Source: Actinomycetota bacterium
GTDB taxonomy: Bacteria > Actinomycetota > Humimicrobiia > Humimicrobiales > Humimicrobiaceae
Assembly (NCBI GenBank): GCA_028717265.1
Contig: JAQUOE010000003.1
Location: 825-64,824 of the forward strand
Direction of reading: 5' to 3'
Length of the DNA stretch: 64,000 bases
The notes under the pieces were generated by a model, which was given only the letters and a program-made list of their open reading frames with translations, was not told the origin of the DNA and ran no database searches. Within the stretch, counting starts at the first letter, position 1. Each line of letters begins with the position of its first letter. Below, in pieces: positions 1 to 64,000 of this stretch. The position numbers were made by a program, and so were the translations under genes.

Positions 1-1
1 T

Positions 2-235
2 ACGATTGCTGCTCCATATTGTCTCAGGCCAAGAGCGGGAGCTCCGGTTTCGACTCCACTGTTATGGAAAGAAATTAATCCAAAACTGAATCCTTCAAGC
101 TTTACAATTAAGACTATCTTCAAAAGACTTGATAAAAAAGGAGATCTCTGGAAAGGTGTTCTTGGCCCGGGTATCGATATGAAAACATGCATTGACAGGA
201 TATATGAATCTTATCCCATATTTTCAAACAAGTAA
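2..235 (+). CDS. ligD: C-terminal fragment of a LigD-type primase-polymerase (NHEJ polymerase domain), truncated by window start
   Basis: Not in ORF track. Manual translation from base 2: TIAAPYCLRPRAGAPVSTPLLWKEINPKLNPSSFTIKTIFKRLDKKGDLW..., matching the LigD Pol C-terminal pattern (TxAAPYSxRxRxGAPVSTPLxWxE...FTI...GDxW). Stop TAA 233-235. Confidence 0.75.
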   Translation, partial: TIAAPYCLRPRAGAPVSTPLLWKEINPKLNPSSFTIKTIFKRLDKKGDLWKGVLGPGIDMKTCIDRIYESYPIFSNK

Positions 236-358
236 TCTTTCCCGGTATTACTATTCATTTTTTAATGGATTTTCTTTATGATATAATCACTCTGTCATCA
301 GCAGATAGTTGTTTTGTCTAGAAATCTTTAATAATACCCGATAAATTATAGGAGAGAG

Positions 359-1003
359 ATGATCTTTCAAAACTTTTACTGGAATACCATATTTATCCTT
401 TTCATATCATATCTTATTGGTTCTTTCCCGACCGCTTATATAGCCGGAAAAATAAAAGGTATAGATGTCAGTAAAAAGGGTAGTAAAAATATCGGCGGTA
501 TGAACACCTTCACCAGTGTAGGAAGGCTTGCAGGAGTAATGGTGATATTTATCGACGCAGGCAAAGGAATACTGGTGGCATACCTTGCCGATAAATTCTC
601 GGATCATATATTCGTTCCGATGCTTGCCGTTGTTTTTGCATTGATAGGACATAACTGGATGGTTTATATTGGCTTCAGGGGCGGGAAAGGAATTGCCGCA
701 TTTATAGGAAGTCTGCTTTATCTCTCCCCTGTATCCTTCCCTTTCCTTTACCTTCTATTTGTACCGATTGCTCTTTTCACGCTTAAAGACTCCTATCTCT
801 CGACAGCCTTTGCATTTTTTATCTTTTCCTTTTTCCTGTGGATTTATGAGGGAAGTTTCTGGTGGCTGATTTTTGGATTACTTGTTACTATATTATATAG
901 TATTAAAAGTTACAGCTTATTGAAAACATATTATACTCAACACAGGAGAGATATAAATCCTGTAGTTAGAAGAGTATTTAAACCATTTTTCAGGGGAATA
1001 TAA
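359..1003 (+). CDS. plsY: Glycerol-3-phosphate acyltransferase PlsY
   Basis: YLIGSFP, GSKNIGGMN, DAGKG, GHNW and FRGGKGIA motifs; multi-TM. Confidence 0.85.
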   Translation: MIFQNFYWNTIFILFISYLIGSFPTAYIAGKIKGIDVSKKGSKNIGGMNTFTSVGRLAGVMVIFIDAGKGILVAYLADKFSDHIFVPMLAVVFALIGHNWMVYIGFRGGKGIAAFIGSLLYLSPVSFPFLYLLFVPIALFTLKDSYLSTAFAFFIFSFFLWIYEGSFWWLIFGLLVTILYSIKSYSLLKTYYTQHRRDINPVVRRVFKPFFRGI

Positions 1004-1004
1004 A

Positions 1005-1460
1005 ATGAAATGTCCGTTTTGTTCAAATCCCGATACCAGAGTAATAGATTCCAGGTTAACCGATTCAAATGACAGCGTGAGAAGAAGAAGAATGTGTGAA
1101 AAATGCGGGAAAAGATTTACCACCTATGAAAGACCGGAAAATCAGCCAATTGCCGTTATAAAGAAAGACAATACCAGACAGCCTTTTGACAGAAATAAGA
1201 TATTAAGCGGACTTATCAGGGCATGCATAAAAAGGAATATAAGCACCGGGGTTCTAAACAAGATTGTGGACGATATAGAAAATGAAATTTCCAACATGTC
1301 ATCCAATGAGATCCAGTCCAAAGAAATAGGAGATCTTGTTTTAAAAAGATTGAAGAATCTCGACAAAGTAGCATATATAAGATTTGCTTCTGTTTATAAA
1401 CAATTTAAAACTCTAAGACAATTTACCAGAGAATTATCTGAACTACAAAAATCAAAATAG
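1005..1460 (+). CDS. nrdR: Transcriptional repressor NrdR
   Basis: MKCPFC...VIDSR...RRRRMCEKCGKRFTTYE Zn ribbon, ATP-cone, VAYIRFASVY. Confidence 0.97.
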   Translation: MKCPFCSNPDTRVIDSRLTDSNDSVRRRRMCEKCGKRFTTYERPENQPIAVIKKDNTRQPFDRNKILSGLIRACIKRNISTGVLNKIVDDIENEISNMSSNEIQSKEIGDLVLKRLKNLDKVAYIRFASVYKQFKTLRQFTRELSELQKSK

Positions 1461-1476
1461 GAACTCCTTGCATTTT

Positions 1477-2634
1477 TTATAACTTATACCGCAGTACCGC
1501 ACCTATGCTGCCCGCTTCTGACAATTTCTCATTTCCTTCTATATCCACAATCTCGCAGCCCTGATTCAAGGCATCTTCAACAATTTCATCGACTATGTCA
1601 TTATAAAATACCGGCTCTCCCCCGCAATAAGGACATTTATCTTTTTTTTCTATGGTAAAATACAGGCACGAACTGCAGATATAGCCGCTATGAATAAATT
1701 GTCTGTCATATATTAAAATCTTTATCTGCTCGGTCATTAAAGACTTTATTACGGCTTCGATCCCCAGCACGCCCATTCCGTTAGGGTTATATTCGCTGAT
1801 AAGTCCTTCCACCAGACTATTTTTTGTTTTAGCCTCGAATCCGTCTATAACCTTATTGGCTTTTTCGTTGATGATAGTAATATTCGAATCGGGTTCAGCA
1901 TCGATATTTCCGATATGCCTTGACTGCAAATAACTGTGCAGATAATTAGAAAAATTAGGAACTATTTCTTTCCTGCCTCCTAAAATCAAATAATCAAATT
2001 TCTTATCTTTAAAAAGCTCCATTGTCTTATCATTTATCAGCTTAAAGAAATGATGCAGTTTATCTTCCAGTCTGCCGAGAATCTTTTTCTCCCTTAAAGC
2101 AGCCTGGCTCCTGAAATTGACCTTCGAGGGGACATCACTTATAAGTGCCGCAAGATACTCGCTGATCCCGCCAGGGTATATAGAATAAATCTGTGCCTTT
2201 TCTCTATTTACCAGGAGAACGCCATACCTTTTGGAATTATTTATAAACGACCTTATGTTCTGAGTATGGGGTTTGGGATCTATGATTATTTTTGACCTCA
2301 TTATTATAGGTATTCTGAATACCTCCCATAATCCATCTCCGGAGGAAAAAATTATAAGGGTCCTTGTATTATCAGCCTTAAAATTATCATTTACAAAAGA
2401 TTTAACTCTTTCAAAGATTCCGGATATTTCCTTTTTCTGCCTTCTGTCAAAGTTGACATCAGTTTCCAGTTTCTCCCTGCCGGCAGCAATCATGGAATTT
2501 AATCTGGTTTGATAACTTTTTTTTGCAACTCTCGACCGGTCAACTAATAGATAAACACTGACAACCGGTTTCCCGGTAGGAGAATAATTTAATATCGAGT
2601 CAATGCCCGATACTTCATTTTTTGAATTTGTCAT
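1477..2634 (-). CDS. Bacterial eRF1/aRF1-like (baeRF/VLRF1-like) release-factor family protein with C-terminal Zn ribbon
   Basis: Three-domain eRF1-like layout: VVSVYL N-domain; RNase H-like middle domain (YGVLLVNREKAQIY, LILGG); L7Ae-like C-domain with CSSC/CPYC and end IGAVLRY. Confidence 0.75.
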   Translation of the reverse strand: MTNSKNEVSGIDSILNYSPTGKPVVSVYLLVDRSRVAKKSYQTRLNSMIAAGREKLETDVNFDRRQKKEISGIFERVKSFVNDNFKADNTRTLIIFSSGDGLWEVFRIPIIMRSKIIIDPKPHTQNIRSFINNSKRYGVLLVNREKAQIYSIYPGGISEYLAALISDVPSKVNFRSQAALREKKILGRLEDKLHHFFKLINDKTMELFKDKKFDYLILGGRKEIVPNFSNYLHSYLQSRHIGNIDAEPDSNITIINEKANKVIDGFEAKTKNSLVEGLISEYNPNGMGVLGIEAVIKSLMTEQIKILIYDRQFIHSGYICSSCLYFTIEKKDKCPYCGGEPVFYNDIVDEIVEDALNQGCEIVDIEGNEKLSEAGSIGAVLRYKL

Positions 2635-2774
2635 AAGAAACTCCTTTTATTATTACCTTATATATAATGGATACAGATTCTATTTCCGATAGATTTATTA
2701 TTTCTTTAAAAGCTTTGATTTATGATTAAAATTTATTATTATTATACAATATCTACTCAAGAAAGAGAGTATCA

Positions 2775-3635
2775 ATGTTCGGATATATCGGCTATAAAAT
2801 TATCGAATTTATTGTAGTTGCAACTCCCTACCCTGTAACATACCTCATTGCAAGGTTAAGTGTCTGGCTCTGGATGCTGACGGGTAAAAACGTTGATGCT
2901 GTTAAAAAAAATGTTTCTAAAGTTCTTAATCTTGGTCTGAAAGATAGAGAGACTCGTAGAATAACAACCAGGATTTTTGTAAGCTGTGGTAAAAATTTTG
3001 CCGATTTCCTGAAATATCCCATCCTTTCCAAAGAAAAATTAAAAAAAAGAGTGGAAATAAAAGGCCTCAAGCACCTTGACGGTGCATTGAAAAAAGGAAA
3101 AGGTGTGGTTATTTTCACCGCACACATCGGAAATTTTGAATGGGGTGCATGCAGACTGGCTGTAGACGGATACAATATCTGGGGTATCAGTCTGTATAGA
3201 AAAAATAAGTTTACCAGAAGATTTTTTGAGCTAAAAAGGTTATCCAAGGGACTAAAGACTCTATATATAAATAAAATTTTGAATATTTTTAAAATACTAA
3301 AAAGTAATGAAATAGTTGCTATACCTTCGGATTGGGATCCTACGGGCCAGGCTGCCAGACCATTTGAATTCTTCGGTAAGACTGCTTACCTCCCTACCGG
3401 AGCTTTACAAATAGCTTTGAAATCAGGTGCGCCGCTGATACCGGGTTTCATCCATAGAAAGGATAAATACAACCATCTCCTGACATTCGAAAATCCAATC
3501 GACCTGATAAGAGAAGGGGATAAAGATTTATTGATTGCCGGAAATATGAAAAAAGTGATAAAAGTCATGGAAAAATATATCAGAGATAATATTTGCGAAT
3601 GGGAAATGTTTCATGATATCTGGAGTGAAAAATAA
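2775..3635 (+). CDS. Lysophospholipid acyltransferase, LpxL/PatA (phosphatidylinositol mannoside acyltransferase)-like
   Basis: GKGVVIFTAHIGNFEW, FFGKTAYLPTGA and CEWEMFHDIW motifs of the bacterial lipid A/PIM acyltransferase family. Confidence 0.8.
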   Translation: MFGYIGYKIIEFIVVATPYPVTYLIARLSVWLWMLTGKNVDAVKKNVSKVLNLGLKDRETRRITTRIFVSCGKNFADFLKYPILSKEKLKKRVEIKGLKHLDGALKKGKGVVIFTAHIGNFEWGACRLAVDGYNIWGISLYRKNKFTRRFFELKRLSKGLKTLYINKILNIFKILKSNEIVAIPSDWDPTGQAARPFEFFGKTAYLPTGALQIALKSGAPLIPGFIHRKDKYNHLLTFENPIDLIREGDKDLLIAGNMKKVIKVMEKYIRDNICEWEMFHDIWSEK

Positions 3636-3729
3636 GCTTCGCCATTTACAATTTACATACAATAATATATATATATTTTAATATCACGCAGTCTTAAATT
3701 TAATTTGTCCTATTAATATACGTTACGAC

Positions 3730-6597
3730 TTGAACAAGAGGAGATTAAAAATCAAAAATAAAATTGACGGATCCGGATCCGGATCCGTATCCGTCTCCGA
3801 TAATCATAATGAAATATTGTGGCATACAAAATCTGTCGAAGACATCGTAAAGAAACTTGACACTGATATAAAGAAAGGTATAACCGAAAAAGAGTCCGCA
3901 GAACGAATTAAAGAATACGGGTATAATGAATTAGAAGAAAAAAAGGGACGAACGCCATTCAGGATTTTTATTTCCCAGTTCAATGACTTTATGATATGGA
4001 TACTTATTGCGGCAGCATTTATTTCCGGAATAATAATAAAGGAAATCACCGATGCGATAGTAATACTTATTATCCTCATAATAAATTCTGTTTTAGGCTT
4101 TGTTCAGGAATTCCGTGCCGAAAAAGCTCTCCAGGCTTTAAAAGAGCTTGCTTCGCCTTCAGCGCTCGTAATAAGAGATGGCCGCGAAAGCAGTATATAT
4201 TCAAAAAAACTGGTCCCGGGCGATATCATCAAACTGACTGCAGGGGATCTGGTGCCGGCAGACTGCAGGATCATTGAACATGTAAATCTTCAGACCAACG
4301 AATCGATACTAACAGGAGAGTCAATGCCTGTGGGCAAAACCATTTCGGCACTTTATCAAACAAGTCTTGCCACGGGCGACAAAAGAAATATGCTTTTCAG
4401 CGGTACCACTATTACAAAAGGCAGATGTATCGCTGTTGTCACAGGCACGGGACAAAATACCGAAATCGGTAAAATTGCCAGTATGGTCCAGACAGAAGAG
4501 GAGCAGACTCCTCTGCAAATCGAATTAAAAACCGTAGGAAAGAAAATCGGTATTATTTGTCTCATTATAAGTGCCATTGTCTTTTTATCGGGAATACTTA
4601 AGGGTAATTCAGTTGCCCAGATGCTGCTGGTTGCCGTAGCTCTCGCAGTTGCAGCTATACCTGAGGGACTACCGGCAATAGTCACCGTATCACTGGCACT
4701 GGGTGTTCAAAAGATGGCGAAAAACAACGCCATAGTCAGAAAATTAAGCTCTGTCGAAACACTTGGCGGCATATCCGTAATATGTACTGACAAGACAGGA
4801 ACACTTACGGAAAATAAAATGATGGTACGCCGGATTTACGCAGGACTGAAAGAGGTCAAAGATTATAATGATTTTATAGAAAGATATAACAAAGCCGATA
4901 TCGGGAGCGATAAAATAATTTCAAATTTAAAAAACCCGGAAGGCTCCCGGGCACTGGAACTTCTTATTAAGAACTCGATTCTCTGTAATGATGCCTATTA
5001 TGCAAATACAGAAAACAGGCAAATAAAAGGAGACCCTACCGAGGCCGCTCTTATCGAGATGGGCAGTTTTTATTCTATCGATAAATTTAATCTGGAAAAG
5101 GATTACCCCAGACAATTGGAGGAGCCTTTTGATTCCGAACGCAAGATGATGAGTACCATTAATAAAATACCTGTCGATGAGAACCACAACGGTCACAGGT
5201 ATATACTTTTTTCAAAGGGTGCTCCCGAAGTGATCGCCGGAAAATGCAGCAGAATATTCAAGGATGGGGAAATTGAAAATCTTACAGATACCGACCGGAA
5301 TGAAATAACTAAAGAAAATCATGCACTTGCCGAAAAAGCGATGAGAAATCTTGCTTTCGCGTTTAAATATCTGGACAGCCTGCCGGATGAGAAAAAAATA
5401 AATGAGGCAGAAAAGGACCTTGTATATCTGGGTATAGTCGGAATGATAGATCCGCCGCGGCCGGAAGTATATGATGCCATTAAAAAATGCAGGAACGCCA
5501 ATATCAAAATTATCATAGTAACCGGGGATCATAAGATAACTGCCAGAGCCATTGGAGAAGAACTGGGAATACTTGGCCCGTCAGATAAGATTATCGACGG
5601 CATTGAACTTGATTCGATGACCGAAAAAGAACTTGAAGAACAAATAGAAGGTATACGGATCTTTGCAAGGGTCTCCCCTTCCAATAAGGTAAGAATTGTA
5701 GAAGCCCTGAAGAAAAATCAACATATCGTAGCAATGACAGGTGATGGGATCAATGATGCTCCGTCGCTTAAAAAAGCGGATATTGGTGTAGCGATGGGTA
5801 TCGTTGGAACCGATGTCAGTAAAGAATCAAGTGATATGATTTTAACCGATGATAATTTCGCGACTATAGTAAAGGCCATAAAAGAAGGCAGGATAATATA
5901 CGATAATCTTAAAAAATTCATATTATTTCTGCTGTCATGCAATATATCGGAAGTTCTTCTTATGTTTATTGCAATAGTTGTGGGTGATTACATTCTATAT
6001 ATTATTACCGGAGAAAGAGAACTCCTTTACATACCGCTGCTGCCGGTCCAGATCCTGTGGATGAATCTGATAACCGATGGACTTCCGGCTATGGCACTGG
6101 GAATAGATCCCCCCGAAAAAAATATTATGGATAGAAAGGCTACCAAAAAAAAGGAACAGATTTTGAGCAGGAGAGGACTTGTAACGATCCTCTGGCAGGG
6201 TATAATCCTGACCATGGGGGCACTTTTTATATATTTTACCGGCCCTTTGCTTTTTAATACTCACCACCTTCTTCATGATCGGGAAATTTTTCAAACCTCT
6301 GTTTTTACTACCCTGGTCATAACGCAGTTGCTTCATACATTCAATTTCCGGTTTGAAAATAAGGGAATATTCAGAAAACATATTCTGGGAAATAAATACT
6401 TAAATTTCGCAATAATCACATCGGTAATGATGCAGATTGCAATAATCTATGTTCCCTGGCTGCAGGGTGTGTTCCAGACGGCCAGTCTGAACATATATCA
6501 CTGGCTGTTTATCATAACCTGTTCCATTGTGCCGGTTCTGATCATTAACTTTGTAAATGAGATAATTTATAAAAGAAGAAAAATCAATGCAGTTTAG
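3730..6597 (+). CDS. P-type ATPase, type IIA (Ca2+-transporting-like); true start may be downstream of the TTG
   Basis: TGES, PEGL, DKTGT phosphorylation site, KGAPE, TGDGINDAPSLKKADIG, QILWMNLITDG. Confidence 0.93.
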   Translation: MNKRRLKIKNKIDGSGSGSVSVSDNHNEILWHTKSVEDIVKKLDTDIKKGITEKESAERIKEYGYNELEEKKGRTPFRIFISQFNDFMIWILIAAAFISGIIIKEITDAIVILIILIINSVLGFVQEFRAEKALQALKELASPSALVIRDGRESSIYSKKLVPGDIIKLTAGDLVPADCRIIEHVNLQTNESILTGESMPVGKTISALYQTSLATGDKRNMLFSGTTITKGRCIAVVTGTGQNTEIGKIASMVQTEEEQTPLQIELKTVGKKIGIICLIISAIVFLSGILKGNSVAQMLLVAVALAVAAIPEGLPAIVTVSLALGVQKMAKNNAIVRKLSSVETLGGISVICTDKTGTLTENKMMVRRIYAGLKEVKDYNDFIERYNKADIGSDKIISNLKNPEGSRALELLIKNSILCNDAYYANTENRQIKGDPTEAALIEMGSFYSIDKFNLEKDYPRQLEEPFDSERKMMSTINKIPVDENHNGHRYILFSKGAPEVIAGKCSRIFKDGEIENLTDTDRNEITKENHALAEKAMRNLAFAFKYLDSLPDEKKINEAEKDLVYLGIVGMIDPPRPEVYDAIKKCRNANIKIIIVTGDHKITARAIGEELGILGPSDKIIDGIELDSMTEKELEEQIEGIRIFARVSPSNKVRIVEALKKNQHIVAMTGDGINDAPSLKKADIGVAMGIVGTDVSKESSDMILTDDNFATIVKAIKEGRIIYDNLKKFILFLLSCNISEVLLMFIAIVVGDYILYIITGERELLYIPLLPVQILWMNLITDGLPAMALGIDPPEKNIMDRKATKKKEQILSRRGLVTILWQGIILTMGALFIYFTGPLLFNTHHLLHDREIFQTSVFTTLVITQLLHTFNFRFENKGIFRKHILGNKYLNFAIITSVMMQIAIIYVPWLQGVFQTASLNIYHWLFIITCSIVPVLIINFVNEIIYKRRKINAV

Positions 6598-6624
6598 CAA
6601 AATGCCTGCTTCTTTATTTTTCTA

Positions 6625-7473
6625 TTATTCTCTTCTTCTCATTCTTGCTCTTGCTCTTATAGCCGCTCCTATTACGGTAAAAAACAAAACTATTATTAAC
6701 AGTACAAGAGCGGTCCCCCATTGTTTGTCCTCCGGTGCATTGGGAAGTTGTGTTGCCAGTACATACAGGTGATATGGAAGAGCCATTACCTGACTGAAAA
6801 TCGAATTTGGAAGATTCGGTTGTGAAAATGCAACTACCGTAAAGATTATAGGCGCTGTCTCTCCAGCTGCCCTGCCGATACCGATGACTGAACCGGTGAT
6901 TATACCGGGAAGTGCCTGCGGTAATACTACCCTTACGACAGTCTGCCATTTGTTGGCTCCGAGTGCAAATGAAGCATTCCTGTATGTATCAGGAACACTT
7001 TTTAATGCCTCTTCGGACGCGGTTATGATTATTGGAAGAATAAGAAATCCCAGAGTAAGACAACCTGAAAGAATTGATTTACCAAACTTTAAAAACATGA
7101 CAAAAAAACCCAGCCCGAATAACCCGAATACTACCGAAGGGACGCCGGACATATTTATGATCGAGAGTCTTATGATCCTTGTAAGTCTATTTTTTCTGGC
7201 GTATTCATTTAGATAAATAGCAGAAAACACTCCTACGGGCAGAGCGATTATAACCGTGCCGATTATCAGATAAAGGGTCCCTAAAATAGCAGGCAGTATC
7301 CCGCCTTCGCGCATTCCCGCACTCGGTTTCTGAGATATGAATTCCCAGCTAAGGGCGGGTCCTCCTTTTATAAAAAGGTATATTATTATGCCAAAAACAA
7401 AGCTGATAACTATGATGCTTAAAAGAAGTAATATTGAATACCAGATGTTTTGTTTTAGATATCTGCTTTTCAT
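6625..7473 (-). CDS. pstA: Phosphate ABC transporter permease PstA
   Basis: GGILPAILGT, GVPSVVFGLFG, EAA loop, RAAGETAPI; follows pstC. Confidence 0.93.
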   Translation of the reverse strand: MKSRYLKQNIWYSILLLLSIIVISFVFGIIIYLFIKGGPALSWEFISQKPSAGMREGGILPAILGTLYLIIGTVIIALPVGVFSAIYLNEYARKNRLTRIIRLSIINMSGVPSVVFGLFGLGFFVMFLKFGKSILSGCLTLGFLILPIIITASEEALKSVPDTYRNASFALGANKWQTVVRVVLPQALPGIITGSVIGIGRAAGETAPIIFTVVAFSQPNLPNSIFSQVMALPYHLYVLATQLPNAPEDKQWGTALVLLIIVLFFTVIGAAIRARARMRRRE

Positions 7474-7488
7474 TTTAAATTCATGAAA

Positions 7489-8376
7489 TTAATAATTTCT
7501 TATTTTCGCTACATATCTATCTGCCACCAGATTGATCAAAAAAGTCATAATGAAAAGTATCAGACCTATTGCAAACAATGCAGAGTAATGCAATCCTCCC
7601 TGGACAGTTTCCCCCATCTCTGCTGCAATTGTAGCGGTAATGGTCCTGACCGGCTGCAGCCAGGAAAATACGATTCGGGGAGAATTCCCTGTTATCATCA
7701 GGACGGTCATTGTTTCACCCACTACTCTTCCTAATCCCAGCATCACTGCCGCAACAATACCCGAAGATGCTGCAGGAAATACTGTTCTTGTTGTTGTTTC
7801 CCATTTTGTTGCTCCCAGAGCAATCGAAGCATGCCTGAACCTTACAGGCACTGCATTTATGGCATCTTCGGAAATAGATATAATAGTTGGAAGACTCATA
7901 AAAGCCAGTGCCAGAGAACCTGCAAGTGCAGTAAGGCCGATACTCAAGTTAAAGACATTTTTTATCAGCGGAACTATCGTTTTTAAACCGATAAAACCTA
8001 TAACCACTGATGGGATTGTTGCCAGTACCTCGATAATCGGTTTAAAAAATTCCCTTATATACCTTGGTGCCAGTTCCCCTATATATATCGCTACCCCCAC
8101 ACCCAGAGGTATTGCTATCAGAATACCGCCAAAAGCAATTTCCAGAGATCCAACAAGAAGCGGCACGAATCCAAATTTTTCAGTCACGGTAGGGGACCAT
8201 CTGGTCCCAAAAATAAAATCAAAGAAGGGATATGAGGAAAAAAATCTTATTGAATTATAAACTAAAAAAGTGAGTATTAATCCTAAAATGATTATGGAAA
8301 TGATCCCATTTATAAAAATGAACTTGCCGATAAGAAAATTTTTAACGCCTTTTAATTTTAATCTCAGCTTCTTCAT
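7489..8376 (-). CDS. pstC: Phosphate ABC transporter permease PstC
   Basis: FGFVPLLVGS, ELLATIPSV-like, GRVVGETM, TITATIAAEMGE. Confidence 0.93.
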   Translation of the reverse strand: MKKLRLKLKGVKNFLIGKFIFINGIISIIILGLILTFLVYNSIRFFSSYPFFDFIFGTRWSPTVTEKFGFVPLLVGSLEIAFGGILIAIPLGVGVAIYIGELAPRYIREFFKPIIEVLATIPSVVIGFIGLKTIVPLIKNVFNLSIGLTALAGSLALAFMSLPTIISISEDAINAVPVRFRHASIALGATKWETTTRTVFPAASSGIVAAVMLGLGRVVGETMTVLMITGNSPRIVFSWLQPVRTITATIAAEMGETVQGGLHYSALFAIGLILFIMTFLINLVADRYVAKIRNY

Positions 8377-8433
8377 TAAAATAATATTATAACAGATATT
8401 TTTTGACTTACGCTTTAAATCTTAAAAAATACC

Positions 8434-8465
8434 GGGGCTATAGAATCATTATAATCTATAGCCCC
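8434..8465 (-). terminator. Hairpin/intrinsic terminator between pstS and pstC
   Basis: 11-bp stem GGGGCTATAGA/TCTATAGCCCC followed on the minus strand by GGTATTTTTT. Confidence 0.6.
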
Positions 8466-8530
8466 ATCGCCGTTTACCCTTTATTACCCCTTTTGGATGT
8501 AAGACGTTTATCTTTTGATGTCGTTGCTAT

Positions 8531-9547
8531 TTATTTCATCGGTACAAATCCAGTATCAAGGGCAATTGCCTGTCCTTCATCACTTAAAATAAAATCAAGA
8601 TAGGCCATACCCATCTCACTTAAATCACCTTCACGATAATAATTATAAAGGCCACGGGATATCGGATAAGTGCCATCCTTTACAGTCTCAACAGATGGTA
8701 TGATACCTTCAACCATTACTGATTTAGCCCCTTTATCAAGAGCCTCCTGCAAATAACCAAGCCCGATATATCCAATGGCATTATCAGTTGTGGTCACGGT
8801 ATTCACAATGTCGGCATTTGATTGAAGAGCCAATGCGGTTGTTGCAAATTCATTTGTGTCTTCCGTTTTATCTATTTGAATTACGGCTTCCAGGAAATAT
8901 TCATAAGTTCCCGAAGATGAGTCTCTTGAAGCCAGTATTATATCTGCATCCGGACCTCCGACTTCGTTCCAGTTTGTGATGATACCCCTGAAAATATCCG
9001 AAAGCTGTCTTATTGAAAGATCTTCCACGCCTTCTATATTTCCACTAAGTATTACAGATATACCATCATAAGCAACCTGCACTTCAACTATGTTTATCCC
9101 CATTGACTCAGCCTGTTCCATTTCTTCGTCTTTAATCTGTCTTGATGAATCTGCTATATCATTGATTCCGTTTATGCATTCGGATATACCTGTTCCGGAA
9201 CCTCCTCCTCCTATGGTTACAGACCCTCCATATTCTTCCATAAAGGCTGCTGCCGCAGGTTCGGCAAATGGAAGCAGAGTAGTAGAACCGGAAACCAGGA
9301 GTTCCTGACCCTCAAACTGTTTTACTTCGGGTTCTTCCTCGATTGCTTCCTCCTCTTCCGCTACTGTTTCTTCAGCCGTTTCTTCTTCTACAGCAGTTTC
9401 TTCCTCTACAGCAGTTTCTTCTGCAGGTGCGGTTTCTTCCTTACAGCCGAATAAAATAGTGCTTGCCAGAAACAGCACTATTATAGTCAGACTAATTAAT
9501 ATCCTGAGATTACTCCTACTTTTTATCATTCTAATTTCTCCTTTCAT
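8531..9547 (-). CDS. pstS: Phosphate-binding lipoprotein PstS
   Basis: Lipobox LFGC; SGSTT, GGGSGTG and RDSSSGT phosphate-binding motifs; upstream of pstC/pstA. Confidence 0.93.
   Translation of the reverse strand: MKGEIRMIKSRSNLRILISLTIIVLFLASTILFGCKEETAPAEETAVEEETAVEEETAEETVAEEEEAIEEEPEVKQFEGQELLVSGSTTLLPFAEPAAAAFMEEYGGSVTIGGGGSGTGISECINGINDIADSSRQIKDEEMEQAESMGINIVEVQVAYDGISVILSGNIEGVEDLSIRQLSDIFRGIITNWNEVGGPDADIILASRDSSSGTYEYFLEAVIQIDKTEDTNEFATTALALQSNADIVNTVTTTDNAIGYIGLGYLQEALDKGAKSVMVEGIIPSVETVKDGTYPISRGLYNYYREGDLSEMGMAYLDFILSDEGQAIALDTGFVPMK
9331..9440 (-). repeat. Acidic low-complexity linker in PstS (EETAVE 18-bp tandem units)
   Basis: gtttcttcttctacagca / gtttcttcctctacagca at 9378-9413; encodes EETAPAEETAVEEETAVEEETAEE. 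Confidence 0.8.
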
Positions 9548-9605
9548 TAAAACTTTTCACCAATGCTATTGAAAACGAATTCTATCAAATAATGAAGTCC
9601 TTGTT

Positions 9606-9643
9606 GTTAAAAAAAAATTAAATATTTATTAAAAATAATTTAA
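9606..9643 (-). promoter_or_regulatory. Putative Pho-box-like array (four TTAAN units at 11-bp period) upstream of pstS
   Basis: Minus strand TTAAA-n6-TTAAT-n6-TTAAT-n6-TTAAC; 11-bp periodicity is typical of PhoB/PhoP sites; AT-rich background lowers confidence. Confidence 0.4.
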
Positions 9644-9685
9644 AATATCACAGCACTCACAAACGTAATATCAAAAAAAGATATA

Positions 9686-9985
9686 AAAGATTTGATTTAT
9701 CACTCAGGTCAGGTACTCCGGTATTGCAGCGGTGATTATGTGGATATTTTAAAAGAAAGCCTCATCAAAATATCCATGTCATATAAGACTAATCCTTATG
9801 ATAATGCAAAGATAGAATCATTCTTCAGGACACTGAAGGTTTAAGAAGTCTACATATTTAAATACGAAACATTTGCAGATGTTGCAGCCGGGATTACCTG
9901 TTTTATTAAAGGGGTCTACGATAAGAAAAGACTGCATTCTTCACTGGGCTATATGTCCCCGGAAGAATTTGAATATATATTTAAA
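9686..9985 (+). pseudogene. IS3-family transposase (rve integrase core) C-terminal remnant
   Basis: Manual translation: KDLIYHSGQVLRYCSGDYVDILKESLIKISMSYKTNPYDNAKIESFFRTLKV*EVY...YDKKRLHSSLGYMSPEEFE. Degenerate HSDxGxQY, NPYDNAxxESFF and RLHSSLGYxSP motifs; internal TAA at 9842-9844. Confidence 0.88.
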
Positions 9986-10076
9986 AATGATAAAAATTTT
10001 ATATTTTATTTAAAAAAAACTATAATTATATTAATATATCCAACAAATAATTAAATTTTCATTAGATAAAAACATA

Positions 10077-11006
10077 ATGGACTCAATAATTATAAAAAAC
10101 CTTGTTAAAAAATATGGTAATAAAACAGTAATAGACAGCTTGAATCTAAATATAAAAGAGAGTGAATTTTATTGTCTGATGGGACCAAATGGTTCAGGAA
10201 AAACTACACTATCCTCAATTATTGCCTCAATAAGAATCCAGGATAGTGGAACGGTAGAAATATATGGTAAAAAACCTTCTGAGGTAAAAGATATCATAGG
10301 TTATCTGCCCCAGGAAAATTTTTCAGATTCAAGCCTTACCGGGAAAGAAAACCTGATGTATTTTGCAAGAATGCTCGGATATAAAAGAAAGGAAGCATCA
10401 TTTGTTGTTAATGATCTTATTAAAAAAATTGACCTTACGGAAGACGCAGATAAAAGGGTAAGCAAATATTCAGGAGGCATGAGAAAAAAACTGGAACTTG
10501 CCACGATTCTCTTCCCTGGAAATAAAGTATTAATTTTGGATGAACCAACTACTGGTCTTGATCCTTCAGCCAGAAGAAATTTTTTTGGGCTTATTGATTT
10601 GATAAAAGAAAAAACAACAACTATCATACTAATCAGCCATATTGGTTCTGATGCGGAACATGCATCCAGGGTCGGCCTTATGAGTGAAGGTAAAATTATT
10701 GCAGAGGGCACACCCGAAGAACTGAAAAATAACATCAATCTTAAAAACATAATAAATGTAGAGACATCTATTAAAAATGATAAGATAAGAGAAATACTCG
10801 AGGGATTTAGTAAGGAAGAAAAACTGCAGGAAACTGATAATGGATATAAGATTTACACTAATGAAACTACAGAAGTTATCCCGAAAATAGTTAGAGCCGT
10901 TGAAGAAAACGGATATAAAATAGTCCAGATAGGTTCTATAATTCCATCGCTTGAAGACGTATTTTTTAAATTGACCGGAAAACCTGTTAGGAAGGTAAAA
11001 GAATGA
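10077..11006 (+). CDS. ABC transporter ATP-binding protein (ABC-2/DrrA-like exporter)
   Basis: GPNGSGKTT, YSGGM signature, LILDEPTTGLD. Confidence 0.92.
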   Translation: MDSIIIKNLVKKYGNKTVIDSLNLNIKESEFYCLMGPNGSGKTTLSSIIASIRIQDSGTVEIYGKKPSEVKDIIGYLPQENFSDSSLTGKENLMYFARMLGYKRKEASFVVNDLIKKIDLTEDADKRVSKYSGGMRKKLELATILFPGNKVLILDEPTTGLDPSARRNFFGLIDLIKEKTTTIILISHIGSDAEHASRVGLMSEGKIIAEGTPEELKNNINLKNIINVETSIKNDKIREILEGFSKEEKLQETDNGYKIYTNETTEVIPKIVRAVEENGYKIVQIGSIIPSLEDVFFKLTGKPVRKVKE

Positions 11007-11770
11007 ATCAGATTTCCGCTACTTTTATTAAAGGAATTAAAGATAACTTAATGAATAAATCTGCACTTTTTTGGGTAATTGCCTGGCCCATACTCTGGTT
11101 ATTTCTTGGAGTATTTGTCTTCCTGAAAGACATTCCTGAAGCATATATCGGATTTGCAAAAGGCCAGATTACAATATCTATGATTACTTTTTCCTTTATG
11201 ATTTCAGGTATGACAAGTCTTGCTGCAACAATTTCCGAAGACAGGCATAAAGGTCTTTTTTTAAAGTTAAAATCAATGCCGGTACAGCCCTGGAAAGAAT
11301 CAATAGGAAGAATACTTGCAGTTCTGTCTTTTTCTATTCTAAGCATAATCATTATATTGATAGTAGGACTGGCTCTTGGGGCTAAATTTTCTTTTAACAC
11401 AATTGATCTGCTTAAATCAATCGGCTTTTTAGTTCTTGGTATTCTCGCATCAGCAGGAGTAGGACTTATTTGCGGCTCGCTTATTAAAAGTGTCCAGGGT
11501 GCTATAATGACAGCTGTTGGTATAGCTGTCATTACTTCGGCAATTTCCGGCGTATTTTTTGATTACAGCATGCTGCCCGGGGTACTGCAGACTTTTGCAA
11601 GATTCTGGCCCATGTCATCAGCAAATGCAATTATTGCATATTACCTTACGGGTAATGCGGGATTTGACGCTACTTCTGTTTTAAATCTCTCTCTTACTGT
11701 TATAATATCTCTTATATTCTTTTCCATAGGTTTAATTATTTATACAAAATACTGCTGGAAAAACGAATAA
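11003..11770 (+). CDS. ABC-2 type permease
   Basis: Six TM segments, ISGVFF...LP motif; 4-bp overlap with the ATPase gene. Confidence 0.85.
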   Translation: MNQISATFIKGIKDNLMNKSALFWVIAWPILWLFLGVFVFLKDIPEAYIGFAKGQITISMITFSFMISGMTSLAATISEDRHKGLFLKLKSMPVQPWKESIGRILAVLSFSILSIIIILIVGLALGAKFSFNTIDLLKSIGFLVLGILASAGVGLICGSLIKSVQGAIMTAVGIAVITSAISGVFFDYSMLPGVLQTFARFWPMSSANAIIAYYLTGNAGFDATSVLNLSLTVIISLIFFSIGLIIYTKYCWKNE

Positions 11771-12074
11771 TTAACCAGATAATTATTTGATTAAACCCAT
11801 GGTCTTTAATTATATTTCCTTTATAAATCTGATTCTTTTAAAACTTATAGAAATTTATATGAATTTGCTTTTGTGTCAACAAAGTATCAACTCCAATTTT
11901 TAATTATAATTGAGATCTTATTAACTTTTAAACTACCTTTTATTTGATATTTTGTTATAATTACCAAAATTAAAAATAATCTTTTTTTATCTTAATGCGG
12001 GGATTAAAGAAAAGCATTATTATACATAAATAAAAAGCATACAAAGTAACTATTTATCGAAGTTCAATCGATAT

Positions 12075-12626
12075 ATGTTAACAAAACATAAAATTAAAAA
12101 TTCAATAATTGAACTTATTTTTGGAGACATTACCACCCAGGAAACCGAAGCAATAGCAAATGCAGCAAACAGGAGGCTGTCCCCCGGGGGCGGTGTATCC
12201 GGTGCCATTCATAGAGCAGCCGGCCCGGAGTTATGGGAAGAAAGTAAAAAACTTGGCGGCTGTGAAACCGGTGAGGCAAAATTATCAGGCGGGCATAATC
12301 TTAAGGCAAAATATGTCATACATACCGTCGGTCCCGTTTACAGCGGAAGCGCAGACGATGTCCAGGATCTAAAAAATTGTTATAAGAATAGTTTGCTTCT
12401 GGCTTCCCAAAAAAATATCAAGAGTATTTCCTTCCCATCGATAAGCACGGGAATTTTCGGTTATCCGATAAAAGAGGCATCGGTGATTGCACTTAAAACC
12501 ATCACCGATTTTTTAAAAGAGCATGTGGAAATCGAACTTGTGCGAATGGTCTTATTCTCCGAGGGCGATTATAAAATCTATAAATCATCTCTTGAAAAAA
12601 TTTTAAAAGATAAGAATGCAGACTAA
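12075..12626 (+). CDS. Macro domain protein (MacroD/YmdB-like ADP-ribose hydrolase)
   Basis: GDITTQ, IANAAN, GGGVSGAIHRAAG, VIHTVGP, FPSISTGIFGYP. Confidence 0.92.
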   Translation: MLTKHKIKNSIIELIFGDITTQETEAIANAANRRLSPGGGVSGAIHRAAGPELWEESKKLGGCETGEAKLSGGHNLKAKYVIHTVGPVYSGSADDVQDLKNCYKNSLLLASQKNIKSISFPSISTGIFGYPIKEASVIALKTITDFLKEHVEIELVRMVLFSEGDYKIYKSSLEKILKDKNAD

Positions 12627-15600
12627 GAACATTTGGAATAACCGCAGTTCCTGCAGACATAGCAGCCCCCTTCAGGTTCCATTATACCTCCGCAGCCATC
12701 CTCCGGACATATCATAATGGACCTGGGACCACTGGTTTTACTCAAATCAAACTTATTGGATCCATTCATATAAAACTCTATTGCCTTACCCATTGCATCC
12801 GGACAGGAAAGGACATAGGTTTCATTATCGGCAATACAGGTTATGCATCTTATTCCTATCACCTGTTTCTTTACTGATTCTATATCTATGCCTGACCTGA
12901 TAGCGATACTTATAAGCCTGCCCACTGCTTCGGTCAGGGCGGTGCATCCCTCTTCCCCTGTATTTATAAATACTTCACAGATGCCATTTTCATCTGAGTT
13001 CACCGTTACATAAAGCTTGCCGCAATTTCCTATTTTATATTTCTTGGTCATGCCGTGAGTGATTTCCGGTCTGGATCGGGGTTTCAATTTTATATCTTTT
13101 ATTTCTTCTTTATTCTCTTCAATAACTTCATTTTCTTCTTTGACTTCAGTAAAACCTTTTTTCTTTTCTTCTACCTCAAGAACCTGGGTTCCCCTGCTCT
13201 TATCCCTGAAAATTGTTATACCTTTACAACCGAGCCTGTAAGCAAGCATGTATACGTTTTCCACATCCTGGACCGTAGCATCATTTGAGAAATTGACCGT
13301 TTTCGAAACTGCATTGTCCACGAATTTTTGAAAAGCAGCCTGGGTTCTTACATGCCACACCGGTGATATTTCGTGTGCCGTGACAAATACCCTTCTGTAT
13401 CTTGAAGGAACTTCCTCGATATCTTTTAAATTGCCTTTTTCTGCTATCTTCTTCATTAATTTTTTACTATAAAATCCTTCTTTCTTTGCAAGTTCCTCAA
13501 AATAATCATTGACTTCGACCAGCCTGTCATTATCCATGACATTTTTAACAAATGACAGGGCAAATATTGGTTCCACACCGCTCGAGCAATCAGCGATAAT
13601 GCTCAGGGTCCCGGTAGGGGCGATAGTGGTAGTTGTTGCATTTCTGATTTCGTAACCATCGGGGCTGTCGTAAACGCTCCCTTTGAAGTTTGGGAAGACT
13701 CCCTTTTCTTTTGCCAGTTCCCGTGATGCATTTTTGGATTCATCCTGGATAAAACTCATTATCTTCTGGGCAAGTTCAAGTGCCTCCTCGCTGTCGTATG
13801 GTATGCCAAGGATTATAAGCAGATCAGCATATCCCATGACCCCAAGACCTATTTTTCTGTTGCCGCGAACCATTTTACCTATTTTTTCAAGAGGGTACCT
13901 GCTCATATCGATAACATCGTCTAAAAATCTTACTGCCGTATAAGTGATGTTCTTTAATCTGTCATAATCCACTTTTTTTATGCCCTCTTCCTCTTTTACC
14001 ATATGGGCCAGATTTATGGATCCCAGATTACATGCCTCATAGGGAAGCAGAGGCTGCTCGCCGCAGTTTCTGACTACAATTCCATTGGCAATATAAGAAT
14101 TACTTACAGGTTCATTAAAATCAAAAACTTCCTTTTTCCCTACATATCTTATTTTATCCACTTTATCAATGAATTTATTATAGTAATTATCTGGAGAAAG
14201 TTTTTCGAATTTAAAAGAATTCAGCAGGTTTTCTTTTCTTTCCAGAATAAAACCTATTTCTTGTTGAAATCTTTTCTCGGATACACCACCTGATATAAAC
14301 AGTTCAAAATAATTTTCATTTTTAGCTTTGTAGCTTTTGTGTTCCCCATATTTATTAACATAAGAAAAATTCTTCGAGAAAGAATATTTTCTGGTTAAAA
14401 TATTGGATTTGACTCCCAGGCTAAGCAGCAATACCTGAACTCCCTTCAGCAATTTTTTAGAAGATGAGCTGATTTTTATAGTCCCATCAGTATCATCAAT
14501 ATTTCCGTCCGAGCTAAAAAGTCCATTTAAAAATCCGGTAACAGCTTCTTTTGGAGCGCTGAATAAACTTACAGGGACTTCTTTCTCGGAGGAAGTGCAT
14601 GCCTTTACTCCGAGCTCTTTAAAGAATTCAATAAATCCTTTTGAGTAATAGGAGAGATGTATTACTCTATTTTCTCTTACTATTTCTTTTATATTACAGT
14701 TGTACCACTTTCTCATTATCTGATTAAAATATAGTGCAAGTTCTTTGTCTTCGCATCCAAAAGTAAATCCAACTCTATCATCTCTGAGCCAGCCATCGCC
14801 AATCAACCACCCTAAAACTTCACCGAGTTCGCTTGACCAATATTCGGGTAGATTAAGGGTCTTCCTTTTTGTAAAATTATTTAATTCTTTGACTTTTCCA
14901 TTACTGAATATTTTTTTACTTACTGTAAATTTACCCACGGGTTGAATTAAAATTTCATCACCTTTGACAAGATCCATAAGTTTTTTATACCCATTTACGG
15001 TAAGCATCTTATGTTCGGCAGTAGCTTCAAGTTCATAACCTGAACAGGTAATCAGTTTATAAACATCTTTTTTACCTCTATTCCAGGATTTTATATTTCT
15101 ACTCTCCAGAATATCCAAATTTTTATCTGTGAACTTTTTTAAAATCTTATATTCCAGAGCTCTCCTGTCGAAAAGTATCTTTATTTCCTCACCGGCTTGA
15201 ATTCTTTGATACAAATCTTTTGCCTTAACCAATCCTCTGTCCGTAGAGATAAAAGTTTCACCTGAAATACACGGATTGGTGCTTTCTATCTGCCCGAGAT
15301 TAGGTGTGGGATTATCTTTATTCAGTCTGTCCAGAAATATAATTCCCGGATCGCCATTTTTCCAGGCGTGCTCTACAATTTTATCGAACACTTCCTTTGC
15401 TCTGTATCTATCTACCACCTCTTTGGTTCTGGGATTTATGATTTCATACTCATCATCATTTTCGACAGCTTTCATAAATTTTTCCGTAACTCCCACCGAA
15501 ATATTGAAATTGGTCAATTTCTCATTATTTTCCTTTGAGGTAATAAAATCCAGAATATCGGGGTGGTCCACTCTCAGTATTCCCATATTTGCACCTCTCC

Positions 15601-16147
15601 TGGTTCCACCCTGTTTTATGGTATCGGTAGCCGCATTAAAAACAGTCATAAAAGAAATAGGCCCGCTTGAGACCCCTTTGGTAGAAAGAACCACATCATT
15701 TTTCGGTCTAATGTTGGAAAACGAATACCCCACTCCTCCACCGGATTTCTGGATCAGTGCAGTTTCCTTAAGTGCCTCAAAAATAGCATTCATGGAATCT
15801 CCTACGGGCAGAACGAAACATGCTGCCAGCTGCTGAAGTTCTTTCCCTGCATTCATAAGGGTCGGAGAATTTGGAAGAAAATCAAGATCTGCCATAATAT
15901 TAAAAAACTGCTTCTCTATCTCTTTTACTTCTTCTTCTGTCTTCCCATATTTCTTTTCCGCAGAGGCAATATTCCCCGCAACTCTTATAAACATGTCTCC
16001 GGGTTTCTCCAGAAGGACTCCTTCCGCATCCCTTTTTAAGTATCTTCTTTCCAGAACCTTTACAGCATTATCGGACAGGTCAATTTTTTTACCCATGTAA
16101 TAATCGTTAAGGCTTTTTTTGTTTTTCGTTTTTTTGGTATCTTCCAT
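12623..16147 (-). CDS. nrdJ: Class II (AdoCbl-dependent) ribonucleotide reductase NrdJ with intein and C-terminal TSCPD/Zn-ribbon domain
   Basis: FLPNSPTLMNAG, ACFVL, QKSGGGVG, RRGANM, STNP|CGEQ after intein removal, EACNLGS, TTTIAPTGT, VSKTVN, C-terminal CPEDGC...CRNC. Confidence 0.95.
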   Translation of the reverse strand: MEDTKKTKNKKSLNDYYMGKKIDLSDNAVKVLERRYLKRDAEGVLLEKPGDMFIRVAGNIASAEKKYGKTEEEVKEIEKQFFNIMADLDFLPNSPTLMNAGKELQQLAACFVLPVGDSMNAIFEALKETALIQKSGGGVGYSFSNIRPKNDVVLSTKGVSSGPISFMTVFNAATDTIKQGGTRRGANMGILRVDHPDILDFITSKENNEKLTNFNISVGVTEKFMKAVENDDEYEIINPRTKEVVDRYRAKEVFDKIVEHAWKNGDPGIIFLDRLNKDNPTPNLGQIESTNPCISGETFISTDRGLVKAKDLYQRIQAGEEIKILFDRRALEYKILKKFTDKNLDILESRNIKSWNRGKKDVYKLITCSGYELEATAEHKMLTVNGYKKLMDLVKGDEILIQPVGKFTVSKKIFSNGKVKELNNFTKRKTLNLPEYWSSELGEVLGWLIGDGWLRDDRVGFTFGCEDKELALYFNQIMRKWYNCNIKEIVRENRVIHLSYYSKGFIEFFKELGVKACTSSEKEVPVSLFSAPKEAVTGFLNGLFSSDGNIDDTDGTIKISSSSKKLLKGVQVLLLSLGVKSNILTRKYSFSKNFSYVNKYGEHKSYKAKNENYFELFISGGVSEKRFQQEIGFILERKENLLNSFKFEKLSPDNYYNKFIDKVDKIRYVGKKEVFDFNEPVSNSYIANGIVVRNCGEQPLLPYEACNLGSINLAHMVKEEEGIKKVDYDRLKNITYTAVRFLDDVIDMSRYPLEKIGKMVRGNRKIGLGVMGYADLLIILGIPYDSEEALELAQKIMSFIQDESKNASRELAKEKGVFPNFKGSVYDSPDGYEIRNATTTTIAPTGTLSIIADCSSGVEPIFALSFVKNVMDNDRLVEVNDYFEELAKKEGFYSKKLMKKIAEKGNLKDIEEVPSRYRRVFVTAHEISPVWHVRTQAAFQKFVDNAVSKTVNFSNDATVQDVENVYMLAYRLGCKGITIFRDKSRGTQVLEVEEKKKGFTEVKEENEVIEENKEEIKDIKLKPRSRPEITHGMTKKYKIGNCGKLYVTVNSDENGICEVFINTGEEGCTALTEAVGRLISIAIRSGIDIESVKKQVIGIRCITCIADNETYVLSCPDAMGKAIEFYMNGSNKFDLSKTSGPRSIMICPEDGCGGIMEPEGGCYVCRNCGYSKCS
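14066..15271 (-). mobile_element. Intein (402 aa) with LAGLIDADG homing endonuclease, inserted before the active-site Cys of NrdJ
   Basis: Starts CISGETFIST (Cys293 of precursor), block B ATAEH, LAGLIDADG-like LGWLIGDG and FLNGLFSSDG, ends YIANGIVVRN followed by +1 Cys (CGEQ). Confidence 0.93.
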
Positions 16148-16329
16148 GAATCAACACCGCCATCGATTTAAATTGGTGACTTAATAAAACTAAATTAACT
16201 TAATAAAAACCTTTTGTCTCAACTTGTGACTTCTTCACTGAAGAGAGTATTCTCCACCGGAAAACGCCTGAATAATTATTTTAACCTTCGCAAGTATATA
16301 TTTCTTACTGTTTCAGGAGAACTGCTTTG

Positions 16330-16377
16330 ATTCCTTATATTGTGTGTACCTAAATATTAATATACTACATATTGTAT
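16330..16377. promoter_or_regulatory. Tandem NrdR boxes upstream of nrdJ
   Basis: ATTCCTTATATTGTGT (16330-16345) and ATACTACATATTGTAT (16362-16377) match acaCwAtATaTwGtgt and are offset by 32 bp, the known tandem spacing. Confidence 0.85.
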
Positions 16378-16382
16378 GTCAA
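16354..16382 (-). promoter_or_regulatory. Sigma-70/SigA promoter for nrdJ
   Basis: Minus strand TTGACA-N17-TAATAT; one NrdR box lies in the spacer, the other just downstream. Confidence 0.7.
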
Positions 16383-16673
16383 TAGAAATCTAAATTTAAA
16401 TTACTTCTTTAGTAAAAAACTCATTTTTCTATGATTCTATCCCTGCCACACAACCGGTTTCCCTGTAGCTTTTTACATCAATTTCCGTATAAAGAAAAAG
16501 TAACACATTAAAACAAATCCTTTGAAAACTCTTTATCCAATAAAAGTTTTCAAAGTTATTCATACAATAACAGAAATATTTCTGATATAATAGCTTACCT
16601 GATATGAGAGAAATTTTCTTCATATCTAAATATTTTACTATTTTATAAAGATATAAACCAGCAAGGAAGTATC

Positions 16674-16769
16674 ATGAGTTCTGTTATCAAAAAGCGCAGA
16701 AGAAAAATGAGAAAGAAAAAGCATAAGAAGATGCTTAAAAAGACAAAATGGCAGAGAAGAAATAAATGA
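16674..16769 (+). CDS. Small basic protein bS22 / AURKAIP1-COX24 domain (31 aa)
   Basis: Below the ORF-track cutoff. MSSVIKKRRRKMRKKKHKKMLKKTKWQRRNK resembles actinobacterial [21 protein letters not shown]...; SD-like AAGGAAG; ATGA overlap with next gene. Confidence 0.9.
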   Translation: MSSVIKKRRRKMRKKKHKKMLKKTKWQRRNK

Positions 16770-17698
16770 TAAACGAAAATGCCAATAGAAAAGAATTTTT
16801 AGACATTCTGGATAAAAAAATTCTTATTTCCGATGGTTCTATGGGGGCAACTCTGATGACATCGGGTTTTTCTGCATTGCCTGATTCTCTAAATCTTGAC
16901 AGCAGCCATATAAAAAAAATAATAGATATACATTTAGGCTACCTTAAAGCAGGATCAGATATTATTATTACCAATACCCTGAATTCCACTCCAACCAAAC
17001 TCGAATTCCACGGACTTCGAAATAAAATAAAAGAAATAAATGAGAACGCTGTTAGTGCGGTAAACGAAGCAATCGATATCTATAGAACCGCATCCGGCGA
17101 CAGCAAGCCTATTTTCATTGCAGGAGACATGGGGCCCCTCGGTAAACTACTGGATCCTTTTGGTCCCCTGAAATATGAAGAAGCGCTGGACTCATTTTCA
17201 GAACAGGCGGATATTTTAATAGGGAAAGCAGATCTTATAGCCATCGAAACGATAATGGACCTGAATGAAGCACTGGCTGCAATCAAAGGTATCAGAAAAA
17301 TATCAAAAGACGTTCCCATTGCGTGCAGCCTTACTTTCGGCGAAAATGGAGTAACACTCATGGGCAATAAGGCCGAAGACGTAGTGAATGTTTTAATCGA
17401 TGCCGGCAGTGATATTATCGGGGCAAATTGCAGTGTAGGTTCGGGTGCCATGTTAAATGTGGTTAAAAAGATGAGAGAAGCAAATACAAATGCCAGACTC
17501 ATTTTTCAGCCCAATGCTGGAATGCCTTCGCTGGTAGACGGTAAAACCATATTTGACGAAACGCCGGAAGTCATGGCTTCCAATATATCCAGATATCTTC
17601 CTTATAAACCATCAATACTGGGCGCATGCTGCGGAAGTACGCCTGAACATATAAAAGAAATAGCAATGATAGTAAGTGATTACAACAACAAGCGATAG
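16766..17698 (+). CDS. Homocysteine S-methyltransferase domain protein (stand-alone MetH N-terminal/HMT module)
   Basis: DGSMGATL, AGSDIIITNT, ETIMDLNE, GANC, PNAGMP and GACCG Zn ligands. Confidence 0.88.
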   Translation: MINENANRKEFLDILDKKILISDGSMGATLMTSGFSALPDSLNLDSSHIKKIIDIHLGYLKAGSDIIITNTLNSTPTKLEFHGLRNKIKEINENAVSAVNEAIDIYRTASGDSKPIFIAGDMGPLGKLLDPFGPLKYEEALDSFSEQADILIGKADLIAIETIMDLNEALAAIKGIRKISKDVPIACSLTFGENGVTLMGNKAEDVVNVLIDAGSDIIGANCSVGSGAMLNVVKKMREANTNARLIFQPNAGMPSLVDGKTIFDETPEVMASNISRYLPYKPSILGACCGSTPEHIKEIAMIVSDYNNKR

Positions 17699-17702
17699 GG
17701 AT

Positions 17703-18644
17703 CTATAAGTCCGTCTTTTTAATCAAAGAGGTTAATACATTTTCCATCTGCTCCTCTTCTCCATCCAGTTTTGCATTGAATAGGAACCAGTTTTCGACAT
17801 GTTCCGTAGATCCCCGGGGAAGTAATTTTTTCATTCCCCCGAGTGTCTCGATTTCCAATATATCAGGATTGGTATAAACTTCCGCATTCGCTCCAAAATC
17901 AGGATAATGGGCTTCCGGATCAAATCTGTATCTTTTTATAAAAAGCTGTTCGTTAAGATAGTATGCCGTCCATCCGAGCGTATTTAAAACCCCGATTTTC
18001 TGATAATTCTTTGCATCCGGATCCTGCTTTACCTGTATAAATCTATTTCCCCAGCTAAATCTGGGATCACTCATTTCCGTATATGGCCAGAGAACGAGCG
18101 GGCGTACCGGAAGGAGGCTCCCTTCTCCGGTCCGGTAAGGTTCCTGCGGTATTATAGCCCTGCCATTTTTTGCCATAACAGTAATTGCCCATGGCGCAAG
18201 TTCTATTTCCCAGATATTCTTATTGATGAGTCTGTGTAATACCTTTATGTGGTTATCCGCCCGTCCGGGAGTTACCTCTATTTCTTTTTGCATACCTGTT
18301 GTGTATTCAACATCCTGGATAAGCTTGAGAGTTTTTCCGTTCCACTGGTAATTAACAGGATTATTATCCGGAAAATATGTCCGCGGCATGACCTCGGGCG
18401 CATGCCAGAACCTGTGTCCCCCGTATGTCAACCATTCATTTCCACCGGTCCTGCCCTGCTGCTGCTTCATTTCCCCGAAAAGATTTTGATCTCCTTTAAA
18501 TCCAAACCTTATAATTCTTGGTCCCACATCAGTAGTAATTATTACTTCTACTTCTCCATTTGTAAGGCGGATACAATTTTCCCATCCACCATATTTAAAA
18601 TTTTCCTCAATCTCCATAAAGTTCCTCCTTTTATTTAAAAACAA
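17703..18644 (-). CDS. Conserved hypothetical protein, galactose-mutarotase-like beta-sandwich (DUF4380-like); probable start at MEIEENF
   Basis: GWENCIRLTNG, VGPRII, YGGHRFWHAPE, YPDFGANAEVY, EIETLG. Confidence 0.55.
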   Translation of the reverse strand: MFLNKRRNFMEIEENFKYGGWENCIRLTNGEVEVIITTDVGPRIIRFGFKGDQNLFGEMKQQQGRTGGNEWLTYGGHRFWHAPEVMPRTYFPDNNPVNYQWNGKTLKLIQDVEYTTGMQKEIEVTPGRADNHIKVLHRLINKNIWEIELAPWAITVMAKNGRAIIPQEPYRTGEGSLLPVRPLVLWPYTEMSDPRFSWGNRFIQVKQDPDAKNYQKIGVLNTLGWTAYYLNEQLFIKRYRFDPEAHYPDFGANAEVYTNPDILEIETLGGMKKLLPRGSTEHVENWFLFNAKLDGEEEQMENVLTSLIKKTDL

Positions 18645-18647
18645 TTG

Positions 18648-19835
18648 TCAAAAATCCAATTCTCGTTCATTTTCTCTGGCATTCAATACTTTCTCCACTG
18701 TTCCATATTTATTTGCTGCGTTCCAGAATAAAAATCCTTCTATTCCCAGATCTTCTGCGGCCTGAATCTGACTTATAATTTCCCTTTCAGTATATTTCAC
18801 CTTCAGGCTGAATGCCTGTATCCAGGGGACCGCTATGCACCCGGTATTATCTATTCTCGCAAGACCTCTGTTAAGAGTATAGCTTACCACTTCGTACGGA
18901 TGTGCTTCCGGAAGCTCATATCCTAAAAAGTTCGTAGAATAATGAGATGGATAAGGCATGGGATATATATAATCAAGATGCGGCGCTATTTCCTCCAACA
19001 TCTGTCCTATGCCCTGGTCATTATCCACGATAAAGGTCCACCCAAAAACATCTGCCGATATTTTTATATTATATTGCCTTATTGCTTCTTTGACTTTTTT
19101 TAGAAAATTTGTTATGGCCCAGACCTTATCATTGCCAGCAGTATTGTAAGTATAATCCGCATAAGCAATATTTCCTTTTGCGGGCGCTCTTATATAGTCA
19201 AACTGAATTTCATTCACTCCTTTTTCAGCAAGTTCCTTTATTATATCGATATAGTAATCCCAGACTTCTTCACAATAAATATCAGGCCAATAAGATCCTT
19301 CTGAGTACAGCGGATTTCCGGTTCGAATATCTTTAATGGCCACATCCGGCCTGAATCGTGATAAAATATTGTCCTTAAAAACGACAAATCTGGCTATGCT
19401 GTAAATACCTTTGCTTTTCATTTCCCTCAGTACCGCATCTATATTATAATATTTCTTTTCGGCGCCGCTTTCACCTGCCAGTTCTATACTGCTGTCATAG
19501 CCAATACTGCCAGAATCATCCTTTACATCGAATACGATACTGTTAAGCTCGGTATTCGATACTAACTCATATATTTCTTTCCTTTTTTTAATATCGGCGA
19601 TACTATACTCCGTCAGATAAACCGCTTTTTGTGTTCCGGGTTCCATATTGGTATTTTCGAACTTATGATTACTCAGAAACTCCTCATAGGTTTCGGCTTT
19701 GAGGATATTCAATGGGATGATAAAAATAAAAAATATTAGTAGTATTACCAGTATTTTTGCCAAACATATTAACTTTTTTTGCATCTTTTTGTGTCCGGAA
19801 ACTAATAAAAATAGCCACGGTTTTAGGTTCAGCAA
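18648..19835 (-). CDS. Putative glycoside hydrolase (DUF4015-type TIM barrel), membrane-anchored
   Basis: KAVYLT, NSIVFDVKDDSG, EIQFDYIR, ISADVFG, PMPYPSHY, PWIQAF, FWNAAN. Confidence 0.75.
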   Translation of the reverse strand: MLNLKPWLFLLVSGHKKMQKKLICLAKILVILLIFFIFIIPLNILKAETYEEFLSNHKFENTNMEPGTQKAVYLTEYSIADIKKRKEIYELVSNTELNSIVFDVKDDSGSIGYDSSIELAGESGAEKKYYNIDAVLREMKSKGIYSIARFVVFKDNILSRFRPDVAIKDIRTGNPLYSEGSYWPDIYCEEVWDYYIDIIKELAEKGVNEIQFDYIRAPAKGNIAYADYTYNTAGNDKVWAITNFLKKVKEAIRQYNIKISADVFGWTFIVDNDQGIGQMLEEIAPHLDYIYPMPYPSHYSTNFLGYELPEAHPYEVVSYTLNRGLARIDNTGCIAVPWIQAFSLKVKYTEREIISQIQAAEDLGIEGFLFWNAANKYGTVEKVLNARENERELDF

Positions 19836-19898
19836 TTTTAAATCATTATAATTGTTAATCTATTAAATTACCAATATCCCAATCCATCCGATCGCTGT

Positions 19899-19932
19899 AA
19901 AAAAAGGAGGAATTGATTTAATCAATCCCTCC
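19899..19932 (-). terminator. Intrinsic terminator downstream of the 20016-20462 gene
   Basis: GGAGGGATTGAT/ATCAATTCCTCC stem with one G-U pair, followed by T7 on the minus strand. Confidence 0.65.
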
Positions 19933-20015
19933 TCTGCCATATGAATTTTTAAAAGAAATTTAAGATAAATTACTTTATTTTTTGTGTCTTGATCTTAAAC
20001 TGATCAATGCCGGAA

Positions 20016-20462
20016 CTAAACCTCATAATTTAAATATTTTTTCGAAACAGGATTGTTGAATCTTTTCCACAAAATCGCACCTATTATGGTTCCGATCGGG
20101 AAAAAGAATACCATTGTCACTACCAGAACTGCCCTGCCCAGGGGAACTGTAAAAGATTTTCTTTTGTAAATACCTATAAGCTCCGCTATATACAATGCCG
20201 GCATAATCAAAGAATACACCATTCTGAAAGGAAGACTTACCAGGTTTCTGATAACATCAGCCATGGTATTCATAGTGAATGGGCTTTCAAACCATAAAGT
20301 GAATGGTCCGTTAAACCAATTACCGGGTATTCCGAAATGACCCCAGCCAAATCCTGAAAAGACTGCCAGTCCGGTAAGGATGGCCATTACCCAGCATAAT
20401 ATCACTACTCCCCCAAGCTGCTTCTTCCCTTCTTTTAATTCTGTTTCATCCATTTCTGTCAT
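20016..20462 (-). CDS. Hypothetical membrane protein
   Basis: 148-aa ORF with about 3 hydrophobic segments, SD AAGGAG upstream; family not recognised. Confidence 0.55.
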   Translation of the reverse strand: MTEMDETELKEGKKQLGGVVILCWVMAILTGLAVFSGFGWGHFGIPGNWFNGPFTLWFESPFTMNTMADVIRNLVSLPFRMVYSLIMPALYIAELIGIYKRKSFTVPLGRAVLVVTMVFFFPIGTIIGAILWKRFNNPVSKKYLNYEV

Positions 20463-20540
20463 TTTTACTCCTTTTTTATTTTAATTAATTTTGATCGAGA
20501 TTTAAACTCCTCCGGACCTTTCCGTAAAGAATAACCATAT

Positions 20541-21296
20541 TTATTCTATACTCTTTATTTTTCCCAGCCCGGAAATATCCTGTTTCACACTCGGATTTCC
20601 GGCATAATAAACATTTCCGACTCCATTTATTTCAACATCCAGTAACTCGCTGACATTAACCGTGGCGCTGCCTGCACCCGAAACTTTAATTGCACACTCT
20701 CTGCTTTCAAGGTCCTCGCCGTCGTATTTCCCTGCACCATTTATCTCTATTTTCTGACTGTCGACTTTACCGCTCAGGATTATATTGCCCGCTCCGGATA
20801 CGACAACTTCAACTCTTTCTGCTTCGATATCAAAATCCAGATCTCCCGCTCCACTAACATCAAACTGCAGAGCTTCGGTTCTAAGATCATCGCAATCTAT
20901 GTTCCCGCTTCCACTCAGGGAAATTTCATCAAGGTCCACCACGGTCAGATAGAATTTAACTGCAGCCGAAGGTGTAAAAGTATAACCTTTTTTAAAACCA
21001 ATATTCAGTCTTTCTCCAAAAACATCCGTTTCGATAATAGGAATTATATTATCATCCGCTTCTATTGTAAGCGACTCCTCTTCTCCCTGTGTAATAATCA
21101 AATTACCTATTCCTGAAAGATGTATCTTATGGAAATCCGATACATCCCTTTCTTCGGTTGCAATATTTCCCGATCCTCTGACAAAACCTATTGTCCATTT
21201 GCAGGATACTGCAAAAATTGCCAGCATGCTTACCAGAGTAAGCATAAATACTATTCTTAGTATATTGCTGGCCCGGTTTTTACTTTTACTGCTCAT
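20541..21296 (-). CDS. DUF2807 (Toastrack/head-GIN) lipoprotein
   Basis: Lipobox AVSC; VRGSGN; repeated SGxGxI beta-strand units. Confidence 0.85.
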   Translation of the reverse strand: MSSKSKNRASNILRIVFMLTLVSMLAIFAVSCKWTIGFVRGSGNIATEERDVSDFHKIHLSGIGNLIITQGEEESLTIEADDNIIPIIETDVFGERLNIGFKKGYTFTPSAAVKFYLTVVDLDEISLSGSGNIDCDDLRTEALQFDVSGAGDLDFDIEAERVEVVVSGAGNIILSGKVDSQKIEINGAGKYDGEDLESRECAIKVSGAGSATVNVSELLDVEINGVGNVYYAGNPSVKQDISGLGKIKSIE

Positions 21297-21342
21297 TTCT
21301 TCTCCTTTTTTCTTTTTAGAAATTTATTAATTTTCATATATA

Positions 21343-22245
21343 TTAATTGTTATTTAAACTGATGTCGCCAGAAGTGGTACCGGCATCGATTTGCTTATCA
21401 TCGTTCCCGATCACGCCTTCAAGATTCCTTCTGCCGGAAGAGGTTATCTTGATAGGAAATGTGTTCTCAATATCGCCCGATGTGGTTCTTGCGGTAAAAT
21501 AAAATTGGGCATCTTCAGAAAGATTGATCTCTATATCGCCGGAGGTCACTCTGATTTTCATATTGCTGGCATCTTTCTGCTCTATATAAACATCTCCTGA
21601 TACTGAACCTATCTCAATATTCTCATTCTTGCTGCCGTTCTCCAGCACAACATCTCCGGAAATCAAATCGACATTCACGTCTCCGGTGTAATTATTCAGG
21701 CTGATATCTCCTGAAGTAGATTTGAGTTTAATATCATTTGAGAACAATGATTCACCTTTAAAATCTCCGGATACACTGTTAAATTCAAATTCATCTAGAT
21801 TTAAATCGCTTATATTCATATCAGACGACGTAGTATCGGCTTTAAAAACTTCTATGGAATCTTCCGGAATGTATATATCCAGTTTTGTTCTCCATATATT
21901 GATCCCAATAAAAATAGCCTTTGGTGATATAATTTCTATTCTTAATTCATCACCGGACCGATAGGCTACAAGAGACGGCAATTCAGTTTTTCTATTCGTA
22001 GAAACCTCGCCATAAAAATGCACTCTTATCTCTTCCTCTTTTGTGGAAATAACGTTGATATCGGTACTTACCAGATCTACATAAATTTCATTTATTTCCT
22101 GTGCCTCAAAATTTTTAGATTCATCGATTTGATCAACAGCCATCGCCAGATTCCCCGTTACCGCCAGAATAATACCTGCAGTAATAAAAGCCGCAAACAT
22201 AAAAACAGTGATCCAAATGACAAATTTTTTTATATTGAATTTCAT
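21343..22245 (-). CDS. DUF4097 (Toastrack) beta-strand repeat protein
   Basis: N-terminal TM; repeated SGD-I/V units (STSGDISL, TTSGDIEN). Confidence 0.85.
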   Translation of the reverse strand: MKFNIKKFVIWITVFMFAAFITAGIILAVTGNLAMAVDQIDESKNFEAQEINEIYVDLVSTDINVISTKEEEIRVHFYGEVSTNRKTELPSLVAYRSGDELRIEIISPKAIFIGINIWRTKLDIYIPEDSIEVFKADTTSSDMNISDLNLDEFEFNSVSGDFKGESLFSNDIKLKSTSGDISLNNYTGDVNVDLISGDVVLENGSKNENIEIGSVSGDVYIEQKDASNMKIRVTSGDIEINLSEDAQFYFTARTTSGDIENTFPIKITSSGRRNLEGVIGNDDKQIDAGTTSGDISLNNN

Positions 22246-22249
22246 TTTT

Positions 22250-22825
22250 TTACTCCTTCCCGGTTATAATTCTCGAATTAAACTTTATATATCTAACAAA
22301 CAACCTGTACACCCACTTTGCTATATATATATTGCCAATAAAGAACAGGATCCCAAGAAGCGTTACCCCTATCGAAGCAAATATTGATACGGCCGGATTG
22401 ATCATAACAGCAACATACTGTGGAATCAGCGGTCCAAAAATCGAAGCGAAAAAGACTGCAATTCCCGTAGCTGTAACTGCGATTGCCGAAGCAAATAATG
22501 AGAACAGTACTGCAACAATACCAATAAACGGCCCCAGCACAAACACCAGATTAAAAAATCCGAGTCCGAGGGTAGCAAGTACCGCTCTGGTTATATTTAT
22601 TGCAGAGGTAGTTTTTTCCGCTTTGTTTAACAGTATATTTGCTTTGAATTGATTGGCCAGAGCTTTTGGATCCCCGAGAGAATCTGCAATTTCTTCCTCG
22701 GTCCTGCCTTCTGCTGCGCCCTCTTTAAAATGATCCTCGAAATCATTGATTACGTCGTGCCTTTCTTCTGCAGGAATTCCTCCCAGATATGAGGATAACT
22801 TATTTATAAAATCCTTTTTATTCAT
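22250..22825 (-). CDS. DUF1700 / HAAS-domain membrane protein
   Basis: MNKKDFINKLSSYL...DFEDHFKEG...EEEIADSLGDPKALA followed by TM helices. Confidence 0.88.
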   Translation of the reverse strand: MNKKDFINKLSSYLGGIPAEERHDVINDFEDHFKEGAAEGRTEEEIADSLGDPKALANQFKANILLNKAEKTTSAINITRAVLATLGLGFFNLVFVLGPFIGIVAVLFSLFASAIAVTATGIAVFFASIFGPLIPQYVAVMINPAVSIFASIGVTLLGILFFIGNIYIAKWVYRLFVRYIKFNSRIITGKE

Positions 22826-23141
22826 CTTTTACACCACCTTTTATAAAACTGTTTACTTGTTTAACAAAGGTCAGCCATTCTTCCATTAATTCCTTTTCCA
22901 TTTCTTTCCCGGATTTGGTCAGCTGATAATATTTTCTGGGAGCTCCTTCGCTTGATTCCTCAAGATAAGTGGTAACAAATCCATCATTCTTAAGTCGTCT
23001 GAGCAGCGGATATATCGTCCCTTCCGAAATAGAAATGGTTTTGGAGATCTCATTTACAAGTTCATATCCGTACCTGTTTTTTTTGGCAAGTAAAGCAAGG
23101 GCACACAATTCCAGCACTCCTTTTTTAAACTGTATATTCAT
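22818..23141 (-). CDS. PadR family transcriptional regulator
   Basis: QFKKGVLELC, YGYEL, EGTIYPLLRRL, APRKYYQLT. Confidence 0.93.
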   Translation of the reverse strand: MNIQFKKGVLELCALALLAKKNRYGYELVNEISKTISISEGTIYPLLRRLKNDGFVTTYLEESSEGAPRKYYQLTKSGKEMEKELMEEWLTFVKQVNSFIKGGVKDE

Positions 23142-23171
23142 AATATCACACCCTTTCTATAATTTAATAGG

Positions 23172-23207
23172 TGCATAATACCACAAGGTATTATGCATTG
23201 CAAGGTA
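23172..23207. promoter_or_regulatory. Putative PadR operator (inverted repeat) upstream of padR
   Basis: Perfect TGCATAATACC-n4-GGTATTATGCA (23172-23197) overlapping a second quasi-palindrome TATTATGCATTGCAAGGTA. Confidence 0.6.
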
Positions 23208-23423
23208 TGGCTTAATAATTTATATCTTTTTAAAGATTATACTAAAACAATATTTCCCAAAATTTCTTTTATGAAAAATTACAGGTCTGCAGGATTCAAG
23301 GAAAAAATAATATAAGAAAAATATACAAATAATTACTTCAGTTGAATAAAAGTAATTATTTATTTATAATATATATAAATATTGATACAAGTATTAAAAT
23401 TTATATAAAACAATTAAGATACT

Positions 23424-25538
23424 ATGGAAAAATTACTTTGGGCATTTGCTGTTACGCTGTCGGCATTATGGTTGTTCTTAGTGCCGGCTTTCTTATTTAT
23501 GTTTATTGACAAAGAAAATGTAAAGAAGATAAATGTTCCTTTTATTATCCTATCAATAAATATTTTTCTTTCTTCTATCTTTAATATAATACTACTCATG
23601 GACTTTTCCACTATAAACCTCTTAAATCTATCTGCAAAAATATCGACCCTGCTTACTATTGCAATTCCTGCAATCGTCCTTCATCTGGTAATAAAACTCA
23701 CACATAGCGAGGAATTCAGAAGATACAGAATCTATGTCGCGGCAGTATATTCCGCAGCTCTGGGTATATTCATACTTCTTTTGGCATACAACCAAATCGG
23801 TATTAAAAGTATTTATCATGGATATATTATATATTCACCCTTTTTTAAATATACAGGAGCTTTTTATATCGCGCCTATTGGCCTTGTTACCATTTTTTTG
23901 ACGGGCAGGGATATCTATCGTAAATTAAGAATCCAACAAACCAATCTGCAAATGTATTATTTATTCACGGGACTTCTGGGTTATTTTATCGGAACTTCGA
24001 TAATACAGATACTTATGGAACTTTCTGTATTAAAGCCGGCACCTATAAGTGAATTGGCCGTTATGTTTCTATATGGTTTCATTTGTTTTAGTTTGTATTA
24101 TATTCATTCCAACCGTTTAGTAATTTCAAAAAACAGAATATTGGAAAATATCGGCGATGCAGTTTTTTTATTCAATCATAATGGTGAAGTCATTGAAAAG
24201 AGTGGACTGGCTGCTAACATAATAGAGGAAGGTTTCAATTACGATAAAGTAAGAAAAAACGATATTGATTGCGTAATAAGCAAACTTCATTTTCTAACGC
24301 ATGAAAAAGAAAAATTAAAAAAACTTTCTGGGGCCTTACAAAACTTTAAAATCAAAAATTTTAATTGTGATATCAAATTAAAAATCCATAAACATGTCAG
24401 ATATTATAATGTAAGGGCATCTACTGTTTTTAATTATTACGGGAAAATCACAGGAAAACTCCTGATTCTTAATGACATAACCATCAGAAAAGAAAAAGAA
24501 AAACAACTATACTATCAGTCTTATCATGATCAGTTAACGAATGTTTTCAACAGGTATTACTTTGAAGAAGAATTGGTAAGGATAGACAAAAAGAAAACAT
24601 TTCCAATCTGTATAATTCTCGGAGACATAAATGGCCTGAAAATAATCAATGATACATTCGGGCGGATAAAAGGAGACGAATTTATAAAGAAAACAGCCGG
24701 AATTTTAAAGCACAGTCTGCATGATAAGGGCGTTTTATGTCGTTACGGAGGAGACGAATTTGCAATAATACTGCAAAAAACAGGAAGAGAAGATGCTTTA
24801 AAAATAATAAATAAAATGTTAAGGGATTGTAAAAAAAATAGCACCGCTATCATACCTCTGAATGTAACTTTTGGATTCTCGATAAAAACGAGCAGCGATC
24901 AAAACATTAACGATGTTATAAAAGAAGCCGAAAATACAATGTATGAATATAAATTATCTGAAGGTAAAAGCATGCGAAGTGCATTGATTTTATCCCTGAA
25001 AAAAGCATTGGAAGAAAGAGATTACGAAACAGAAGAACATGCGGAAAGATTGATAAGATTAAGTGTATTGCTGGGTAAAAAAATAAATCTGGATATTATC
25101 GAGCTTAACAAACTGAAATTACTGGCAATGCTTCATGACATCGGTAAGATTTCCATACCCGATGATATAGTTTTAAAACCCGGTAAACTGACCACTGAAG
25201 AATGGGAAGTAATGAAAAAACATTCGGAGGTAGGTTACCGAATAGCAGAATCATCGCCCGATCTGGCACAAATCGCACCGGGGATATTATATCATCACGA
25301 AAGGTGGGACGGTTCCGGATATCCAGGCGGTCTGAAAGGCGGTAGGATTCCAATAATATCAAGAATTCTTTCAATTGTAGATTCTTATGATGCAATGATA
25401 AGCGATAGACCATATAAAAAGGGTATGTCCAAAGATAAGGTACTTAAAGAATTGGAAAGATGTGCGGGTACACAATTCGATCCATATCTTGTGGAAAAAT
25501 TTCTTGAGATTATCAAAGGTAAAAACTCTGCTAAATAA
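23424..25538 (+). CDS. Membrane sensor (7TM-like)-PAS-GGDEF-HD-GYP c-di-GMP metabolism protein
   Basis: N-terminal TM bundle; YHDQLTNVFNR, DINGLKIINDTFG, RYGGDEF; LHDIGK and HHERWDGSGYPGG. Confidence 0.92.
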   Translation: MEKLLWAFAVTLSALWLFLVPAFLFMFIDKENVKKINVPFIILSINIFLSSIFNIILLMDFSTINLLNLSAKISTLLTIAIPAIVLHLVIKLTHSEEFRRYRIYVAAVYSAALGIFILLLAYNQIGIKSIYHGYIIYSPFFKYTGAFYIAPIGLVTIFLTGRDIYRKLRIQQTNLQMYYLFTGLLGYFIGTSIIQILMELSVLKPAPISELAVMFLYGFICFSLYYIHSNRLVISKNRILENIGDAVFLFNHNGEVIEKSGLAANIIEEGFNYDKVRKNDIDCVISKLHFLTHEKEKLKKLSGALQNFKIKNFNCDIKLKIHKHVRYYNVRASTVFNYYGKITGKLLILNDITIRKEKEKQLYYQSYHDQLTNVFNRYYFEEELVRIDKKKTFPICIILGDINGLKIINDTFGRIKGDEFIKKTAGILKHSLHDKGVLCRYGGDEFAIILQKTGREDALKIINKMLRDCKKNSTAIIPLNVTFGFSIKTSSDQNINDVIKEAENTMYEYKLSEGKSMRSALILSLKKALEERDYETEEHAERLIRLSVLLGKKINLDIIELNKLKLLAMLHDIGKISIPDDIVLKPGKLTTEEWEVMKKHSEVGYRIAESSPDLAQIAPGILYHHERWDGSGYPGGLKGGRIPIISRILSIVDSYDAMISDRPYKKGMSKDKVLKELERCAGTQFDPYLVEKFLEIIKGKNSAK

Positions 25539-25539
25539 C

Positions 25540-26124
25540 TTATAAATGGTCTATATGAACAATATCATCCAATTTCCTTTTTGGTACATGCAGTTTTCCC
25601 GAATTATCTTTGTGATATTTAATTGATTTATCTTTTTCGATATCATAATAGCCGGGATCTTCCAGTGGGTACCCGAGCGCAAGAATGAGATCAATGCTGC
25701 AGTCATCAGTTATTTTTAAAATATTTTTAATTTTCTTTCTATCGAAAGATCCTATCCAGCAGCAGCCTATTCCCTTTTCCAGAGCCGCAAGGGTAATATT
25801 TTCTGCACTTGCGCCTACATCATATTTATAAAATGGAACCAACAAATTTTCTTTATTTATCAGGATTATTATATATGCCATTGGTCTCTCGTCTTCTTTG
25901 GGATTTCCTTCGGGTTCAATATATCTTGCCCACCTTACATGGGGGAAAATCTTCTCTCTGACAATACCATCTGCAATAACGATATATTCCAACGGTTGCA
26001 AGTTCCCTGCAGATGGTGCCAGTCTTCCCGCATTGACCAATCTTTTTAGAACCGAAAGCTTTACGGGTTTTTGTTTGAATTTTCTTATGGTCCTTCTTGA
26101 TATTATAGTATCATAAACTTCCAT
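25540..26124 (-). CDS. Nitroreductase family protein
   Basis: RRTIRKF, APSAGNLQP, ENITLAA, GIGCCWIG, LGYP. Confidence 0.9.
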   Translation of the reverse strand: MEVYDTIISRRTIRKFKQKPVKLSVLKRLVNAGRLAPSAGNLQPLEYIVIADGIVREKIFPHVRWARYIEPEGNPKEDERPMAYIIILINKENLLVPFYKYDVGASAENITLAALEKGIGCCWIGSFDRKKIKNILKITDDCSIDLILALGYPLEDPGYYDIEKDKSIKYHKDNSGKLHVPKRKLDDIVHIDHL

Positions 26125-26296
26125 ATCTATATTATAATAGGAAAATGCAAAATCTTCTAAAATATTTTTTTATTGTAATAGAAGAAGGATAATGTATAAT
26201 TTCCACTAATAATAAGGAGCATATTATAAATCCGATATGTTACAGTTAAAAAATACTCCTTGTAATCTTATATATTAAAGATTTTTCGATATTGAT

Positions 26297-27226
26297 ATGT
26301 CTTCGTCACAAATAATAAAAGTCAGCGGCCTGACAAAGTATTATGGAAAAATCAAAGCGGTAAGAGGTATAAACTTCCACGTCAATGAAGGAGAGTTATT
26401 CGCATTTCTCGGACCTAACGGTGCAGGAAAAACCACTACTATCGATATCATCTGTACTCTTCTTAAACCTGACAGCGGCACGGTGACAGTTAATGGTTAT
26501 ACGCTTGGTAAAGAAGACGATAAGATCCGGAAAAATATCGGAATCGTCTTTCAGGATAATATTCTGGATAGCCTGCTGACGGTCAGAGAAAATCTTTATA
26601 CCCGGGGCAGTTTTTATGGATTGCCTTCCAAAGAGTTAAAAGCTGCCGTGCAGAGTGCCATGAAATCCGCAGACGTTGAAAGCTTCTGCAACCGCCCCTA
26701 CGGTAAGCTATCCGGCGGGCAGCGCCGAAGAGCCGATATAGCAAGGTCGCTGGTAAATAAACCAAAAATCCTGTTTCTGGATGAACCCACTACGGGCCTT
26801 GACCCTCAGACCCGAAAAAGTGTCTGGGACACGATCCGTAATTTACAAAAAGGGACCGGGATGACGGTTTTTCTTACCACCCATTATATGGAGGAAGCCG
26901 CAAAAGCTGATTATGTTGCAATTATAGACAACGGCCTGATTTCTGCAAAAGGTACCCCCTCGGAACTGCGGGCAAAATACAGTACGGACACCTTGCGGCT
27001 CATCCCTAAAGATAGCGGCCGATTAAGCCTATTTTTAAATAATCAAAAAATCGAATTCGTTATATCCGGAGGAGCTTTTGTGATTTTTATTCCAAATACG
27101 CTTGATGCTTTACCGCTTGTAAATAAGGTAGAAAATTTGATATCCGGTTTTGAGGTAATAAGCGGCAGTATGGATGACGCCTTTGTAAAAATAACCGGGT
27201 TTGCTATTAGAGAGGATGCTGATTAA
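26297..27226 (+). CDS. ABC transporter ATP-binding protein
   Basis: GPNGAGKTT, LSGGQ, FLDEPTTGLD, THYMEEA. Confidence 0.93.
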   Translation: MSSSQIIKVSGLTKYYGKIKAVRGINFHVNEGELFAFLGPNGAGKTTTIDIICTLLKPDSGTVTVNGYTLGKEDDKIRKNIGIVFQDNILDSLLTVRENLYTRGSFYGLPSKELKAAVQSAMKSADVESFCNRPYGKLSGGQRRRADIARSLVNKPKILFLDEPTTGLDPQTRKSVWDTIRNLQKGTGMTVFLTTHYMEEAAKADYVAIIDNGLISAKGTPSELRAKYSTDTLRLIPKDSGRLSLFLNNQKIEFVISGGAFVIFIPNTLDALPLVNKVENLISGFEVISGSMDDAFVKITGFAIREDAD

Positions 27227-28099
27227 ATGACTGTTATTGTTAACTTAATCAAAAGAAACCTGAAGCTTTTCTTTCGTGATAAAGCTTCCGTATTCTTCTC
27301 ATTCCTCGCTGTATTTATAATTATCGGACTATATGTACTGTTCCTGGGAAATATGATGACCAATAATTTTAAGGATCTTCTTGGAGATAATTCACGCTTC
27401 ATTGTAAATAGCTGGGTTATGGCAGGAATCTTATCCGTTACGTCTATAACCACGACTCTGGGTGCATTTGGCATCATGGTTGAGGATAAGGTAAAGAATA
27501 TTTCAAAAGATTTTTTATCGGCTCCATTCAAGCGTTCTCAGCTCGCAGCCGGGTATGTTATAAGTTCTTTTATAATCGGGGTCATCATGAGCATTGCATC
27601 TTTGATCATTGCCGAAATTTATATTGTGGCAAATGGCGGAGATTTGCTCGGATTTATGCCACTTCTAAAATTACTCGGAGCAATGCTGCTGTCGGTTTTT
27701 GCGGGTACATCTATGGTTTTCTTTATCGTGACATTTTTTAGAAGCAGCAACGCTTTTGCTACCGTAAGCACGGTAATCGGTACCCTCATTGGTTTTTTAA
27801 CAGGAATATATATCCCGATCGGACAATTTCCATCTGCTGTACAAACAGTAATAAAAATATTTCCCATAAGCCATGCATCGGCTCTATTCCGTCAGATAAT
27901 GATGGAGGCTCCGATGTCCAGAGCTTTTGCCAATGCACCGGCAGAGGCAGTAACCGGCTTCGAAAAAATGATGGGCGTTACTTTTTTCTTTGGTGATAAA
28001 GAGGTGTCCCCGTTTATAAACATTCTTGTCCTGATTATTACCGGCGTAGTTTTTCTTTTACTTGCAATTTCAAGTATGTCCGTTAAGAAAAAGCAATAG
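27227..28099 (+). CDS. ABC-2 type permease
   Basis: RNLKLFFRD, six TM segments, GFLTGIYIP. Confidence 0.88.
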   Translation: MTVIVNLIKRNLKLFFRDKASVFFSFLAVFIIIGLYVLFLGNMMTNNFKDLLGDNSRFIVNSWVMAGILSVTSITTTLGAFGIMVEDKVKNISKDFLSAPFKRSQLAAGYVISSFIIGVIMSIASLIIAEIYIVANGGDLLGFMPLLKLLGAMLLSVFAGTSMVFFIVTFFRSSNAFATVSTVIGTLIGFLTGIYIPIGQFPSAVQTVIKIFPISHASALFRQIMMEAPMSRAFANAPAEAVTGFEKMMGVTFFFGDKEVSPFINILVLIITGVVFLLLAISSMSVKKKQ

Positions 28100-28133
28100 C
28101 ATTTATTATTATCATCAGTCTCTTTTTTTATCC

Positions 28134-29630
28134 TTACTTCTCAGTTTCTTTTATCAATCCTCTTAGTATGTGAATCATGCCCCCGGTATCCAGCCTGCAG
28201 TATTTTATTAGTAATTCCCGTATCCTTTCTGTCTCCTCCTCCGCAGGACAGTTCCCGCGGGTATCATACCTTCCGCAAATATAAAGGAAGTATGTGCTTG
28301 CGGCGAGACCATTTCCTATTTCCATTCCCTCATAGCTTAAATCGGTTATTGCCGGAAGGACACTTTTTACCGAGGCACTTCCCTTCTGAGAAGAATTATA
28401 ATAGTGAAAATTTCCAAAGGGCTTATAGAGATCGATTATTCTGTTTATTATAGAATCGGCCCACTCCCGGTATTCGGGGAAAGCTTCGGCCAGCTCTCTC
28501 AAGACACTTTTTTCAAATAACTCATAATAGACAACCACGCTGCCCTTATCGCCCAGGTGCTTCTTTAAGTCTGACAACAATCTTTCTCTGGGATCTTCCG
28601 GCCCCCCGGCAAGAAAATCACGATGTTCGGCTTTACCATCAATAGAATCAAGAACATGTATGGAATACTGAAATGGAATTCTCTGATAGGGCTTAAGGCC
28701 ATCATACAGGGGGATAGCTGTAGAGAATGTCTCAAAATCAAAAAAATATAATGGGTATTCAAGCTTTTTTATGAATTTCGATATTTCATCTTTGTCTATT
28801 TTTGTTTTTTCTGTTCTTGCACATTCCAGTTGTATTTGTTGTTTTAAATTTAAATCATACCGGTCGGGTATGTCTTTTATTGAAAGAATTCCTTCGCTGT
28901 ACAATTCAATTGCTTTATCCTTATTTCCATATAAATTAAAAATATTGTTGTCCGGCAAGAATTTCCAGCATCTATCCTTAAGCGGACATATGTAGGGATT
29001 ACTGCATTGTTTACCAATAATTATTTCCGGTGGACTCTCTGCGGCAGCGATTTCCTGCATTTCCCTGACCCTGTTTCCTATCTCTTCCAGCTTCTCATCC
29101 ACCTGTGCGGTAATATCTGCTTTTTTAAAAAGCCGCGACGGGTCAATGTTCCCTTCTTTTACATATTGGTTATTAATGTATGTCAGATAGCATTTTCGGA
29201 TATTGATCCCTGCTTTTTCAAAGCAGTACTTCTGAAAAGCAACATCGGGTATATATTCCTCCTTGAGCTGTGTGGAGCTTTTAACCTCTACGATATCCCA
29301 ACTGTCCGTATCTACCGGGACAAGGATATCCGCTCTGCTGTAAACATTTCCGGAGCTTATGCTTGCTTCAAACAGGGGCCTTCTCCCGGAAAGTAACTCC
29401 AGGGTCCTTGCCAGCTGCTCCTTTAAATCGCCTATCTTCCCCAGATCAATTCCATCGGGATAAAGATTTTTTGCATATTCCCCTACCAGTGTTCCCTGAT
29501 TAAAAATAAATCTGTTCACGAAGTCCGGCTGCGGAACTTCTTCTTTAGCATTAATGAGAAACCAAAAATACTTTAAGCACTGAAGTCCTGCCAGATATTT
29601 TGATTTTGATATTATTATGTTTTTTCCCAT
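28134..29630 (-). CDS. DUF2779 protein: Cas4/AddB-like PD-(D/E)XK nuclease fused to an RNase H-fold (DEDD-like) domain
   Basis: ISKSKYLAGLQC, RADIL...IVEVKSS, QCSNPYICPLKDRC; then YFFDFET, PYQRIPFQYS, SASVKSVLP, YCRLDT. Confidence 0.75.
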   Translation of the reverse strand: MGKNIIISKSKYLAGLQCLKYFWFLINAKEEVPQPDFVNRFIFNQGTLVGEYAKNLYPDGIDLGKIGDLKEQLARTLELLSGRRPLFEASISSGNVYSRADILVPVDTDSWDIVEVKSSTQLKEEYIPDVAFQKYCFEKAGINIRKCYLTYINNQYVKEGNIDPSRLFKKADITAQVDEKLEEIGNRVREMQEIAAAESPPEIIIGKQCSNPYICPLKDRCWKFLPDNNIFNLYGNKDKAIELYSEGILSIKDIPDRYDLNLKQQIQLECARTEKTKIDKDEISKFIKKLEYPLYFFDFETFSTAIPLYDGLKPYQRIPFQYSIHVLDSIDGKAEHRDFLAGGPEDPRERLLSDLKKHLGDKGSVVVYYELFEKSVLRELAEAFPEYREWADSIINRIIDLYKPFGNFHYYNSSQKGSASVKSVLPAITDLSYEGMEIGNGLAASTYFLYICGRYDTRGNCPAEEETERIRELLIKYCRLDTGGMIHILRGLIKETEK

Positions 29631-29642
29631 AGGACCAACCGG

Positions 29643-30764
29643 TTATTCGAAACCGGTATAAATCTTTCCGAAATCTATTCCCTCTATCTTCACGGATCCA
29701 TACTTTCCGGTCAACTTCTTCCTTGCATAGATCATGCTTTCATTTCTTATTCCGTTTTTCAGTGCAAGATAAACCTCAATAAACGCAGCCAGATCATCCG
29801 CTCCTTTAACCAGTTTCCCATTTCTATTGCTTTTATCGGAGAACTCATCTTCAGTAAACATCCTTATATCTTTTTGCCATTTTTCGGGAATCAGTTTATA
29901 TATTTTTTTCTCCATTTCTTCAACTTCATAGTCCTTTATAAGCTCATTAAGTCCTTCAACGGATTTTTTTACCGGATTGATAACATCTCTGGTCAAAACT
30001 TCGGGCAGGTCATGGAAAAGACCGGTAAAGTAATTATTTATACAGTTTGTTTCTCTTAGATTTGCTTCGCATGAAAATAAAAATGAAAATATTGCCACGA
30101 TCAGCATATGGCCCATTACGGAGGTTTTAGGAATACGGTAAAGATGGCTCCATCTCTGCTGGAAACGGAGCTGGCCGCATATATCCGCAAAATTCATTAA
30201 ATTTCTTTTTTTAGAAAAAAACTGCATACATAACAGGTCATTGTATTTCTTCTGCTCCCTGGAAATACTTTCGACAATCTCTTCGGTTAAATAAATCCTG
30301 GGATTTGCCCGCTTGATAATGTCGAATTCCCATTTTGTCACATAGAAATGGGCCGCATTTACAATTTTTCTTTCAACAGTCTCTTCTTCTTCAAGAAGAT
30401 ATTCTTTAAAACGTAAATTGAAGTCCTCGTTTACCTGTTCGGTAAATGGCCTAATCCTCTCAAAAACCCAGTAATTCAGCTTTTCGTATTGTTTCTTATC
30501 TTCCTTTATCCTGTAGATCAGAGGAGGTTTTAGATCGGTCAGGATTATTCTTTTTAAAAATTCAAAAAGGCCATCCTCTATTATTTCGATCCAATCGATT
30601 TCTCTGCCGGTTATATCTTCTTCGCACCTGCCAAGAATATATGCGACCACCATCTTGTGCGCCTGCTTATCCAGTTCCGTAAGCTCTATCGTGCGGATCT
30701 GATCGTTCCACCTCTGCATGCTGGCAGCTTCATAAATTTTTAAAAGAAGTGATTTTTGAATCAT
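29643..30764 (-). CDS. Tandem HD-domain protein (YfbR/COG1896-like 5'-deoxynucleotidase family)
   Basis: MQRWND, ELDKQAHK; second half FQQRW, SVMGH, FHDLPEVLTRD, ADDLAA. Confidence 0.75.
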   Translation of the reverse strand: MIQKSLLLKIYEAASMQRWNDQIRTIELTELDKQAHKMVVAYILGRCEEDITGREIDWIEIIEDGLFEFLKRIILTDLKPPLIYRIKEDKKQYEKLNYWVFERIRPFTEQVNEDFNLRFKEYLLEEEETVERKIVNAAHFYVTKWEFDIIKRANPRIYLTEEIVESISREQKKYNDLLCMQFFSKKRNLMNFADICGQLRFQQRWSHLYRIPKTSVMGHMLIVAIFSFLFSCEANLRETNCINNYFTGLFHDLPEVLTRDVINPVKKSVEGLNELIKDYEVEEMEKKIYKLIPEKWQKDIRMFTEDEFSDKSNRNGKLVKGADDLAAFIEVYLALKNGIRNESMIYARKKLTGKYGSVKIEGIDFGKIYTGFE

Positions 30765-30993
30765 AAAGCTTCCCCAAATTTTAATTTTGCTTGCTTAAAT
30801 ATATCCACCGCTACAGTTGGGTTTTTTAACAGAATCTTAAAATAGTGTATATCATAGATTCTAATTCTTCAATAAAAGTTATTTTCAATATGATAAAATA
30901 TAGCTAAAGTGTTATAATCCTTGCTATCCATGAAATGACCCAAACATGCAAAGTAATATTCAGAGCATAATTATATAATTAACGTAAATCACA

Positions 30994-31227
30994 GTGATAA
31001 AAATGAATAAATTACCGATAGTTAAAGTTTTTAACTCCAGGATAGAAGCAGAAATAGCCAGAGGTTATCTGGAAAGTTTCGGTATTGAAACCGAGATACT
31101 CTCCGATGATGCCGGCCAGAATTACCCATCCCTTCAAAATATAAGAGGGGTCAAGCTTCTTGCCAATAGAAAGAATCTAAAAAAAGCTCAGGAGCTGCTT
31201 GATAAGAAAAACGTATCAGATGAATAA
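30994..31227 (+). CDS. DUF2007 (putative signal-transducing) small protein
   Basis: IEAEIARGYLESFGIE...GVKLL...AQELL pattern. Confidence 0.75.
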   Translation: MIKMNKLPIVKVFNSRIEAEIARGYLESFGIETEILSDDAGQNYPSLQNIRGVKLLANRKNLKKAQELLDKKNVSDE

Positions 31228-31852
31228 AGGCGAGAATCAGAAAAACAGTTTTCCCTGTATCAAATTAAGCAATTTAAAACCCGGGGATCTGAATGATTAC
31301 CTCAGGATAGAATTTGATGCATTCTATGATAAATTAAAATACATATACAGCAACAGAAAGAAAGCTGCCATGGATATTGTCAGGTCCGAAATTTTAAAAA
31401 ATATCGATACGGGCAGATATTTTAATGCAATAATAGATGACAAAATAGCAGGTATCATCGAAATTGTGACAATCGAAAATATTAAAAGTCACACTAAAAA
31501 TTTTCGGGATTACCTTGAAAATCTGGGTCTGCAAAGAGCTATTAGAGCATTCGTCTTAACATCAAAGGAAATCCCCAGATTGGACAATAAAACCATATAT
31601 ATCGATAATGTCGCAGTCGATGCTGAAAGCAGGAGACAGGGTGTTGCTAAAAAAATGCTGTCTTTCGTGGAAGACTATGCCAGAGAAAACGGAAAAAGCG
31701 TTTTAAAACTCTGGGTAGCTCATCTTAATAAGAATGCTTATGATCTGTATAAAAAATTTGGTTTTGTCGAGCAAGTAAAAAGATCCTCATGGATTACCGG
31801 AAAGTATACCGGATACCGGGACTGGATATTTATGAAAAAAGAGATCTCCTGA
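31199..31852 (+). CDS. GNAT family acetyltransferase
   Basis: YIDNVAVDAESRRQGVAKKML, N-x-x-A-x-x-LYKKFGF. Confidence 0.88.
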   Translation: MIRKTYQMNKGENQKNSFPCIKLSNLKPGDLNDYLRIEFDAFYDKLKYIYSNRKKAAMDIVRSEILKNIDTGRYFNAIIDDKIAGIIEIVTIENIKSHTKNFRDYLENLGLQRAIRAFVLTSKEIPRLDNKTIYIDNVAVDAESRRQGVAKKMLSFVEDYARENGKSVLKLWVAHLNKNAYDLYKKFGFVEQVKRSSWITGKYTGYRDWIFMKKEIS

Positions 31853-31857
31853 TAAAT

Positions 31858-32688
31858 TCAATAACCCGAAATAAAATACTTTATTCCCTCTATGTAAATT
31901 TTTTCAGATTTTATATAGTTATTGCTATGTTTGCCCCCTATTTTTAAAAACTGTTTGGGCTTTTTTGCGGCATTATATAATCTTATTGCATGAGAATACG
32001 GGATGTAATCATCTTCGCTGCTGTGAATTATAAGTACCGGACTTGTTATTTCCTTTAAATATTCGATAGTGGGGTAATTAAATCTAAAGAATTTTCTCAC
32101 AGGCAAATAAGGATATATCTGGGCCGCCAGATCTTTAACTGAAGTAAAAGTGGAGTCAAGAATCAATGCTCCCGGCTTTACCTCTTTTGCCAGCCAGGCT
32201 GCGATTGGACCGCCCAGTGACCGCCCAAAGATTATAATATTCTGGGGTTTTATTTTTCTGGGACCGGTCAAATACTCCCAGGCTGCTCTGGCATCGAGAT
32301 AAGTTCCTTTCTCCGTAGGCCTGCCTTCACTTTTACCATATCCGCGATAATCGATTATAAAAACAGTCAGCCCCATTTTTCTTCTGATATAATCTATCAA
32401 TATCAATCCATCAGAGATATTCTCCCCTTTACCATGAAAAACCAGCATCGCTCCCCTGCTGCTTCTTACAGGTACAAACCAGCCTGAAAGATTAATTCCA
32501 TCGGAAGATTTGAAAGAGACTTCCTCGAAATACAATCTTATGTCGAATGGAGTTAACGTTATTTTCTTTTTGGGGTGAAACACTTCATTTGACTGGGCCA
32601 TAAATTTATATATTGTAAGAAATAAATAAATAATTACGGCTACCGCTATGACGGAAGCAACCCCGATAATTATTTTCTGATATAACAT
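31858..32688 (-). CDS. Alpha/beta hydrolase (ABHD13/Bem46-like)
   Basis: FHGKGEN, DYRGYGKSEG, GRSLGG nucleophile elbow, HSSEDDYIP, GGKH. Confidence 0.9.
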   Translation of the reverse strand: MLYQKIIIGVASVIAVAVIIYLFLTIYKFMAQSNEVFHPKKKITLTPFDIRLYFEEVSFKSSDGINLSGWFVPVRSSRGAMLVFHGKGENISDGLILIDYIRRKMGLTVFIIDYRGYGKSEGRPTEKGTYLDARAAWEYLTGPRKIKPQNIIIFGRSLGGPIAAWLAKEVKPGALILDSTFTSVKDLAAQIYPYLPVRKFFRFNYPTIEYLKEITSPVLIIHSSEDDYIPYSHAIRLYNAAKKPKQFLKIGGKHSNNYIKSEKIYIEGIKYFISGY

Positions 32689-32705
32689 TTTTATTTAAAT
32701 ATTTT

Positions 32706-34487
32706 TTAATATTTGCGTTTAAAATTTTCTACCATATTATTATAATAATAAAACAATCTTTCCAGAGAATCGATAAATATATTGTATTCATTCTGGTAAC
32801 AATCATAATCACTTGTTTTCATACAATGTATTTGCTCTTGTTTATGAAGGATTATTTCTTCCGATATTGAAATCAGATTGCCTCTATCGGCAGCATTGTT
32901 CTCCGAATAAACAACATTTTTCAACTGTTGAGAAAGCTCTATCAGTCTTGCCAGAAGAGTTTCTTCTATGACGATTTCCTGCCCATCATTGAATATCCAA
33001 TCCTCGGAATGCGCCTGATTGATATGAATCAAAGCGGCGTTATATTCGGAAAGCACCGATTCGATTTCATCCAAAAATTCATTTTCCGATATTACACTTA
33101 AATCTTCCGGATTAAGTCCGCTTACTCTGTAGATTTCCTCTCTCCTTACATCGGGCTCAATATCTCCTTCCCAGAAATAGTAAAATCCGGCAGGATAATA
33201 GTTTTCTCTCTCGATTGGAAGACTTTTATAAAATACTCCGGAGCCCTTATAGGTTTCCATGTTAAGATAATAATTATAAGCCATAAAACCACCTTCTGCA
33301 GTTATATCTACGGGGATCCATCCATATCCGGGAAGTTTTATTTCAACCCAGGCATGGCCGTATGGAAGCTCGCCTCCCCCTTCCGATAGTATGCTGAATA
33401 CAGGAAGCCCCTGTACAAATTTTGCAGGAATCCCCGCGGCTCTGCATAAAGCCGTATATAAAATAGAATAATCGGTACAAACCCCTTTGCCATTACGCAG
33501 AATTTCCGAAGCATATGAATAACCGGATATTCCCTGTACCAGCTTTTCCTCATCATAGACCATCTTATCAATCACAAAATCGTACAATCTTTTTGCAATC
33601 TCCGTGGGATCTGTTTCCTGTCCGGCCACAGATTCGGCCGCAGATTTTATTTGCTGCGAATTACTGTCTATATAATACTCGCTGATCGTATATAGCGATA
33701 GATCGCTGTCTTCCGGATCATATGAATACTCTCCATCAGATATCGGGGCATATTCATATTCATAAAGAACGGCATCACAATTTATATATGCCCGGACCGA
33801 CTCTCCGGCCGGAAGATTGCCCAGATCAAATCTCGTTATTAAATTATAATCATCGGTAAAAATATCATCAATCCTGCCCTGGCCGGACTCAACGCTTTTT
33901 ATGATCTGAAAAGGCCGGTATGTCTGAGGGGTCTCAAACAGACAGGTAATGTCTTTTATGTCCGCGGGCCCTTCGTTTGTGATAGTATATTCGATACCTG
34001 CCGTTATCTCGTAAGCTCTTTTGATCAAAATATTTTCAGAAAGCTCTATCAGGTAAATCTGCTTTGAAACTTTAGCCGTACTTATTCCATCGTCAACCGT
34101 AAGGATTATTTCATACTCTCCGATGCTACCAAAAATATACGAGGTTCTTTCACTATTCGATATAATCGTATCCCCTATCTGCCACTGAAAATTCAAAATA
34201 TCGCCATTGGCATCAGATGAATTCGCAGCAGATAAATATACCGGATTGCCCACTGCAAAATAATCACTGCCGGAATTCTGCTGATATACATCCAATATAG
34301 CCATGGGCGGGATATTTTCCATTCTCTCTTGCGTTGCTTCTTCTGTGCCACCGGAGTTTGCGGCCCCGCCCGCCCCGGTATTATTATCATTGGAGATACC
34401 TTCGAAAACAGAACAGCAACCGGCATTAAGAGCGGAAACAGATATGATCGAAATAACTAATATTAAGTAGCAAATTATTCTTTTCAT
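32706..34487 (-). CDS. Exported PKD-domain + transglutaminase-like protease domain protein
   Basis: Signal/lipobox AGC; PKD (SAANSSDANGD, FQWQIG, LTVDDG); catalytic triad GVCTDY / HAWVE / WIPVDIT. Confidence 0.85.
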   Translation of the reverse strand: MKRIICYLILVISIISVSALNAGCCSVFEGISNDNNTGAGGAANSGGTEEATQERMENIPPMAILDVYQQNSGSDYFAVGNPVYLSAANSSDANGDILNFQWQIGDTIISNSERTSYIFGSIGEYEIILTVDDGISTAKVSKQIYLIELSENILIKRAYEITAGIEYTITNEGPADIKDITCLFETPQTYRPFQIIKSVESGQGRIDDIFTDDYNLITRFDLGNLPAGESVRAYINCDAVLYEYEYAPISDGEYSYDPEDSDLSLYTISEYYIDSNSQQIKSAAESVAGQETDPTEIAKRLYDFVIDKMVYDEEKLVQGISGYSYASEILRNGKGVCTDYSILYTALCRAAGIPAKFVQGLPVFSILSEGGGELPYGHAWVEIKLPGYGWIPVDITAEGGFMAYNYYLNMETYKGSGVFYKSLPIERENYYPAGFYYFWEGDIEPDVRREEIYRVSGLNPEDLSVISENEFLDEIESVLSEYNAALIHINQAHSEDWIFNDGQEIVIEETLLARLIELSQQLKNVVYSENNAADRGNLISISEEIILHKQEQIHCMKTSDYDCYQNEYNIFIDSLERLFYYYNNMVENFKRKY

Positions 34488-34537
34488 CTGATTTCATAAA
34501 GAACATTAAGAAAAATTCTACTTCCTGTCAAATTAAT

Positions 34538-34574
34538 AAAAAACTGGCTGGTCTCAAATACCAGCCAGTTTTTT
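34538..34574. terminator. Intrinsic terminator downstream of the NCS2 permease
   Basis: AAAAAACTGGCTGGT-ctcaaat-ACCAGCCAGTTTTTT. Confidence 0.85.
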
Positions 34575-34611
34575 CTCTGACTTCCTGTATCTGATTCTTA
34601 TATATTATATC

Positions 34612-35988
34612 TTAACTTCCTGCAAACTTCCTGGCCAGCGCTTCAGCAACAAAAGCGATTACAAACAATGCACTTACTATGATCATAAGCGGATGCAGAT
34701 CTCTAAATTTTCCTCTAAACAATTTTATCAAAGTATAACTTATGAAACCGAATCCTATCCCGTATGAAATACTGTAAGTGAAGGGCATGATTATTATGGT
34801 CAAAAATGCAGGTATCGCGATCTCATAATCCTTAAAATCGATTTTACTCATAACGGACATCATCAAGAATCCGACTACAATCAGAGCCGGAGCTGTGACA
34901 GGGTATTTGGTGACACCTTCCGCTATTTCCACGCCGCCTCCAACCACTGCAATCAACGGAGCAAAAAATATAGAGATCAGGAATAAAAATCCGGTCATGG
35001 TAGGCATGATACCGGTTCTTCCGCCGTCGGATACGCCGGAAGCACTTTCAATATAGGTTGTAATCGAGCTGGCGCCAAATAAACCTCCCGTTACTGCTGC
35101 CAGAGAATCGACCAGAAGAACTCTTTTTAAATTAGGAAGACTTCCATTTTTATCCAGCAGGCCCGCTTCACCGCCTACGCCAATTACCGTACCCATGGTA
35201 TCAAAAAAATCCGTCATAAACAGGGCAAAAATCATAACAAGAGCCGCTACGTTCAACATCCCCTTGCTCCATACTGCTCCGACGATATCTGCCCGGAAAA
35301 AGGTTGCAAAACTCTCTTTTGTGGGGACGCTTATAAACTGTGTTGGAAAAGGAATTATTTTAAACGCCATTCCTGCAATTGCTGTGCCGACGATACCCAG
35401 TAATATTCCCCCTTTTATCCTGAACGCTACCAGGATAACTGTAAGTATCAGACCAAAAGCTGCCAGCTGGGTATAATTAGCGGTAAAATCTCCAAGTGTC
35501 ACTGCAGTAGCAGAACTTAAACCCACGAAACCCGCTTCCTGCGCACCAATAAACGCAATAAAAAGACCGATTCCAACCCCAATGGCATATTTTAAACCCA
35601 TTGGTATTGCTCTCATTATCATACTGCGAAGACCCGTTAACACAAATATGGTCACGATTATTCCCTCGATGACGATAATCCCCATTGCCTGCTGCCAGCT
35701 CATACCCAGACCAAAGATAATGGTGAAAACAACTATTGCATTGATCCCCATTCCCGAGGCAAGTGCAAAAGGAGTATTGGTAAGCAGCCCCATTAATATG
35801 CTCATTAAACCTGCACCCATACATGTAGCAATAACAGCTGCTTCAAAAGGAATTCCTGTCGCACCACCCTGAGATAGAATCGCCGGATTGACAAAAATTA
35901 TATAAGCCATGGTCATAAAAGTAGTGATCCCGGCGATAATTTCTGTCCTGATGCTGGTATTTCTTTCCTTGAGTTTGAAATAGCGCAA
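34612..35988 (-). CDS. NCS2/AzgA-type purine (guanine/hypoxanthine) permease
   Basis: EIIAGITTFMTMAYIIFVNP, ASGMGINA, DFFDTMGT, TTYIESASG, PAFLTIIIMPFTYSI. Confidence 0.93.
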   Translation of the reverse strand: MRYFKLKERNTSIRTEIIAGITTFMTMAYIIFVNPAILSQGGATGIPFEAAVIATCMGAGLMSILMGLLTNTPFALASGMGINAIVVFTIIFGLGMSWQQAMGIIVIEGIIVTIFVLTGLRSMIMRAIPMGLKYAIGVGIGLFIAFIGAQEAGFVGLSSATAVTLGDFTANYTQLAAFGLILTVILVAFRIKGGILLGIVGTAIAGMAFKIIPFPTQFISVPTKESFATFFRADIVGAVWSKGMLNVAALVMIFALFMTDFFDTMGTVIGVGGEAGLLDKNGSLPNLKRVLLVDSLAAVTGGLFGASSITTYIESASGVSDGGRTGIMPTMTGFLFLISIFFAPLIAVVGGGVEIAEGVTKYPVTAPALIVVGFLMMSVMSKIDFKDYEIAIPAFLTIIIMPFTYSISYGIGFGFISYTLIKLFRGKFRDLHPLMIIVSALFVIAFVAEALARKFAGS

Positions 35989-36104
35989 AATACACCTCCT
36001 TGCTTATTTACAAAAAATTATTATATTTTACAAACAATTTTACTTTATCTCCGCCATGATTATAATTTTACAAAATATCAAATAAACGGTAGAATCTATA
36101 AAAT

Positions 36105-36305
36105 ATGGAAGCAATAAAGAGTTTTTTTACAGCCGAAAACATAAAATCTTTTTTTGTAAGCATATATTCCTGGCTGGAGAATGTGCTTACAAAGGCTTTT
36201 AGCAAAATAGGATATGAACCAATAAGGAATCTGCTCACCAATCCCTGGTTCTGGATAATCATACTGGTATTTTTCCTATTGTGTATCATCTTTAGAAGAC
36301 GATAA
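36105..36305 (+). CDS. Small hypothetical membrane protein (C-terminal TM, basic tail)
   Basis: 66 aa; amphipathic N-terminus, TM WFWIIILVFFLLCIIF, RRR tail; tail-to-tail overlap with the 36276 ORF. Confidence 0.45.
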   Translation: MEAIKSFFTAENIKSFFVSIYSWLENVLTKAFSKIGYEPIRNLLTNPWFWIIILVFFLLCIIFRRR

Positions 36306-36614
36306 TTGATGGTTGTTTCCACCAATCTTTTCCTCATCTAAAAATATTTTAAAAATAAAAGCTATAAAAACAACAATAAATATCCCTGCCATTGCCAGAA
36401 CCGCAAAAGCTCCGGGATTGTTTTTGATTTTTTGAATGACCAGATAAACCCTGGAGTTATTCTTCTTTAAATAATCCAAAAACTTATTATCCAGCAGCTT
36501 TTCATCCAGCTTGCTTATATTAGATATTCTATTTATTATTTTTTTGTCTATATCGTCGTATGGCTGGATGACAGCATTTTTTACAATTTTCAAATATCTG
36601 TTTATATTATTCAT
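36276..36614 (-). CDS. Putative single-pass anti-sigma factor
   Basis: Directly downstream of the ECF sigma gene; cytoplasmic helical N-terminus and one TM; no HxxxCxxC motif. Confidence 0.45.
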   Translation of the reverse strand: MNNINRYLKIVKNAVIQPYDDIDKKIINRISNISKLDEKLLDNKFLDYLKKNNSRVYLVIQKIKNNPGAFAVLAMAGIFIVVFIAFIFKIFLDEEKIGGNNHQLSSSKDDTQ

Positions 36615-36691
36615 TTTAAAAAAACTTAAAGGTTTTTAAGCACAATATAATAGATTAAAATTAAATTATTTTGTTTCAATTAATGATCCGG

Positions 36692-37288
36692 TCATCTATA
36701 AGTCTTTAACTTATCTTTGATTATCTTCCTGGCTCTGTGTATATTAGTCTTTACCGTTCCTATGGGTTTACCGATGAGTTCCGATATTTCCCTGTAGCTA
36801 TAATCCTGCAGATCCCTTAAAATCAGCGGGATTCTATAACTCTCGTCAAGACTTACTACGATTTTTAATACTTCTTTTACTGTTTCCTTGTTAAAAAAAC
36901 TCTTTTCAAGACTCTGGTCAAATCTTGTAAAAACTACTTCATATTCCTCCGTGATCTTTTCGAGGCTTACTTTTTTATCTTTTGTTTTCGAACGCAGTCT
37001 TAATTTATCAATACATGTATTTACTGTAAGCTTTCTTATCCAGGTCTTGAAACTGGATAGTCCCCTGAAGCCTTTTATGGACAGATATACTTTAACAAAG
37101 ACTTCCTGGCTTACGTCTTCCGCTTCATGTGTATCCCTCAATATAAAAAATGCGGTAGTGTAGACATATTTAGAGAATTGCCTGACCAGCTCTTCGAAAG
37201 CAGCTTTGTCTCCCTTTTTTGATTTTGCGATTAATATTCTTTCATCCACTTTGCGATATTTGGTCCTTTGATTACTTTTATCTAACAT
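36692..37288 (-). CDS. ECF RNA polymerase sigma factor (SigW/SigE-like)
   Basis: GDKAAFEELV, AEDVSQEVF, FKTWIRKLTVNTCID, YREISELIGKPIGTVKTNIHRAR. Confidence 0.93.
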   Translation of the reverse strand: MLDKSNQRTKYRKVDERILIAKSKKGDKAAFEELVRQFSKYVYTTAFFILRDTHEAEDVSQEVFVKVYLSIKGFRGLSSFKTWIRKLTVNTCIDKLRLRSKTKDKKVSLEKITEEYEVVFTRFDQSLEKSFFNKETVKEVLKIVVSLDESYRIPLILRDLQDYSYREISELIGKPIGTVKTNIHRARKIIKDKLKTYR

Positions 37289-37323
37289 TATTCGTTTTTT
37301 AGTTTGACTCCGCTGTCTTCGTT

Positions 37324-38412
37324 TTAATCCTCTGGCGCTTCAGTCAACTCGAGTGTAATAGTTAAATAATATCCATCTCTATATATCTCGACTGTCACTT
37401 CATCCCCTATGTCGTGTCTTATAATCTGAGCAAACAACTCATATGGATTACTTACCTTTATGTTATCTATCTCAACAATTATATCACCGGCTTTTATTCC
37501 GGACTCTTCCGCCGGATATCCTTCCGGAACATTGCTGATATATACTCCGCTTACACTGCCCGTGCTTTCAGACATTTCGATACCCATATAAGGAATTCTC
37601 GCTTTGCCGAATTCAATAATCTGTTCGGCAATGCCGACCACTGTATTGCCGGGAACAGCAAATCCTATGCTCGTTCCTGTTGTTGCCAGAGTATTGATTC
37701 CTATTACTTCCCCGTCTGAGTTTACCAGCGGCCCCCCACTGTTGCCCGGATTTATTGCTGCATCGGTCTGAATCAGATTAACGGGAATCGTAATGTCTCT
37801 TCCTTTTGCGCTTATTACCCCAAGCGTTATTGTCTGATCAAGCCCGTAAGGACTTCCAATTGCAATAACTATATCGCCCACTTTTACATCATCTATGGAA
37901 TTAAAACTGGCCGCTTTAAGCCCATTTACCTCTATCTTTATGACCGCGACATCGTTTCTTTCATCTGCTCCTATCAATACAGCCGGATATTCACTGCCGT
38001 CATATAAGATCACTACCAGATTTTCTGCGTCTCCGGCAACATGATTATTGGTTATAATATAACCATCTTCGGTATAAATCACTCCGGAACCTATCCCCTC
38101 CTGTTCCTGTGTTTGCCCGAATATATCCTGATTGGTCACGGTCACGTCTATGTGTACTACGGAAGGTGTTATTTCTTCTACAATCCCGCTTATTGCGTCA
38201 TCTAATTCGTTAAGTAAAGTTTCTCTATTGTGCCCGGACTGCTGCCCGCTTTCGATGCTTTCTCCTTTTAATAAATCCGTAATGGATACTTTATTAATTA
38301 CAGCAATGATACCAAGCATGCTTGCGCCACCTGCAACCAAAAATAATAATGCCGCGAGCATTATTATTAGACCCTTCACAAAGAAAGACCTGAACTCGCT
38401 TCCTTCATCCAT
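37324..38412 (-). CDS. htrA: HtrA/DegP-family serine protease with one PDZ domain
   Basis: GSGVI, TNNHV, NDVAVIK, IQTDAAINPGNSGGPL, PDZ (PAEESGIKAGDII). Confidence 0.92.
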   Translation of the reverse strand: MDEGSEFRSFFVKGLIIMLAALLFLVAGGASMLGIIAVINKVSITDLLKGESIESGQQSGHNRETLLNELDDAISGIVEEITPSVVHIDVTVTNQDIFGQTQEQEGIGSGVIYTEDGYIITNNHVAGDAENLVVILYDGSEYPAVLIGADERNDVAVIKIEVNGLKAASFNSIDDVKVGDIVIAIGSPYGLDQTITLGVISAKGRDITIPVNLIQTDAAINPGNSGGPLVNSDGEVIGINTLATTGTSIGFAVPGNTVVGIAEQIIEFGKARIPYMGIEMSESTGSVSGVYISNVPEGYPAEESGIKAGDIIVEIDNIKVSNPYELFAQIIRHDIGDEVTVEIYRDGYYLTITLELTEAPED

Positions 38413-38448
38413 TTTAATTTCTCCCTGCTGTTTCAGAACATCAAATAT

Positions 38449-39813
38449 TTATTCTTCTACGGTCTCTTCAATGGAAATATCACCGGATCTTAATCTCAGC
38501 GCGTCTTCCTGGATTTTTAATGCTGCATCTTCAGGAAGTACACCTCCGGATAGGACGCTTTCGATATTATTCCTTATTGCGTCTCGTATTACCATTATGA
38601 GCTCTTTATCAGGTTTCCCCCTGCATATTTTTGCCTGCTGAAAAGCATTATAGACAATTTCATTATTTATAATTATTCCGTTTCTATCGATATTCTTTAA
38701 AACCGGGAAAGTGTCTGTTGCTGAAGTCCAGTTTATCTGAACCTCTTCTGATATCATATACTGTATAAAATCATTTACTGCTGCAAGCTCATTGCCGTAA
38801 CAATTAACATTTATCATAAAACCGAGACCTGAAATTATGGGGGTAGGATACCTGTCGCCCTGCCAGACCCGGGGAATTCTTGTTATACCCGTGTTTATTC
38901 CCGCTTCGCTATATTCATCCACCAGCTGGATATTATCGATTATCATGTGGACATTTCCATTCTTAAATAATTCATTTATCTCTCCATACTCTATATTAAA
39001 AGGTAAAATTTTTTCTTCATTGTATATATAAGATAAAAATTCAAGTGTTTTTACAGTTGCCTGATTATCCAGCGTCAGCGAATTGGTGCCGTAATCAACA
39101 ATCCAGTCCCCATATCCTCCTATGAAAGGTATTATCCAGTCGGCTGCGCCCGTATTTAGCAGCAGCCCGTAAGTATCAGACGCAGGATCATTTACCTCTT
39201 TGCAATATTCTATAACTTCTTCGAAGCTCGCCGGGGGTTCATCTATCAGGTCCTTATTATAAAAAAGCGTCAAGAAATCAAAACTTCTAAAAGGAATCAT
39301 ATAATTTCTGGAGTTATACATTGAAATCTCGACAAGACCATCTAAGAATAAAGAATAATCCGCTTCATCTATTATTTCTTTTACCACGCTTCCGGGAACA
39401 AGTCTTTGTATGCCATCAAAATCCAGCAGCAGCAATTCGGGTCCTGCACCGGCAAGACTTGCGGCTTCGAATTGATCTTCCAGCTCCTCCTGGCTTCTGA
39501 AATGCCTTGTCTCTATCTCGATATTGCCGCTTTCAGCTATAAAACTATTCACATTCTCCGTGAGGGTCAGCCTCTCTTTGGGCCCAAGACAGTCCCATAG
39601 AGTTATATGTGCTTCAAGTCCCTCTCCGCCTGCCTGATCGCCTTCTCCATTTGCGCCCGTCTCCTCTTCTTCTGTTCCCGTTTCTGTTTCTGCTACAGGA
39701 TTGAATAAATCGCAGGACACAGTACTTAATAATAAAAGAAGAGCAAATATTATAGAAATTATCGATAATAATAATGATCTTCTGTCTTTTGAACTAATTA
39801 TATTCCCGCTCAT
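38449..39813 (-). CDS. Extracellular solute-binding lipoprotein (MalE-like sugar-binding family)
   Basis: Lipobox TVSC; AGAGPEL, LFYNKDLI..PP..FEE, F.NG.V.MII; no permease gene adjacent. Confidence 0.82.
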   Translation of the reverse strand: MSGNIISSKDRRSLLLSIISIIFALLLLLSTVSCDLFNPVAETETGTEEEETGANGEGDQAGGEGLEAHITLWDCLGPKERLTLTENVNSFIAESGNIEIETRHFRSQEELEDQFEAASLAGAGPELLLLDFDGIQRLVPGSVVKEIIDEADYSLFLDGLVEISMYNSRNYMIPFRSFDFLTLFYNKDLIDEPPASFEEVIEYCKEVNDPASDTYGLLLNTGAADWIIPFIGGYGDWIVDYGTNSLTLDNQATVKTLEFLSYIYNEEKILPFNIEYGEINELFKNGNVHMIIDNIQLVDEYSEAGINTGITRIPRVWQGDRYPTPIISGLGFMINVNCYGNELAAVNDFIQYMISEEVQINWTSATDTFPVLKNIDRNGIIINNEIVYNAFQQAKICRGKPDKELIMVIRDAIRNNIESVLSGGVLPEDAALKIQEDALRLRSGDISIEETVEE

Positions 39814-40070
39814 CTATATCCCTGATTTCCCCTGGCATGTACATTTTTATCAATTATATTATAAATAATTCATTCATTCTATATCATAAAAGCATAAAAA
39901 ATTACTGTCAAATCAAAACAGCTTTTATTTACTCGTTTGAGGTTTATTTTTACCCGTAATTCACACAGACTTCAATAATTTATTAATAAATATATATTTA
40001 TTTTTTTTATAAAAAATTATAAAATTTTATAAAGGATTAAATAAGCAGATCGATGTGGAGGTAGCTGCAG

Positions 40071-41036
40071 ATGGAGACTCTTGTGTATAATAAAACTGAA
40101 AAAAAATTAATGGAAAGAGTCACTTTAAAAAAAATTCCCTCTTACATTAATAATCCTGAATATCTTCTCTGGACCGACATAGAGAATCCAAGCAAAGAAA
40201 ACATGCAATTTCTCATAGAGCACTTTCATTTTCATCCTCTTGATATAGAAGACTGCCTCAGCATTATAGAAAGACCTAAATTGGATGAGTATGATGACTA
40301 CTTCTTTCTGGTAATGCATATACCTTTTTTCATTAAACAAACCAGAAGATTGGTGCCCTTTACTGTCAATATTTTTATTGGAAATAACTTTCTTGTAACC
40401 GTTCACCGCGGTTTGTGCAAGCCCATACAGGACATTTTTGAATATTTATCGAAAAACAATCAAATCCTGGATAAAGGATCCGGTTATCTTCTTCATAGAG
40501 TCGTCGATTCACTTATTGACTATAATTTTCCCATACTCAATAAAATTTACAGAAATATACAGGATATTGAGGATGCCATCTTCAAAAAAGCCAGCAGTAA
40601 AAATGTCAAAGAGATACTGCTTATAAGAACCAATATCCTGACATTCAGAAATATAATCTATCCCCAGAGAAAACTGCTTAAAACCCTTGAAATCAAAGAT
40701 ATGGATTTTTTAATAGAAGCTCTGGAGGTTTATTTTAGCGATCTTGTCGACCATGTGGAAAAGATCTGGGATACTCTTGAAAATTACAAGGAACTTGTGG
40801 AAGGCGTTCATGATGCCCATCAATCATTATTATCTAATAAAATCAATGATATCATGCGCGTACTCACAATCTTTTCCGTAGTAATCCTGCCTCTTACTCT
40901 TATATCCGGAATCTATGGAATGAACGTCTCGCTTCCTCTGGGAAGTCATGCTTTTGCTTTTGTTATTATTGTGGCTATGATGTTCCTGATATCAATAGGC
41001 ATGCTGGTTTATTTTAAATATAAGGACTGGATATGA
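40071..41036 (+). CDS. corA: Magnesium/cobalt transporter CorA
   Basis: FHPLDIEDC, RPKLDEY, TLISGIYGMNV signature. Confidence 0.95.
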   Translation: METLVYNKTEKKLMERVTLKKIPSYINNPEYLLWTDIENPSKENMQFLIEHFHFHPLDIEDCLSIIERPKLDEYDDYFFLVMHIPFFIKQTRRLVPFTVNIFIGNNFLVTVHRGLCKPIQDIFEYLSKNNQILDKGSGYLLHRVVDSLIDYNFPILNKIYRNIQDIEDAIFKKASSKNVKEILLIRTNILTFRNIIYPQRKLLKTLEIKDMDFLIEALEVYFSDLVDHVEKIWDTLENYKELVEGVHDAHQSLLSNKINDIMRVLTIFSVVILPLTLISGIYGMNVSLPLGSHAFAFVIIVAMMFLISIGMLVYFKYKDWI

Positions 41037-41037
41037 A

Positions 41038-41841
41038 TCAAACCGGTTCCCTTATCTCGTCTTCAAAAAATACTTCAAAGCCGTAATGAGTAAAATCAGG
41101 TAAATACTCATCAAACAACAATTTTAATGTAAACCGTTGTTCTCCTCCGGGATTCATTTCTTCGCGGGGCAAATAACATTGTTTAATAAAAACGACCCGG
41201 TCTTTATCATTATAAAATGTACAAAAAAGTTTTATATTCCTAATCTTCTCTTCGCCGATATTGATCACTCTGCCTTCTATAATCAGGTAATCTTCCTCAT
41301 ATTTATACCCTTCGATCTCCACTATGGGATTACCTTCAAATCTTTCATAATAATCTTTATAGTTGACTCCTATTTTTACCGTATATATTTCTATATATTT
41401 CTGCTTATCTGTAAGATAATAATAAAATGGTAATCTGCTTCCGCTTCTGAGATAATTAACCGGCGCGGGGACTTTTGCTGATATTATTTCGTTTCCATGT
41501 TTATCAAGGAAGTCCAGGGTGATTTCTATATTTGTTTTGTTTGTACCGGAAATATTTTCAATCTCTCCCATTATTATCATATCTTTATAAATGTCCAGAT
41601 ATAGATTGCAATTTTTTATTTTTACATCAATAGAGCTTGTATCCTCAATCCTGATCTTTTCATATTCGAATAAATACAGATTATCCTCACTATCCGGATC
41701 TGCGGAATCTATCGATTGCTCGTCTGTATCATTTCCAAACTTACAGGATATGGGAAAAACCTGAAATAAAAAAATAGACATTAGCAGAAGAATTAAAAAA
41801 ATATTGGGGGGGAGTCTTTTTGGTCCTTTGCGGGTTAGCAT
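41038..41841 (-). CDS. Lipoprotein with two FxLYD-like Ig domains
   Basis: Lipobox-like PISC; two repeats of GEIEN...ITLDFLDKHG / GRVIN...FCTFYNDKD. Confidence 0.6.
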   Translation of the reverse strand: MLTRKGPKRLPPNIFLILLLMSIFLFQVFPISCKFGNDTDEQSIDSADPDSEDNLYLFEYEKIRIEDTSSIDVKIKNCNLYLDIYKDMIIMGEIENISGTNKTNIEITLDFLDKHGNEIISAKVPAPVNYLRSGSRLPFYYYLTDKQKYIEIYTVKIGVNYKDYYERFEGNPIVEIEGYKYEEDYLIIEGRVINIGEEKIRNIKLFCTFYNDKDRVVFIKQCYLPREEMNPGGEQRFTLKLLFDEYLPDFTHYGFEVFFEDEIREPV

Positions 41842-42218
41842 TGGTCGTCTTTCTTCACATGACTTTCTTCATTAGTAATTTCGTTTTTATCGTTTACATA
41901 TACTATTTTTGGCAGGTGCCCGGCGGCTTTCTCATTCTCCATATAAGCAAAAGATAAGATAATGATCTTTTCTCCTCTGAGTATCTTCCTCGCAGCTGCT
42001 CCGTTTATACAAATTTCTCCGCTATTCTCCTTTCCCTCTATAACATATGTTTCCAGCCTCTCACCGCTGTCAAGGCTTACTACAAGGACTTTTTCGTAAG
42101 GATATATCTTTGCATGTTCCATCAATTTTTTATCTATGCTTATGCTCCCCATATACTCGATTTCCGCATCGGTCACCGTCGCCCTGTGGATCTTACTTTT
42201 TAAAATACAGACTATCAA
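41835..42218 (-). CDS. panD: Aspartate 1-decarboxylase PanD
   Basis: LKSKIHRATVT, YMG|SISID self-cleavage site, ETYVI, INGAAAR. Confidence 0.96.
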   Translation of the reverse strand: MIVCILKSKIHRATVTDAEIEYMGSISIDKKLMEHAKIYPYEKVLVVSLDSGERLETYVIEGKENSGEICINGAAARKILRGEKIIILSFAYMENEKAAGHLPKIVYVNDKNEITNEESHVKKDDQC

Positions 42219-42264
42219 TTTTTTCTCCTCTGCAATCCGTGTTTATTTTAAATCAATATCACTT

Positions 42265-43122
42265 TTATACTTTTATTATCATATTGTCAATCAGTCTGGT
42301 CTTTCCAATCCTGACCGCAATCGCAGCCAGTATATTTCTATTCTCCTTATTCACTCTTTTTATATGCTCGAGTGTCCCCGGATCTCTAAAATCAAAATAA
42401 TCTACTTTTCTGACAGATCTGTTTTTTTTCAATTTGGTCATAATTGTTTTTCTTATTTTCTCGAGGTCTTTCTCCCCTTTTTTAATCATATCCTTCGCTT
42501 CAGTCAGGCACCCGAATAAGACAGCGGCACTTTTTCTCTCTCCGGCAGAAAGATACTTATTTCTGGAACTTAAAGCAAGCCCGTCTTTTTCTCTTACAGT
42601 GGGACAGCCTGTGATTTTGACATCCAGATTCATGTCGCAGACCATTCTTTTTATTATTACCAGTTGCTGATAATCTTTTTGCCCGAAGTATGCCCTGTCG
42701 GGCTTCACAATATTAAAAAACTTCAGAACCACCGTAGCCACCCCCGAAAAATGACCGGGCCTGTATTCCCCGCACATAATGTCTCCGAGTTCCTTCACCT
42801 CTACTGCAGTCTTAAAATCCTGACCATACATTTCCTTTGCTGCTGGGTAGAATATATAATCCGCTCCTGCGTTTCCTGCCATGGAGATGTCCCTTTTCAT
42901 ATCCCTCGGATAGTTTTTAAAGTCCTCTCCGGGACCGAATTGTAGAGGATTAACGAAAATACTTATAAATATCCTGTCACATTCTTTCTTTGCCTTTCTA
43001 ATAAGGCTCAGATGTCCTTCGTGCAGAAAACCCATCGTGGGAACAAAGCCTATTGTAAGGCCTCTCTTCTTGATATCGTCTACTATTGATTTGCATTCGG
43101 TTATTTTTTTCAATATTTCCAT
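42265..43122 (-). CDS. panC: Pantoate-beta-alanine ligase PanC
   Basis: FVPTMGFLHEGH, FVNPLQF, RPGHFSGV, FGQKDYQQ, GLALSSRN, TRLIDN. Confidence 0.97.
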   Translation of the reverse strand: MEILKKITECKSIVDDIKKRGLTIGFVPTMGFLHEGHLSLIRKAKKECDRIFISIFVNPLQFGPGEDFKNYPRDMKRDISMAGNAGADYIFYPAAKEMYGQDFKTAVEVKELGDIMCGEYRPGHFSGVATVVLKFFNIVKPDRAYFGQKDYQQLVIIKRMVCDMNLDVKITGCPTVREKDGLALSSRNKYLSAGERKSAAVLFGCLTEAKDMIKKGEKDLEKIRKTIMTKLKKNRSVRKVDYFDFRDPGTLEHIKRVNKENRNILAAIAVRIGKTRLIDNMIIKV

Positions 43123-43167
43123 TTTTGAATATCAAAAATCCTTTATGGCCGAACAGGGATTTATTTT

Positions 43168-43968
43168 TTAATAAGAATGCTCCTCTGAGGGAAATTTCTT
43201 ATTTTTAACTTCTTCTATATATTTCGTGTAGCATTTCTTCATTTCTGTTCCCAGTTCAGCATACCTCTTTGAAAATTTCGGTTTAAATTCTTCAAAACAT
43301 CCAAGCATATCGTGTGTCACGAGCACCTGGCCGTCGCAATTTATTCCTGCTCCTATTCCTATCGTTGGAACGCTGATTTTTCGTGTTATCTTCTTTGCAA
43401 GCTCTGCCGGGATCTTCTCCAATACTATCGAAAATACTCCGGCTTCCTCAAGCATGCCTGCATCTTCAATCATCTTCAAAGCCTGATTTTCGTCTTTCCC
43501 TCTGACGCCATAACCACCGAATTTATAAACAGATTGTGGAGTAAATCCCAGATGTCCCATTACTGGAATTCCTGAATCAACTATTTTCTTTATGGTCAAA
43601 ATGATTTCTTTCCCACCTTCAAGTTTTACCGCTTCGACTCCGGCTTCTTTTAAAAATCTTCCGGCATTCCTTACCGCCCCGGTAATGCTTGCCTGATAAG
43701 ACATGAATGGCATATCTCCTATCACCATTGCCCTTTCCACACCGCGGCAGACCGCTTTGCAGTGATGGATCATTTCGTCCATCGATACCGGTATGGTATT
43801 TTTATATCCCAGCAGCACATTTGCCACAGAATCTCCCACCAGTATCAAGTCTATGCCGCACTCGTCCAGCTGAGATGCCATCAGGCAATCATACGCGGTA
43901 AGCATTGTTATTTTTTCGCCCTTCTTTTTCATCTCAATAAGATCTTTTGTCGTTATCTTTTTCGACAT
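43168..43968 (-). CDS. panB: 3-methyl-2-oxobutanoate hydroxymethyltransferase PanB
   Basis: [44 protein letters not shown]. Confidence 0.97.
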
Positions 43969-43983
43969 GGCAATATCCCCTTT

Positions 43984-44901
43984 CTATTTCCCGAGTATTT
44001 TCCTTAACTCCTCTGTTGTGTTTTTATCTATCCATTTATTTTGATGCGCAATTTTACTTGTTTCTATCCCCATGATTTTATACAGATCAGCGTACTCTTT
44101 CGGAAAAAATTTATTGAAACCTGCCATATGTTCCTTTATGGTTCCCGTATCTCCTCTTGCTATCGGTCCGGTCAGGGATTTCTTTGTTCCCATTTTCTTT
44201 ATATTACCCACTGTTCCCTCCGCCAGACTTATTAAACCCTTTAATGAATCCTCTGGCTTTATCCCTATCTTTTTGTGTATTGATACGGCATAATCCATAA
44301 GAGTTACAAGATAGTTTGAAGCGGCACATGCAGCTGCATGGTAAAGTGGTTTTTTTCCGTCTTCTACCTCAATGGTTTCCCCTCCGAGATTTCTCACCAG
44401 AAATTCTGCCATTTTTTTTGATTTTATGCTTGAAAAGGTTACTCCGAATACGGTTCCCGGCAGGGATTTTACGGCTTCTTCCGCAGAAGCAAAAGATTTT
44501 AACGGGTGTATGGATGCAGTTTCAGCTCCTGCGTCTCTGGCGGAATCCAGGACCGCAAGCGGCTTCGATCCGCTGAAATGAAACACATAATAATCTTTCA
44601 AATAACTATTTCTCTTGTTTTTAAAAATATTATCGCTGACTGTCCTTATAGAATCATCCGGGATGCATATTAAAACGCAATTCGCAAGTGACGCTGCTTT
44701 GGCATTGTCCCTGGTAAAAATTATATCAGCCGCTCCGGCTCCCAAAAATTTCCTTGCCCTCTTTAAAGTTTCCGCTGATCTCGAAGAAATGGCCCTTATC
44801 TTTATACCCGATGATTTTCTTAAGGAAAGCGCATAACATATAGTTATGCCAACCCTTCCTGCGCCAATGACGCACAGGTCTATTTTTTTTATTTTTTCCA
44901 T
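43984..44901 (-). CDS. panG: Rossmann-like + DUF2520 protein, probable PanG-type ketopantoate reductase
   Basis: IGAGRVG, HFSGS, HPLKSF, YHAAACAASNY, LTGPIARGD; first gene of the pan cluster. Confidence 0.75.
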   Translation of the reverse strand: MEKIKKIDLCVIGAGRVGITICYALSLRKSSGIKIRAISSRSAETLKRARKFLGAGAADIIFTRDNAKAASLANCVLICIPDDSIRTVSDNIFKNKRNSYLKDYYVFHFSGSKPLAVLDSARDAGAETASIHPLKSFASAEEAVKSLPGTVFGVTFSSIKSKKMAEFLVRNLGGETIEVEDGKKPLYHAAACAASNYLVTLMDYAVSIHKKIGIKPEDSLKGLISLAEGTVGNIKKMGTKKSLTGPIARGDTGTIKEHMAGFNKFFPKEYADLYKIMGIETSKIAHQNKWIDKNTTEELRKILGK

Positions 44902-44939
44902 GGTTTTTATTTTCGCTTTATTTCCCGGCTGTTTATATT

Positions 44940-46049
44940 CTAGGAGACTCTGATGGGCATAAGTAAATAAATCAAGTCTTTGTTTTTTTCAGATTTTATC
45001 AAAATAGGTTTAAGGGGTTCCTCTATCGATAATATTATATTCTTCTCGTCCATAATATTTAAACCGTCGATTAAAAACTCGGGATTAAAGGCTATCTCCA
45101 TTCTTTCTTCTCCATATGAAACATCAAAATCCTCGCTGGAGCTTCCAATTTCTCTTATATTCATAAATACCGTTATTTTACCTTTATCAATAGTGATCTT
45201 TACGGGTATGTTGTCCTGCGAGATTGATGAAATTCTCTTTACCACCTCAAGCATTTTGTCTTTATCTATTATTATGTCGTGCTTCATTTTCTGAGGAATA
45301 AGCTGTTTGTATTCCGGGAATTTTCCGGAAAGTAATCTTGACACCATAATGATCTTTTTTTTACTGGCGCTTTCCATGTAAAAACTTGCCTGGTTTTCTT
45401 CGATGCTTATCTCTATATCTCCGTCCCTAAATTCACTTTTAACAATATTGTCGAGAACTTTTGAGGGAACGACAACTTTTATCGGTTGTTTCCCGCCGCC
45501 TATTTTTTCTTTAACCAGAGCCAGCCTGTAGCTATCAGTTGCTACCATGCTCAACACGTCATCCCCTATCTCCAGAAGCACTCCGGTCAGGATTGCCCTT
45601 CCTTCGTCCAGGGATGCTGCTTTTTCTGCTTTTGACACAATATCCTTAAATTTATTCAGGTTTATTTTCAAATAATTTTCTTTCTTTGTTTCTGGGAAAA
45701 CCGGGTATTCTTCCAGAGATAATGTATTTAATGTAAAAAATGCGTTTTCGCAACTAATTTTTACCTGGTTCTTTGTCTTGTCCAGTTCCAGCTCTATTTT
45801 TGATTCTTTCAGGCTTTTTAATATATTTGCCAGAATCCTTGCGGGCACCACCGCTTTCCCTCTTTCAAGAACCTTTACTTCCATTGTGCATTTTATGCTT
45901 GTCTCAAGATCGGTACTGTATACAGTCAGGCCCTCTCCGGCATCAAGCATGATCCCGTTCAGTATGAACGATGAGGCTTTTGGACTTATTGCTCTGCTGG
46001 CAAATAAAATAGTTTCCAGAAGGTCGGTCTTTGTAGTTTGAAATTTCAT
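44940..46049 (-). CDS. dnaN: DNA polymerase III beta sliding clamp
   Basis: STDLE, ILTGVLL, VATDSYRLA, GKFPEY, IAFNPEFLIDGL, YLLMPIR. Confidence 0.97.
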   Translation of the reverse strand: MKFQTTKTDLLETILFASRAISPKASSFILNGIMLDAGEGLTVYSTDLETSIKCTMEVKVLERGKAVVPARILANILKSLKESKIELELDKTKNQVKISCENAFFTLNTLSLEEYPVFPETKKENYLKINLNKFKDIVSKAEKAASLDEGRAILTGVLLEIGDDVLSMVATDSYRLALVKEKIGGGKQPIKVVVPSKVLDNIVKSEFRDGDIEISIEENQASFYMESASKKKIIMVSRLLSGKFPEYKQLIPQKMKHDIIIDKDKMLEVVKRISSISQDNIPVKITIDKGKITVFMNIREIGSSSEDFDVSYGEERMEIAFNPEFLIDGLNIMDEKNIILSIEEPLKPILIKSEKNKDLIYLLMPIRVS

Positions 46050-46349
46050 TATAGCCCTCTAATTTCTTTAAATATTTGAAATATAAACATATTTTATTAT
46101 ATATAGTGTTTAATTTAAATAGTCAGTAATAGTTATAATATATGTTGAGAATGTTAAGATGGTAAAAAAAGACAGTGAATTACAGCCGGTTCCATAAAGA
46201 CACCTGTTAACAATACAGCTTAAAGCTGTTTAAAGTAATAAAAAAAATATATAAGAAAATTAAAACGTTTAGTTTTAAACAAGGGAAACAGTTAATTGTT
46301 AAAAACTTTATCTATTATTCAACAGGTTCTAAACACAGGCATTCAGATT
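46050..46349. other. Predicted oriC unwinding region (dnaA-dnaN intergenic): variant DnaA boxes, DnaA-trio-like repeats, AT-rich DUE
   Basis: Minus strand ATCTTAACA TTCTCAACA (46160-46143), then ACTATTACTGACTATT (46133-46118), then AT-rich tract. Further TT(T/C/G)TNAACA at 46205, 46273, 46297, 46327. Confidence 0.75.
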
Positions 46350-47711
46350 TTACGCAGACGTCTTTATCCTGTTGGTAATTTCCTGAATCTGTACATAGAC
46401 AGTTTTATCGGTATTTATAAGATTTGAGATTCTTGAAACGGCGTATATTACAGTTGAATGATCGCGGTTCCCGAAAGATTTTCCGATTCTGGGCAAAGAA
46501 CTGCTTGTAAGCTCTCTGGATAAATACATTGCGAGCTGACGTGCATGTGATATGAATTTATTTCTCTTGGCACTTATAATATCATTGATGGGTATTGAGA
46601 AATATCTTGATACTTCTTTAATTATTGTTTGAATACTTATCTTGTGATCCGTATCATCGGGCAAAATATCTTTTAATATGTTTTTAGCCATGTTTAAATC
46701 CGGTTTGGAGTTAGTAAGGGAAGCAAATGCGACTATTCTTGTAAGAGAACCCTCCAGCTCCCTGATGTTAGAAGTAATTTTTTCGGCAATTAAATTTAGT
46801 ATGTCATCAGAGGTAGAGATTTTTTCTCTTTCGGAATATTTTTTTAAAATTGCCAGTCTTGTTTCCAGATCCGGCGGCTTGATATCAGTCACCAGACCCC
46901 ACTCAAACCTTGACCGGAGTCTTTCTTCAAGAGTGGAAATGTTTTTTGGTGCCCTGTCGCTTGAGAGGACTATCTGCCGGTTGGTATCATGAAGGGCGTT
47001 AAATGTATGAAAAAATTCTTCCTGGCTGGCTTCCTTATCCTCGAGAAAATGTATATCATCGACGAGCAAAACATCATTGTTTCTATAGTTTTCTTTAAAC
47101 GAAAATATATTTTTATAACGGAGAGCATTTATAAAATCATTAAGAAATCTTTCAGCCGAAACATATTTTATGGTTTTATTGGGATGCAGCTGCATTGTGT
47201 ATTGAGCTATTGCATGCAGAAGGTGCGTCTTTCCCAATCCCACTCCCCCATAAATAAACAATGGATTATAGGCTTTGCCCGGATTCTCGCTGACCGCAAG
47301 AGAGGCAGTACAGGCAAACCTGTTGCTGCTCCCAACGATAAATGTATCAAAAGTGTACTTTGAATTAAAAAGAGAATTTTTGTTTTGTTTAAAGGGATAC
47401 TTTTCCTCTTTTAAAGTTTCGTCAATGTATTTGTCATATTTACCGTTAGTATTTTTGGAACTTCCGGGAACAGTAACGATTTTTATTTTACATGAATTGT
47501 TTGTCGCTTTTTTAATTGATTCCGATAGAAGATTTGAGTATCTGGACTCAAGCCACTCTTTAGCGAAATTACTGCCGACTGAAATAGTTAAACAGTTTTT
47601 TTTTAACGAAAGTGGGGTTATGTGTTCGAACCAGGCTTTATATGTAGGGAGATTGATATTGTTTTTAATATCTTCGAGAGTATTTTTCCAGATGTTTTGT
47701 AGGTCCGACAT
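46350..47711 (-). CDS. dnaA: Chromosomal replication initiator DnaA
   Basis: YTFDTFIVGSSN, YNPLFIYGGVGLGKTHL, LLVDDI, RLRSRFEWGL, NIRELEG, domain IV RDHSTVIYA. Confidence 0.98.
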   Translation of the reverse strand: MSDLQNIWKNTLEDIKNNINLPTYKAWFEHITPLSLKKNCLTISVGSNFAKEWLESRYSNLLSESIKKATNNSCKIKIVTVPGSSKNTNGKYDKYIDETLKEEKYPFKQNKNSLFNSKYTFDTFIVGSSNRFACTASLAVSENPGKAYNPLFIYGGVGLGKTHLLHAIAQYTMQLHPNKTIKYVSAERFLNDFINALRYKNIFSFKENYRNNDVLLVDDIHFLEDKEASQEEFFHTFNALHDTNRQIVLSSDRAPKNISTLEERLRSRFEWGLVTDIKPPDLETRLAILKKYSEREKISTSDDILNLIAEKITSNIRELEGSLTRIVAFASLTNSKPDLNMAKNILKDILPDDTDHKISIQTIIKEVSRYFSIPINDIISAKRNKFISHARQLAMYLSRELTSSSLPRIGKSFGNRDHSTVIYAVSRISNLINTDKTVYVQIQEITNRIKTSA

Positions 47712-47723
47712 AATACTCTAATA

Positions 47724-48590
47724 TTAAATATTATTTGAATAATATTCAAGGTATTTTAATCCTTTTTTAGATAATTTTCTCTTACCGTTACTGCTTGAGG
47801 CAAGCAGTTTGTTCTTTTCCAGGTAGATTAATTCCCGGTATGAAGTAGAAAGACTGAAGCCCAGTTCGCTGGCTATCGTAGAAGGCCCGGCTTCCTCAAG
47901 CTCAAGGATCACAAAAAGGATTTTCTTTTGTCTGTCAGATAATAATTTACGGTCAAATTTATCAATGCCATCCGCCGGGTTTTTTTTATCCTCATCGAGG
48001 ACAACAGGTATCGATTCACCGGTTGTCTTGATTTCCGTATCTTTTACACCATCACTCTTTTCCGGCTGCCCAAGTTTTAAAGATATTACTGTCCCTTTTC
48101 TTATATTATCCTTTACATCGATAGACCCCCCCGAAAAAGTTATTGTTTCCTTTACTATGGGAAAACCTGAACCTACCCCCCTGATATATTCTTTCATTTT
48201 ACTCGTAGCAGAAGTATATCCCGGTAGAAAAGCTTTTTCTTTGTCTTCGATTCCCGGCCCCTGGTCCGTTATGATGATATGGTCTCCCCTTCCCAGTACG
48301 GTAATAACAACTTCTTTGAAATCTGCGTGTATAAGATTCTCTATTATCTCTTTTATTATTGTGTAGGGAATCCTTCCTCCTATCTCATGGGACAGACTGT
48401 AAGTTTTTTGTGTGGTTTCATTAATGAAGTCGGCAATATTATCATAGCTGAGATTCACTATCCTTGGAATACTGCGCATGTTGTCATAGACTGCGATCCT
48501 GACTGGTATTTTTTCAATGTTTCCATAGATTTTTTCGGAATCGGCAGCAATATTTGGTTTAGTATTTTCGTCAGGCATTATTAATTTCAA
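47724..48590 (-). CDS. Uncharacterised GHKL (HATPase_c) ATPase fused to a C-terminal winged HTH
   Basis: N box EIIENLIHA, G1 DQGPGI, G2 GVGSGF, G3 KGT; C-terminal LSDRQKKIL...GPSTIASELGFSLSTSYRELIYLE...GKR; no His phosphoacceptor helix seen. Confidence 0.8.
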   Translation of the reverse strand: MKLIMPDENTKPNIAADSEKIYGNIEKIPVRIAVYDNMRSIPRIVNLSYDNIADFINETTQKTYSLSHEIGGRIPYTIIKEIIENLIHADFKEVVITVLGRGDHIIITDQGPGIEDKEKAFLPGYTSATSKMKEYIRGVGSGFPIVKETITFSGGSIDVKDNIRKGTVISLKLGQPEKSDGVKDTEIKTTGESIPVVLDEDKKNPADGIDKFDRKLLSDRQKKILFVILELEEAGPSTIASELGFSLSTSYRELIYLEKNKLLASSSNGKRKLSKKGLKYLEYYSNNI

Positions 48591-48671
48591 CTTTAACGTG
48601 AATTGTCCTATTTAACAGAAAACATATCAATAAGCGATATTACTTTTCATTTTCTTTTCAGAAGCTTAAGG

Positions 48672-48812
48672 TTTTCAACAGATTAATAATAATATTTTAA
48701 CAAGGAAAAAGCTACTAGATTGTACGATAAGTCCTTCGGATTAAAATCATATGACATATGATTTAGTGAAGTTTTTTAAGTTTTCAACAATTTTTTCAAC
48801 AGGTGTTGAAAA
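48672..48812. promoter_or_regulatory. Cluster of four perfect TTTTCAACA 9-mers (putative variant DnaA boxes) between the GHKL gene and rpmH
   Basis: Plus strand at 48672, 48781 and 48793; inverted (TGTTGAAAA) at 48804. Confidence 0.65.
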
Positions 48813-49054
48813 GTTATTTAAATTTTTGAAATGCTATGAGAAATTACACCATAATATATATAAAATAAATATCATTTTCAAAAGAGGTCTTTCACCAGAA
48901 CAGATGTTTGAGTAAATAACATGCTTCAAAAAAAAGATAAAAATAAAAATGCTTAAAGGAACACTTATTTAAATGTGGGAATCTTGATATTAGAAAGATT
49001 AAAATGTATAATCTACTACTTGACTGAAAACAATAATATATAGATTGGGTAAAA

Positions 49055-49189
49055 ATGAAAAGGACATTTCAGCCTAACGCAAGGAAAAGAAAAAAGGTTC
49101 ACGGTTTCAGAGTAAGAATGGAAACCAAAGCCGGCAGGGCCATAATTTCGTGCAGAAGAAAAAAAGGAAGAAAAAAGCTTTCTGCTTAA
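49055..49189 (+). CDS. rpmH: 50S ribosomal protein bL34
   Basis: Below the ORF cutoff; [44 protein letters not shown]. Confidence 0.97.
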
Positions 49190-49210
49190 AGATGAAAAAG
49201 GAAGACTGAT

Positions 49211-49552
49211 ATCAAGTTTGAAACACTTAAAAGAAAAAGTGATTTTTCAAGAGTAGTAAAAAAAGGTTCATGTAAAAGAGATAAATATTTAACTTTATAT
49301 ATATTCAAAAAAGCAGAAGTTCGTGGACCCGTAAGAATCGGATTAGGAGTAAGTAAAAAAATAGGCGGAGCCGTTCTAAGAAATAGAATTAAAAGAGTGT
49401 TAAGAGAAGCTTTAAGAAAAGTTGAAATAGAAAGTTGCAATAATTTAGATGTTTTAATTGTGGCTAAACCGGCCATCACCACCGCAAGCTTAATGGAAAT
49501 AAAGAAGATACTGGAAAAGACTTTGACGTCGTTTCTTACCGGCCAACCGTAA
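49211..49552 (+). CDS. rnpA: Ribonuclease P protein component; no canonical start codon in frame
   Basis: Open frame 49196-49552: ...KFETLKRKSDFSRVVKKG...RIGLGVSKKIGGAVLRNRIKRVLREA...LDVLIVAKP; RNR motif intact; in-frame TGA at 49193-49195 immediately upstream. Confidence 0.88.
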   Translation: MKFETLKRKSDFSRVVKKGSCKRDKYLTLYIFKKAEVRGPVRIGLGVSKKIGGAVLRNRIKRVLREALRKVEIESCNNLDVLIVAKPAITTASLMEIKKILEKTLTSFLTGQP

Positions 49553-49577
49553 ATAATAATCTATCAATTGTTTAATC

Positions 49578-49787
49578 GTGAAAAAAATACTGATTATTTT
49601 AATTAAGTTTTATAAAAAATATATCTCACCCGTATTACCAAAAAGTTGCAGGTTCTACCCTACCTGTTCTGAATATGCAATCGGCGCCATTAGTAAATAT
49701 GGTGTATTTAAAGGTAGTATTAAATCAATGTATAGAATTTTAAGATGTAACCCCTTCAATAAAGGCGGATATGATCCTGTAAAGTAA
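49578..49787 (+). CDS. yidD: Membrane protein insertion efficiency factor YidD
   Basis: [33 protein letters not shown]. Confidence 0.96.
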
Positions 49788-49795
49788 AAGAAAGG

Positions 49796-50662
49796 TTGAT
49801 TAAATTGAATCAAATATTAGAGTTGTTACGGCCCATACAGAGCGGAATAGAGTACATAATCATATTTTTATATAATCACATAATTGCAAATTATGGAATA
49901 GTAATAATACTGCTGACTATCATAGTAAGAATAGTCCTTGTCCCCCTTACCATAAGCCAGACAAGGTCGATGGCAAAAATGCAGAAAATACAACCGGAGA
50001 TTAAAGAACTACAAAAAAAATATAAAGATGACAAGCAAAAGCTGCAACAGGAGACAATGGAATTTTATAAGAAAAATAATGTTAATCCGCTGGCAGGATG
50101 CTTGCCCCTACTCTTTCAAATGCCTGTATTTTTTGCGTTGTTCCAGGCACTCCGTAACCCCTCCGGAATTGTAACAAACGTGCTGGGAAGTTTCAACCTG
50201 GAGGGTGTTGCCAACAGTATGAATATAGGATTGGCAGGAATTCGGTCTGCTGCGGAATTTAGCCTGACAGGTGCCGTGAATCCTAATTATAATTTCTTGT
50301 GGATGAATTTAAATAAAATGGATCCTTATTTCATCCTGGTAATTCTAATGGTTGCTACAATGTTTCTGTCAATGAAGATGACGACAACGGACGCCAATCA
50401 GTCAAAGATTATGTTTGTAATGCCCTTAGTATTTGGATTTATATCCTGGCAATTCCCATCGGGTATATTGATATACTGGGTAACAACAAACGCATGGTCA
50501 ATTGGCCAGCAGTGGCTTGTAAATAGACTTGTTAAAAAAGAAAAAGTAAAAGAGGAACTAAAAAAGGAAAAAGCGAGTCTTGCGGGAAGCGTCGAAATAA
50601 GTGAAGAAGAAAAGAAATCAATAAGAAGAAAATTAAAAAAGAAAAGAAAAAAGAAAAGATAA
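49796..50662 (+). CDS. yidC: Membrane protein insertase YidC (short, monoderm type)
   Basis: YGIVIILLTIIVR, KIQPEIKELQKKY, NPLAGCLP, FPSGILIYW. Confidence 0.95.
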   Translation: MIKLNQILELLRPIQSGIEYIIIFLYNHIIANYGIVIILLTIIVRIVLVPLTISQTRSMAKMQKIQPEIKELQKKYKDDKQKLQQETMEFYKKNNVNPLAGCLPLLFQMPVFFALFQALRNPSGIVTNVLGSFNLEGVANSMNIGLAGIRSAAEFSLTGAVNPNYNFLWMNLNKMDPYFILVILMVATMFLSMKMTTTDANQSKIMFVMPLVFGFISWQFPSGILIYWVTTNAWSIGQQWLVNRLVKKEKVKEELKKEKASLAGSVEISEEEKKSIRRKLKKKRKKKR

Positions 50663-50688
50663 TACTTATATCTCAGGAGGTATTGTAA

Positions 50689-51273
50689 ATGACCGAAGAT
50701 AAAAGTATAAAAGATGCTGTAAATTCATTTGTGGAATCACTGGAGGAAGAACAAAAAAGAAACAGGTTGATAGAAAACACTCCTAAAAGCATAGTGAAAA
50801 ATAAAGACATAGAGAATGATGGACTTGAAAAAATAAAAGGGGTTTTAAAAAGAATATTAAAATTCATATGTCCGGACGAAGAGGTAAAAATTGAAGCAGA
50901 TTTGGCAGAACTAAGGTTATCGGTAAAGGGAGAAGATCTGGGAGCCGCCATAGGCCGGGACGGGAAGAACATACAGGCACTTGAGTATATAATAAACTTG
51001 ATTGGGAAGAGAAAAAAATTTGTAGATAGAAATATAATAATAGATATAAAAGATTATAGAAAAAAAAGAATTAATGGGATAAAAAAAACTGCTATATTTA
51101 TGGCAAAAAAAGCAATTAACGAAGGAAGAAAAATAGCATTAAAACCGATGGATTCTTACGAGAGGAAAATAATACATAATCTGCTTGCGGAATTCAACAA
51201 TGTGACAACAAGAAGCAGATACGATGAACCGAACAGAAGAATAATAATTTATCCAATAAAAAGCAGTAAATAG
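50689..51273 (+). CDS. jag: Jag/KhpB (EloR) KH+R3H RNA-binding protein, lacking a recognisable Jag_N domain
   Basis: IGRDGKNIQALEY (KH GxxG), LKPMDSYERKIIH (R3H), EPNRRIII. Confidence 0.9.
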   Translation: MTEDKSIKDAVNSFVESLEEEQKRNRLIENTPKSIVKNKDIENDGLEKIKGVLKRILKFICPDEEVKIEADLAELRLSVKGEDLGAAIGRDGKNIQALEYIINLIGKRKKFVDRNIIIDIKDYRKKRINGIKKTAIFMAKKAINEGRKIALKPMDSYERKIIHNLLAEFNNVTTRSRYDEPNRRIIIYPIKSSK

Positions 51274-51298
51274 AAAGCAAAGCGATTATAAAAAATAG

Positions 51299-51327
51299 AA
51301 AATGGCACCGGAGTGTGCCATTTTTTT
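51299..51327 (+). terminator. Intrinsic terminator after jag
   Basis: AAAATGGCAC-cggagt-GTGCCATTTTTTT. Confidence 0.8.
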
Positions 51328-51412
51328 ATTGGTTTTATTTTTGAATAAATATAAATATTAAATATAATAAGAATCAGAAATTTTAAAAGTGCCATAAGAG
51401 ACAGGTGCAAAG

Positions 51413-52801
51413 ATGGAAGCCGAAATAAACGATACCATAGTAGCCGTAGGAACAAGAGCAGGTGAAGCAGCGATTGGCATAGTCAAATTAAGCGGAAGCA
51501 GGTCAATTTTTATTGCCGATAAGATATTTAAATCAAAAAATAAAAAGAAGATCAAAGATATTAATACATACAGTATGATTTACGGACATATTGTTGATAA
51601 TGAAGGCCATTTAATTGATGAAGTAATTGTTACGGTAATGAAAAACCCCGGTTCATATACCCGGGAAGATGTTGTAGAGATAAACTGTCACGGGGGAATA
51701 ATTGCCACTACTAAAACAATGGAATTATGTATTGAGAACGGTGCAAGAATAGCAGATCCGGGAGAATTTACAAAAAGAGCTTTTTTAAACGGAAGAATAG
51801 ATTTATCACAGGCAGAAGCAGTTATTGATCTGGTAAGATCCAGAACGGAACAGAGCCTGAGGCTCGCAGCGAAAAATTTACGGGGCAATATAAAAGAAGA
51901 AATAAATAGACTGAGAAAAAATCTTTTCGATATACGCGTAAAACTGGAAGCCCGGGTAGACTTTATCGAAGAAGATCTGGAAGTAACGCCATATCAGGAA
52001 ATAACAAAAGAGATAATAAAAATAAGAGCAGAACTTGAAGAATTGATAATGAACGAAAAAAAAGGAGAGATTATAAAGAATGGTGTAAAAATCGCGATTA
52101 TAGGGAAACCGAATGTAGGAAAATCAAGTCTGCTGAATTTGCTCTCCAGGAAAGAAAAAGCAATAGTGACTCCAATTCCCGGAACGACGAGAGATGCAGT
52201 AGAAGAAATATTGTATGTCGAGGGAATACCGCTAATCCTTATTGATACAGCAGGGATAAGAAAAACAAGAAGTACGATAGAAAAGATAGGAGTAGATAAG
52301 AGTTTGAAACATATCGACGAAGCTGAATTGATTTTACTGGTACTTGATGGAAACAGGAAATTAGAACAAATTGATTTGCAAATAATAAATAAAATAAAAG
52401 GGAAAAGCATTATTTGTTGTATAAATAAGATTGATTTAAAACAAAAGTTGGAAGTAGAAAGAATCAGGAATTATTTTAGTGAAAAATATATTATAAAAAT
52501 TTCTGCATTAAAAGGAAAAGGAATTAAGAAGTTAGAGAATAAAATAAAATATGTGATATTGGGTAAAGGGGATATTGACCTGGAAGAAAAAATAATTATT
52601 AACAGCAGGCATAAAGAGAAATTAGAAGAAGTAAAAAAATCTTTGAATAGAGCAGTGGAAGCAGTAGAAAATAAAATGTCCGAAGAATTTCCTTCCTATG
52701 ATTTAAAGACTGCATTTGAACTGCTGGGAGAGATAATAGGCGAAACCGCAAGAGAGGATATTCTGGAAAAAATATTCAGCCAATTCTGCATAGGGAAATA
52801 A
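51413..52801 (+). CDS. mnmE: tRNA modification GTPase MnmE (TrmE)
   Basis: DTIVA, SYTREDVVEINCHG, GEFTKRAFLNGRIDL, GKPNVGKSS, PGTTRD, DTAGIR, FSQFCIGK. Confidence 0.97.
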   Translation: MEAEINDTIVAVGTRAGEAAIGIVKLSGSRSIFIADKIFKSKNKKKIKDINTYSMIYGHIVDNEGHLIDEVIVTVMKNPGSYTREDVVEINCHGGIIATTKTMELCIENGARIADPGEFTKRAFLNGRIDLSQAEAVIDLVRSRTEQSLRLAAKNLRGNIKEEINRLRKNLFDIRVKLEARVDFIEEDLEVTPYQEITKEIIKIRAELEELIMNEKKGEIIKNGVKIAIIGKPNVGKSSLLNLLSRKEKAIVTPIPGTTRDAVEEILYVEGIPLILIDTAGIRKTRSTIEKIGVDKSLKHIDEAELILLVLDGNRKLEQIDLQIINKIKGKSIICCINKIDLKQKLEVERIRNYFSEKYIIKISALKGKGIKKLENKIKYVILGKGDIDLEEKIIINSRHKEKLEEVKKSLNRAVEAVENKMSEEFPSYDLKTAFELLGEIIGETAREDILEKIFSQFCIGK

Positions 52802-52840
52802 AGTGTCAAAAAACAATAAAATAAGGATATTTGGCGAAAA

Positions 52841-52856
52841 TGTTTCACGTGAAACA
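52841..52856. promoter_or_regulatory. parS centromere site 1
   Basis: Perfect TGTTTCACGTGAAACA. Confidence 0.95.
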
Positions 52857-52872
52857 TTTATAATATTTAGAT

Positions 52873-54294
52873 ATGCGAGTAAAAATAAAAGAAGAAAATA
52901 TATATGATGCAGTGGTAATAGGAGCCGGACATGCGGGTTGTGAGGCAGCTTTAAGTTCTGCAAGAAATGGTTCCAGAACTCTACTTGTATCAATAAATAT
53001 GGATAGTATAGCTATAATGCCATATGGAAGCACCGTGGGAGGTACCGAAAAGAGCAAGTTACTAAGAGAAGTAGATATACTGGGCGGAGAAATATCAAAA
53101 AATATAGATAAAACCTTTATCCATCTTAAAGAACTAAAGAATACGAAGAGCAGAGCAAGTACAGCCTTTCAGGCAGTAGTTGATCGCAGAGAGTATTCTC
53201 TTTCAATGAAAGAAGTATTGGAGAGACAAAGTAATTTGGATTTAAGGCAGGGGCTCGCGACAAATATAAAAGAAGATAAAAGCGGATATTGCTTATACAC
53301 AAGTGACGGGATTGTGTATTCCTGCAGATCGATCGTCATATGCACAGGTACTTTCCTCAAAGCCAGAATTTTCTGGGGCGATTATATGATAGAAGCGGGG
53401 AGGCAGGGCGAAATATGTTCAAAAAAGCTGTTAGAGGGTTTAAAAAATCTTGGTTTCAGGTTCGGGAAGCTAAAAAATTATACCGCCCCCATAGTGGATA
53501 AAAAATCAATTGATTTGAATAATCTGAAAAAGCAGCAATATAGCAGGAAGAAATGGACATTTTCATATGAATGTAATTTTAAAAATAGAGAGCAAATTTA
53601 TTATTATACGACTTATATCAATAAAGATTTTTCCAGATTTTTAAAGAGTCATTCTGTTAATGTAAAAGATAATGGAATCAGTAATTATTTGGATATAGCA
53701 GAAGATGCTCTTTCATTAAAAGATAGATTATTAAAAAAAGAAGATATCGAGGGCATAGAAATATCAATAAAACCGTTGGGGAGAGATACAAAAGAGGCAT
53801 ATCTAAATGGTTTTGAAACTGCAGCATCGGAAGAGTTACAGGTCGAAATGTTAAGAAAAATAAAAAGTTTTGAAGATGTGGAAATAACCAGACCCGGTTA
53901 TGGAATAGAATATTATTATTTGCTCCCCTGTCAAATAAAAAGCAATCTGGAAAGTAAAACCTTTAATAAATTTTTTTTCGCCGGCCAGGTAAACGGAACT
54001 ACCGGTTACGAAGAGTCTGCTGCGCAGGGACTAATTGCAGGGATAAATGCTTCCAGAGAAGCTAAAAACCTTGCCAGTATTGTTATAAATAGGGAAGATG
54101 GATATATTGGGAAGTTGATAAACAGCCTGACAGAAAAGGAATCAAAAAAGCTGGACAGCGTAAGATTAACGATAAATGATAAAGATTTTTACAGTGATGA
54201 TTCCCACGATATGAATAAAATGGTAAAGATTTTATTAAATATGGGCTCTGATGAAAAAGCAGAAAAAATTATGCGAAATATAATTAATAAATAA
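52873..54294 (+). CDS. Divergent, C-terminally truncated MnmG/GidA paralog (FAD-dependent)
   Basis: GAGHAGCEAA and FAGQVNGTTGYEESAAQG retained; MPCNPS replaced by MPYGST; GPRxCPS absent; 473 aa versus 626 aa for the neighbour. Confidence 0.85.
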   Translation: MRVKIKEENIYDAVVIGAGHAGCEAALSSARNGSRTLLVSINMDSIAIMPYGSTVGGTEKSKLLREVDILGGEISKNIDKTFIHLKELKNTKSRASTAFQAVVDRREYSLSMKEVLERQSNLDLRQGLATNIKEDKSGYCLYTSDGIVYSCRSIVICTGTFLKARIFWGDYMIEAGRQGEICSKKLLEGLKNLGFRFGKLKNYTAPIVDKKSIDLNNLKKQQYSRKKWTFSYECNFKNREQIYYYTTYINKDFSRFLKSHSVNVKDNGISNYLDIAEDALSLKDRLLKKEDIEGIEISIKPLGRDTKEAYLNGFETAASEELQVEMLRKIKSFEDVEITRPGYGIEYYYLLPCQIKSNLESKTFNKFFFAGQVNGTTGYEESAAQGLIAGINASREAKNLASIVINREDGYIGKLINSLTEKESKKLDSVRLTINDKDFYSDDSHDMNKMVKILLNMGSDEKAEKIMRNIINK

Positions 54295-54297
54295 CGA

Positions 54298-54313
54298 TGT
54301 TTCACGTGAAACA
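54298..54313. promoter_or_regulatory. parS centromere site 2
   Basis: Perfect TGTTTCACGTGAAACA within an extended 32-bp palindrome (54290-54321). Confidence 0.95.
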
Positions 54314-54339
54314 TCGTTATTATTTTATGGATATATCAA

Positions 54340-56220
54340 GTGGAAGAAATGAAATATGACATAATAGTCGCAGGTGCCGGGCATGCGGGTTGCGAAGCGG
54401 CACTGGCATCTGCAAAATTGGGTTTAAAAACTATACTGCTGACAATTAATGTTGATAAAATTGCTTTAATGCCCTGTAATCCATCAATAGGAGGATTGGG
54501 AAAAAGTCAGCTGGTCAGGGAACTGGATGCGCTTGGTGGACAGATGGCAAAGACAGCTGATAATACTTTAATTCAGATAAAGGTGCTGAACAGAAGCAAG
54601 GGTCCGGCAGTCCAGGCCCTGAGGGCCCAGATAGATAAAAAAGAATATGAAATCGAGATGAAGAGAATACTTGAAAATACTCAGAATTTAACTCTGAGAC
54701 AGGGGACAATAAATAAAATACTTGTTAAAAATAGCAAGGTATTTGGGATTGAAACAGAAAGCGGCTTAATTTTCAGGAGCGAAGCAGTAGTAATTACCGC
54801 CGGTACTTTTTTAAGAGGAAGAATAATAATAGGAGAAAAAGATTATAAAGCCGGACGGATGGGGGAATATCCCGCAATGAATTTAACAAGGAACTTAATT
54901 GACCTTAATTTTAATATAGGCAGATTTCAGACGGCTACTCCTCCGAGGATCGATAAAAGAACAATTGATTTCTCTAAAACAATTGTTCAATATGGAGACA
55001 GAGAACCTTTAAGCTTTTCATTCTGGGATGAAGAAAAGATATACGAAAATATTGATTGCTATCTTACCTATACGAATAAGAAAACCCATAAAATTATTGC
55101 ACAAAATATAGAGAAATCTCCTATAAGATCCGGCATGGTTGATACCCACGGACCAAGGCACTGCCCTTCCATAGATAGAAAAGTTATAAATTTTCCCGGG
55201 AAAAAAAGGCACCCCGTTTTTATTGAACCGGAAGGTGCGCACACCGGTGAAATGTATCTACAGGGACTTACGACAAGTATGCCCGCAGAAATACAGCAAA
55301 AAATAGTAAATAGTGTTGAAGGATTGGAAAATGCCAGAATAATAAGGCCCGGTTATGCAGTAGAGTATGATTATGTGATTCCGAATCAACTGAATTTTAC
55401 TCTGGAATCGAAAAATATAGAAAATTTATATTTTGCGGGGCAGATAAATGGCACTTCAGGGTATGAAGAGGCAGCGGCTCAGGGTCTTATTGCCGGAATA
55501 AATGCGGCACTCAAGGTCCAGGGCAGATCACATATGGTACTGACCAGAGATACCAGCTATATAGGAGTTTTAATAGACGATCTTCTTACTAAAGATCTTA
55601 TAGAACCTTACAGGATGTATACTTCCAGAGCGGAATACAGGCTAATATTACGATCCGATAATGCTGATATACGGTTGTGTGGATTGGGTAACAGTATAGG
55701 GCTAATAACAGATTGTCAGTATGAGAAAGTAAGAAGGAAGGAAGAAAAAACAAATAAATTGGTATCAAAATTACAGAATATTATTTTGAATCCGGATAAA
55801 AAGAATAACGAAATACTTAAAAAGATCGGAACAAGCTCCATCGACACCCCTTTAAATATTTATAAACTTTTAAAAAGACCTGAAATCAGAATTTATGATT
55901 TGGTGGATTATTTTATTGGTAAAAGAAGCCGCTACGATAAGGGGGTGCTTGAGCAGGCAGAAACCAGAATAAAATACGAAGGTTATATAAACCGGCAGCT
56001 GGCAGAAATTAAAAAATTAGGGGATCTGGAAAGATATTATCTTTTACCGAATCTGGACTATTTTAAAATAATAGGTTTGACTTACGAAGCGCAGGAGAAA
56101 CTAACAAAAATTAAACCAAATACTCTTGGCCAGGCTTCAAGGATCGCAGGAGTATCACCAGCAGATATATCAATACTAATGTTAAATCTAAAAGGTAGAT
56201 CGAAGAAGGTATTTAATTGA
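54340..56220 (+). CDS. mnmG: tRNA uridine-5-carboxymethylaminomethyl(34) synthesis enzyme MnmG
   Basis: GAGHAG, MPCNPSIGG, NRSKGPAV, GPRHCPSI, GYAVEYD, GQINGTSGYEEAAAQG, YRMYTSRAEYR, QASRIAGVSPAD. Confidence 0.97.
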   Translation: MEEMKYDIIVAGAGHAGCEAALASAKLGLKTILLTINVDKIALMPCNPSIGGLGKSQLVRELDALGGQMAKTADNTLIQIKVLNRSKGPAVQALRAQIDKKEYEIEMKRILENTQNLTLRQGTINKILVKNSKVFGIETESGLIFRSEAVVITAGTFLRGRIIIGEKDYKAGRMGEYPAMNLTRNLIDLNFNIGRFQTATPPRIDKRTIDFSKTIVQYGDREPLSFSFWDEEKIYENIDCYLTYTNKKTHKIIAQNIEKSPIRSGMVDTHGPRHCPSIDRKVINFPGKKRHPVFIEPEGAHTGEMYLQGLTTSMPAEIQQKIVNSVEGLENARIIRPGYAVEYDYVIPNQLNFTLESKNIENLYFAGQINGTSGYEEAAAQGLIAGINAALKVQGRSHMVLTRDTSYIGVLIDDLLTKDLIEPYRMYTSRAEYRLILRSDNADIRLCGLGNSIGLITDCQYEKVRRKEEKTNKLVSKLQNIILNPDKKNNEILKKIGTSSIDTPLNIYKLLKRPEIRIYDLVDYFIGKRSRYDKGVLEQAETRIKYEGYINRQLAEIKKLGDLERYYLLPNLDYFKIIGLTYEAQEKLTKIKPNTLGQASRIAGVSPADISILMLNLKGRSKKVFN

Positions 56221-56951
56221 ATGCTTCCTGTATTTTAAGAGAATCACTCGCAGATTTTGGCATCGGCTTTTCTCAGGACCGTGTCGGGATACTGGAAAAA
56301 TACTTGAATCTAGTTTATGAATATAATCAGAAATTCAATCTTATTGGCACAAAGGATAAAAAGGGGATACTTATAAGACATGTCCTGGATTCTATATCAA
56401 TACTTAAATATGAAAAGATGATTTTCAATAATGGGGATCAAGTGCGGAAAGTACTGGATTTAGGAACGGGCGCAGGACTACCGGGGGCGCTTTTGTCTAT
56501 TTTTTTAAAGGATAAAACATTTTACCTTCTGGATAAAACATTAAAAAAAATCAACTTCTTAAATATGATGGTAGAGAAATTAGGATTTAAAAATGTCAGG
56601 GTTATTAGAGGCAGAGCAGAAGAACTGGGCAACGAAGCCCAATATAGAGAAACTTTTGATATAGTTCTGGCGAGAGCGGTTGCCAGTTTAAATATTTTAA
56701 GCGAATTAACAATTCCATTTTGTAGAATAAATGGTAAAATTATATTTTATAAGAGTAAAAAAATATTCTCCGAACTGGAAAGCAACAGGGAAGTTATCCC
56801 GAAATTAGGAGGGAAGGTAGATAATTTGTTAGAGGTGGAGGTCCCTTATTTAAATGAATACAGGACTTTTCTGGTAATAAAGAAAGTATTTAAATCTCCG
56901 GTAATATATCCACGAACTTACAATAAAATAATTAAGAAGCCGTTGCAGTAA
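56217..56951 (+). CDS. rsmG: 16S rRNA m7G527 methyltransferase RsmG (GidB)
   Basis: NQKFNL, HVLDS, DLGTGAGLPG, RAEE, ARAVA. Confidence 0.95.
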   Translation: MNASCILRESLADFGIGFSQDRVGILEKYLNLVYEYNQKFNLIGTKDKKGILIRHVLDSISILKYEKMIFNNGDQVRKVLDLGTGAGLPGALLSIFLKDKTFYLLDKTLKKINFLNMMVEKLGFKNVRVIRGRAEELGNEAQYRETFDIVLARAVASLNILSELTIPFCRINGKIIFYKSKKIFSELESNREVIPKLGGKVDNLLEVEVPYLNEYRTFLVIKKVFKSPVIYPRTYNKIIKKPLQ

Positions 56952-57012
56952 TATATCATTTGTTTTATTATGTAATTGTGCAAATGATTATATACATTAA
57001 ATTAGTAAACAG

Positions 57013-57849
57013 GTGATCTACAAATTGAAATTTTTTGATATGATAATAAAAAATAAAAAACAGGACGAAACGGTAAATAAAAAACGGTTGAGCAGAATAA
57101 TTGCTTTTACAAATCAAAAAGGTGGTGTGGGTAAAAGCACAACAGCAGTAAACGTATCTGCATATTTAAGCTCTTACGGCTACAAAACTTTACTTATAGA
57201 TCTTGATCCGCAGAGTAATTCAACAAGCGGTCTCGGCGTAAATCCATCGAATGTAAAACAGTCAATATACGATATATTGATTCATGATAACGAACCGGAT
57301 GAAATAATTATAGATACCTCATATAAAAATCTAAGGCTTCTTCCATCTTCAATACAGCTTGCAGGAGCAGAAGTCGAGCTGGTTTCAAGTCTGAAAAGAG
57401 AGTTTAGATTGAAAGAAGCCATAATTAAGATTGAAAAAGATTACGATTTCATACTTATCGATTGTCCGCCGGCGCTGGGGCTTTTGACTATTAATGCATT
57501 AACAGCGGCCAGAGAGGTTATTATACCAATACAATGCGAGTATTATGCACTTGAAGGGCTTGGTCAACTTTTGAATACAATAAATCTGGTTAAAAAAAAT
57601 CTTAATGATGGCTTGAAAATAAAGGGAGCTATAATGACCATGTATGATCCAAGAATAAAACTTGCAGAGCAGGTCATAGAGGAAGTTAAAAATTATTTCT
57701 CGGAAAAAGTATATAAGACAGTGATCCCAAGAAACGTGAGGTTGAGTGAAGCCCCCAGTTACGGCAAACCCATAATAGATTATGATCCTCATTGCAAAGG
57801 GGCAGAAGCTTACAACAATTTTACAAAGGAAGTGATTGAAAATGGCTAA
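57013..57849 (+). CDS. parA: Chromosome partitioning ATPase ParA/Soj (start may be slightly downstream)
   Basis: NQKGGVGKSTTAVN, DLDPQSN, IDCPPALG, PIQCEYYALEG, IPRNVRLSEAPS. Confidence 0.96.
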   Translation: MIYKLKFFDMIIKNKKQDETVNKKRLSRIIAFTNQKGGVGKSTTAVNVSAYLSSYGYKTLLIDLDPQSNSTSGLGVNPSNVKQSIYDILIHDNEPDEIIIDTSYKNLRLLPSSIQLAGAEVELVSSLKREFRLKEAIIKIEKDYDFILIDCPPALGLLTINALTAAREVIIPIQCEYYALEGLGQLLNTINLVKKNLNDGLKIKGAIMTMYDPRIKLAEQVIEEVKNYFSEKVYKTVIPRNVRLSEAPSYGKPIIDYDPHCKGAEAYNNFTKEVIENG

Positions 57850-58702
57850 AAGAGGTTTAGGCAGGGGACTTAGTGCTTTAATTCCAAGCATAGACAAATC
57901 TTTAGAAGGTGAATCAAATACAATAGTTGAACTGCCATTGGATAAGATTATCCCAAACAAAAATCAGCCCAGGAGAAGGTTTGACGATGAATCACTTGCT
58001 GAGCTTTCCGAATCAATAAAGGAATTTGGGGTCATCCAGCCCATAGTTGTGAGAAGATTGGGTGAAGAAGAAAAATATGAAATTGTTACCGGAGAGAGAA
58101 GATACAGGGCCACTAAAAAGATTGGTGTTAATACAATTCCTTCTATAGTAGTTAAAGATATTGATGATATATCTTCCCTCGAAATGGCTCTTATTGAAAA
58201 CATACACAGGGACAACTTAAGCCCCATGGAGAAGGCTCATACGTTCAAACAACTAATAGATGAATTTAAGATGACTCATGACCAGCTTTCAAAAAGAGTT
58301 GGAAAAAGCAGGGTAACAATAACAAACTTATTGAGATTGATCTCTCTTCCGCTTGAAATCCAAAAATTGATAAACGAAGGAATGATAAGCGAGGGACATG
58401 CGAGATCAATACTGGCAATAGATGGGGAAGAGGAAAGGCTAAAAATCGCAAATCTCATAATAAAAAACGACCTCAGTGTAAGAGATGTAGAAAAAATAGC
58501 AGTTAAGAAAAAAGAAACAGCCGAAGGTAAAAAGGATAAAAAAGTATTGCAGTTAAGTAAATTTCCCGAAATATCTCAGAAATTATCCGAGCAATTGAAT
58601 GCTCCCGTTAAAGTATCGATGAGTAAAAAAAAGGGAAAAATCGTAATAGAGTTTGGCTCCATTAGAGATCTTGAAAGAATTGTGAGTAGAATTGTCCAGT
58701 AG
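57836..58702 (+). CDS. parB: Chromosome partitioning protein ParB/Spo0J
   Basis: PNKNQPRR, GVIQPIVVR, GERRYRA, ALIENIHR, HTH GKSRVTITNLLRL. Confidence 0.96.
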   Translation: MKMAKRGLGRGLSALIPSIDKSLEGESNTIVELPLDKIIPNKNQPRRRFDDESLAELSESIKEFGVIQPIVVRRLGEEEKYEIVTGERRYRATKKIGVNTIPSIVVKDIDDISSLEMALIENIHRDNLSPMEKAHTFKQLIDEFKMTHDQLSKRVGKSRVTITNLLRLISLPLEIQKLINEGMISEGHARSILAIDGEEERLKIANLIIKNDLSVRDVEKIAVKKKETAEGKKDKKVLQLSKFPEISQKLSEQLNAPVKVSMSKKKGKIVIEFGSIRDLERIVSRIVQ

Positions 58703-59579
58703 CGCGCCAGATTGGCTCAAGAAGAAAGTCAACCTGAATAATTTTAGAATCAAGCAGGTTAAAAATCTCCTTTATGATTTACATTTAAATACTGTCTGCC
58801 AGAGTGCCGATTGCCCGAATATTTTTGAATGTTTTGGGAAAAAAATCGCGACTTTCATGTTGATGGGTGATACCTGTACCCGTAATTGTGGTTTCTGCGG
58901 AATAAAATCCGGTAAACCTCAAATCATTGACGAAAGTGAACCCTCAAGGATAGCGTCTGCGGTAAAGAAAATGAGATTAAGATATACCGTAATTACTTCT
59001 GTGACCAGAGATGACTTGCCCGACGGTGGAAGTTCCCATTTCGCGAAAACTATAAGTGAAATAAGGAAATTAAATCCTTTTTCAAAAATAGAGTGTCTGG
59101 TTCCCGATTTTAAAGGCGATACCGATGACTTGAAGATTGTTCTTATGAGTAATCCCGATGTACTGAGTCATAATATAGAGACAATAAAAAGAAATTTCTC
59201 CGCAGCCAGGGAATATTCAAATTATAAAACTTCTCTTGCGGTATTAAAATTTTCTAAACTTTTCAGACCGGATATTTACACGAAGTCCGGATTTATGCTT
59301 GGGCTCGGGGAAAGCAGGGAAGAAGTGGAAGAATTACTGACAGACCTGAAGGGAGCGGGCTGTGATATAGTTACAATAGGTCAATATCTCAGACCCTCGC
59401 CACTGAATATTCCAGTAAAGAAATATTATAAGCCGGAAGAATTCGAAAGCATAAGAGAACGAGCCATGAGTTTTGGTTTTAAAGCAGTGGAGAGCGGAAT
59501 ATTTATAAGATCTTCCTACGGAGCAGGTTTCGTACTGAATAAAATTTTAAAAGAAAGTATCAATCCAGTGATTTCTTAA
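58692..59579 (+). CDS. lipA: Lipoyl synthase LipA
   Basis: CQSADCPNIFEC, CTRNCGFC, VITSVTRDDL, HNIET, TIGQYLRPS, RSSY. Confidence 0.96.
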   Translation: MSSSAPDWLKKKVNLNNFRIKQVKNLLYDLHLNTVCQSADCPNIFECFGKKIATFMLMGDTCTRNCGFCGIKSGKPQIIDESEPSRIASAVKKMRLRYTVITSVTRDDLPDGGSSHFAKTISEIRKLNPFSKIECLVPDFKGDTDDLKIVLMSNPDVLSHNIETIKRNFSAAREYSNYKTSLAVLKFSKLFRPDIYTKSGFMLGLGESREEVEELLTDLKGAGCDIVTIGQYLRPSPLNIPVKKYYKPEEFESIRERAMSFGFKAVESGIFIRSSYGAGFVLNKILKESINPVIS

Positions 59580-59651
59580 AATGTATCTGATAAAATTTGT
59601 CATAAAAGTGATAGATATATTAATATTAATTAGCAAAAAGAAAGAATTGTT

Positions 59652-60287
59652 TTGGCAGTAGAAAAAGAACAAAGATCAAGGATTAAGAAGATAAAAAATA
59701 GTTTTTTGACTTATATGGAGCTGATAAAGACATATAATAGAATTGCAAATATCTCGAGTATAGTAAGGAGGTATTTTGCAATTAATGGTTTTGACGGAGT
59801 GATCACCAGTATCGGTATTTTAGTGGGAAATTTTATTATTGGAATCGAGGAATATAAACATGTTATCATAGCGGGTGTCGCAATAATAATTTCTCTCGGT
59901 GTTTCCGGAATCTGGAGTGCCTATTATAGCGAAACTGCTGAAAGAAAGAGAGAAATCGATGATCTGGAAGAATCGACTCTTCACAATCTGGATAAAACCA
60001 TAATATCGCGGGCACAGAAGTTTGCCGCTATTGTCCTTGCTTTTACAAATGGATTATCGCCGGTGTTAACTGCGTTTATTCCTTTGACCCCGTTTCTTTT
60101 TGGAAAATATATTCCAATAGATATTTGTTATTATAGTGGTTTTGGAATGGCATTTTTAATATTATTTGGAATGGGTCTATTTTTGGGTAAAATTTCCCGG
60201 GCAAATCTTATTATAAGTGGAATAAAAATGCTTGTAGCCGGCGGATTTTGTGTTATTTTAAGCCTGCTGTTAACGTTGATTGAGTAG
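59652..60287 (+). CDS. VIT1/CCC1-family membrane protein
   Basis: RRYFAINGFDG, SGIWSAYYSETAE acidic loop, multi-TM. Confidence 0.75.
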   Translation: MAVEKEQRSRIKKIKNSFLTYMELIKTYNRIANISSIVRRYFAINGFDGVITSIGILVGNFIIGIEEYKHVIIAGVAIIISLGVSGIWSAYYSETAERKREIDDLEESTLHNLDKTIISRAQKFAAIVLAFTNGLSPVLTAFIPLTPFLFGKYIPIDICYYSGFGMAFLILFGMGLFLGKISRANLIISGIKMLVAGGFCVILSLLLTLIE

Positions 60288-60334
60288 TTTTGGATAATCC
60301 CATAAATTTTTCGTTTAATCAAACGGTTAAAATT

Positions 60335-60369
60335 AAATCCGGCCTTACATAGAAGAAGACCGGATTTTT
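60335..60369 (-). terminator. Intrinsic terminator downstream of glnA
   Basis: Minus strand AAATCCGGTCTT...AAGGCCGGATTT followed by AATTTT. Confidence 0.6.
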
Positions 60370-60408
60370 ATCGCCATATTTTGTTGCCTATTTAACAGGT
60401 TGTAAGTT

Positions 60409-61746
60409 TTATAAAATAGGCAGGTAATTGTCCAGTTCGTAATCAGTTACCTGTATTCTGTACCTGTCCCACTCGATCTTTTTATTTTCAATAAATTTAT
60501 AGAAGATATGATCCCCAAGAGTTTCTCTTGCAAGCTTGCTTTTTTCAAAATACCTTAAAGCTTCAAAGAGGTTGTCGGGAAGGGTTTCGATTCCTGCTTT
60601 TTCTCTTCTTTCTATATCCATTTCAAAAATGTTTTCTTCTATCGGATCAGGTAAAGGATATTTATTTTTTATGCCCTGCATTCCGGCAGCGAGCATAAGG
60701 CTGAACGAAAGATATGGATTGCATGCCGGGTCGGGACATCTAAATTCGACCCTTGTCGATTTTTCTTTTCCGGGCTTATACATCGGAACCCTCACTAGAG
60801 TGGATCTGTTTCTTCTTGCCCATGAGATATAAACGGGAGCTTCATAACCGGGTACAAGTCTCTTATAGGAATTCACCCACTGGTTCGTTATTGCGACTAT
60901 TTCCTTGCTGTGGCGAAGTAATCCTGCAATAAATTGTTTACCCGTAGCTGACAGGTTGTATTTATCTTTAGGATCATGAAAGGCATTTTTGTCACCTTTG
61001 AATAATGACTGATGCGTATGCATACCACTGCCGTTGACCCCAAATATAGGTTTGGGCATAAATGTTGCATAAACTCCGTTTCTTGTTGCAACTTCCTTGA
61101 CTACCAATCTGTAGGTCATTGCATTATCTGCCATGGTCAGGGCATCAGTATATCTCAAGTCTATCTCATGCTGCGAAGGGGCTACCTCATGGTGTGAATA
61201 TTCGACACCAATACCCATAGACTCAAGATAAAGAATCGTATCTCTTCGGAGCGGGCTTGCTGCATCGAGAGTAGTTAAATCAAAATATCCGCCTCTGTCC
61301 AATGTTTCAGGCTTGCCTTTGTCGGATTTGAGGTAAAAATATTCGAGCTCCGGTCCTACATAATATGTATACCCGGATTCACTTATTTTCTTAAGTTCTT
61401 TTTTCAGTATCCATCTCGGGTCACCTTCGAAATGGGAACCATCGGGATTTAAAACATCACAAAACATTCTTGCGACCCCATTTTCTTCAGGGCTCCATGG
61501 TAACATCTGAAAAGTATTCGGATCCGGTAAAGCAATGACATCACTTTCTTCTATTCGTGAAAATCCTTCGATAGACGAACCATCGAATCCCATTCCCTCC
61601 TCAAGAGCTCCTTCCAATTCCTCCTTGGTTATGGAAAAGCTTTTTAGAATGCCCTGAACATCTGTAAACCATAATCTTATGAATTTTACATTATTGTCAT
61701 GAACTTTTTTTAATACAAATTCTTTCATCTTGCTGTCGGTTTTCAT
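60409..61746 (-). CDS. glnA: Glutamine synthetase type I (GSI-alpha-like)
   Basis: FDGSSIEG, GPELEYF, HHEVAPSQHEI, TFMPKP, NGSGMHTHQS, KRLVPGYEAP, RVEFRCPDP. Confidence 0.97.
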   Translation of the reverse strand: MKTDSKMKEFVLKKVHDNNVKFIRLWFTDVQGILKSFSITKEELEGALEEGMGFDGSSIEGFSRIEESDVIALPDPNTFQMLPWSPEENGVARMFCDVLNPDGSHFEGDPRWILKKELKKISESGYTYYVGPELEYFYLKSDKGKPETLDRGGYFDLTTLDAASPLRRDTILYLESMGIGVEYSHHEVAPSQHEIDLRYTDALTMADNAMTYRLVVKEVATRNGVYATFMPKPIFGVNGSGMHTHQSLFKGDKNAFHDPKDKYNLSATGKQFIAGLLRHSKEIVAITNQWVNSYKRLVPGYEAPVYISWARRNRSTLVRVPMYKPGKEKSTRVEFRCPDPACNPYLSFSLMLAAGMQGIKNKYPLPDPIEENIFEMDIERREKAGIETLPDNLFEALRYFEKSKLARETLGDHIFYKFIENKKIEWDRYRIQVTDYELDNYLPIL

Positions 61747-61846
61747 ATTTCACTTCCTTTTACTTTGACCGAAAATCTAATTGTTCATAATAATATCGAA
61801 CTTTTTTAATATTATATCTTAATTTTTATAAAATTTATGCAGCTTA

Positions 61847-61863
61847 TGTTAAATCTATGTTAA
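61847..61863 (-). promoter_or_regulatory. Putative GlnR-type box upstream of glnA
   Basis: Minus strand TTAACATAGATTTAACA; 16/17 identical to the site upstream of amtB. Confidence 0.7.
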
Positions 61864-61901
61864 TTTTATAATTACTGCATTATTAATTTAATAACTTATA
61901 A

Positions 61902-62243
61902 TTAACCTATCGCTTTTTCTCCCTCCTCTCCAGTTCGAATTCTGATGCACCCTGGCAGATCGAGAATAAATATTTTACCATCACCAATATTTCCGGTAAA
62001 AGCACCCTTTTTTATTGCTTCAATGGTGGGTTTTACAAAATCTTCGTTTACCGCAATTTCCAATCTTATTTTTTTTATAAGATTGACTTCATGTATAACT
62101 CCCCTGTATGTTTCCGTATACCCCTTTTGCTGACCGCAACCGAGAACATTGGTTACGGTCATTTTATAAACTTCTGCGTCAAATAATTCTTTTTTCACAT
62201 CAGGTAGTTTGTGCGGTTGTATCATTGCAATAATTAGTTTCAT
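61902..62243 (-). CDS. glnK: P-II nitrogen regulatory protein GlnK
   Basis: [11 protein letters not shown]-loop [31 protein letters not shown]; directly after amtB. Confidence 0.93.
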
Positions 62244-62279
62244 TTTTTATCACCTCTTCATATAAAATTTATAATAATT

Positions 62280-63578
62280 TTAGTCATTCTGGAATATCTG
62301 AAACCCGCTGTATGCTTCCATGCCGTGTTCATCAATGTCAAGACCTTTAAGTTCTGTTTCCCTGGACACCCTTAGCCCTATTATTTTCTTGATCAAAAAG
62401 AATAACAGGAGCATTGTTCCAAAAGTCCACACAAATACGCTGATTGAACCTGTAAACTGGGTAAGCAGTAATTTCCATCCACCGCCAAAAAACAATCCAT
62501 TTACACCTTCAAATCCTGCGAGACTTGCGTATTCTGACTGTGCGAAAAGACCTACAAACAAAGTACCGAAGAGACCGCAAACACCATGAACGGATACTGC
62601 TCCTACGGGATCATCGATTTTAAACTTCTTATCAAATAGTTCTACAGATATACATACAATTATTCCACACAAAACACCGATAATCATCGCGCTGTACGGC
62701 GATACGACTGCACATCCTGCAGTAATGCCAACCAGCCCGGCCAGTGCGCCGTTAAGAGTCATTGAGGCATCTGGTTTCTTGTATCGTATCCAGGTAAAGA
62801 ACATTGCGCCAAGTGCTCCTGTCGAAGCAGCGAGTGTGGTTGTAACAGCTACAGTGGATATGGCGGGGCTGCTTGCAGAAAGAGTGCTTCCCGGATTAAA
62901 TCCGTACCACCCGAACCATAAAATAAATACTCCAAGTGCCGCAAGTGGAATATTGTGACCGGTTATAGCATTTGAAGATCCATCCCTGTTATATTTACCA
63001 AGTCTTGGACCAAGCATGATGGCCCCGGCGAGTCCGGCCCATCCGCCCACGGAGTGAACTACAGTAGAACCGGCAAAGTCAATCATTCCCATATTTGCCA
63101 GCCATCCGCCGCCCCAGATCCAGTGACCTACTACGGGATATATCAGAGCTGATATAAATACTGAGTAGATCAAATAGTTTTTAAATTTGATCCTTTCGGC
63201 AACAGCCCCGGAAACGATAGTAGCTGCAGTAGCGGCAAATACGGTCTGGAATATCCAGAAGGCAAAATTCGAAGTATCCGACTGTCCTATTATAGAAACA
63301 ATAAAGTTATTGGTTCCGATAAAACCTCCTGCATCTTTACCAAACATTAATCCGAATCCAATAAGAAAAAATAGAACACTTCCTATACAAAAATCGATCA
63401 GATTTTTCATAAGAATATTTACAGAGTTTTTGGCTCTTGTAAAGCCGGTCTCTACCATGGCGAATCCGGCCTGCATAAAAAATACCAGAAATGCAGTTAC
63501 CAGGATCCACACAGTATCCATATTAGTTGCCAGGTTTTCCATTTTTAACCTCCTTTGATTTTTTATAATGTAGAGCAT
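62280..63578 (-). CDS. amtB: Ammonium transporter AmtB (probable start at MENLATNMD)
   Basis: FMQAGF, SGAVAER, DFAGSTVVH, WFGWYGFN, DDPVGAVSVHG. Confidence 0.97.
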   Translation of the reverse strand: MLYIIKNQRRLKMENLATNMDTVWILVTAFLVFFMQAGFAMVETGFTRAKNSVNILMKNLIDFCIGSVLFFLIGFGLMFGKDAGGFIGTNNFIVSIIGQSDTSNFAFWIFQTVFAATAATIVSGAVAERIKFKNYLIYSVFISALIYPVVGHWIWGGGWLANMGMIDFAGSTVVHSVGGWAGLAGAIMLGPRLGKYNRDGSSNAITGHNIPLAALGVFILWFGWYGFNPGSTLSASSPAISTVAVTTTLAASTGALGAMFFTWIRYKKPDASMTLNGALAGLVGITAGCAVVSPYSAMIIGVLCGIIVCISVELFDKKFKIDDPVGAVSVHGVCGLFGTLFVGLFAQSEYASLAGFEGVNGLFFGGGWKLLLTQFTGSISVFVWTFGTMLLLFFLIKKIIGLRVSRETELKGLDIDEHGMEAYSGFQIFQND

Positions 63579-63591
63579 TTTACAACATTGA

Positions 63592-63630
63592 TTTTACGGG
63601 AAGGTTACGTTTCTGTTAAAACTATGTTAA
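63592..63630 (-). promoter_or_regulatory. Putative GlnR-type box array upstream of amtB
   Basis: Minus strand TTAAC-n6-TTAAC-n6-GTAAC-n6-GTAAA, the 11-bp a/b-site periodicity of actinobacterial GlnR boxes (gTnAc-n6-GaAAc). Confidence 0.7.
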
Positions 63631-63672
63631 TTCTTAAAAGCTCAGATACTATTAGTTTTGAGCCACTAAGGA

Positions 63673-63999
63673 CTAAATTTGAGAAGAAAACATATAGCCA
63701 ACATTTCTGACAGTTTTTAACATGAGATTATATGGTGGAGGGATTTTGGAGCGGAGCCTTCGCATATGCACATCCACGGTTCTGCTGCCGCCATAGAAAT
63801 CATACTCCCAGACTGCAGATAAGAGCTTATTTCGGGTGAATACTTTATTCTGGTTCTGCATGAGGATTTTTAAAAGTTCGAATTCTTTAAAAGTGACCTC
63901 TACGGGTTTCCGGTCAACTGTTATTTCATACTTATCTATATCTAATATCAGTCCGCCTGTTACGATGGCATTTTTGGAAGGTAAAAGATCCTTTTTTTG
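63673..63999 (-). CDS. glnR: OmpR/PhoB-family regulator C-terminal domain, GlnR-like (5' part beyond window)
   Basis: Frame open to window end: ...GGLILDIDKYEITVDRKPVEVTFKEFELL...VWEYDFYGGSRTVDVHMRRLRSKI...TVRNVGYMF, resembling GlnR [23 protein letters not shown]...TVRNVGYRF; adjacent to amtB. Confidence 0.7.
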   Translation of the reverse strand, partial: QKKDLLPSKNAIVTGGLILDIDKYEITVDRKPVEVTFKEFELLKILMQNQNKVFTRNKLLSAVWEYDFYGGSRTVDVHMRRLRSKIPPPYNLMLKTVRNVGYMFSSQI

Positions 64000-64000
64000 A

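What the first reader, a model, noticed from the sequence alone, without database searches (positions are those of the whole stretch)
46118..46335. oriC apparently built from non-canonical DnaA boxes (TT[T/C]TNAACA; C6 changed to A) with DnaA-trio-like repeats
Seen: no TTATCCACA/TTWTNCACA was found by eye in either origin-flanking intergenic region. The dnaA-dnaN gap instead has TTCTCAACA, ATCTTAACA, TTGTTAACA, TTTTAAACA, TTTTTAACA and TTCTAAACA. On the minus strand two abutting boxes (46160-46143) are followed by ACTATTACTGACTATT and an AT tract. Established: this mirrors the B. subtilis unwinding site (tandem boxes, then CTACTATTACTTCTACTA trios, then an AT cluster), although the GC-rich spacer is absent here. 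Inference: this lineage's DnaA reads a shifted box.
Basis: partly seen in the sequence, partly recalled or inferred. Interest (0 to 1): 0.75.

Follow-up and report, generated by a model that had tools for sequence, protein, structure and literature searches.

The report
Replication origin with variant DnaA boxes
The gap between dnaA and dnaN is the DNA-opening half of this uncultured bacterium's chromosome replication origin; it has the standard layout, but every initiator-binding site carries A where the textbook site has C, a variant already reported in a few other bacteria.

Summary
All six listed 9-mers are present, and I found two more. Neither gap beside dnaA holds a TTATCCACA match, even with one mismatch allowed. 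TTNTNAACA is about 35-fold enriched here over other intergenic DNA of the same genome. The two densest clusters in the 1.59-Mb assembly are this gap and a second one at 48672-48812 (4 exact TTTTCAACA). The contig's G-C skew minimum lies about 100 bp away.

Comparison of 14 related genomes conserves only the motif T-T-T-T-N-A-A-C-A, a trio run and an AT tract. Position 5 varies freely, as in the textbook box. Two abutting boxes, DnaA-trios and an AT tract form the known Bacillus-type unwinding module, which recurs across the class.

Relatives with identical DNA-contact residues carry TTTTCCACA at the same box positions, so position 6 looks relaxed (A or C), not switched. The two changed contact residues (E. 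coli T435 to S, H439 to Y) are neither sufficient nor necessary in other lineages. Within the family, however, residue 435 tracks position 6.

A at position 6 is already published for mollicutes and Thermoanaerobacter. This is an ordinary origin with a known box variant and a useful natural allelic series.

The parts
44940..46049 (-). dnaN (DNA polymerase III beta clamp, 369 aa)
   Evidence: Pfam DNA_pol3_beta N-terminal, central and C-terminal domains
46080..46119 (.). AT tract, the likely DNA-unwinding element (93% A+T)
   Evidence: Composition. Mean pairwise column identity is 0.93 across 14 genomes against 0.52 for the rest of the gap.
46124..46141 (+). DnaA-trio run. The + strand reads CAG TAA TAG TTA TAA TAT; from the box side this is 3'-TAT AAT ATT GAT AAT GAC-5'. 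It lies 1 nt from the proximal box.
   Evidence: Five of six triplets have the central A. Relatives read TAG TAA TAG. The block 46118-46142 has column identity 0.87. It meets the published (NAN)x3 rule with a spacer of at most 16 bp (PMC8287927).
46143..46151 (-). DnaA box TTCTCAACA, the proximal box of the abutting pair
   Evidence: AACA is invariant in 14 genomes
46152..46160 (-). DnaA box ATCTTAACA, the distal box of the abutting pair
   Evidence: AACA invariant
46205..46213 (-). DnaA box TTGTTAACA
46227..46235 (-).
   Evidence: positions 2-4 and 6-9 invariant
46273..46281 (+). DnaA box TTTTAAACA
46297..46305 (-). DnaA box TTTTTAACA
46316..46324 (+).
46327..46335 (+). DnaA box TTCTAAACA
46350..47711 (-). 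dnaA (453 aa), the only DnaA domain IV in the assembly. Base-contact residues are R383, P407, D417, H418, S419 (E. coli T435) and Y423 (E. coli H439).
   Evidence: Pfam and PDB alignments; numbering; a single Bac_DnaA_C match in the genome
47724..48590 (-). HATPase_c (GHKL) gene lying between the upstream box cluster and dnaA
   Evidence: Pfam. A gene-sized gap in the same position is conserved in the class.
48672..48680 (+). DnaA box TTTTCAACA, overlapping a possible -35 of the GHKL-dnaA operon promoter
   Evidence: 12 of 13 genomes identical; promoter-like match on the minus strand at 48678-48649
48781..48812 (.). Three-box cluster: TTTTCAACA(+) 48781-48789, TTTTCAACA(+) 48793-48801 and TTTTCAACA(-) 48804-48812
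   Evidence: Exact copies. It is orthologous across the whole class with fixed 3-nt and 2-nt spacers. Position 6 alternates A/C/T with DnaA residue 435.
48894..48913 (.). Conserved convergent pair ACCAGAACA(+) and ACTCAAACA(-): either weak boxes or another factor's site
   Evidence: AGAACAnnTGTTTGA is invariant in 13 genomes
48984..49012 (+). rpmH promoter (TTGATA, 17 nt, TATAAT); rpmH is 49055-49189
   Evidence: 11 of 12 consensus match, conserved

Best explanation
The dnaA-dnaN gap (46050-46349) is the unwinding half of a two-part chromosomal origin.

Eight DnaA boxes with consensus TTTTNAACA bind DnaA domain IV. The last two boxes abut each other (46160-46143, minus strand) and point a DnaA-ATP filament onto the adjacent DnaA-trios (46124-46141). 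The filament then opens the AT tract (46080-46119) next to dnaN. This is the Bacillus-type basal unwinding system.

A second cluster of four exact TTTTCAACA boxes (48672-48812) lies upstream of the GHKL-dnaA operon. It probably serves as the high-affinity or autoregulatory half.

The boxes are ordinary DnaA boxes whose position 6 is A instead of C. The most likely reason is that this lineage's DnaA no longer discriminates C from A at position 6. The likely cause is S in place of E. coli T435 on a class-wide H439Y background. In a 37% G+C genome the boxes have then drifted to all-A.

Shown here: the location, the motif, its constraint profile, the module layout and the co-variation. Inferred: DnaA binding, unwinding and the relaxed specificity.
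For: - **Location.** dnaA, dnaN, rpmH, rnpA, yidC, jag and mnmE surround the site. The G-C skew minimum is at 45956.
- **Enrichment.** TTNTNAACA occurs 5 times against 0.14 expected, and 4 times against 0.21 expected, relative to other intergenic DNA of the same genome. These two gaps are the top clusters in the whole assembly.
- **Footprint.** Over 14 boxes in 13-14 genomes the motif is T.77 T.86 T.76 T.78 N A.95 A.99 C.99 A.94. Position 5 is as free as background (column identity 0.48 against 0.52). This is the constraint profile of TTWTNCACA with one letter changed.
- **Box identity.** Orthologous boxes alternate between TTTTCAACA and TTTTCCACA or TTATCCACA within the genus and family.
- **Module layout.** Two abutting boxes, a short spacer, CTA/TTA trios and an AT tract next to dnaN recur in every genus of the class. 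They also recur in phylum-level relatives L137, L141 and L142. The layout meets the published rules for the unwinding module.
- **AT pressure alone is not enough.** Clostridium loci at 26-31% G+C keep C6 boxes.
- **Co-variation with residue 435.** T/A435 lineages always keep a central TTTTCCACA in the three-box cluster (21 of 21 loci). S435 lineages move it or lose it: 9 of 22 loci are all-A, from at least four independent losses, including the independent S435 origin L125. The P435 clade uses T6, with 47% T against 5% elsewhere.
Against: - No binding or unwinding data exist for this DnaA.
- S435 plus Y439 occurs with CCACA boxes in a high-G+C actinobacterium (L139) and in a Syntrophaceae MAG (L064). 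Y439 alone occurs with TTGTCCACA boxes in Nocardioidaceae.
- A6-dominant dnaA-dnaN gaps occur with unchanged T435/H439 in Ca. Arthromitus and another Firmicutes MAG.
- L128 has S435 but keeps the ancestral A-C-A cluster.
- The 435 correlations rest on few independent events: one P clade and three S origins.
- I could not read the E. coli co-crystal paper, so which base residue 435 or 439 touches is not established here.
Confidence: 0.55

Rival explanations
1. The origin and layout are the same, but DnaA keeps the canonical preference for C at position 6. The A6 boxes would be low-affinity sites filled cooperatively by DnaA-ATP, as with the weak sites of E. coli oriC. The all-A state would then be AT-biased drift that is tolerated, not a change in the protein.
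For: - A6 boxes, including the boxes next to the trios, also occur in relatives with an unchanged helix 5 (L137, L141, L142, Ca. Arthromitus, L069, Tissierellales).
- Most class members keep one canonical TTTTCCACA 'anchor' box in the upstream cluster.
- The S435/Y439 pair coexists with CCACA boxes elsewhere.
- The published search program for unwinding modules already allows 2-4 mismatches in these boxes.
Against: - The window's subclade has no C6 box in either gap, and no canonical cluster anywhere in a 95%-complete assembly.
- A at position 6 is invariant in eight boxes across 14 genomes. Purely weak sites should tolerate, or gain from, a change of A to C.
- The last C6 box was lost at least four times, and only on S435 backgrounds.
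- AT-rich Clostridium keeps C6.
Confidence: 0.27
2. A true switch: this DnaA now prefers A over C at position 6.
For: In the window, 14 of 14 boxes are A6. The central box of the upstream cluster changed from C6 to A6 at about the point where T435 became S, and it stays A6 in 19 of 22 S435 genomes.
Against: Relatives with identical base-contact residues carry C6 at orthologous boxes. Most of the S435 clade reads C-A-A, and L179/L180 read C-C-C. No residue is shared by all A6-dominant lineages and absent from C6 lineages.
Confidence: 0.13
3. The AACA repeats are sites for another protein rather than DnaA, for example the HATPase_c protein encoded between the upstream cluster and dnaA.
For: A gene-sized gap in the same position as the GHKL gene is conserved in the class. 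The pair AGAACAnnTGTTTGA at 48896-48912 fits the DnaA-box profile poorly at positions 1-4.
Against: The constraint profile equals that of the DnaA box. Orthologous sites alternate with canonical TTTTCCACA and TTATCCACA. The same box-trio-AT module occurs in L137, where dnaA is preceded directly by an intergenic region.
Confidence: 0.03

Closest known systems
Bacillus subtilis oriC incC basal unwinding system (DnaA boxes 6/7, DnaA-trios, AT-rich 27-mer; PMC6669920, PMC8287927)
   Same: It lies in the dnaA-dnaN gap. It has two abutting same-orientation boxes, then 3'-GAT/AAT-5' trios, then an AT tract next to dnaN. A second box cluster lies upstream of dnaA, making a two-part origin.
   Different: The boxes have A at position 6. 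This genus has no GC-rich spacer, although more distant family members do. An extra GHKL gene separates the upstream cluster from dnaA.
Mollicute DnaA-box consensus TT(A/T)TC(C/A)ACA (as quoted in PMC3322544)
   Same: Position 6 may be A or C, and TTTTCAACA and TTATCAACA are named explicitly. These are low-G+C genomes with boxes flanking dnaA.
   Different: The phylum differs (Firmicutes-derived rather than Actinomycetota). Here position 5 is free and A6 is about 95%, not an alternative to C.
Thermoanaerobacter tengcongensis oriC, box consensus TTATCNACA, with DnaA binding shown in vitro (PMC1888806)
   Same: Position 6 is degenerate in a low-G+C anaerobe, and binding is cooperative to neighbouring boxes.
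   Different: That origin lies upstream of dnaA. Position 3 is A rather than T. Binding was tested experimentally, which has not been done here.
Epsilonproteobacterial DnaA and boxes (T fixed at position 5; helix-5 residues 435, 438 and 439 vary; PMC5043019)
   Same: There is a lineage-specific box variant together with substitutions at E. coli positions 435 (S) and 439 (K or Y).
   Different: A different box position is affected, and altered contacts were shown by DMS footprinting there.
Actinobacterial oriC (Streptomyces and Mycobacterium type, TTGTCCACA boxes in the dnaA-dnaN gap)
   Same: Same phylum and the same dnaA-dnaN location.
   Different: High-G+C relatives use CCACA boxes. This low-G+C class uses AACA boxes.

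Membership tests
DnaA box (TTWTNCACA family) | 9-bp motif with T-rich positions 1-4, free position 5 and strict positions 6-9 | tested here: met
   The footprint matrix is TTTT-N-AACA, and position 5 varies as freely as background. Position 6 is A, not C.
DnaA box (TTWTNCACA family) | Match to TTATCCACA with at most one mismatch (usual stringent criterion) | tested here: not met
   There is no such match in either gap. The best boxes have 2 mismatches.
DnaA box (TTWTNCACA family) | Clustered in both orientations beside dnaA at the skew switch | tested here: met
DnaA box (TTWTNCACA family) | Bound by DnaA domain IV | not testable with these tools
   Indirect evidence only: orthologous sites alternate with canonical TTTTCCACA, and position 6 co-varies with DnaA residue 435.
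Basal unwinding system (BUS) of oriC | A DnaA box with at most 2 mismatches, optionally with a second box of at most 4 mismatches | tested here: met
   TTCTCAACA has 2 mismatches and ATCTTAACA has 4.
Basal unwinding system (BUS) of oriC | At least three NAN trios within 16 bp of the box, with 3'-GAT-5' the commonest | tested here: met
   The run reads 3'-TAT AAT ATT GAT AAT GAC-5' and starts 1 nt from the box. Relatives read GAT AAT GAT.
Basal unwinding system (BUS) of oriC | AT-rich region beyond the trios | tested here: met
   46080-46119 is 93% A+T and conserved.
Basal unwinding system (BUS) of oriC | GC-rich spacer between box and trios | tested here: not met
   The spacer and first trios here are A/T only. 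Family members L124, L126 and L130, and the other-class relative L137, have ccccc, accc or gcgc. The published search rules do not require this spacer.
Basal unwinding system (BUS) of oriC | DnaA- and ATP-dependent strand separation | not testable with these tools
   This needs a strand-separation or P1/KMnO4 assay.
Two-part (bipartite) oriC of the B. subtilis or H. pylori type | Two box clusters separated by dnaA | tested here: met
   The clusters are at 46143-46335 and 48672-48812, and both are conserved. Here dnaA plus one extra gene lie between them.

The most novel reading that the evidence does not exclude
In this low-G+C actinobacterial class, the helix-5 residue at E. coli position 435 sets which base DnaA accepts at box position 6. 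It acts on a class-wide H439Y background. T or A at 435 keeps a C6 anchor box. S at 435 makes A and C equivalent and allows all-A origins such as this one. P at 435 swaps C for T (TTTTATACA boxes). The family would then be a natural allelic series giving a one-residue, one-base recognition rule for DnaA. The rule could be tested with four point mutants.
Probability: 0.3. Interest if true: 0.6.

Novelty: new member of a known kind. Interest (0 to 1): 0.37.

Why it matters
Origin finders that look for TTATCCACA with at most one mismatch would find no box at this origin, and probably none across a whole uncultured class of 87 species. The consensus TTTTNAACA, with position 6 A or C (A or T in one subclade), can be used to annotate them.

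The family also offers a compact comparative data set of 65 genomes and one orthologous three-box cluster. In it, a base-contacting DnaA residue and one box position change together. That makes the long-standing question of how DnaA specificity evolves directly testable with a few mutants.

The origin architecture and the A6 variant are not new in themselves.

Tried and rejected
- **H439Y as the cause of A6.** Rejected as sufficient: Nocardioidaceae/Propionibacteriales, L064 and L139 have Y439 with CCACA boxes. Rejected as necessary: Ca. Arthromitus, L069 and Tissierellales are A6-dominant with H439.
- **A shared determinant in domain IV.** I looked for any column shared by all A6-dominant lineages and absent from C6 lineages. 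There is none.
- **AT pressure alone.** Rejected, because Clostridium at 26-31% G+C keeps C6.
- **Chance.** Rejected.
- **A structured single strand in the gap.** None was found (DNA fold z-score 0.31).
- **Other TTNTNMACA clusters in the genome.** These are C3 1919-2230, C52, C23 and C6. They lie mostly inside coding sequence, hold 3-4 hits each and look like chance.
- **Promoter scan.** Only weak matches in the dnaA-dnaN gap, so a dnaN promoter overlapping the trio block cannot be excluded.
- **Literature.** Fujikawa 2003, the E. coli domain IV-DNA structure, is not held. The base contacted by residues 435 and 439 therefore could not be taken from the source. A search for TTTTCAACA alone returned only unrelated primer hits.
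- **Organism name.** An exact look-up of the window's DnaA found no record, and the named genome scan omitted this lineage. The phylum was inferred from 72-79% DNA identity of same-phylum relatives to named Actinomycetota.

Full report
**Setting**

The window comes from a 1.59-Mb, 66-contig, 36.9% G+C assembly. Around the finding the genes run as follows: dnaN (44940-46049, minus), a 300-bp gap (46050-46349), dnaA (46350-47711, minus), a HATPase_c gene (47724-48590, minus), and a 464-bp gap (48591-49054). Then, on the plus strand, come rpmH, rnpA, yidD, yidC, jag and mnmE. The cumulative G-C curve of the 71-kb contig has its minimum at window position 45956, about 100 bp from the finding. The assembly holds only one DnaA domain IV.

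Same-phylum relatives have dnaA regions 72-79% identical in DNA to named Actinomycetota. The organism is therefore a low-G+C, small-genome member of that phylum. Its class has 87 species representatives.

**Observation**

Neither gap contains TTATCCACA with up to one mismatch, or TTWTNCACA.

The test comes out clearly:
- TTNTNAACA occurs 0.46 times per kb in the other 148 kb of intergenic DNA (72% A+T).
- It occurs 5 times in this 300-bp gap (0.14 expected, p 4e-7).
- It occurs 4 times in the upstream gap (0.21 expected).
- Control patterns with T, G or C at position 6, or with other letters at position 8, are not enriched.

A blind 9-mer scan returns TTTTCAACA as the top word. Four of the genome's 34 copies lie within 140 bp at 48672-48812 (p 4e-10). 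Genome-wide, the two densest TTNTNAACA clusters are these two gaps. No 400-bp stretch anywhere holds more than two canonical boxes.

**What is under selection**

I aligned the gap from 14 genomes of the genus and its nearest genera, whose DnaA is 80-95% identical to the window's. Most of the gap is free to vary (mean pairwise column identity 0.52). The conserved parts are:
- the AACA cores (0.96);
- box positions 1-4 (0.81);
- the AT tract 46078-46117 (0.93);
- the trio block 46118-46142 (0.87).

Box position 5 varies like background (0.48).

Pooling 14 boxes from both gaps gives T.77 T.86 T.76 T.78 N A.95 A.99 C.99 A.94. This is the constraint profile of the textbook TT(A/T)TNCACA box with one letter changed. 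It is the main reason to call these DnaA boxes and not some other repeat.

**The unwinding module**

On the minus strand the order is:
- ATCTTAACA then TTCTCAACA (abutting, same orientation);
- one spacer nucleotide;
- ATA TTA TAA CTA TTA CTG, which is 3'-TAT AAT ATT GAT AAT GAC-5' on the other strand; close relatives read GAT AAT GAT;
- a 93% A+T tract running up to dnaN.

The published operational definition of the basal unwinding system is met. It asks for a box with at most 2 mismatches, a second box with at most 4, a spacer of at most 16 bp, and at least three NAN trios (PMC8287927).

The same layout recurs next to dnaN in every genus of the class. It also recurs in phylum-level relatives of other classes (L137, L141, L142). 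Several of these have a short GC-rich spacer that this genus lacks. Even in relatives with an unchanged helix 5, the boxes next to the trios are partly of the A6 type, for example TTATTCACA TTATCAACA in L137.

**The upstream cluster**

The upstream gap holds one TTTTCAACA at 48672-48680. It overlaps a possible -35 of the GHKL-dnaA operon promoter. The gap also holds a three-box cluster at 48781-48812, whose spacing (3 nt and 2 nt) is conserved across the whole class. This looks like the upstream half of a two-part origin, a dnaA autoregulatory site, or both.

Within the genus, orthologous boxes read either TTTTCAACA or TTTTCCACA.

**The protein**

Six E. coli residues make base-specific contacts: R399, P423, D433, H434, T435 and H439 (named in PMC2533591 and PMC7561715, citing Fujikawa 2003). 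The window's DnaA keeps four and changes two. T435 becomes S419 and H439 becomes Y423.

Y439 is shared by all 65 class members sampled and arose once. It is not a sufficient cause of A6 boxes:
- Nocardioidaceae and Propionibacteriales (Y439) have CCACA boxes.
- A Syntrophaceae MAG (S435, Y439) has CCACA boxes.
- The high-G+C actinobacterium L139 (S435, Y439) has CCACA boxes.

It is not necessary either. Ca. Arthromitus, another Firmicutes MAG and Tissierellales have A6-dominant dnaA-dnaN gaps with H439. AT-richness alone does not do it, because Clostridium loci at 26-31% G+C keep TTATCCACA. No domain IV column separates all A6-dominant lineages from C6 lineages.

**Co-variation inside the family**

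Adding 38 more family loci gives the position-6 readings of the orthologous three-box cluster below.

| DnaA residue at E. coli 435 | Loci | Position 6 of the three boxes |
|---|---|---|
| T or A | 21, from about ten genera | Almost always A-C-A; the central box is TTTTCCACA or TTATCCACA in 21 of 21 |
| S, main clade (includes the window) | 20 | C-A-A, C-A-C, C-C-C or A-A-A |
| S, independent origin L125 | 1 | A-A-A |
| S, independent origin L128 | 1 | A-C-A |
| P (one clade of 8, 100/100 support) | 7 | T-T-A, T-A-A, T-A-G, A-T-T or A-T-G |

The all-A state occurs in 9 of the 22 S435 loci, through at least four independent losses. It never occurs on a T435 or A435 background (Fisher p 0.0014, not corrected for phylogeny).

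In the P435 clade, 47% of TTNTNNACA hits have T at position 6, against 4-5% elsewhere, and C is almost absent.

Because relatives with the same RDHSTVIY helix carry C6 boxes at orthologous sites, the simplest reading is relaxation. S435 DnaA would treat A and C alike, and a low-G+C genome would then drift to all-A. These correlations rest on few independent substitutions and are inference, not proof.

**Comparison with what is known**

The architecture is the B. subtilis-type two-part oriC with a basal unwinding system (PMC6669920, PMC8287927). A at box position 6 has been published before:
- The mollicute consensus is TT(A/T)TC(C/A)ACA, with TTTTCAACA and TTATCAACA named (PMC3322544).
- Thermoanaerobacter tengcongensis has TTATCNACA, with binding shown in vitro (PMC1888806).

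Lineage-specific box variants linked to changes at helix-5 positions 435, 438 and 439 were discussed for Epsilonproteobacteria (PMC5043019). Earlier notes of this scan also report A6-type origins in other genomes. My own controls agree with them.

**Verdict**

- The identification of the site as the origin unwinding site is well supported.
- The claim of a shifted DnaA specificity is partly supported and is better stated as relaxed recognition at position 6.
- This is a new member of a known kind: an origin built wholly from a previously reported box variant.
- Its most useful by-product is a natural residue-435 series that could be tested at the bench.

Noticed in passing
window 47724-48590: A 288-aa HATPase_c (GHKL) gene sits between the upstream box cluster and dnaA. 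It ends 12 bp before dnaA. A gene-sized interval in the same place is seen in the class and in some phylum-level relatives (L141, L142), but not in L137. Another first-reader note covers it.
   Followed up: partly
window 48896-48912: The near-palindrome AGAACAnnTGTTTGA is invariant in 13 genomes. It fits the DnaA box only at positions 5-9, so it may be another factor's site.
   Followed up: no
window 48649-48722: Three further invariant blocks of unknown role: CTTTTCATTTTCTTT(T/C)CA; GATTAATAATAATATTTTA, directly after the 48672 box, which is a second NAN-type triplet run; and AAAAAGCTACTAGATT. They may be promoter elements of the GHKL-dnaA operon or a second trio-like element.
   Followed up: no
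L129 and L146-L152 (G023, G057-G059, G063-G065, G067): A clade of eight family members has proline at E. coli DnaA position 435. Its origin boxes read TTATATACA, TTTTATACA or TTTTCTACA (T at position 6), both in the three-box cluster and in the distal box next to the trios.
   Followed up: partly
G013:C22:1501-2529, G069:C9:1618-2952, G008:C145:7636-8355: Three relatives' assemblies carry a second, divergent DnaA-like hit, 37-47% identical to the window's DnaA. These could be paralogues, mobile-element initiators or bin contamination.
   Followed up: no
G058:C11:17444-18811: The dnaA of one family member has an in-frame TAA. This could be a sequencing error or a pseudogene.
   Followed up: no
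L045 (Ca. Arthromitus MAG), L069 (uncultured Firmicutes): The gaps flanking dnaA are built largely or wholly from TTATCAACA, TTTTCAACA and TTATTAACA boxes despite a canonical RDHTTV(I/L)H helix 5. The A6 variant is therefore more widespread than the literature I could read suggests.
   Followed up: partly

Follow-up and report, generated by a model that had tools for sequence, protein, structure and literature searches.

A GHKL-winged helix gene held directly upstream of dnaA at the replication origin is, from its gene context, a strong candidate regulator of chromosome replication

The gene that precedes dnaA in the window analysed here (the whole stretch of 64,000 nt that was studied, from a 95%-complete MAG of Humimicrobiia-type Actinomycetota) encodes a GHKL domain followed by a winged helix-turn-helix (wHTH). 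As a conserved partner located upstream of dnaA, it forms with dnaA a two-gene unit between two clusters of DnaA boxes at the origin. This gene context makes the GHKL-wHTH protein a strong candidate for a regulator of chromosome replication. Indeed, a slow evolution close to that of DnaA, a locked linkage to dnaA, flanking DnaA boxes and an intact ATP site are together what one would expect from a core partner of the initiator. We propose, with a confidence somewhat short of even and from gene context only, that the protein could be an ATP-gated, DNA-tethered modulator of DnaA/oriC.

How replication initiation is controlled has been well worked out in just a few model bacteria and, to our knowledge, Actinomycetota that do not belong to the class Actinomycetes have no known DnaA regulator. 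The DnaA domain-I dimer that is conserved in Actinomycetes does not extend to the other classes of Actinomycetota (2026, PMC13270200), so that these classes may use a different control logic. An action of a GHKL-type protein on DnaA or oriC would, if true, be a mechanism without known precedent.

The initial annotation described an ORF of 288 aa (47724..48590, reverse strand) ending 12 nt short of dnaA on the same strand, and this ORF is present as described, with a TTG start, its stop codon at 47724-47726 and the ATG of dnaA at 47711. The ATG at 48578 is nevertheless the likelier start, because the protein-database form (P0001, 100% identical) has 284 residues and the relatives start with MP(D/E); the 284-aa numbering is used throughout (Table 1). 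The flanking genes were verified by profile (DnaA at 550 bits with TIGR00362, DnaN, L34 and YidC). The first database search returned 1185 homologues, and about 394 clusters at 50% identity were found at E<=1e-30; the ORF is thus confirmed as a real and strongly conserved gene. No description of the protein was found in a full-text literature search, the coverage of which was incomplete so that absence is unproven, and Pfam and NCBIfam contain no family describing it.

Table 1. Coordinates of the GHKL-wHTH gene, of its predicted domains and of the surrounding genes and sequence elements in the window
Feature	Position	Strand	Details
GHKL-wHTH gene	47724..48578	-	284 aa from ATG 48578; Pfam HATPase_c, family alignments
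Alternative TTG start of GHKL-wHTH gene	48590	-	gives 288 aa
Bergerat-fold ATP-binding domain, residues 24-168	48075..48509	-	AF2 pLDDT 91-97; invariant columns; Foldseek to CpxA/HK853 CA domains
Flexible charged linker, residues 169-212	47943..48074	-	pLDDT 43-55 over residues 177-200; length differs widely by lineage
C-terminal winged helix-turn-helix, residues 213-284	47727..47942	-	AF2 pLDDT 89-98; profile matches
dnaA	46350..47711	-	12 nt downstream of GHKL-wHTH gene, same strand and reading frame; TIGR00362, 550 bits
dnaN	44940..46049	-	TIGR00663
rpmH	49055..49189	+	divergent from GHKL-wHTH gene; TIGR01030
Promoter-like TTGATA-17-TATAAT of rpmH	48984-49012	+	promoter scan 11 of 12
Upstream DnaA-box cluster	48672..48812		four exact TTTTCAACA: 48672+, 48781+, 48793+, 48804-
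dnaA-dnaN intergenic region	46050..46349		four one-mismatch boxes: 46143, 46273, 46297, 46316
Nucleotide-level conserved element CTTGAATATTATTCAAATAATATTTAATAT	47714..47750	-	overlaps last 9 codons, stop, spacer
-35-like TTGAAT	47744-47749	-	part of conserved 3'-end element
-10-like TAATAT, stop codon included	47721-47726	-	17-nt spacer from -35-like TTGAAT
Conserved A	47714	-	7 nt past -10-like hexamer
Perfect palindrome TTGAATATTATTCAA, 15 bp	47735-47749	-	within conserved 3'-end element

Whether the position beside dnaA is conserved had been left to gene-neighbourhood analysis, and it is: each of the 153 loci that could be tested (148/148 with enough contig and 5/5 finished circular records) has dnaA as the next gene downstream, on the same strand, and these loci belong to many families and carry at least three phylum labels. 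The finished circular records begin with dnaA and end with the GHKL-wHTH gene (5/5). The gap between the two genes has a median of 12 nt and does not exceed 25 nt in 95/140 cases, and many lineages show either a Shine-Dalgarno sequence within the 3' end of the GHKL-wHTH gene or an overlap of stop and start, which are junctions of the coupling type. One genome (L071) underwent an inversion with breakpoints on either side of the pair, which stayed intact. Conserved adjacency proves a functional link to dnaA, not a mechanism. As also reported initially, no partner response regulator adjoins the gene, whose neighbours are dnaA (153 loci) and rpmH (140 loci).

The GHKL-wHTH gene is single-copy and present in 46/48 high-quality genomes and 19/19 genera of its class, and in 146/401 genomes of a phylum sample. 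Further carriers are Rubrobacter, Coriobacteriia (Cryptobacterium, Arabiibacter), Miltoncostaea, Sysuimicrobiota (CSP1-3) and a small Bacillota-labelled clade. The narrow lineage specificity first supposed does not hold, since the gene spans most non-Actinomycetes Actinomycetota in addition to Sysuimicrobiota and the Bacillota-labelled clade. The Coriobacteriia homologues mentioned in the initial annotation were indeed found, in Cryptobacterium curtum and Arabiibacter massiliensis. These two species, Rubrobacter radiotolerans, R. xylanophilus and Miltoncostaea marina are cultured carriers, which opens the hypothesis to bench testing. In two MAGs of the class (G057 and G014), the gene is split into two frames. 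A mobile-element origin was rejected, with 0 homologues in 72,556 plasmids and 0 in 50,697 phages, and the tree of the protein tracks lineages. Comparison of the sequences shows vertical inheritance and strong purifying selection: the median pairwise distance is 0.90 for the GHKL-wHTH protein against 0.78 for DnaA, 1.16 for YidC and 1.31 for DnaN. Partial mirror-tree correlations (DnaA 0.39, DnaN 0.32, YidC -0.02) give a modest signal, common to DnaN, that would lend weak support to a link with DnaA.

The motifs reported from the ORF translation are all present: EIIENLIHA (77-85), DQGPGI (105-110), GVGSGF (134-139) and KGT (161-163). The ATP site is intact, as first claimed, with a Pfam HATPase_c (PF02518) match at E=7e-11, a model matched by 54/54 family members, and with invariant nucleotide-binding residues. 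Residues E77, N81, H84, D105, G107, P108, G109, G134, G136, G138 and G162 are invariant across classes in the alignments, and the catalytic-type dyad E77-x-x-x-N81, invariant or nearly so, aligns with the N-box of MutL, KELVEN(SLDA). In the AF2 model, the N-box helix is preceded by a beta-hairpin and a helix (residues 24-65), the ATP lid is short and kinase-like (about 27 residues) and the domain ends at about residue 168, where a disordered linker begins; in relatives, this linker is stretched to 100-250 aa and is P/Q/Y/G-rich or N/S-rich. The absence of a His phosphoacceptor domain was borne out, with no HisKA match and a beta-beta-alpha arrangement instead of a helical hairpin before the N-box; the sole invariant His is H84, inside the N-box. 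The best NCBIfam match is the nucleotide-binding domain of NifL (E=1e-5, far under its cut-off). Among longer homologues, N-terminal extensions carry no Pfam domain and no DnaA fusion was found in the top 150.

The C-terminal wHTH of the initial description is likewise supported, by an AF2 pLDDT mostly above 90 and by profile matches in 41/54 family members, the match being weak in this single protein. TrmB, HVO_A0261_N, IclR and MarR models are matched by 18-41 of the 54 members (TrmB by 37/54), and the wHTH also matches Csa3 (E=6e-5) and CasR (E=1.5e-6). Membership of a defence system was considered and rejected, as the wHTH alone matches the CasR/CARF models. The modelled domain comprises H1 (215-227), H2 (232-239), a recognition helix (243-255), a wing (259-269) and a C-terminal helix (271-283), with R248 invariant and, in the wing, G265 and R267 invariant or nearly so; the recognition helix is nearly invariant across phyla. 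With its three-helix bundle, its beta-wing and basic residues in both the recognition helix and the wing, this domain has the features of a winged helix in the model and would be expected to bind DNA.

Cumulative GC skew is lowest at 44-46 kb of the window, and TTTTCAACA-like boxes are enriched 10-13x in both intergenic regions flanking the GHKL-wHTH/dnaA pair. The upstream cluster, in the rpmH-GHKL intergenic region (48579-49054), holds 4/5 of the exact TTTTCAACA copies of the window. On the other side, the dnaA-dnaN intergenic region reaches a box density of 13 per kb against 1.0 per kb window-wide and, with the GC-skew minimum also considered, is probably the second half of the origin. In the family, 38/42 intergenic regions contain TTTTCAACA, for 98 copies in total. 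We dropped this sequence as the operator of the wHTH itself and consider it as a DnaA-box variant, because relatives carry canonical TTATCCACA boxes at the matching site and because the choice of box variant changes in step with the RDHSTVIYA signature of DnaA. Since the recognition helix is nearly invariant and the boxes differ by lineage, the wHTH is unlikely to read the variable box positions. The DnaA-box motif TTTCCACA occurs upstream of the gene in 60/76 diverse representatives, against a null maximum of 14, and is the only universal motif; besides DnaA boxes and TAGTAG-type repeats, no second universal motif was found in either intergenic region of these 76 representatives. The -10 and -35 words of the promoter-like sequence of rpmH are kept in 35-39 of 42 relatives.

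The initial annotation had raised a terminator, or a separate dnaA promoter, near the junction as a sign against co-expression of the two genes. No terminator-like site is present there on the reverse strand; a promoter-like element is present in the last nine codons of the GHKL-wHTH gene. In the source family, these codons have a synonymous diversity of 0.08 against a mean of 0.48, which is the minimum of the gene (permutation p<5e-5). The element, whose per-position conservation was counted in 40 unique relatives, lies at the same position in every locus of the source family and nowhere else, and it is unique in the genome. As the last nine codons are frozen at synonymous sites and contain a promoter-like TTGAAT-17-TAATAT, dnaA may also have, in the source family, its own promoter within the GHKL-wHTH 3' end; expression of dnaA apart from its partner would then be possible, which would loosen the argument for a fixed ratio of the two proteins. 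An RNA hairpin is a less likely cause of the constraint than a DNA-level element, the fold z-score being just -1.9 and variable positions in the 3' arm being uncompensated. Rfam gave nothing in 45900-49700 beyond a chance-level AsdA match (E=0.69). The palindrome TTGAATATTATTCAA is likewise not supported as a general operator of a regulon, being unique in the genome, absent from other families and asymmetric in the relative L045, in which the -35-like half is nearer to the consensus (TTGACT).

In the role that we propose, the winged helix would anchor the protein on origin-region DNA and the GHKL domain would bind ATP and, because of the E-x-x-x-N dyad, probably hydrolyse it or transfer its phosphate, as a switch, an ATPase or a kinase. 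One nucleotide state of this domain might then act, as an inhibitor or as an activator, on DnaA or on its oriC assembly. The amount of the protein would track that of DnaA, because it would be made from a DnaA-box-controlled promoter beside dnaA. The layout seen in the AF2 model and in the profiles, in which a flexible linker ties a nucleotide-binding sensor to a wHTH, corresponds to that of ligand-gated DNA binders. Counting against a modulator of DnaA/oriC, the kinase CA domains, which are the nearest fold, do not dimerise on ATP binding, and no second universal DNA motif could serve as an operator of the wHTH. A bolder version, which we put forward as tentative and rather unlikely, is that the protein could be the founder of a new class of initiation regulators, an "anti-initiator" in which a GHKL kinase/ATPase, anchored at the origin through its wHTH, would bind DnaA directly and control it by phosphorylation or by ATP-dependent sequestration. 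This reading is drawn by analogy with the anti-sigma kinases, whose genes lie right ahead of those of their sigma factors: spoIIAB and rsbW, which encode GHKL anti-sigma kinases, directly precede the gene of the controlled protein and are coupled to it in translation. The same precedent also speaks for a modulator of DnaA/oriC in general. If true, such a class would be common to most non-Actinomycetes Actinomycetota (gut Coriobacteriia and Rubrobacter among them), Sysuimicrobiota and the Bacillota-labelled clade.

The same sensor-linker-wHTH layout in the AF2 model would also suit a plain one-component transcription factor, in which the GHKL domain senses ATP/ADP, hence energy charge, and gates the wHTH at a dnaA/rpmH operator without touching the DnaA protein or origin firing. 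The likeness of the wHTH to that of TrmB, MarR, IclR and Csa3 regulators agrees with it, as does the sub-threshold match to NifL, whose GHKL domain senses ADP, together with the conserved blocks of the divergent promoter region where the gene lies and, in the source family, an invariant 15-bp palindrome over the promoter-like element just upstream of dnaA, a potential operator. Such a factor would tune the transcription of dnaA and perhaps also that of rpmH-rnpA-yidC. We hold this to be unlikely, though a serious competitor, as the recognition helix, which phyla have in common, contrasts with a palindrome limited to one family, and as the symmetry of this palindrome is lost in L045 in favour of a better -35-like half. 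In addition, a universal operator-like motif was not found in the 76 representatives, pure ligand sensing needs no invariant catalytic-type Glu (E77), and absolute synteny across phylum-level distances is rare for ordinary autoregulators. The position of the pair exactly between two box clusters, the N-box resembling that of the DNA-acting GHL ATPase MutL and the long flexible tether between GHKL and wHTH might instead point to a factor of origin architecture or segregation, which would bridge or remodel the two clusters or organise the origin at the expense of ATP, leaving DnaA activity unregulated. We judge this improbable for a small protein with a single wHTH, which has neither the transducer domain nor the long ATP lid of clamp-forming GHL ATPases and gives no sign of oligomerisation.

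Still less probable, in our opinion, is a Ser/Thr (or other) kinase or anti-sigma-like partner-switcher with a substrate unrelated to replication, for which the position beside dnaA would be a frozen accident and a guarantee of constitutive expression. The GHKL Ser kinases SpoIIAB and PDK/BCK typically have the E-x-x-x-N dyad, the profile matches include BCK kinase and anti-sigma F, and kinase CA domains are the nearest fold; however, HATPase_c_2 is touched by just 2/54 members, the genome contains no STAS/STAS_2 antagonist and no sigma factor is adjacent. An accident is also hard to square with a 153/153 linkage kept through an inversion, and a wHTH has no obvious use in a soluble kinase. Finally, that the ORF is due to chance, to an insertion in decay or to an artefact of annotation, as the two MAGs with split frames might suggest, is refuted by conservation and has a practically negligible probability: hundreds of intact orthologues carry the invariant motifs, the AF2 model is confident and both DnaN and YidC evolve faster than the protein.

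Compared with known systems, the modulator of DnaA/oriC that we favour is alike in proposed role (initiation control) to YabA, SirA, Soj, DnaD, Hda, DiaA, HobA, SeqA, MtrA, AdpA, HP1021 and CtrA. Among these, MtrA, AdpA, HP1021 and CtrA bind origin DNA via HTH-type domains. We know of none in this list that has a GHKL domain or is a fixed upstream neighbour of dnaA, and the Pfam/NCBIfam models of known DnaA/oriC regulators gave no match in the GHKL-wHTH protein. In fold, the best matches are the CA domains of histidine kinases (CpxA 4biv, HK853 3dge and KinB 3d36; Foldseek E ~1e-6, profile E=1e-7), with which the protein has in common a short ATP lid, DxGxG, GxGxG and an F-box-like LPG(F/Y)T. 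In contrast to histidine kinases, it has no DHp/HisKA hairpin, phosphoacceptor His, sensor or transmembrane part, or response regulator, its N-box reads E-x-x-E-N-L-I-H-A instead of N-x-x-x-N-A-x-K, and it adds the beta-hairpin and helix before the N-box and the C-terminal wHTH. Likeness to the GHL ATPases MutL, GyrB and Hsp90 resides in motif I, P-x-x-[IV]-[IV]-K-E-[IL]-[IV]-E-N, which aligns with E-values of just 0.01-1, E77 and N81 falling on the catalytic Glu and the Mg-binding Asn of MutL; unlike these proteins and MORC, it has no transducer (S5 domain-2-like) and no long ATP lid.

Like the protein described here, SpoIIAB and RsbW are small, soluble and of the GHKL type and carry an E-x-x-x-N dyad, and weak profile matches to anti-sigma F were obtained. 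They are, however, single-domain proteins of about 145 aa of the HATPase_c_2 type, a model found in 2/54 family members at E ~2e-3, whereas the GHKL-wHTH protein has 284 aa with an extra linker and wHTH. STAS partner-switching was rejected on a search of the 95%-complete genome in which controls matched as expected and neither STAS nor STAS_2 was found, with no sigma gene adjacent. Just one solved structure aligns over GHKL and wHTH alike (274-336 columns, query TM 0.44), that of DIP2311 of Corynebacterium diphtheriae (PDB 3lmm), a COG2865-type "predicted transcriptional regulator" with an AlbA_2 / HATPase_c_4 / wHTH architecture, and JGI gives the COG2865 name to several members of the GHKL-wHTH family. 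Identity to DIP2311 is 11%, and the protein described here lacks both an AlbA_2/Schlafen domain and a Pfam match to HATPase_c_4; DIP2311, itself of uncharacterised function, has no linkage to dnaA. The Csa3/CasR CARF-wHTH, TrmB and MarR one-component regulators resemble the protein in having an N-terminal sensor for a nucleotide or another ligand, a linker and a C-terminal wHTH, but it senses through a Bergerat ATP-binding fold that carries catalytic-type residues, in place of a CARF or sugar-binding domain.

The ORF call, the 12-nt gap to dnaA and a turning point of the cumulative GC skew at 44-46 kb, which places the locus at the replication origin, bear out the initial annotation of a GHKL-wHTH gene lying directly before dnaA in the origin region. 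Two starts are available, TTG 48590 (288 aa) and ATG 48578 (284 aa), and residues are counted here from the ATG because the 284-aa form is the entry in the protein collection (P0001) and because relatives start with MP(D/E). All the motifs listed in the initial annotation were recovered: EIIENLIHA (77-85), DQGPGI (105-110), GVGSGF (134-139) and KGT (161-163).

Features of the dnaA region, in window positions
Feature	Position	Strand	Remarks
305-aa ORF	43984-44901	-	just 3' of dnaN; N-terminal GxGxxG, Rossmann-like; no match to NCBIfam models at E<=1e-5
dnaN	44940-46049	-	300-bp gap separates it from dnaA
dnaA	46350-47711	-	12-nt gap to the GHKL gene
AsdA-like match	47195-47252	+	weak Rfam match (AsdA, antisense RNA of dnaA mRNA), 20 bits against a gathering score of 52, E=0.69; most likely chance
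Conserved 3'-end element	47714-47750	-	putative internal dnaA promoter; nucleotides frozen in about 40 species
GHKL gene	47724-48590	-	464-bp gap to rpmH
TTTTCAACA cluster	48672-48812		4 of the 5 exact copies in the window; upstream of the GHKL gene
rpmH promoter-like element	48984-49012	+	near-consensus TTGATA-17-TATAAT before rpmH; -10 and -35 words kept in 35-39 of 42 relatives
rpmH	49055-49189	+	followed by rnpA, yidD, yidC, jag, mnmE, mnmG

A Pfam search assigned residues 72-170 to HATPase_c (E=7e-11) and found no HisKA domain. The AlphaFold2 model, computed from 54 diverse homologues (mean pLDDT 84.9), consists of a compact alpha/beta domain (residues 24-168) in which the N-box helix comes after a beta-hairpin and a helix, a disordered segment (pLDDT below 50 at residues 177-200) and a winged helix (residues 213-284, pLDDT 89-98). 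With Foldseek, the GHKL domain was nearest to the CA domains of histidine kinases such as CpxA and HK853 (E about 1e-6), and profile searches agreed, adding weak matches to CheA, BCK kinase, MutL and anti-sigma F. The only structure covering both domains was DIP2311 (3lmm; TM 0.44, 11% identity), a structural-genomics protein of unknown function. Residues E77, N81, H84, D105, G107, P108, G109, G134, G136, G138 and G162 are invariant across classes. The N-box segment PYTIIKEIIENLIHA aligns best with MutL P..VVKELVENSLDA, which puts E77 and N81 where the catalytic Glu and the Mg-binding Asn stand in MutL, GyrB and Hsp90, as well as in GHKL Ser kinases; unlike this MutL-like N-box, the ATP lid and the G2 box are kinase-like. 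Because of these features, the domain looks competent for ATP binding and catalysis. The protein lacks features that define histidine kinases, anti-sigma kinases, GHL ATPases and COG2865 proteins.

The single sequence gives only a weak signal for the winged helix, but HVO_A0261_N, TrmB, IclR or MarR models match 18-41 of 54 members, with further matches to Csa3/CasR-type wHTH models; its recognition helix (S-L-S-T-A-Y-R-D-L) and wing (G-K-R) rank among the best-conserved parts of the protein. The linker, about 40 residues long here, is variable among relatives and reaches 100-250 residues of low-complexity sequence, rich in P/Q/Y/G/A in Coriobacteriia and N/S-rich in a single genus belonging to the same family (expanded-linker loci L040 in genome G010, L069-L071, L076, L082 and L083). 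Since the linker is free to vary, the protein fits a description as two modules on a tether. Coriobacteriia with the expanded linker also have a longer N-terminal part of DnaA.

The source genome, a 1.59-Mb MAG, carries a single copy, and the organisms named for its close homologues indicate Candidatus Humimicrobiaceae / Hydromicrobium (Actinomycetota). Within Humimicrobiia, 79 of 87 genomes have the gene, among them 46 of the 48 of high quality, and all 19 genera are represented; in an even sample of the phylum, 146 of 401 genomes have it, spread over 77 of 248 genera, and a scan of one genome per species gave at least 555 confirmed relatives. When 1.84 billion representatives were searched exhaustively with a profile, 394 clusters scored E<=1e-30 and 620 reached E<=1e-10; weaker matches are generic HATPase_c. 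The family is discrete. Exact look-ups identified the cultured carriers Rubrobacter radiotolerans, R. xylanophilus, Cryptobacterium curtum, Arabiibacter massiliensis and Miltoncostaea marina, whose copies are all annotated merely as "ATP-binding protein" or "histidine kinase". In a tree of 126 members, grouping follows lineage: Rubrobacteria, the Miltoncostaea group, a Sysuimicrobiota/CSP1-3 clade of 16 members (part of them labelled Armatimonadota), Coriobacteriia, and Humimicrobiia, to which a small Bacillota-labelled group is sister. The labels "Eubacteriales" or "Actinomycetes" on some MAGs that fall within Coriobacteriia-like clades are probably wrong. No homologues were found in the plasmid and phage collections, and the overall picture is of a chromosomal, housekeeping-type, vertically inherited gene. 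Two MAGs of the class have it split into two frames: in G057:C3:8371-9365 (loci L051, L111) the break separates the GHKL part from the wHTH part, and in G014:C25:22396-23234 it comes at about residue 88. Assembly error, decay or a natural split could be the cause.

DnaA, DnaN, L34 and YidC were placed by tblastn in every fetched locus. Conserved adjacency to dnaA, which the initial annotation had proposed to check, held throughout: among 156 non-redundant loci, dnaA lies directly 3' on the same strand in all 148 with enough sequence past the stop codon. The other eight end at most 214 nt past it; in five of these the GHKL gene closes a finished circular record that, in 5/5, opens with dnaA. 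Of 141 loci, 140 have a divergent rpmH upstream; the one that does not is the Coriobacteriia-type L071 (G372:C1:2215200-2223700), arranged dnaN(-) GHKL(+) dnaA(+) rpmH(+) through an inversion whose breakpoints fall in the two DnaA-box regions flanking the pair and leave it intact. Between the GHKL stop and dnaA lie 12 nt at the median (<=25 nt in 95 of 140 loci, maximum 126 nt), and many lineages have a Shine-Dalgarno within the last GHKL codons or a stop/start overlap (ATGA, TGATG), the signature of translational coupling. A sister family of the same class (L033-L035, L043) has an exact TTTTCAACA inside the GHKL coding sequence, 12 nt before the stop, and the dnaA ATG 2 nt past that stop, behind an AAGG/TAAGGA Shine-Dalgarno. 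With a median distance of 0.90, the protein changes a little faster than DnaA (0.78) but is slower-evolving than DnaN (1.31) and YidC (1.16); its partial distance correlations, controlled for the other proteins, are 0.39 with DnaA, 0.32 with DnaN and -0.02 with YidC, the first two being suggestive only.

Across 38 orthologues of the window's family, synonymous diversity is lowest in the last nine codons of the gene (0.08, the mean being 0.48; p<5e-5 by permutation). Comparison of 40 unique sequences shows that the block CTTGAATATTATTCAAATA (47732-47750) and TAATAT (47721-47726, the stop codon plus TAT) are essentially invariant, that the six bases that follow are free to vary, and that 38 of the sequences have an A exactly 7 nt after the hexamer. 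The element may be read as -35 TTGAAT, a 17-nt spacer, -10 TAATAT and +1 A, a putative family-specific, near-leaderless dnaA promoter whose mRNA would carry 0-3 nt of leader; within the family, the dnaA ATG has no conserved Shine-Dalgarno in front of it. The block also holds a perfect 15-bp palindrome, unique in the genome, confined to the family and always at the same position; since one relative loses its symmetry yet improves the -35 (TTGACT), the promoter reading is favoured. An AU-only hairpin as the cause of the frozen codons is possible but weak (z=-1.9), and the pattern of variation does not support it. The initial annotation, proposing co-expression with dnaA, had counted against it a terminator or a separate dnaA promoter in the gap or the gene's 3' end: no terminator-like site was found between the two genes, but the 3' end does hold this promoter-like element. 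For these reasons, dnaA may be transcribed here from two promoters, a box-controlled one upstream and one of its own within the 3' end of the GHKL gene.

Copies of TTTTCAACA with one mismatch are enriched 10-13x in both flanking intergenic regions, with none in the two coding regions, and the word occurs in 38 of 42 intergenic regions of the family (98 copies). At the position of the TTTTCAACA cluster, relatives have canonical or near-canonical DnaA boxes: Rubrobacter has exact canonical TTATCCACA three times upstream of the GHKL gene and 14 times in the dnaA-dnaN gap, and Sysuimicrobiota and Bacillota-labelled loci have 6-11 near-canonical boxes. DnaA-box words were the sole motif common to 76 diverse representatives (TTTCCACA occurs in 60; shuffles reached at most 14), and no alternative universal motif was found among them. 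The C6-to-A variant accompanies an altered DNA-reading signature of DnaA, an apparent co-evolution of initiator and box: 32 loci with RDHSTVIYA contain 88 TTTTCAACA and no TTATCCACA, and loci with RDH(T/S)TV(M/I/L)HA have mostly canonical forms. The C-terminus of the window's DnaA reads RDHSTVIYA, the canonical forms being RDHTTV(M/I/L)HA. Because canonical boxes occupy the same place in relatives and the variant goes with RDHSTVIYA, we read the TTTTCAACA repeats as the DnaA boxes of the lineage, and an operator of the winged helix was rejected on the same grounds. In 18 of 63 diverse representatives (e.g. L127), the dnaA-dnaN gap has TAGTAGTAG-type, DnaA-trio-like repeats, which suggests that the unwinding side of the origin is downstream of dnaA.

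The gene is real and under strong purifying selection, with intact ATP-site residues and a tethered winged helix; its linkage to dnaA is absolute and ancient, with DnaA boxes on both flanks. Our leading, still tentative reading is that the protein would bind origin-region DNA by its winged helix and that its GHKL domain, through its nucleotide state, would act on DnaA or on origin assembly. Box sequences vary but the recognition helix is nearly invariant, which argues that the winged helix would not read the variable box positions. The nearest rival, in which the protein is simply a transcription factor that senses ATP/ADP and serves the dnaA/rpmH control region, is rather unlikely; a role in structuring the origin is improbable, and a kinase with an unrelated substrate more improbable still. 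Classical partner switching is disfavoured, since no STAS antagonist was found in the genome and no sigma factor is adjacent to the gene.

No curated NCBIfam or Pfam family covers the whole protein, and full-text searches of a partial literature library returned no description of it. The building blocks are known, and the family, its fixed place before dnaA and any origin role are undescribed; we would therefore class it as a putative nucleotide-gated wHTH protein. That it represents a new class of initiation regulator seems doubtful. The other classes of Actinomycetota are reported not to conserve the domain-I dimer that DnaA has in Actinomycetes (PMC13270200); that these are the classes carrying the GHKL gene is a lead only.

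The GHKL-dnaA pair sits between two box clusters, a setting like that of dnaA in Bacillus and Helicobacter, whose origins are bipartite, but with one extra gene inside. The arrangement also echoes spoIIAB-sigF and rsbW-sigB, in which the gene of a GHKL protein directly precedes that of its binding partner, and on this analogy the boldest reading would make the GHKL protein an "anti-initiator".
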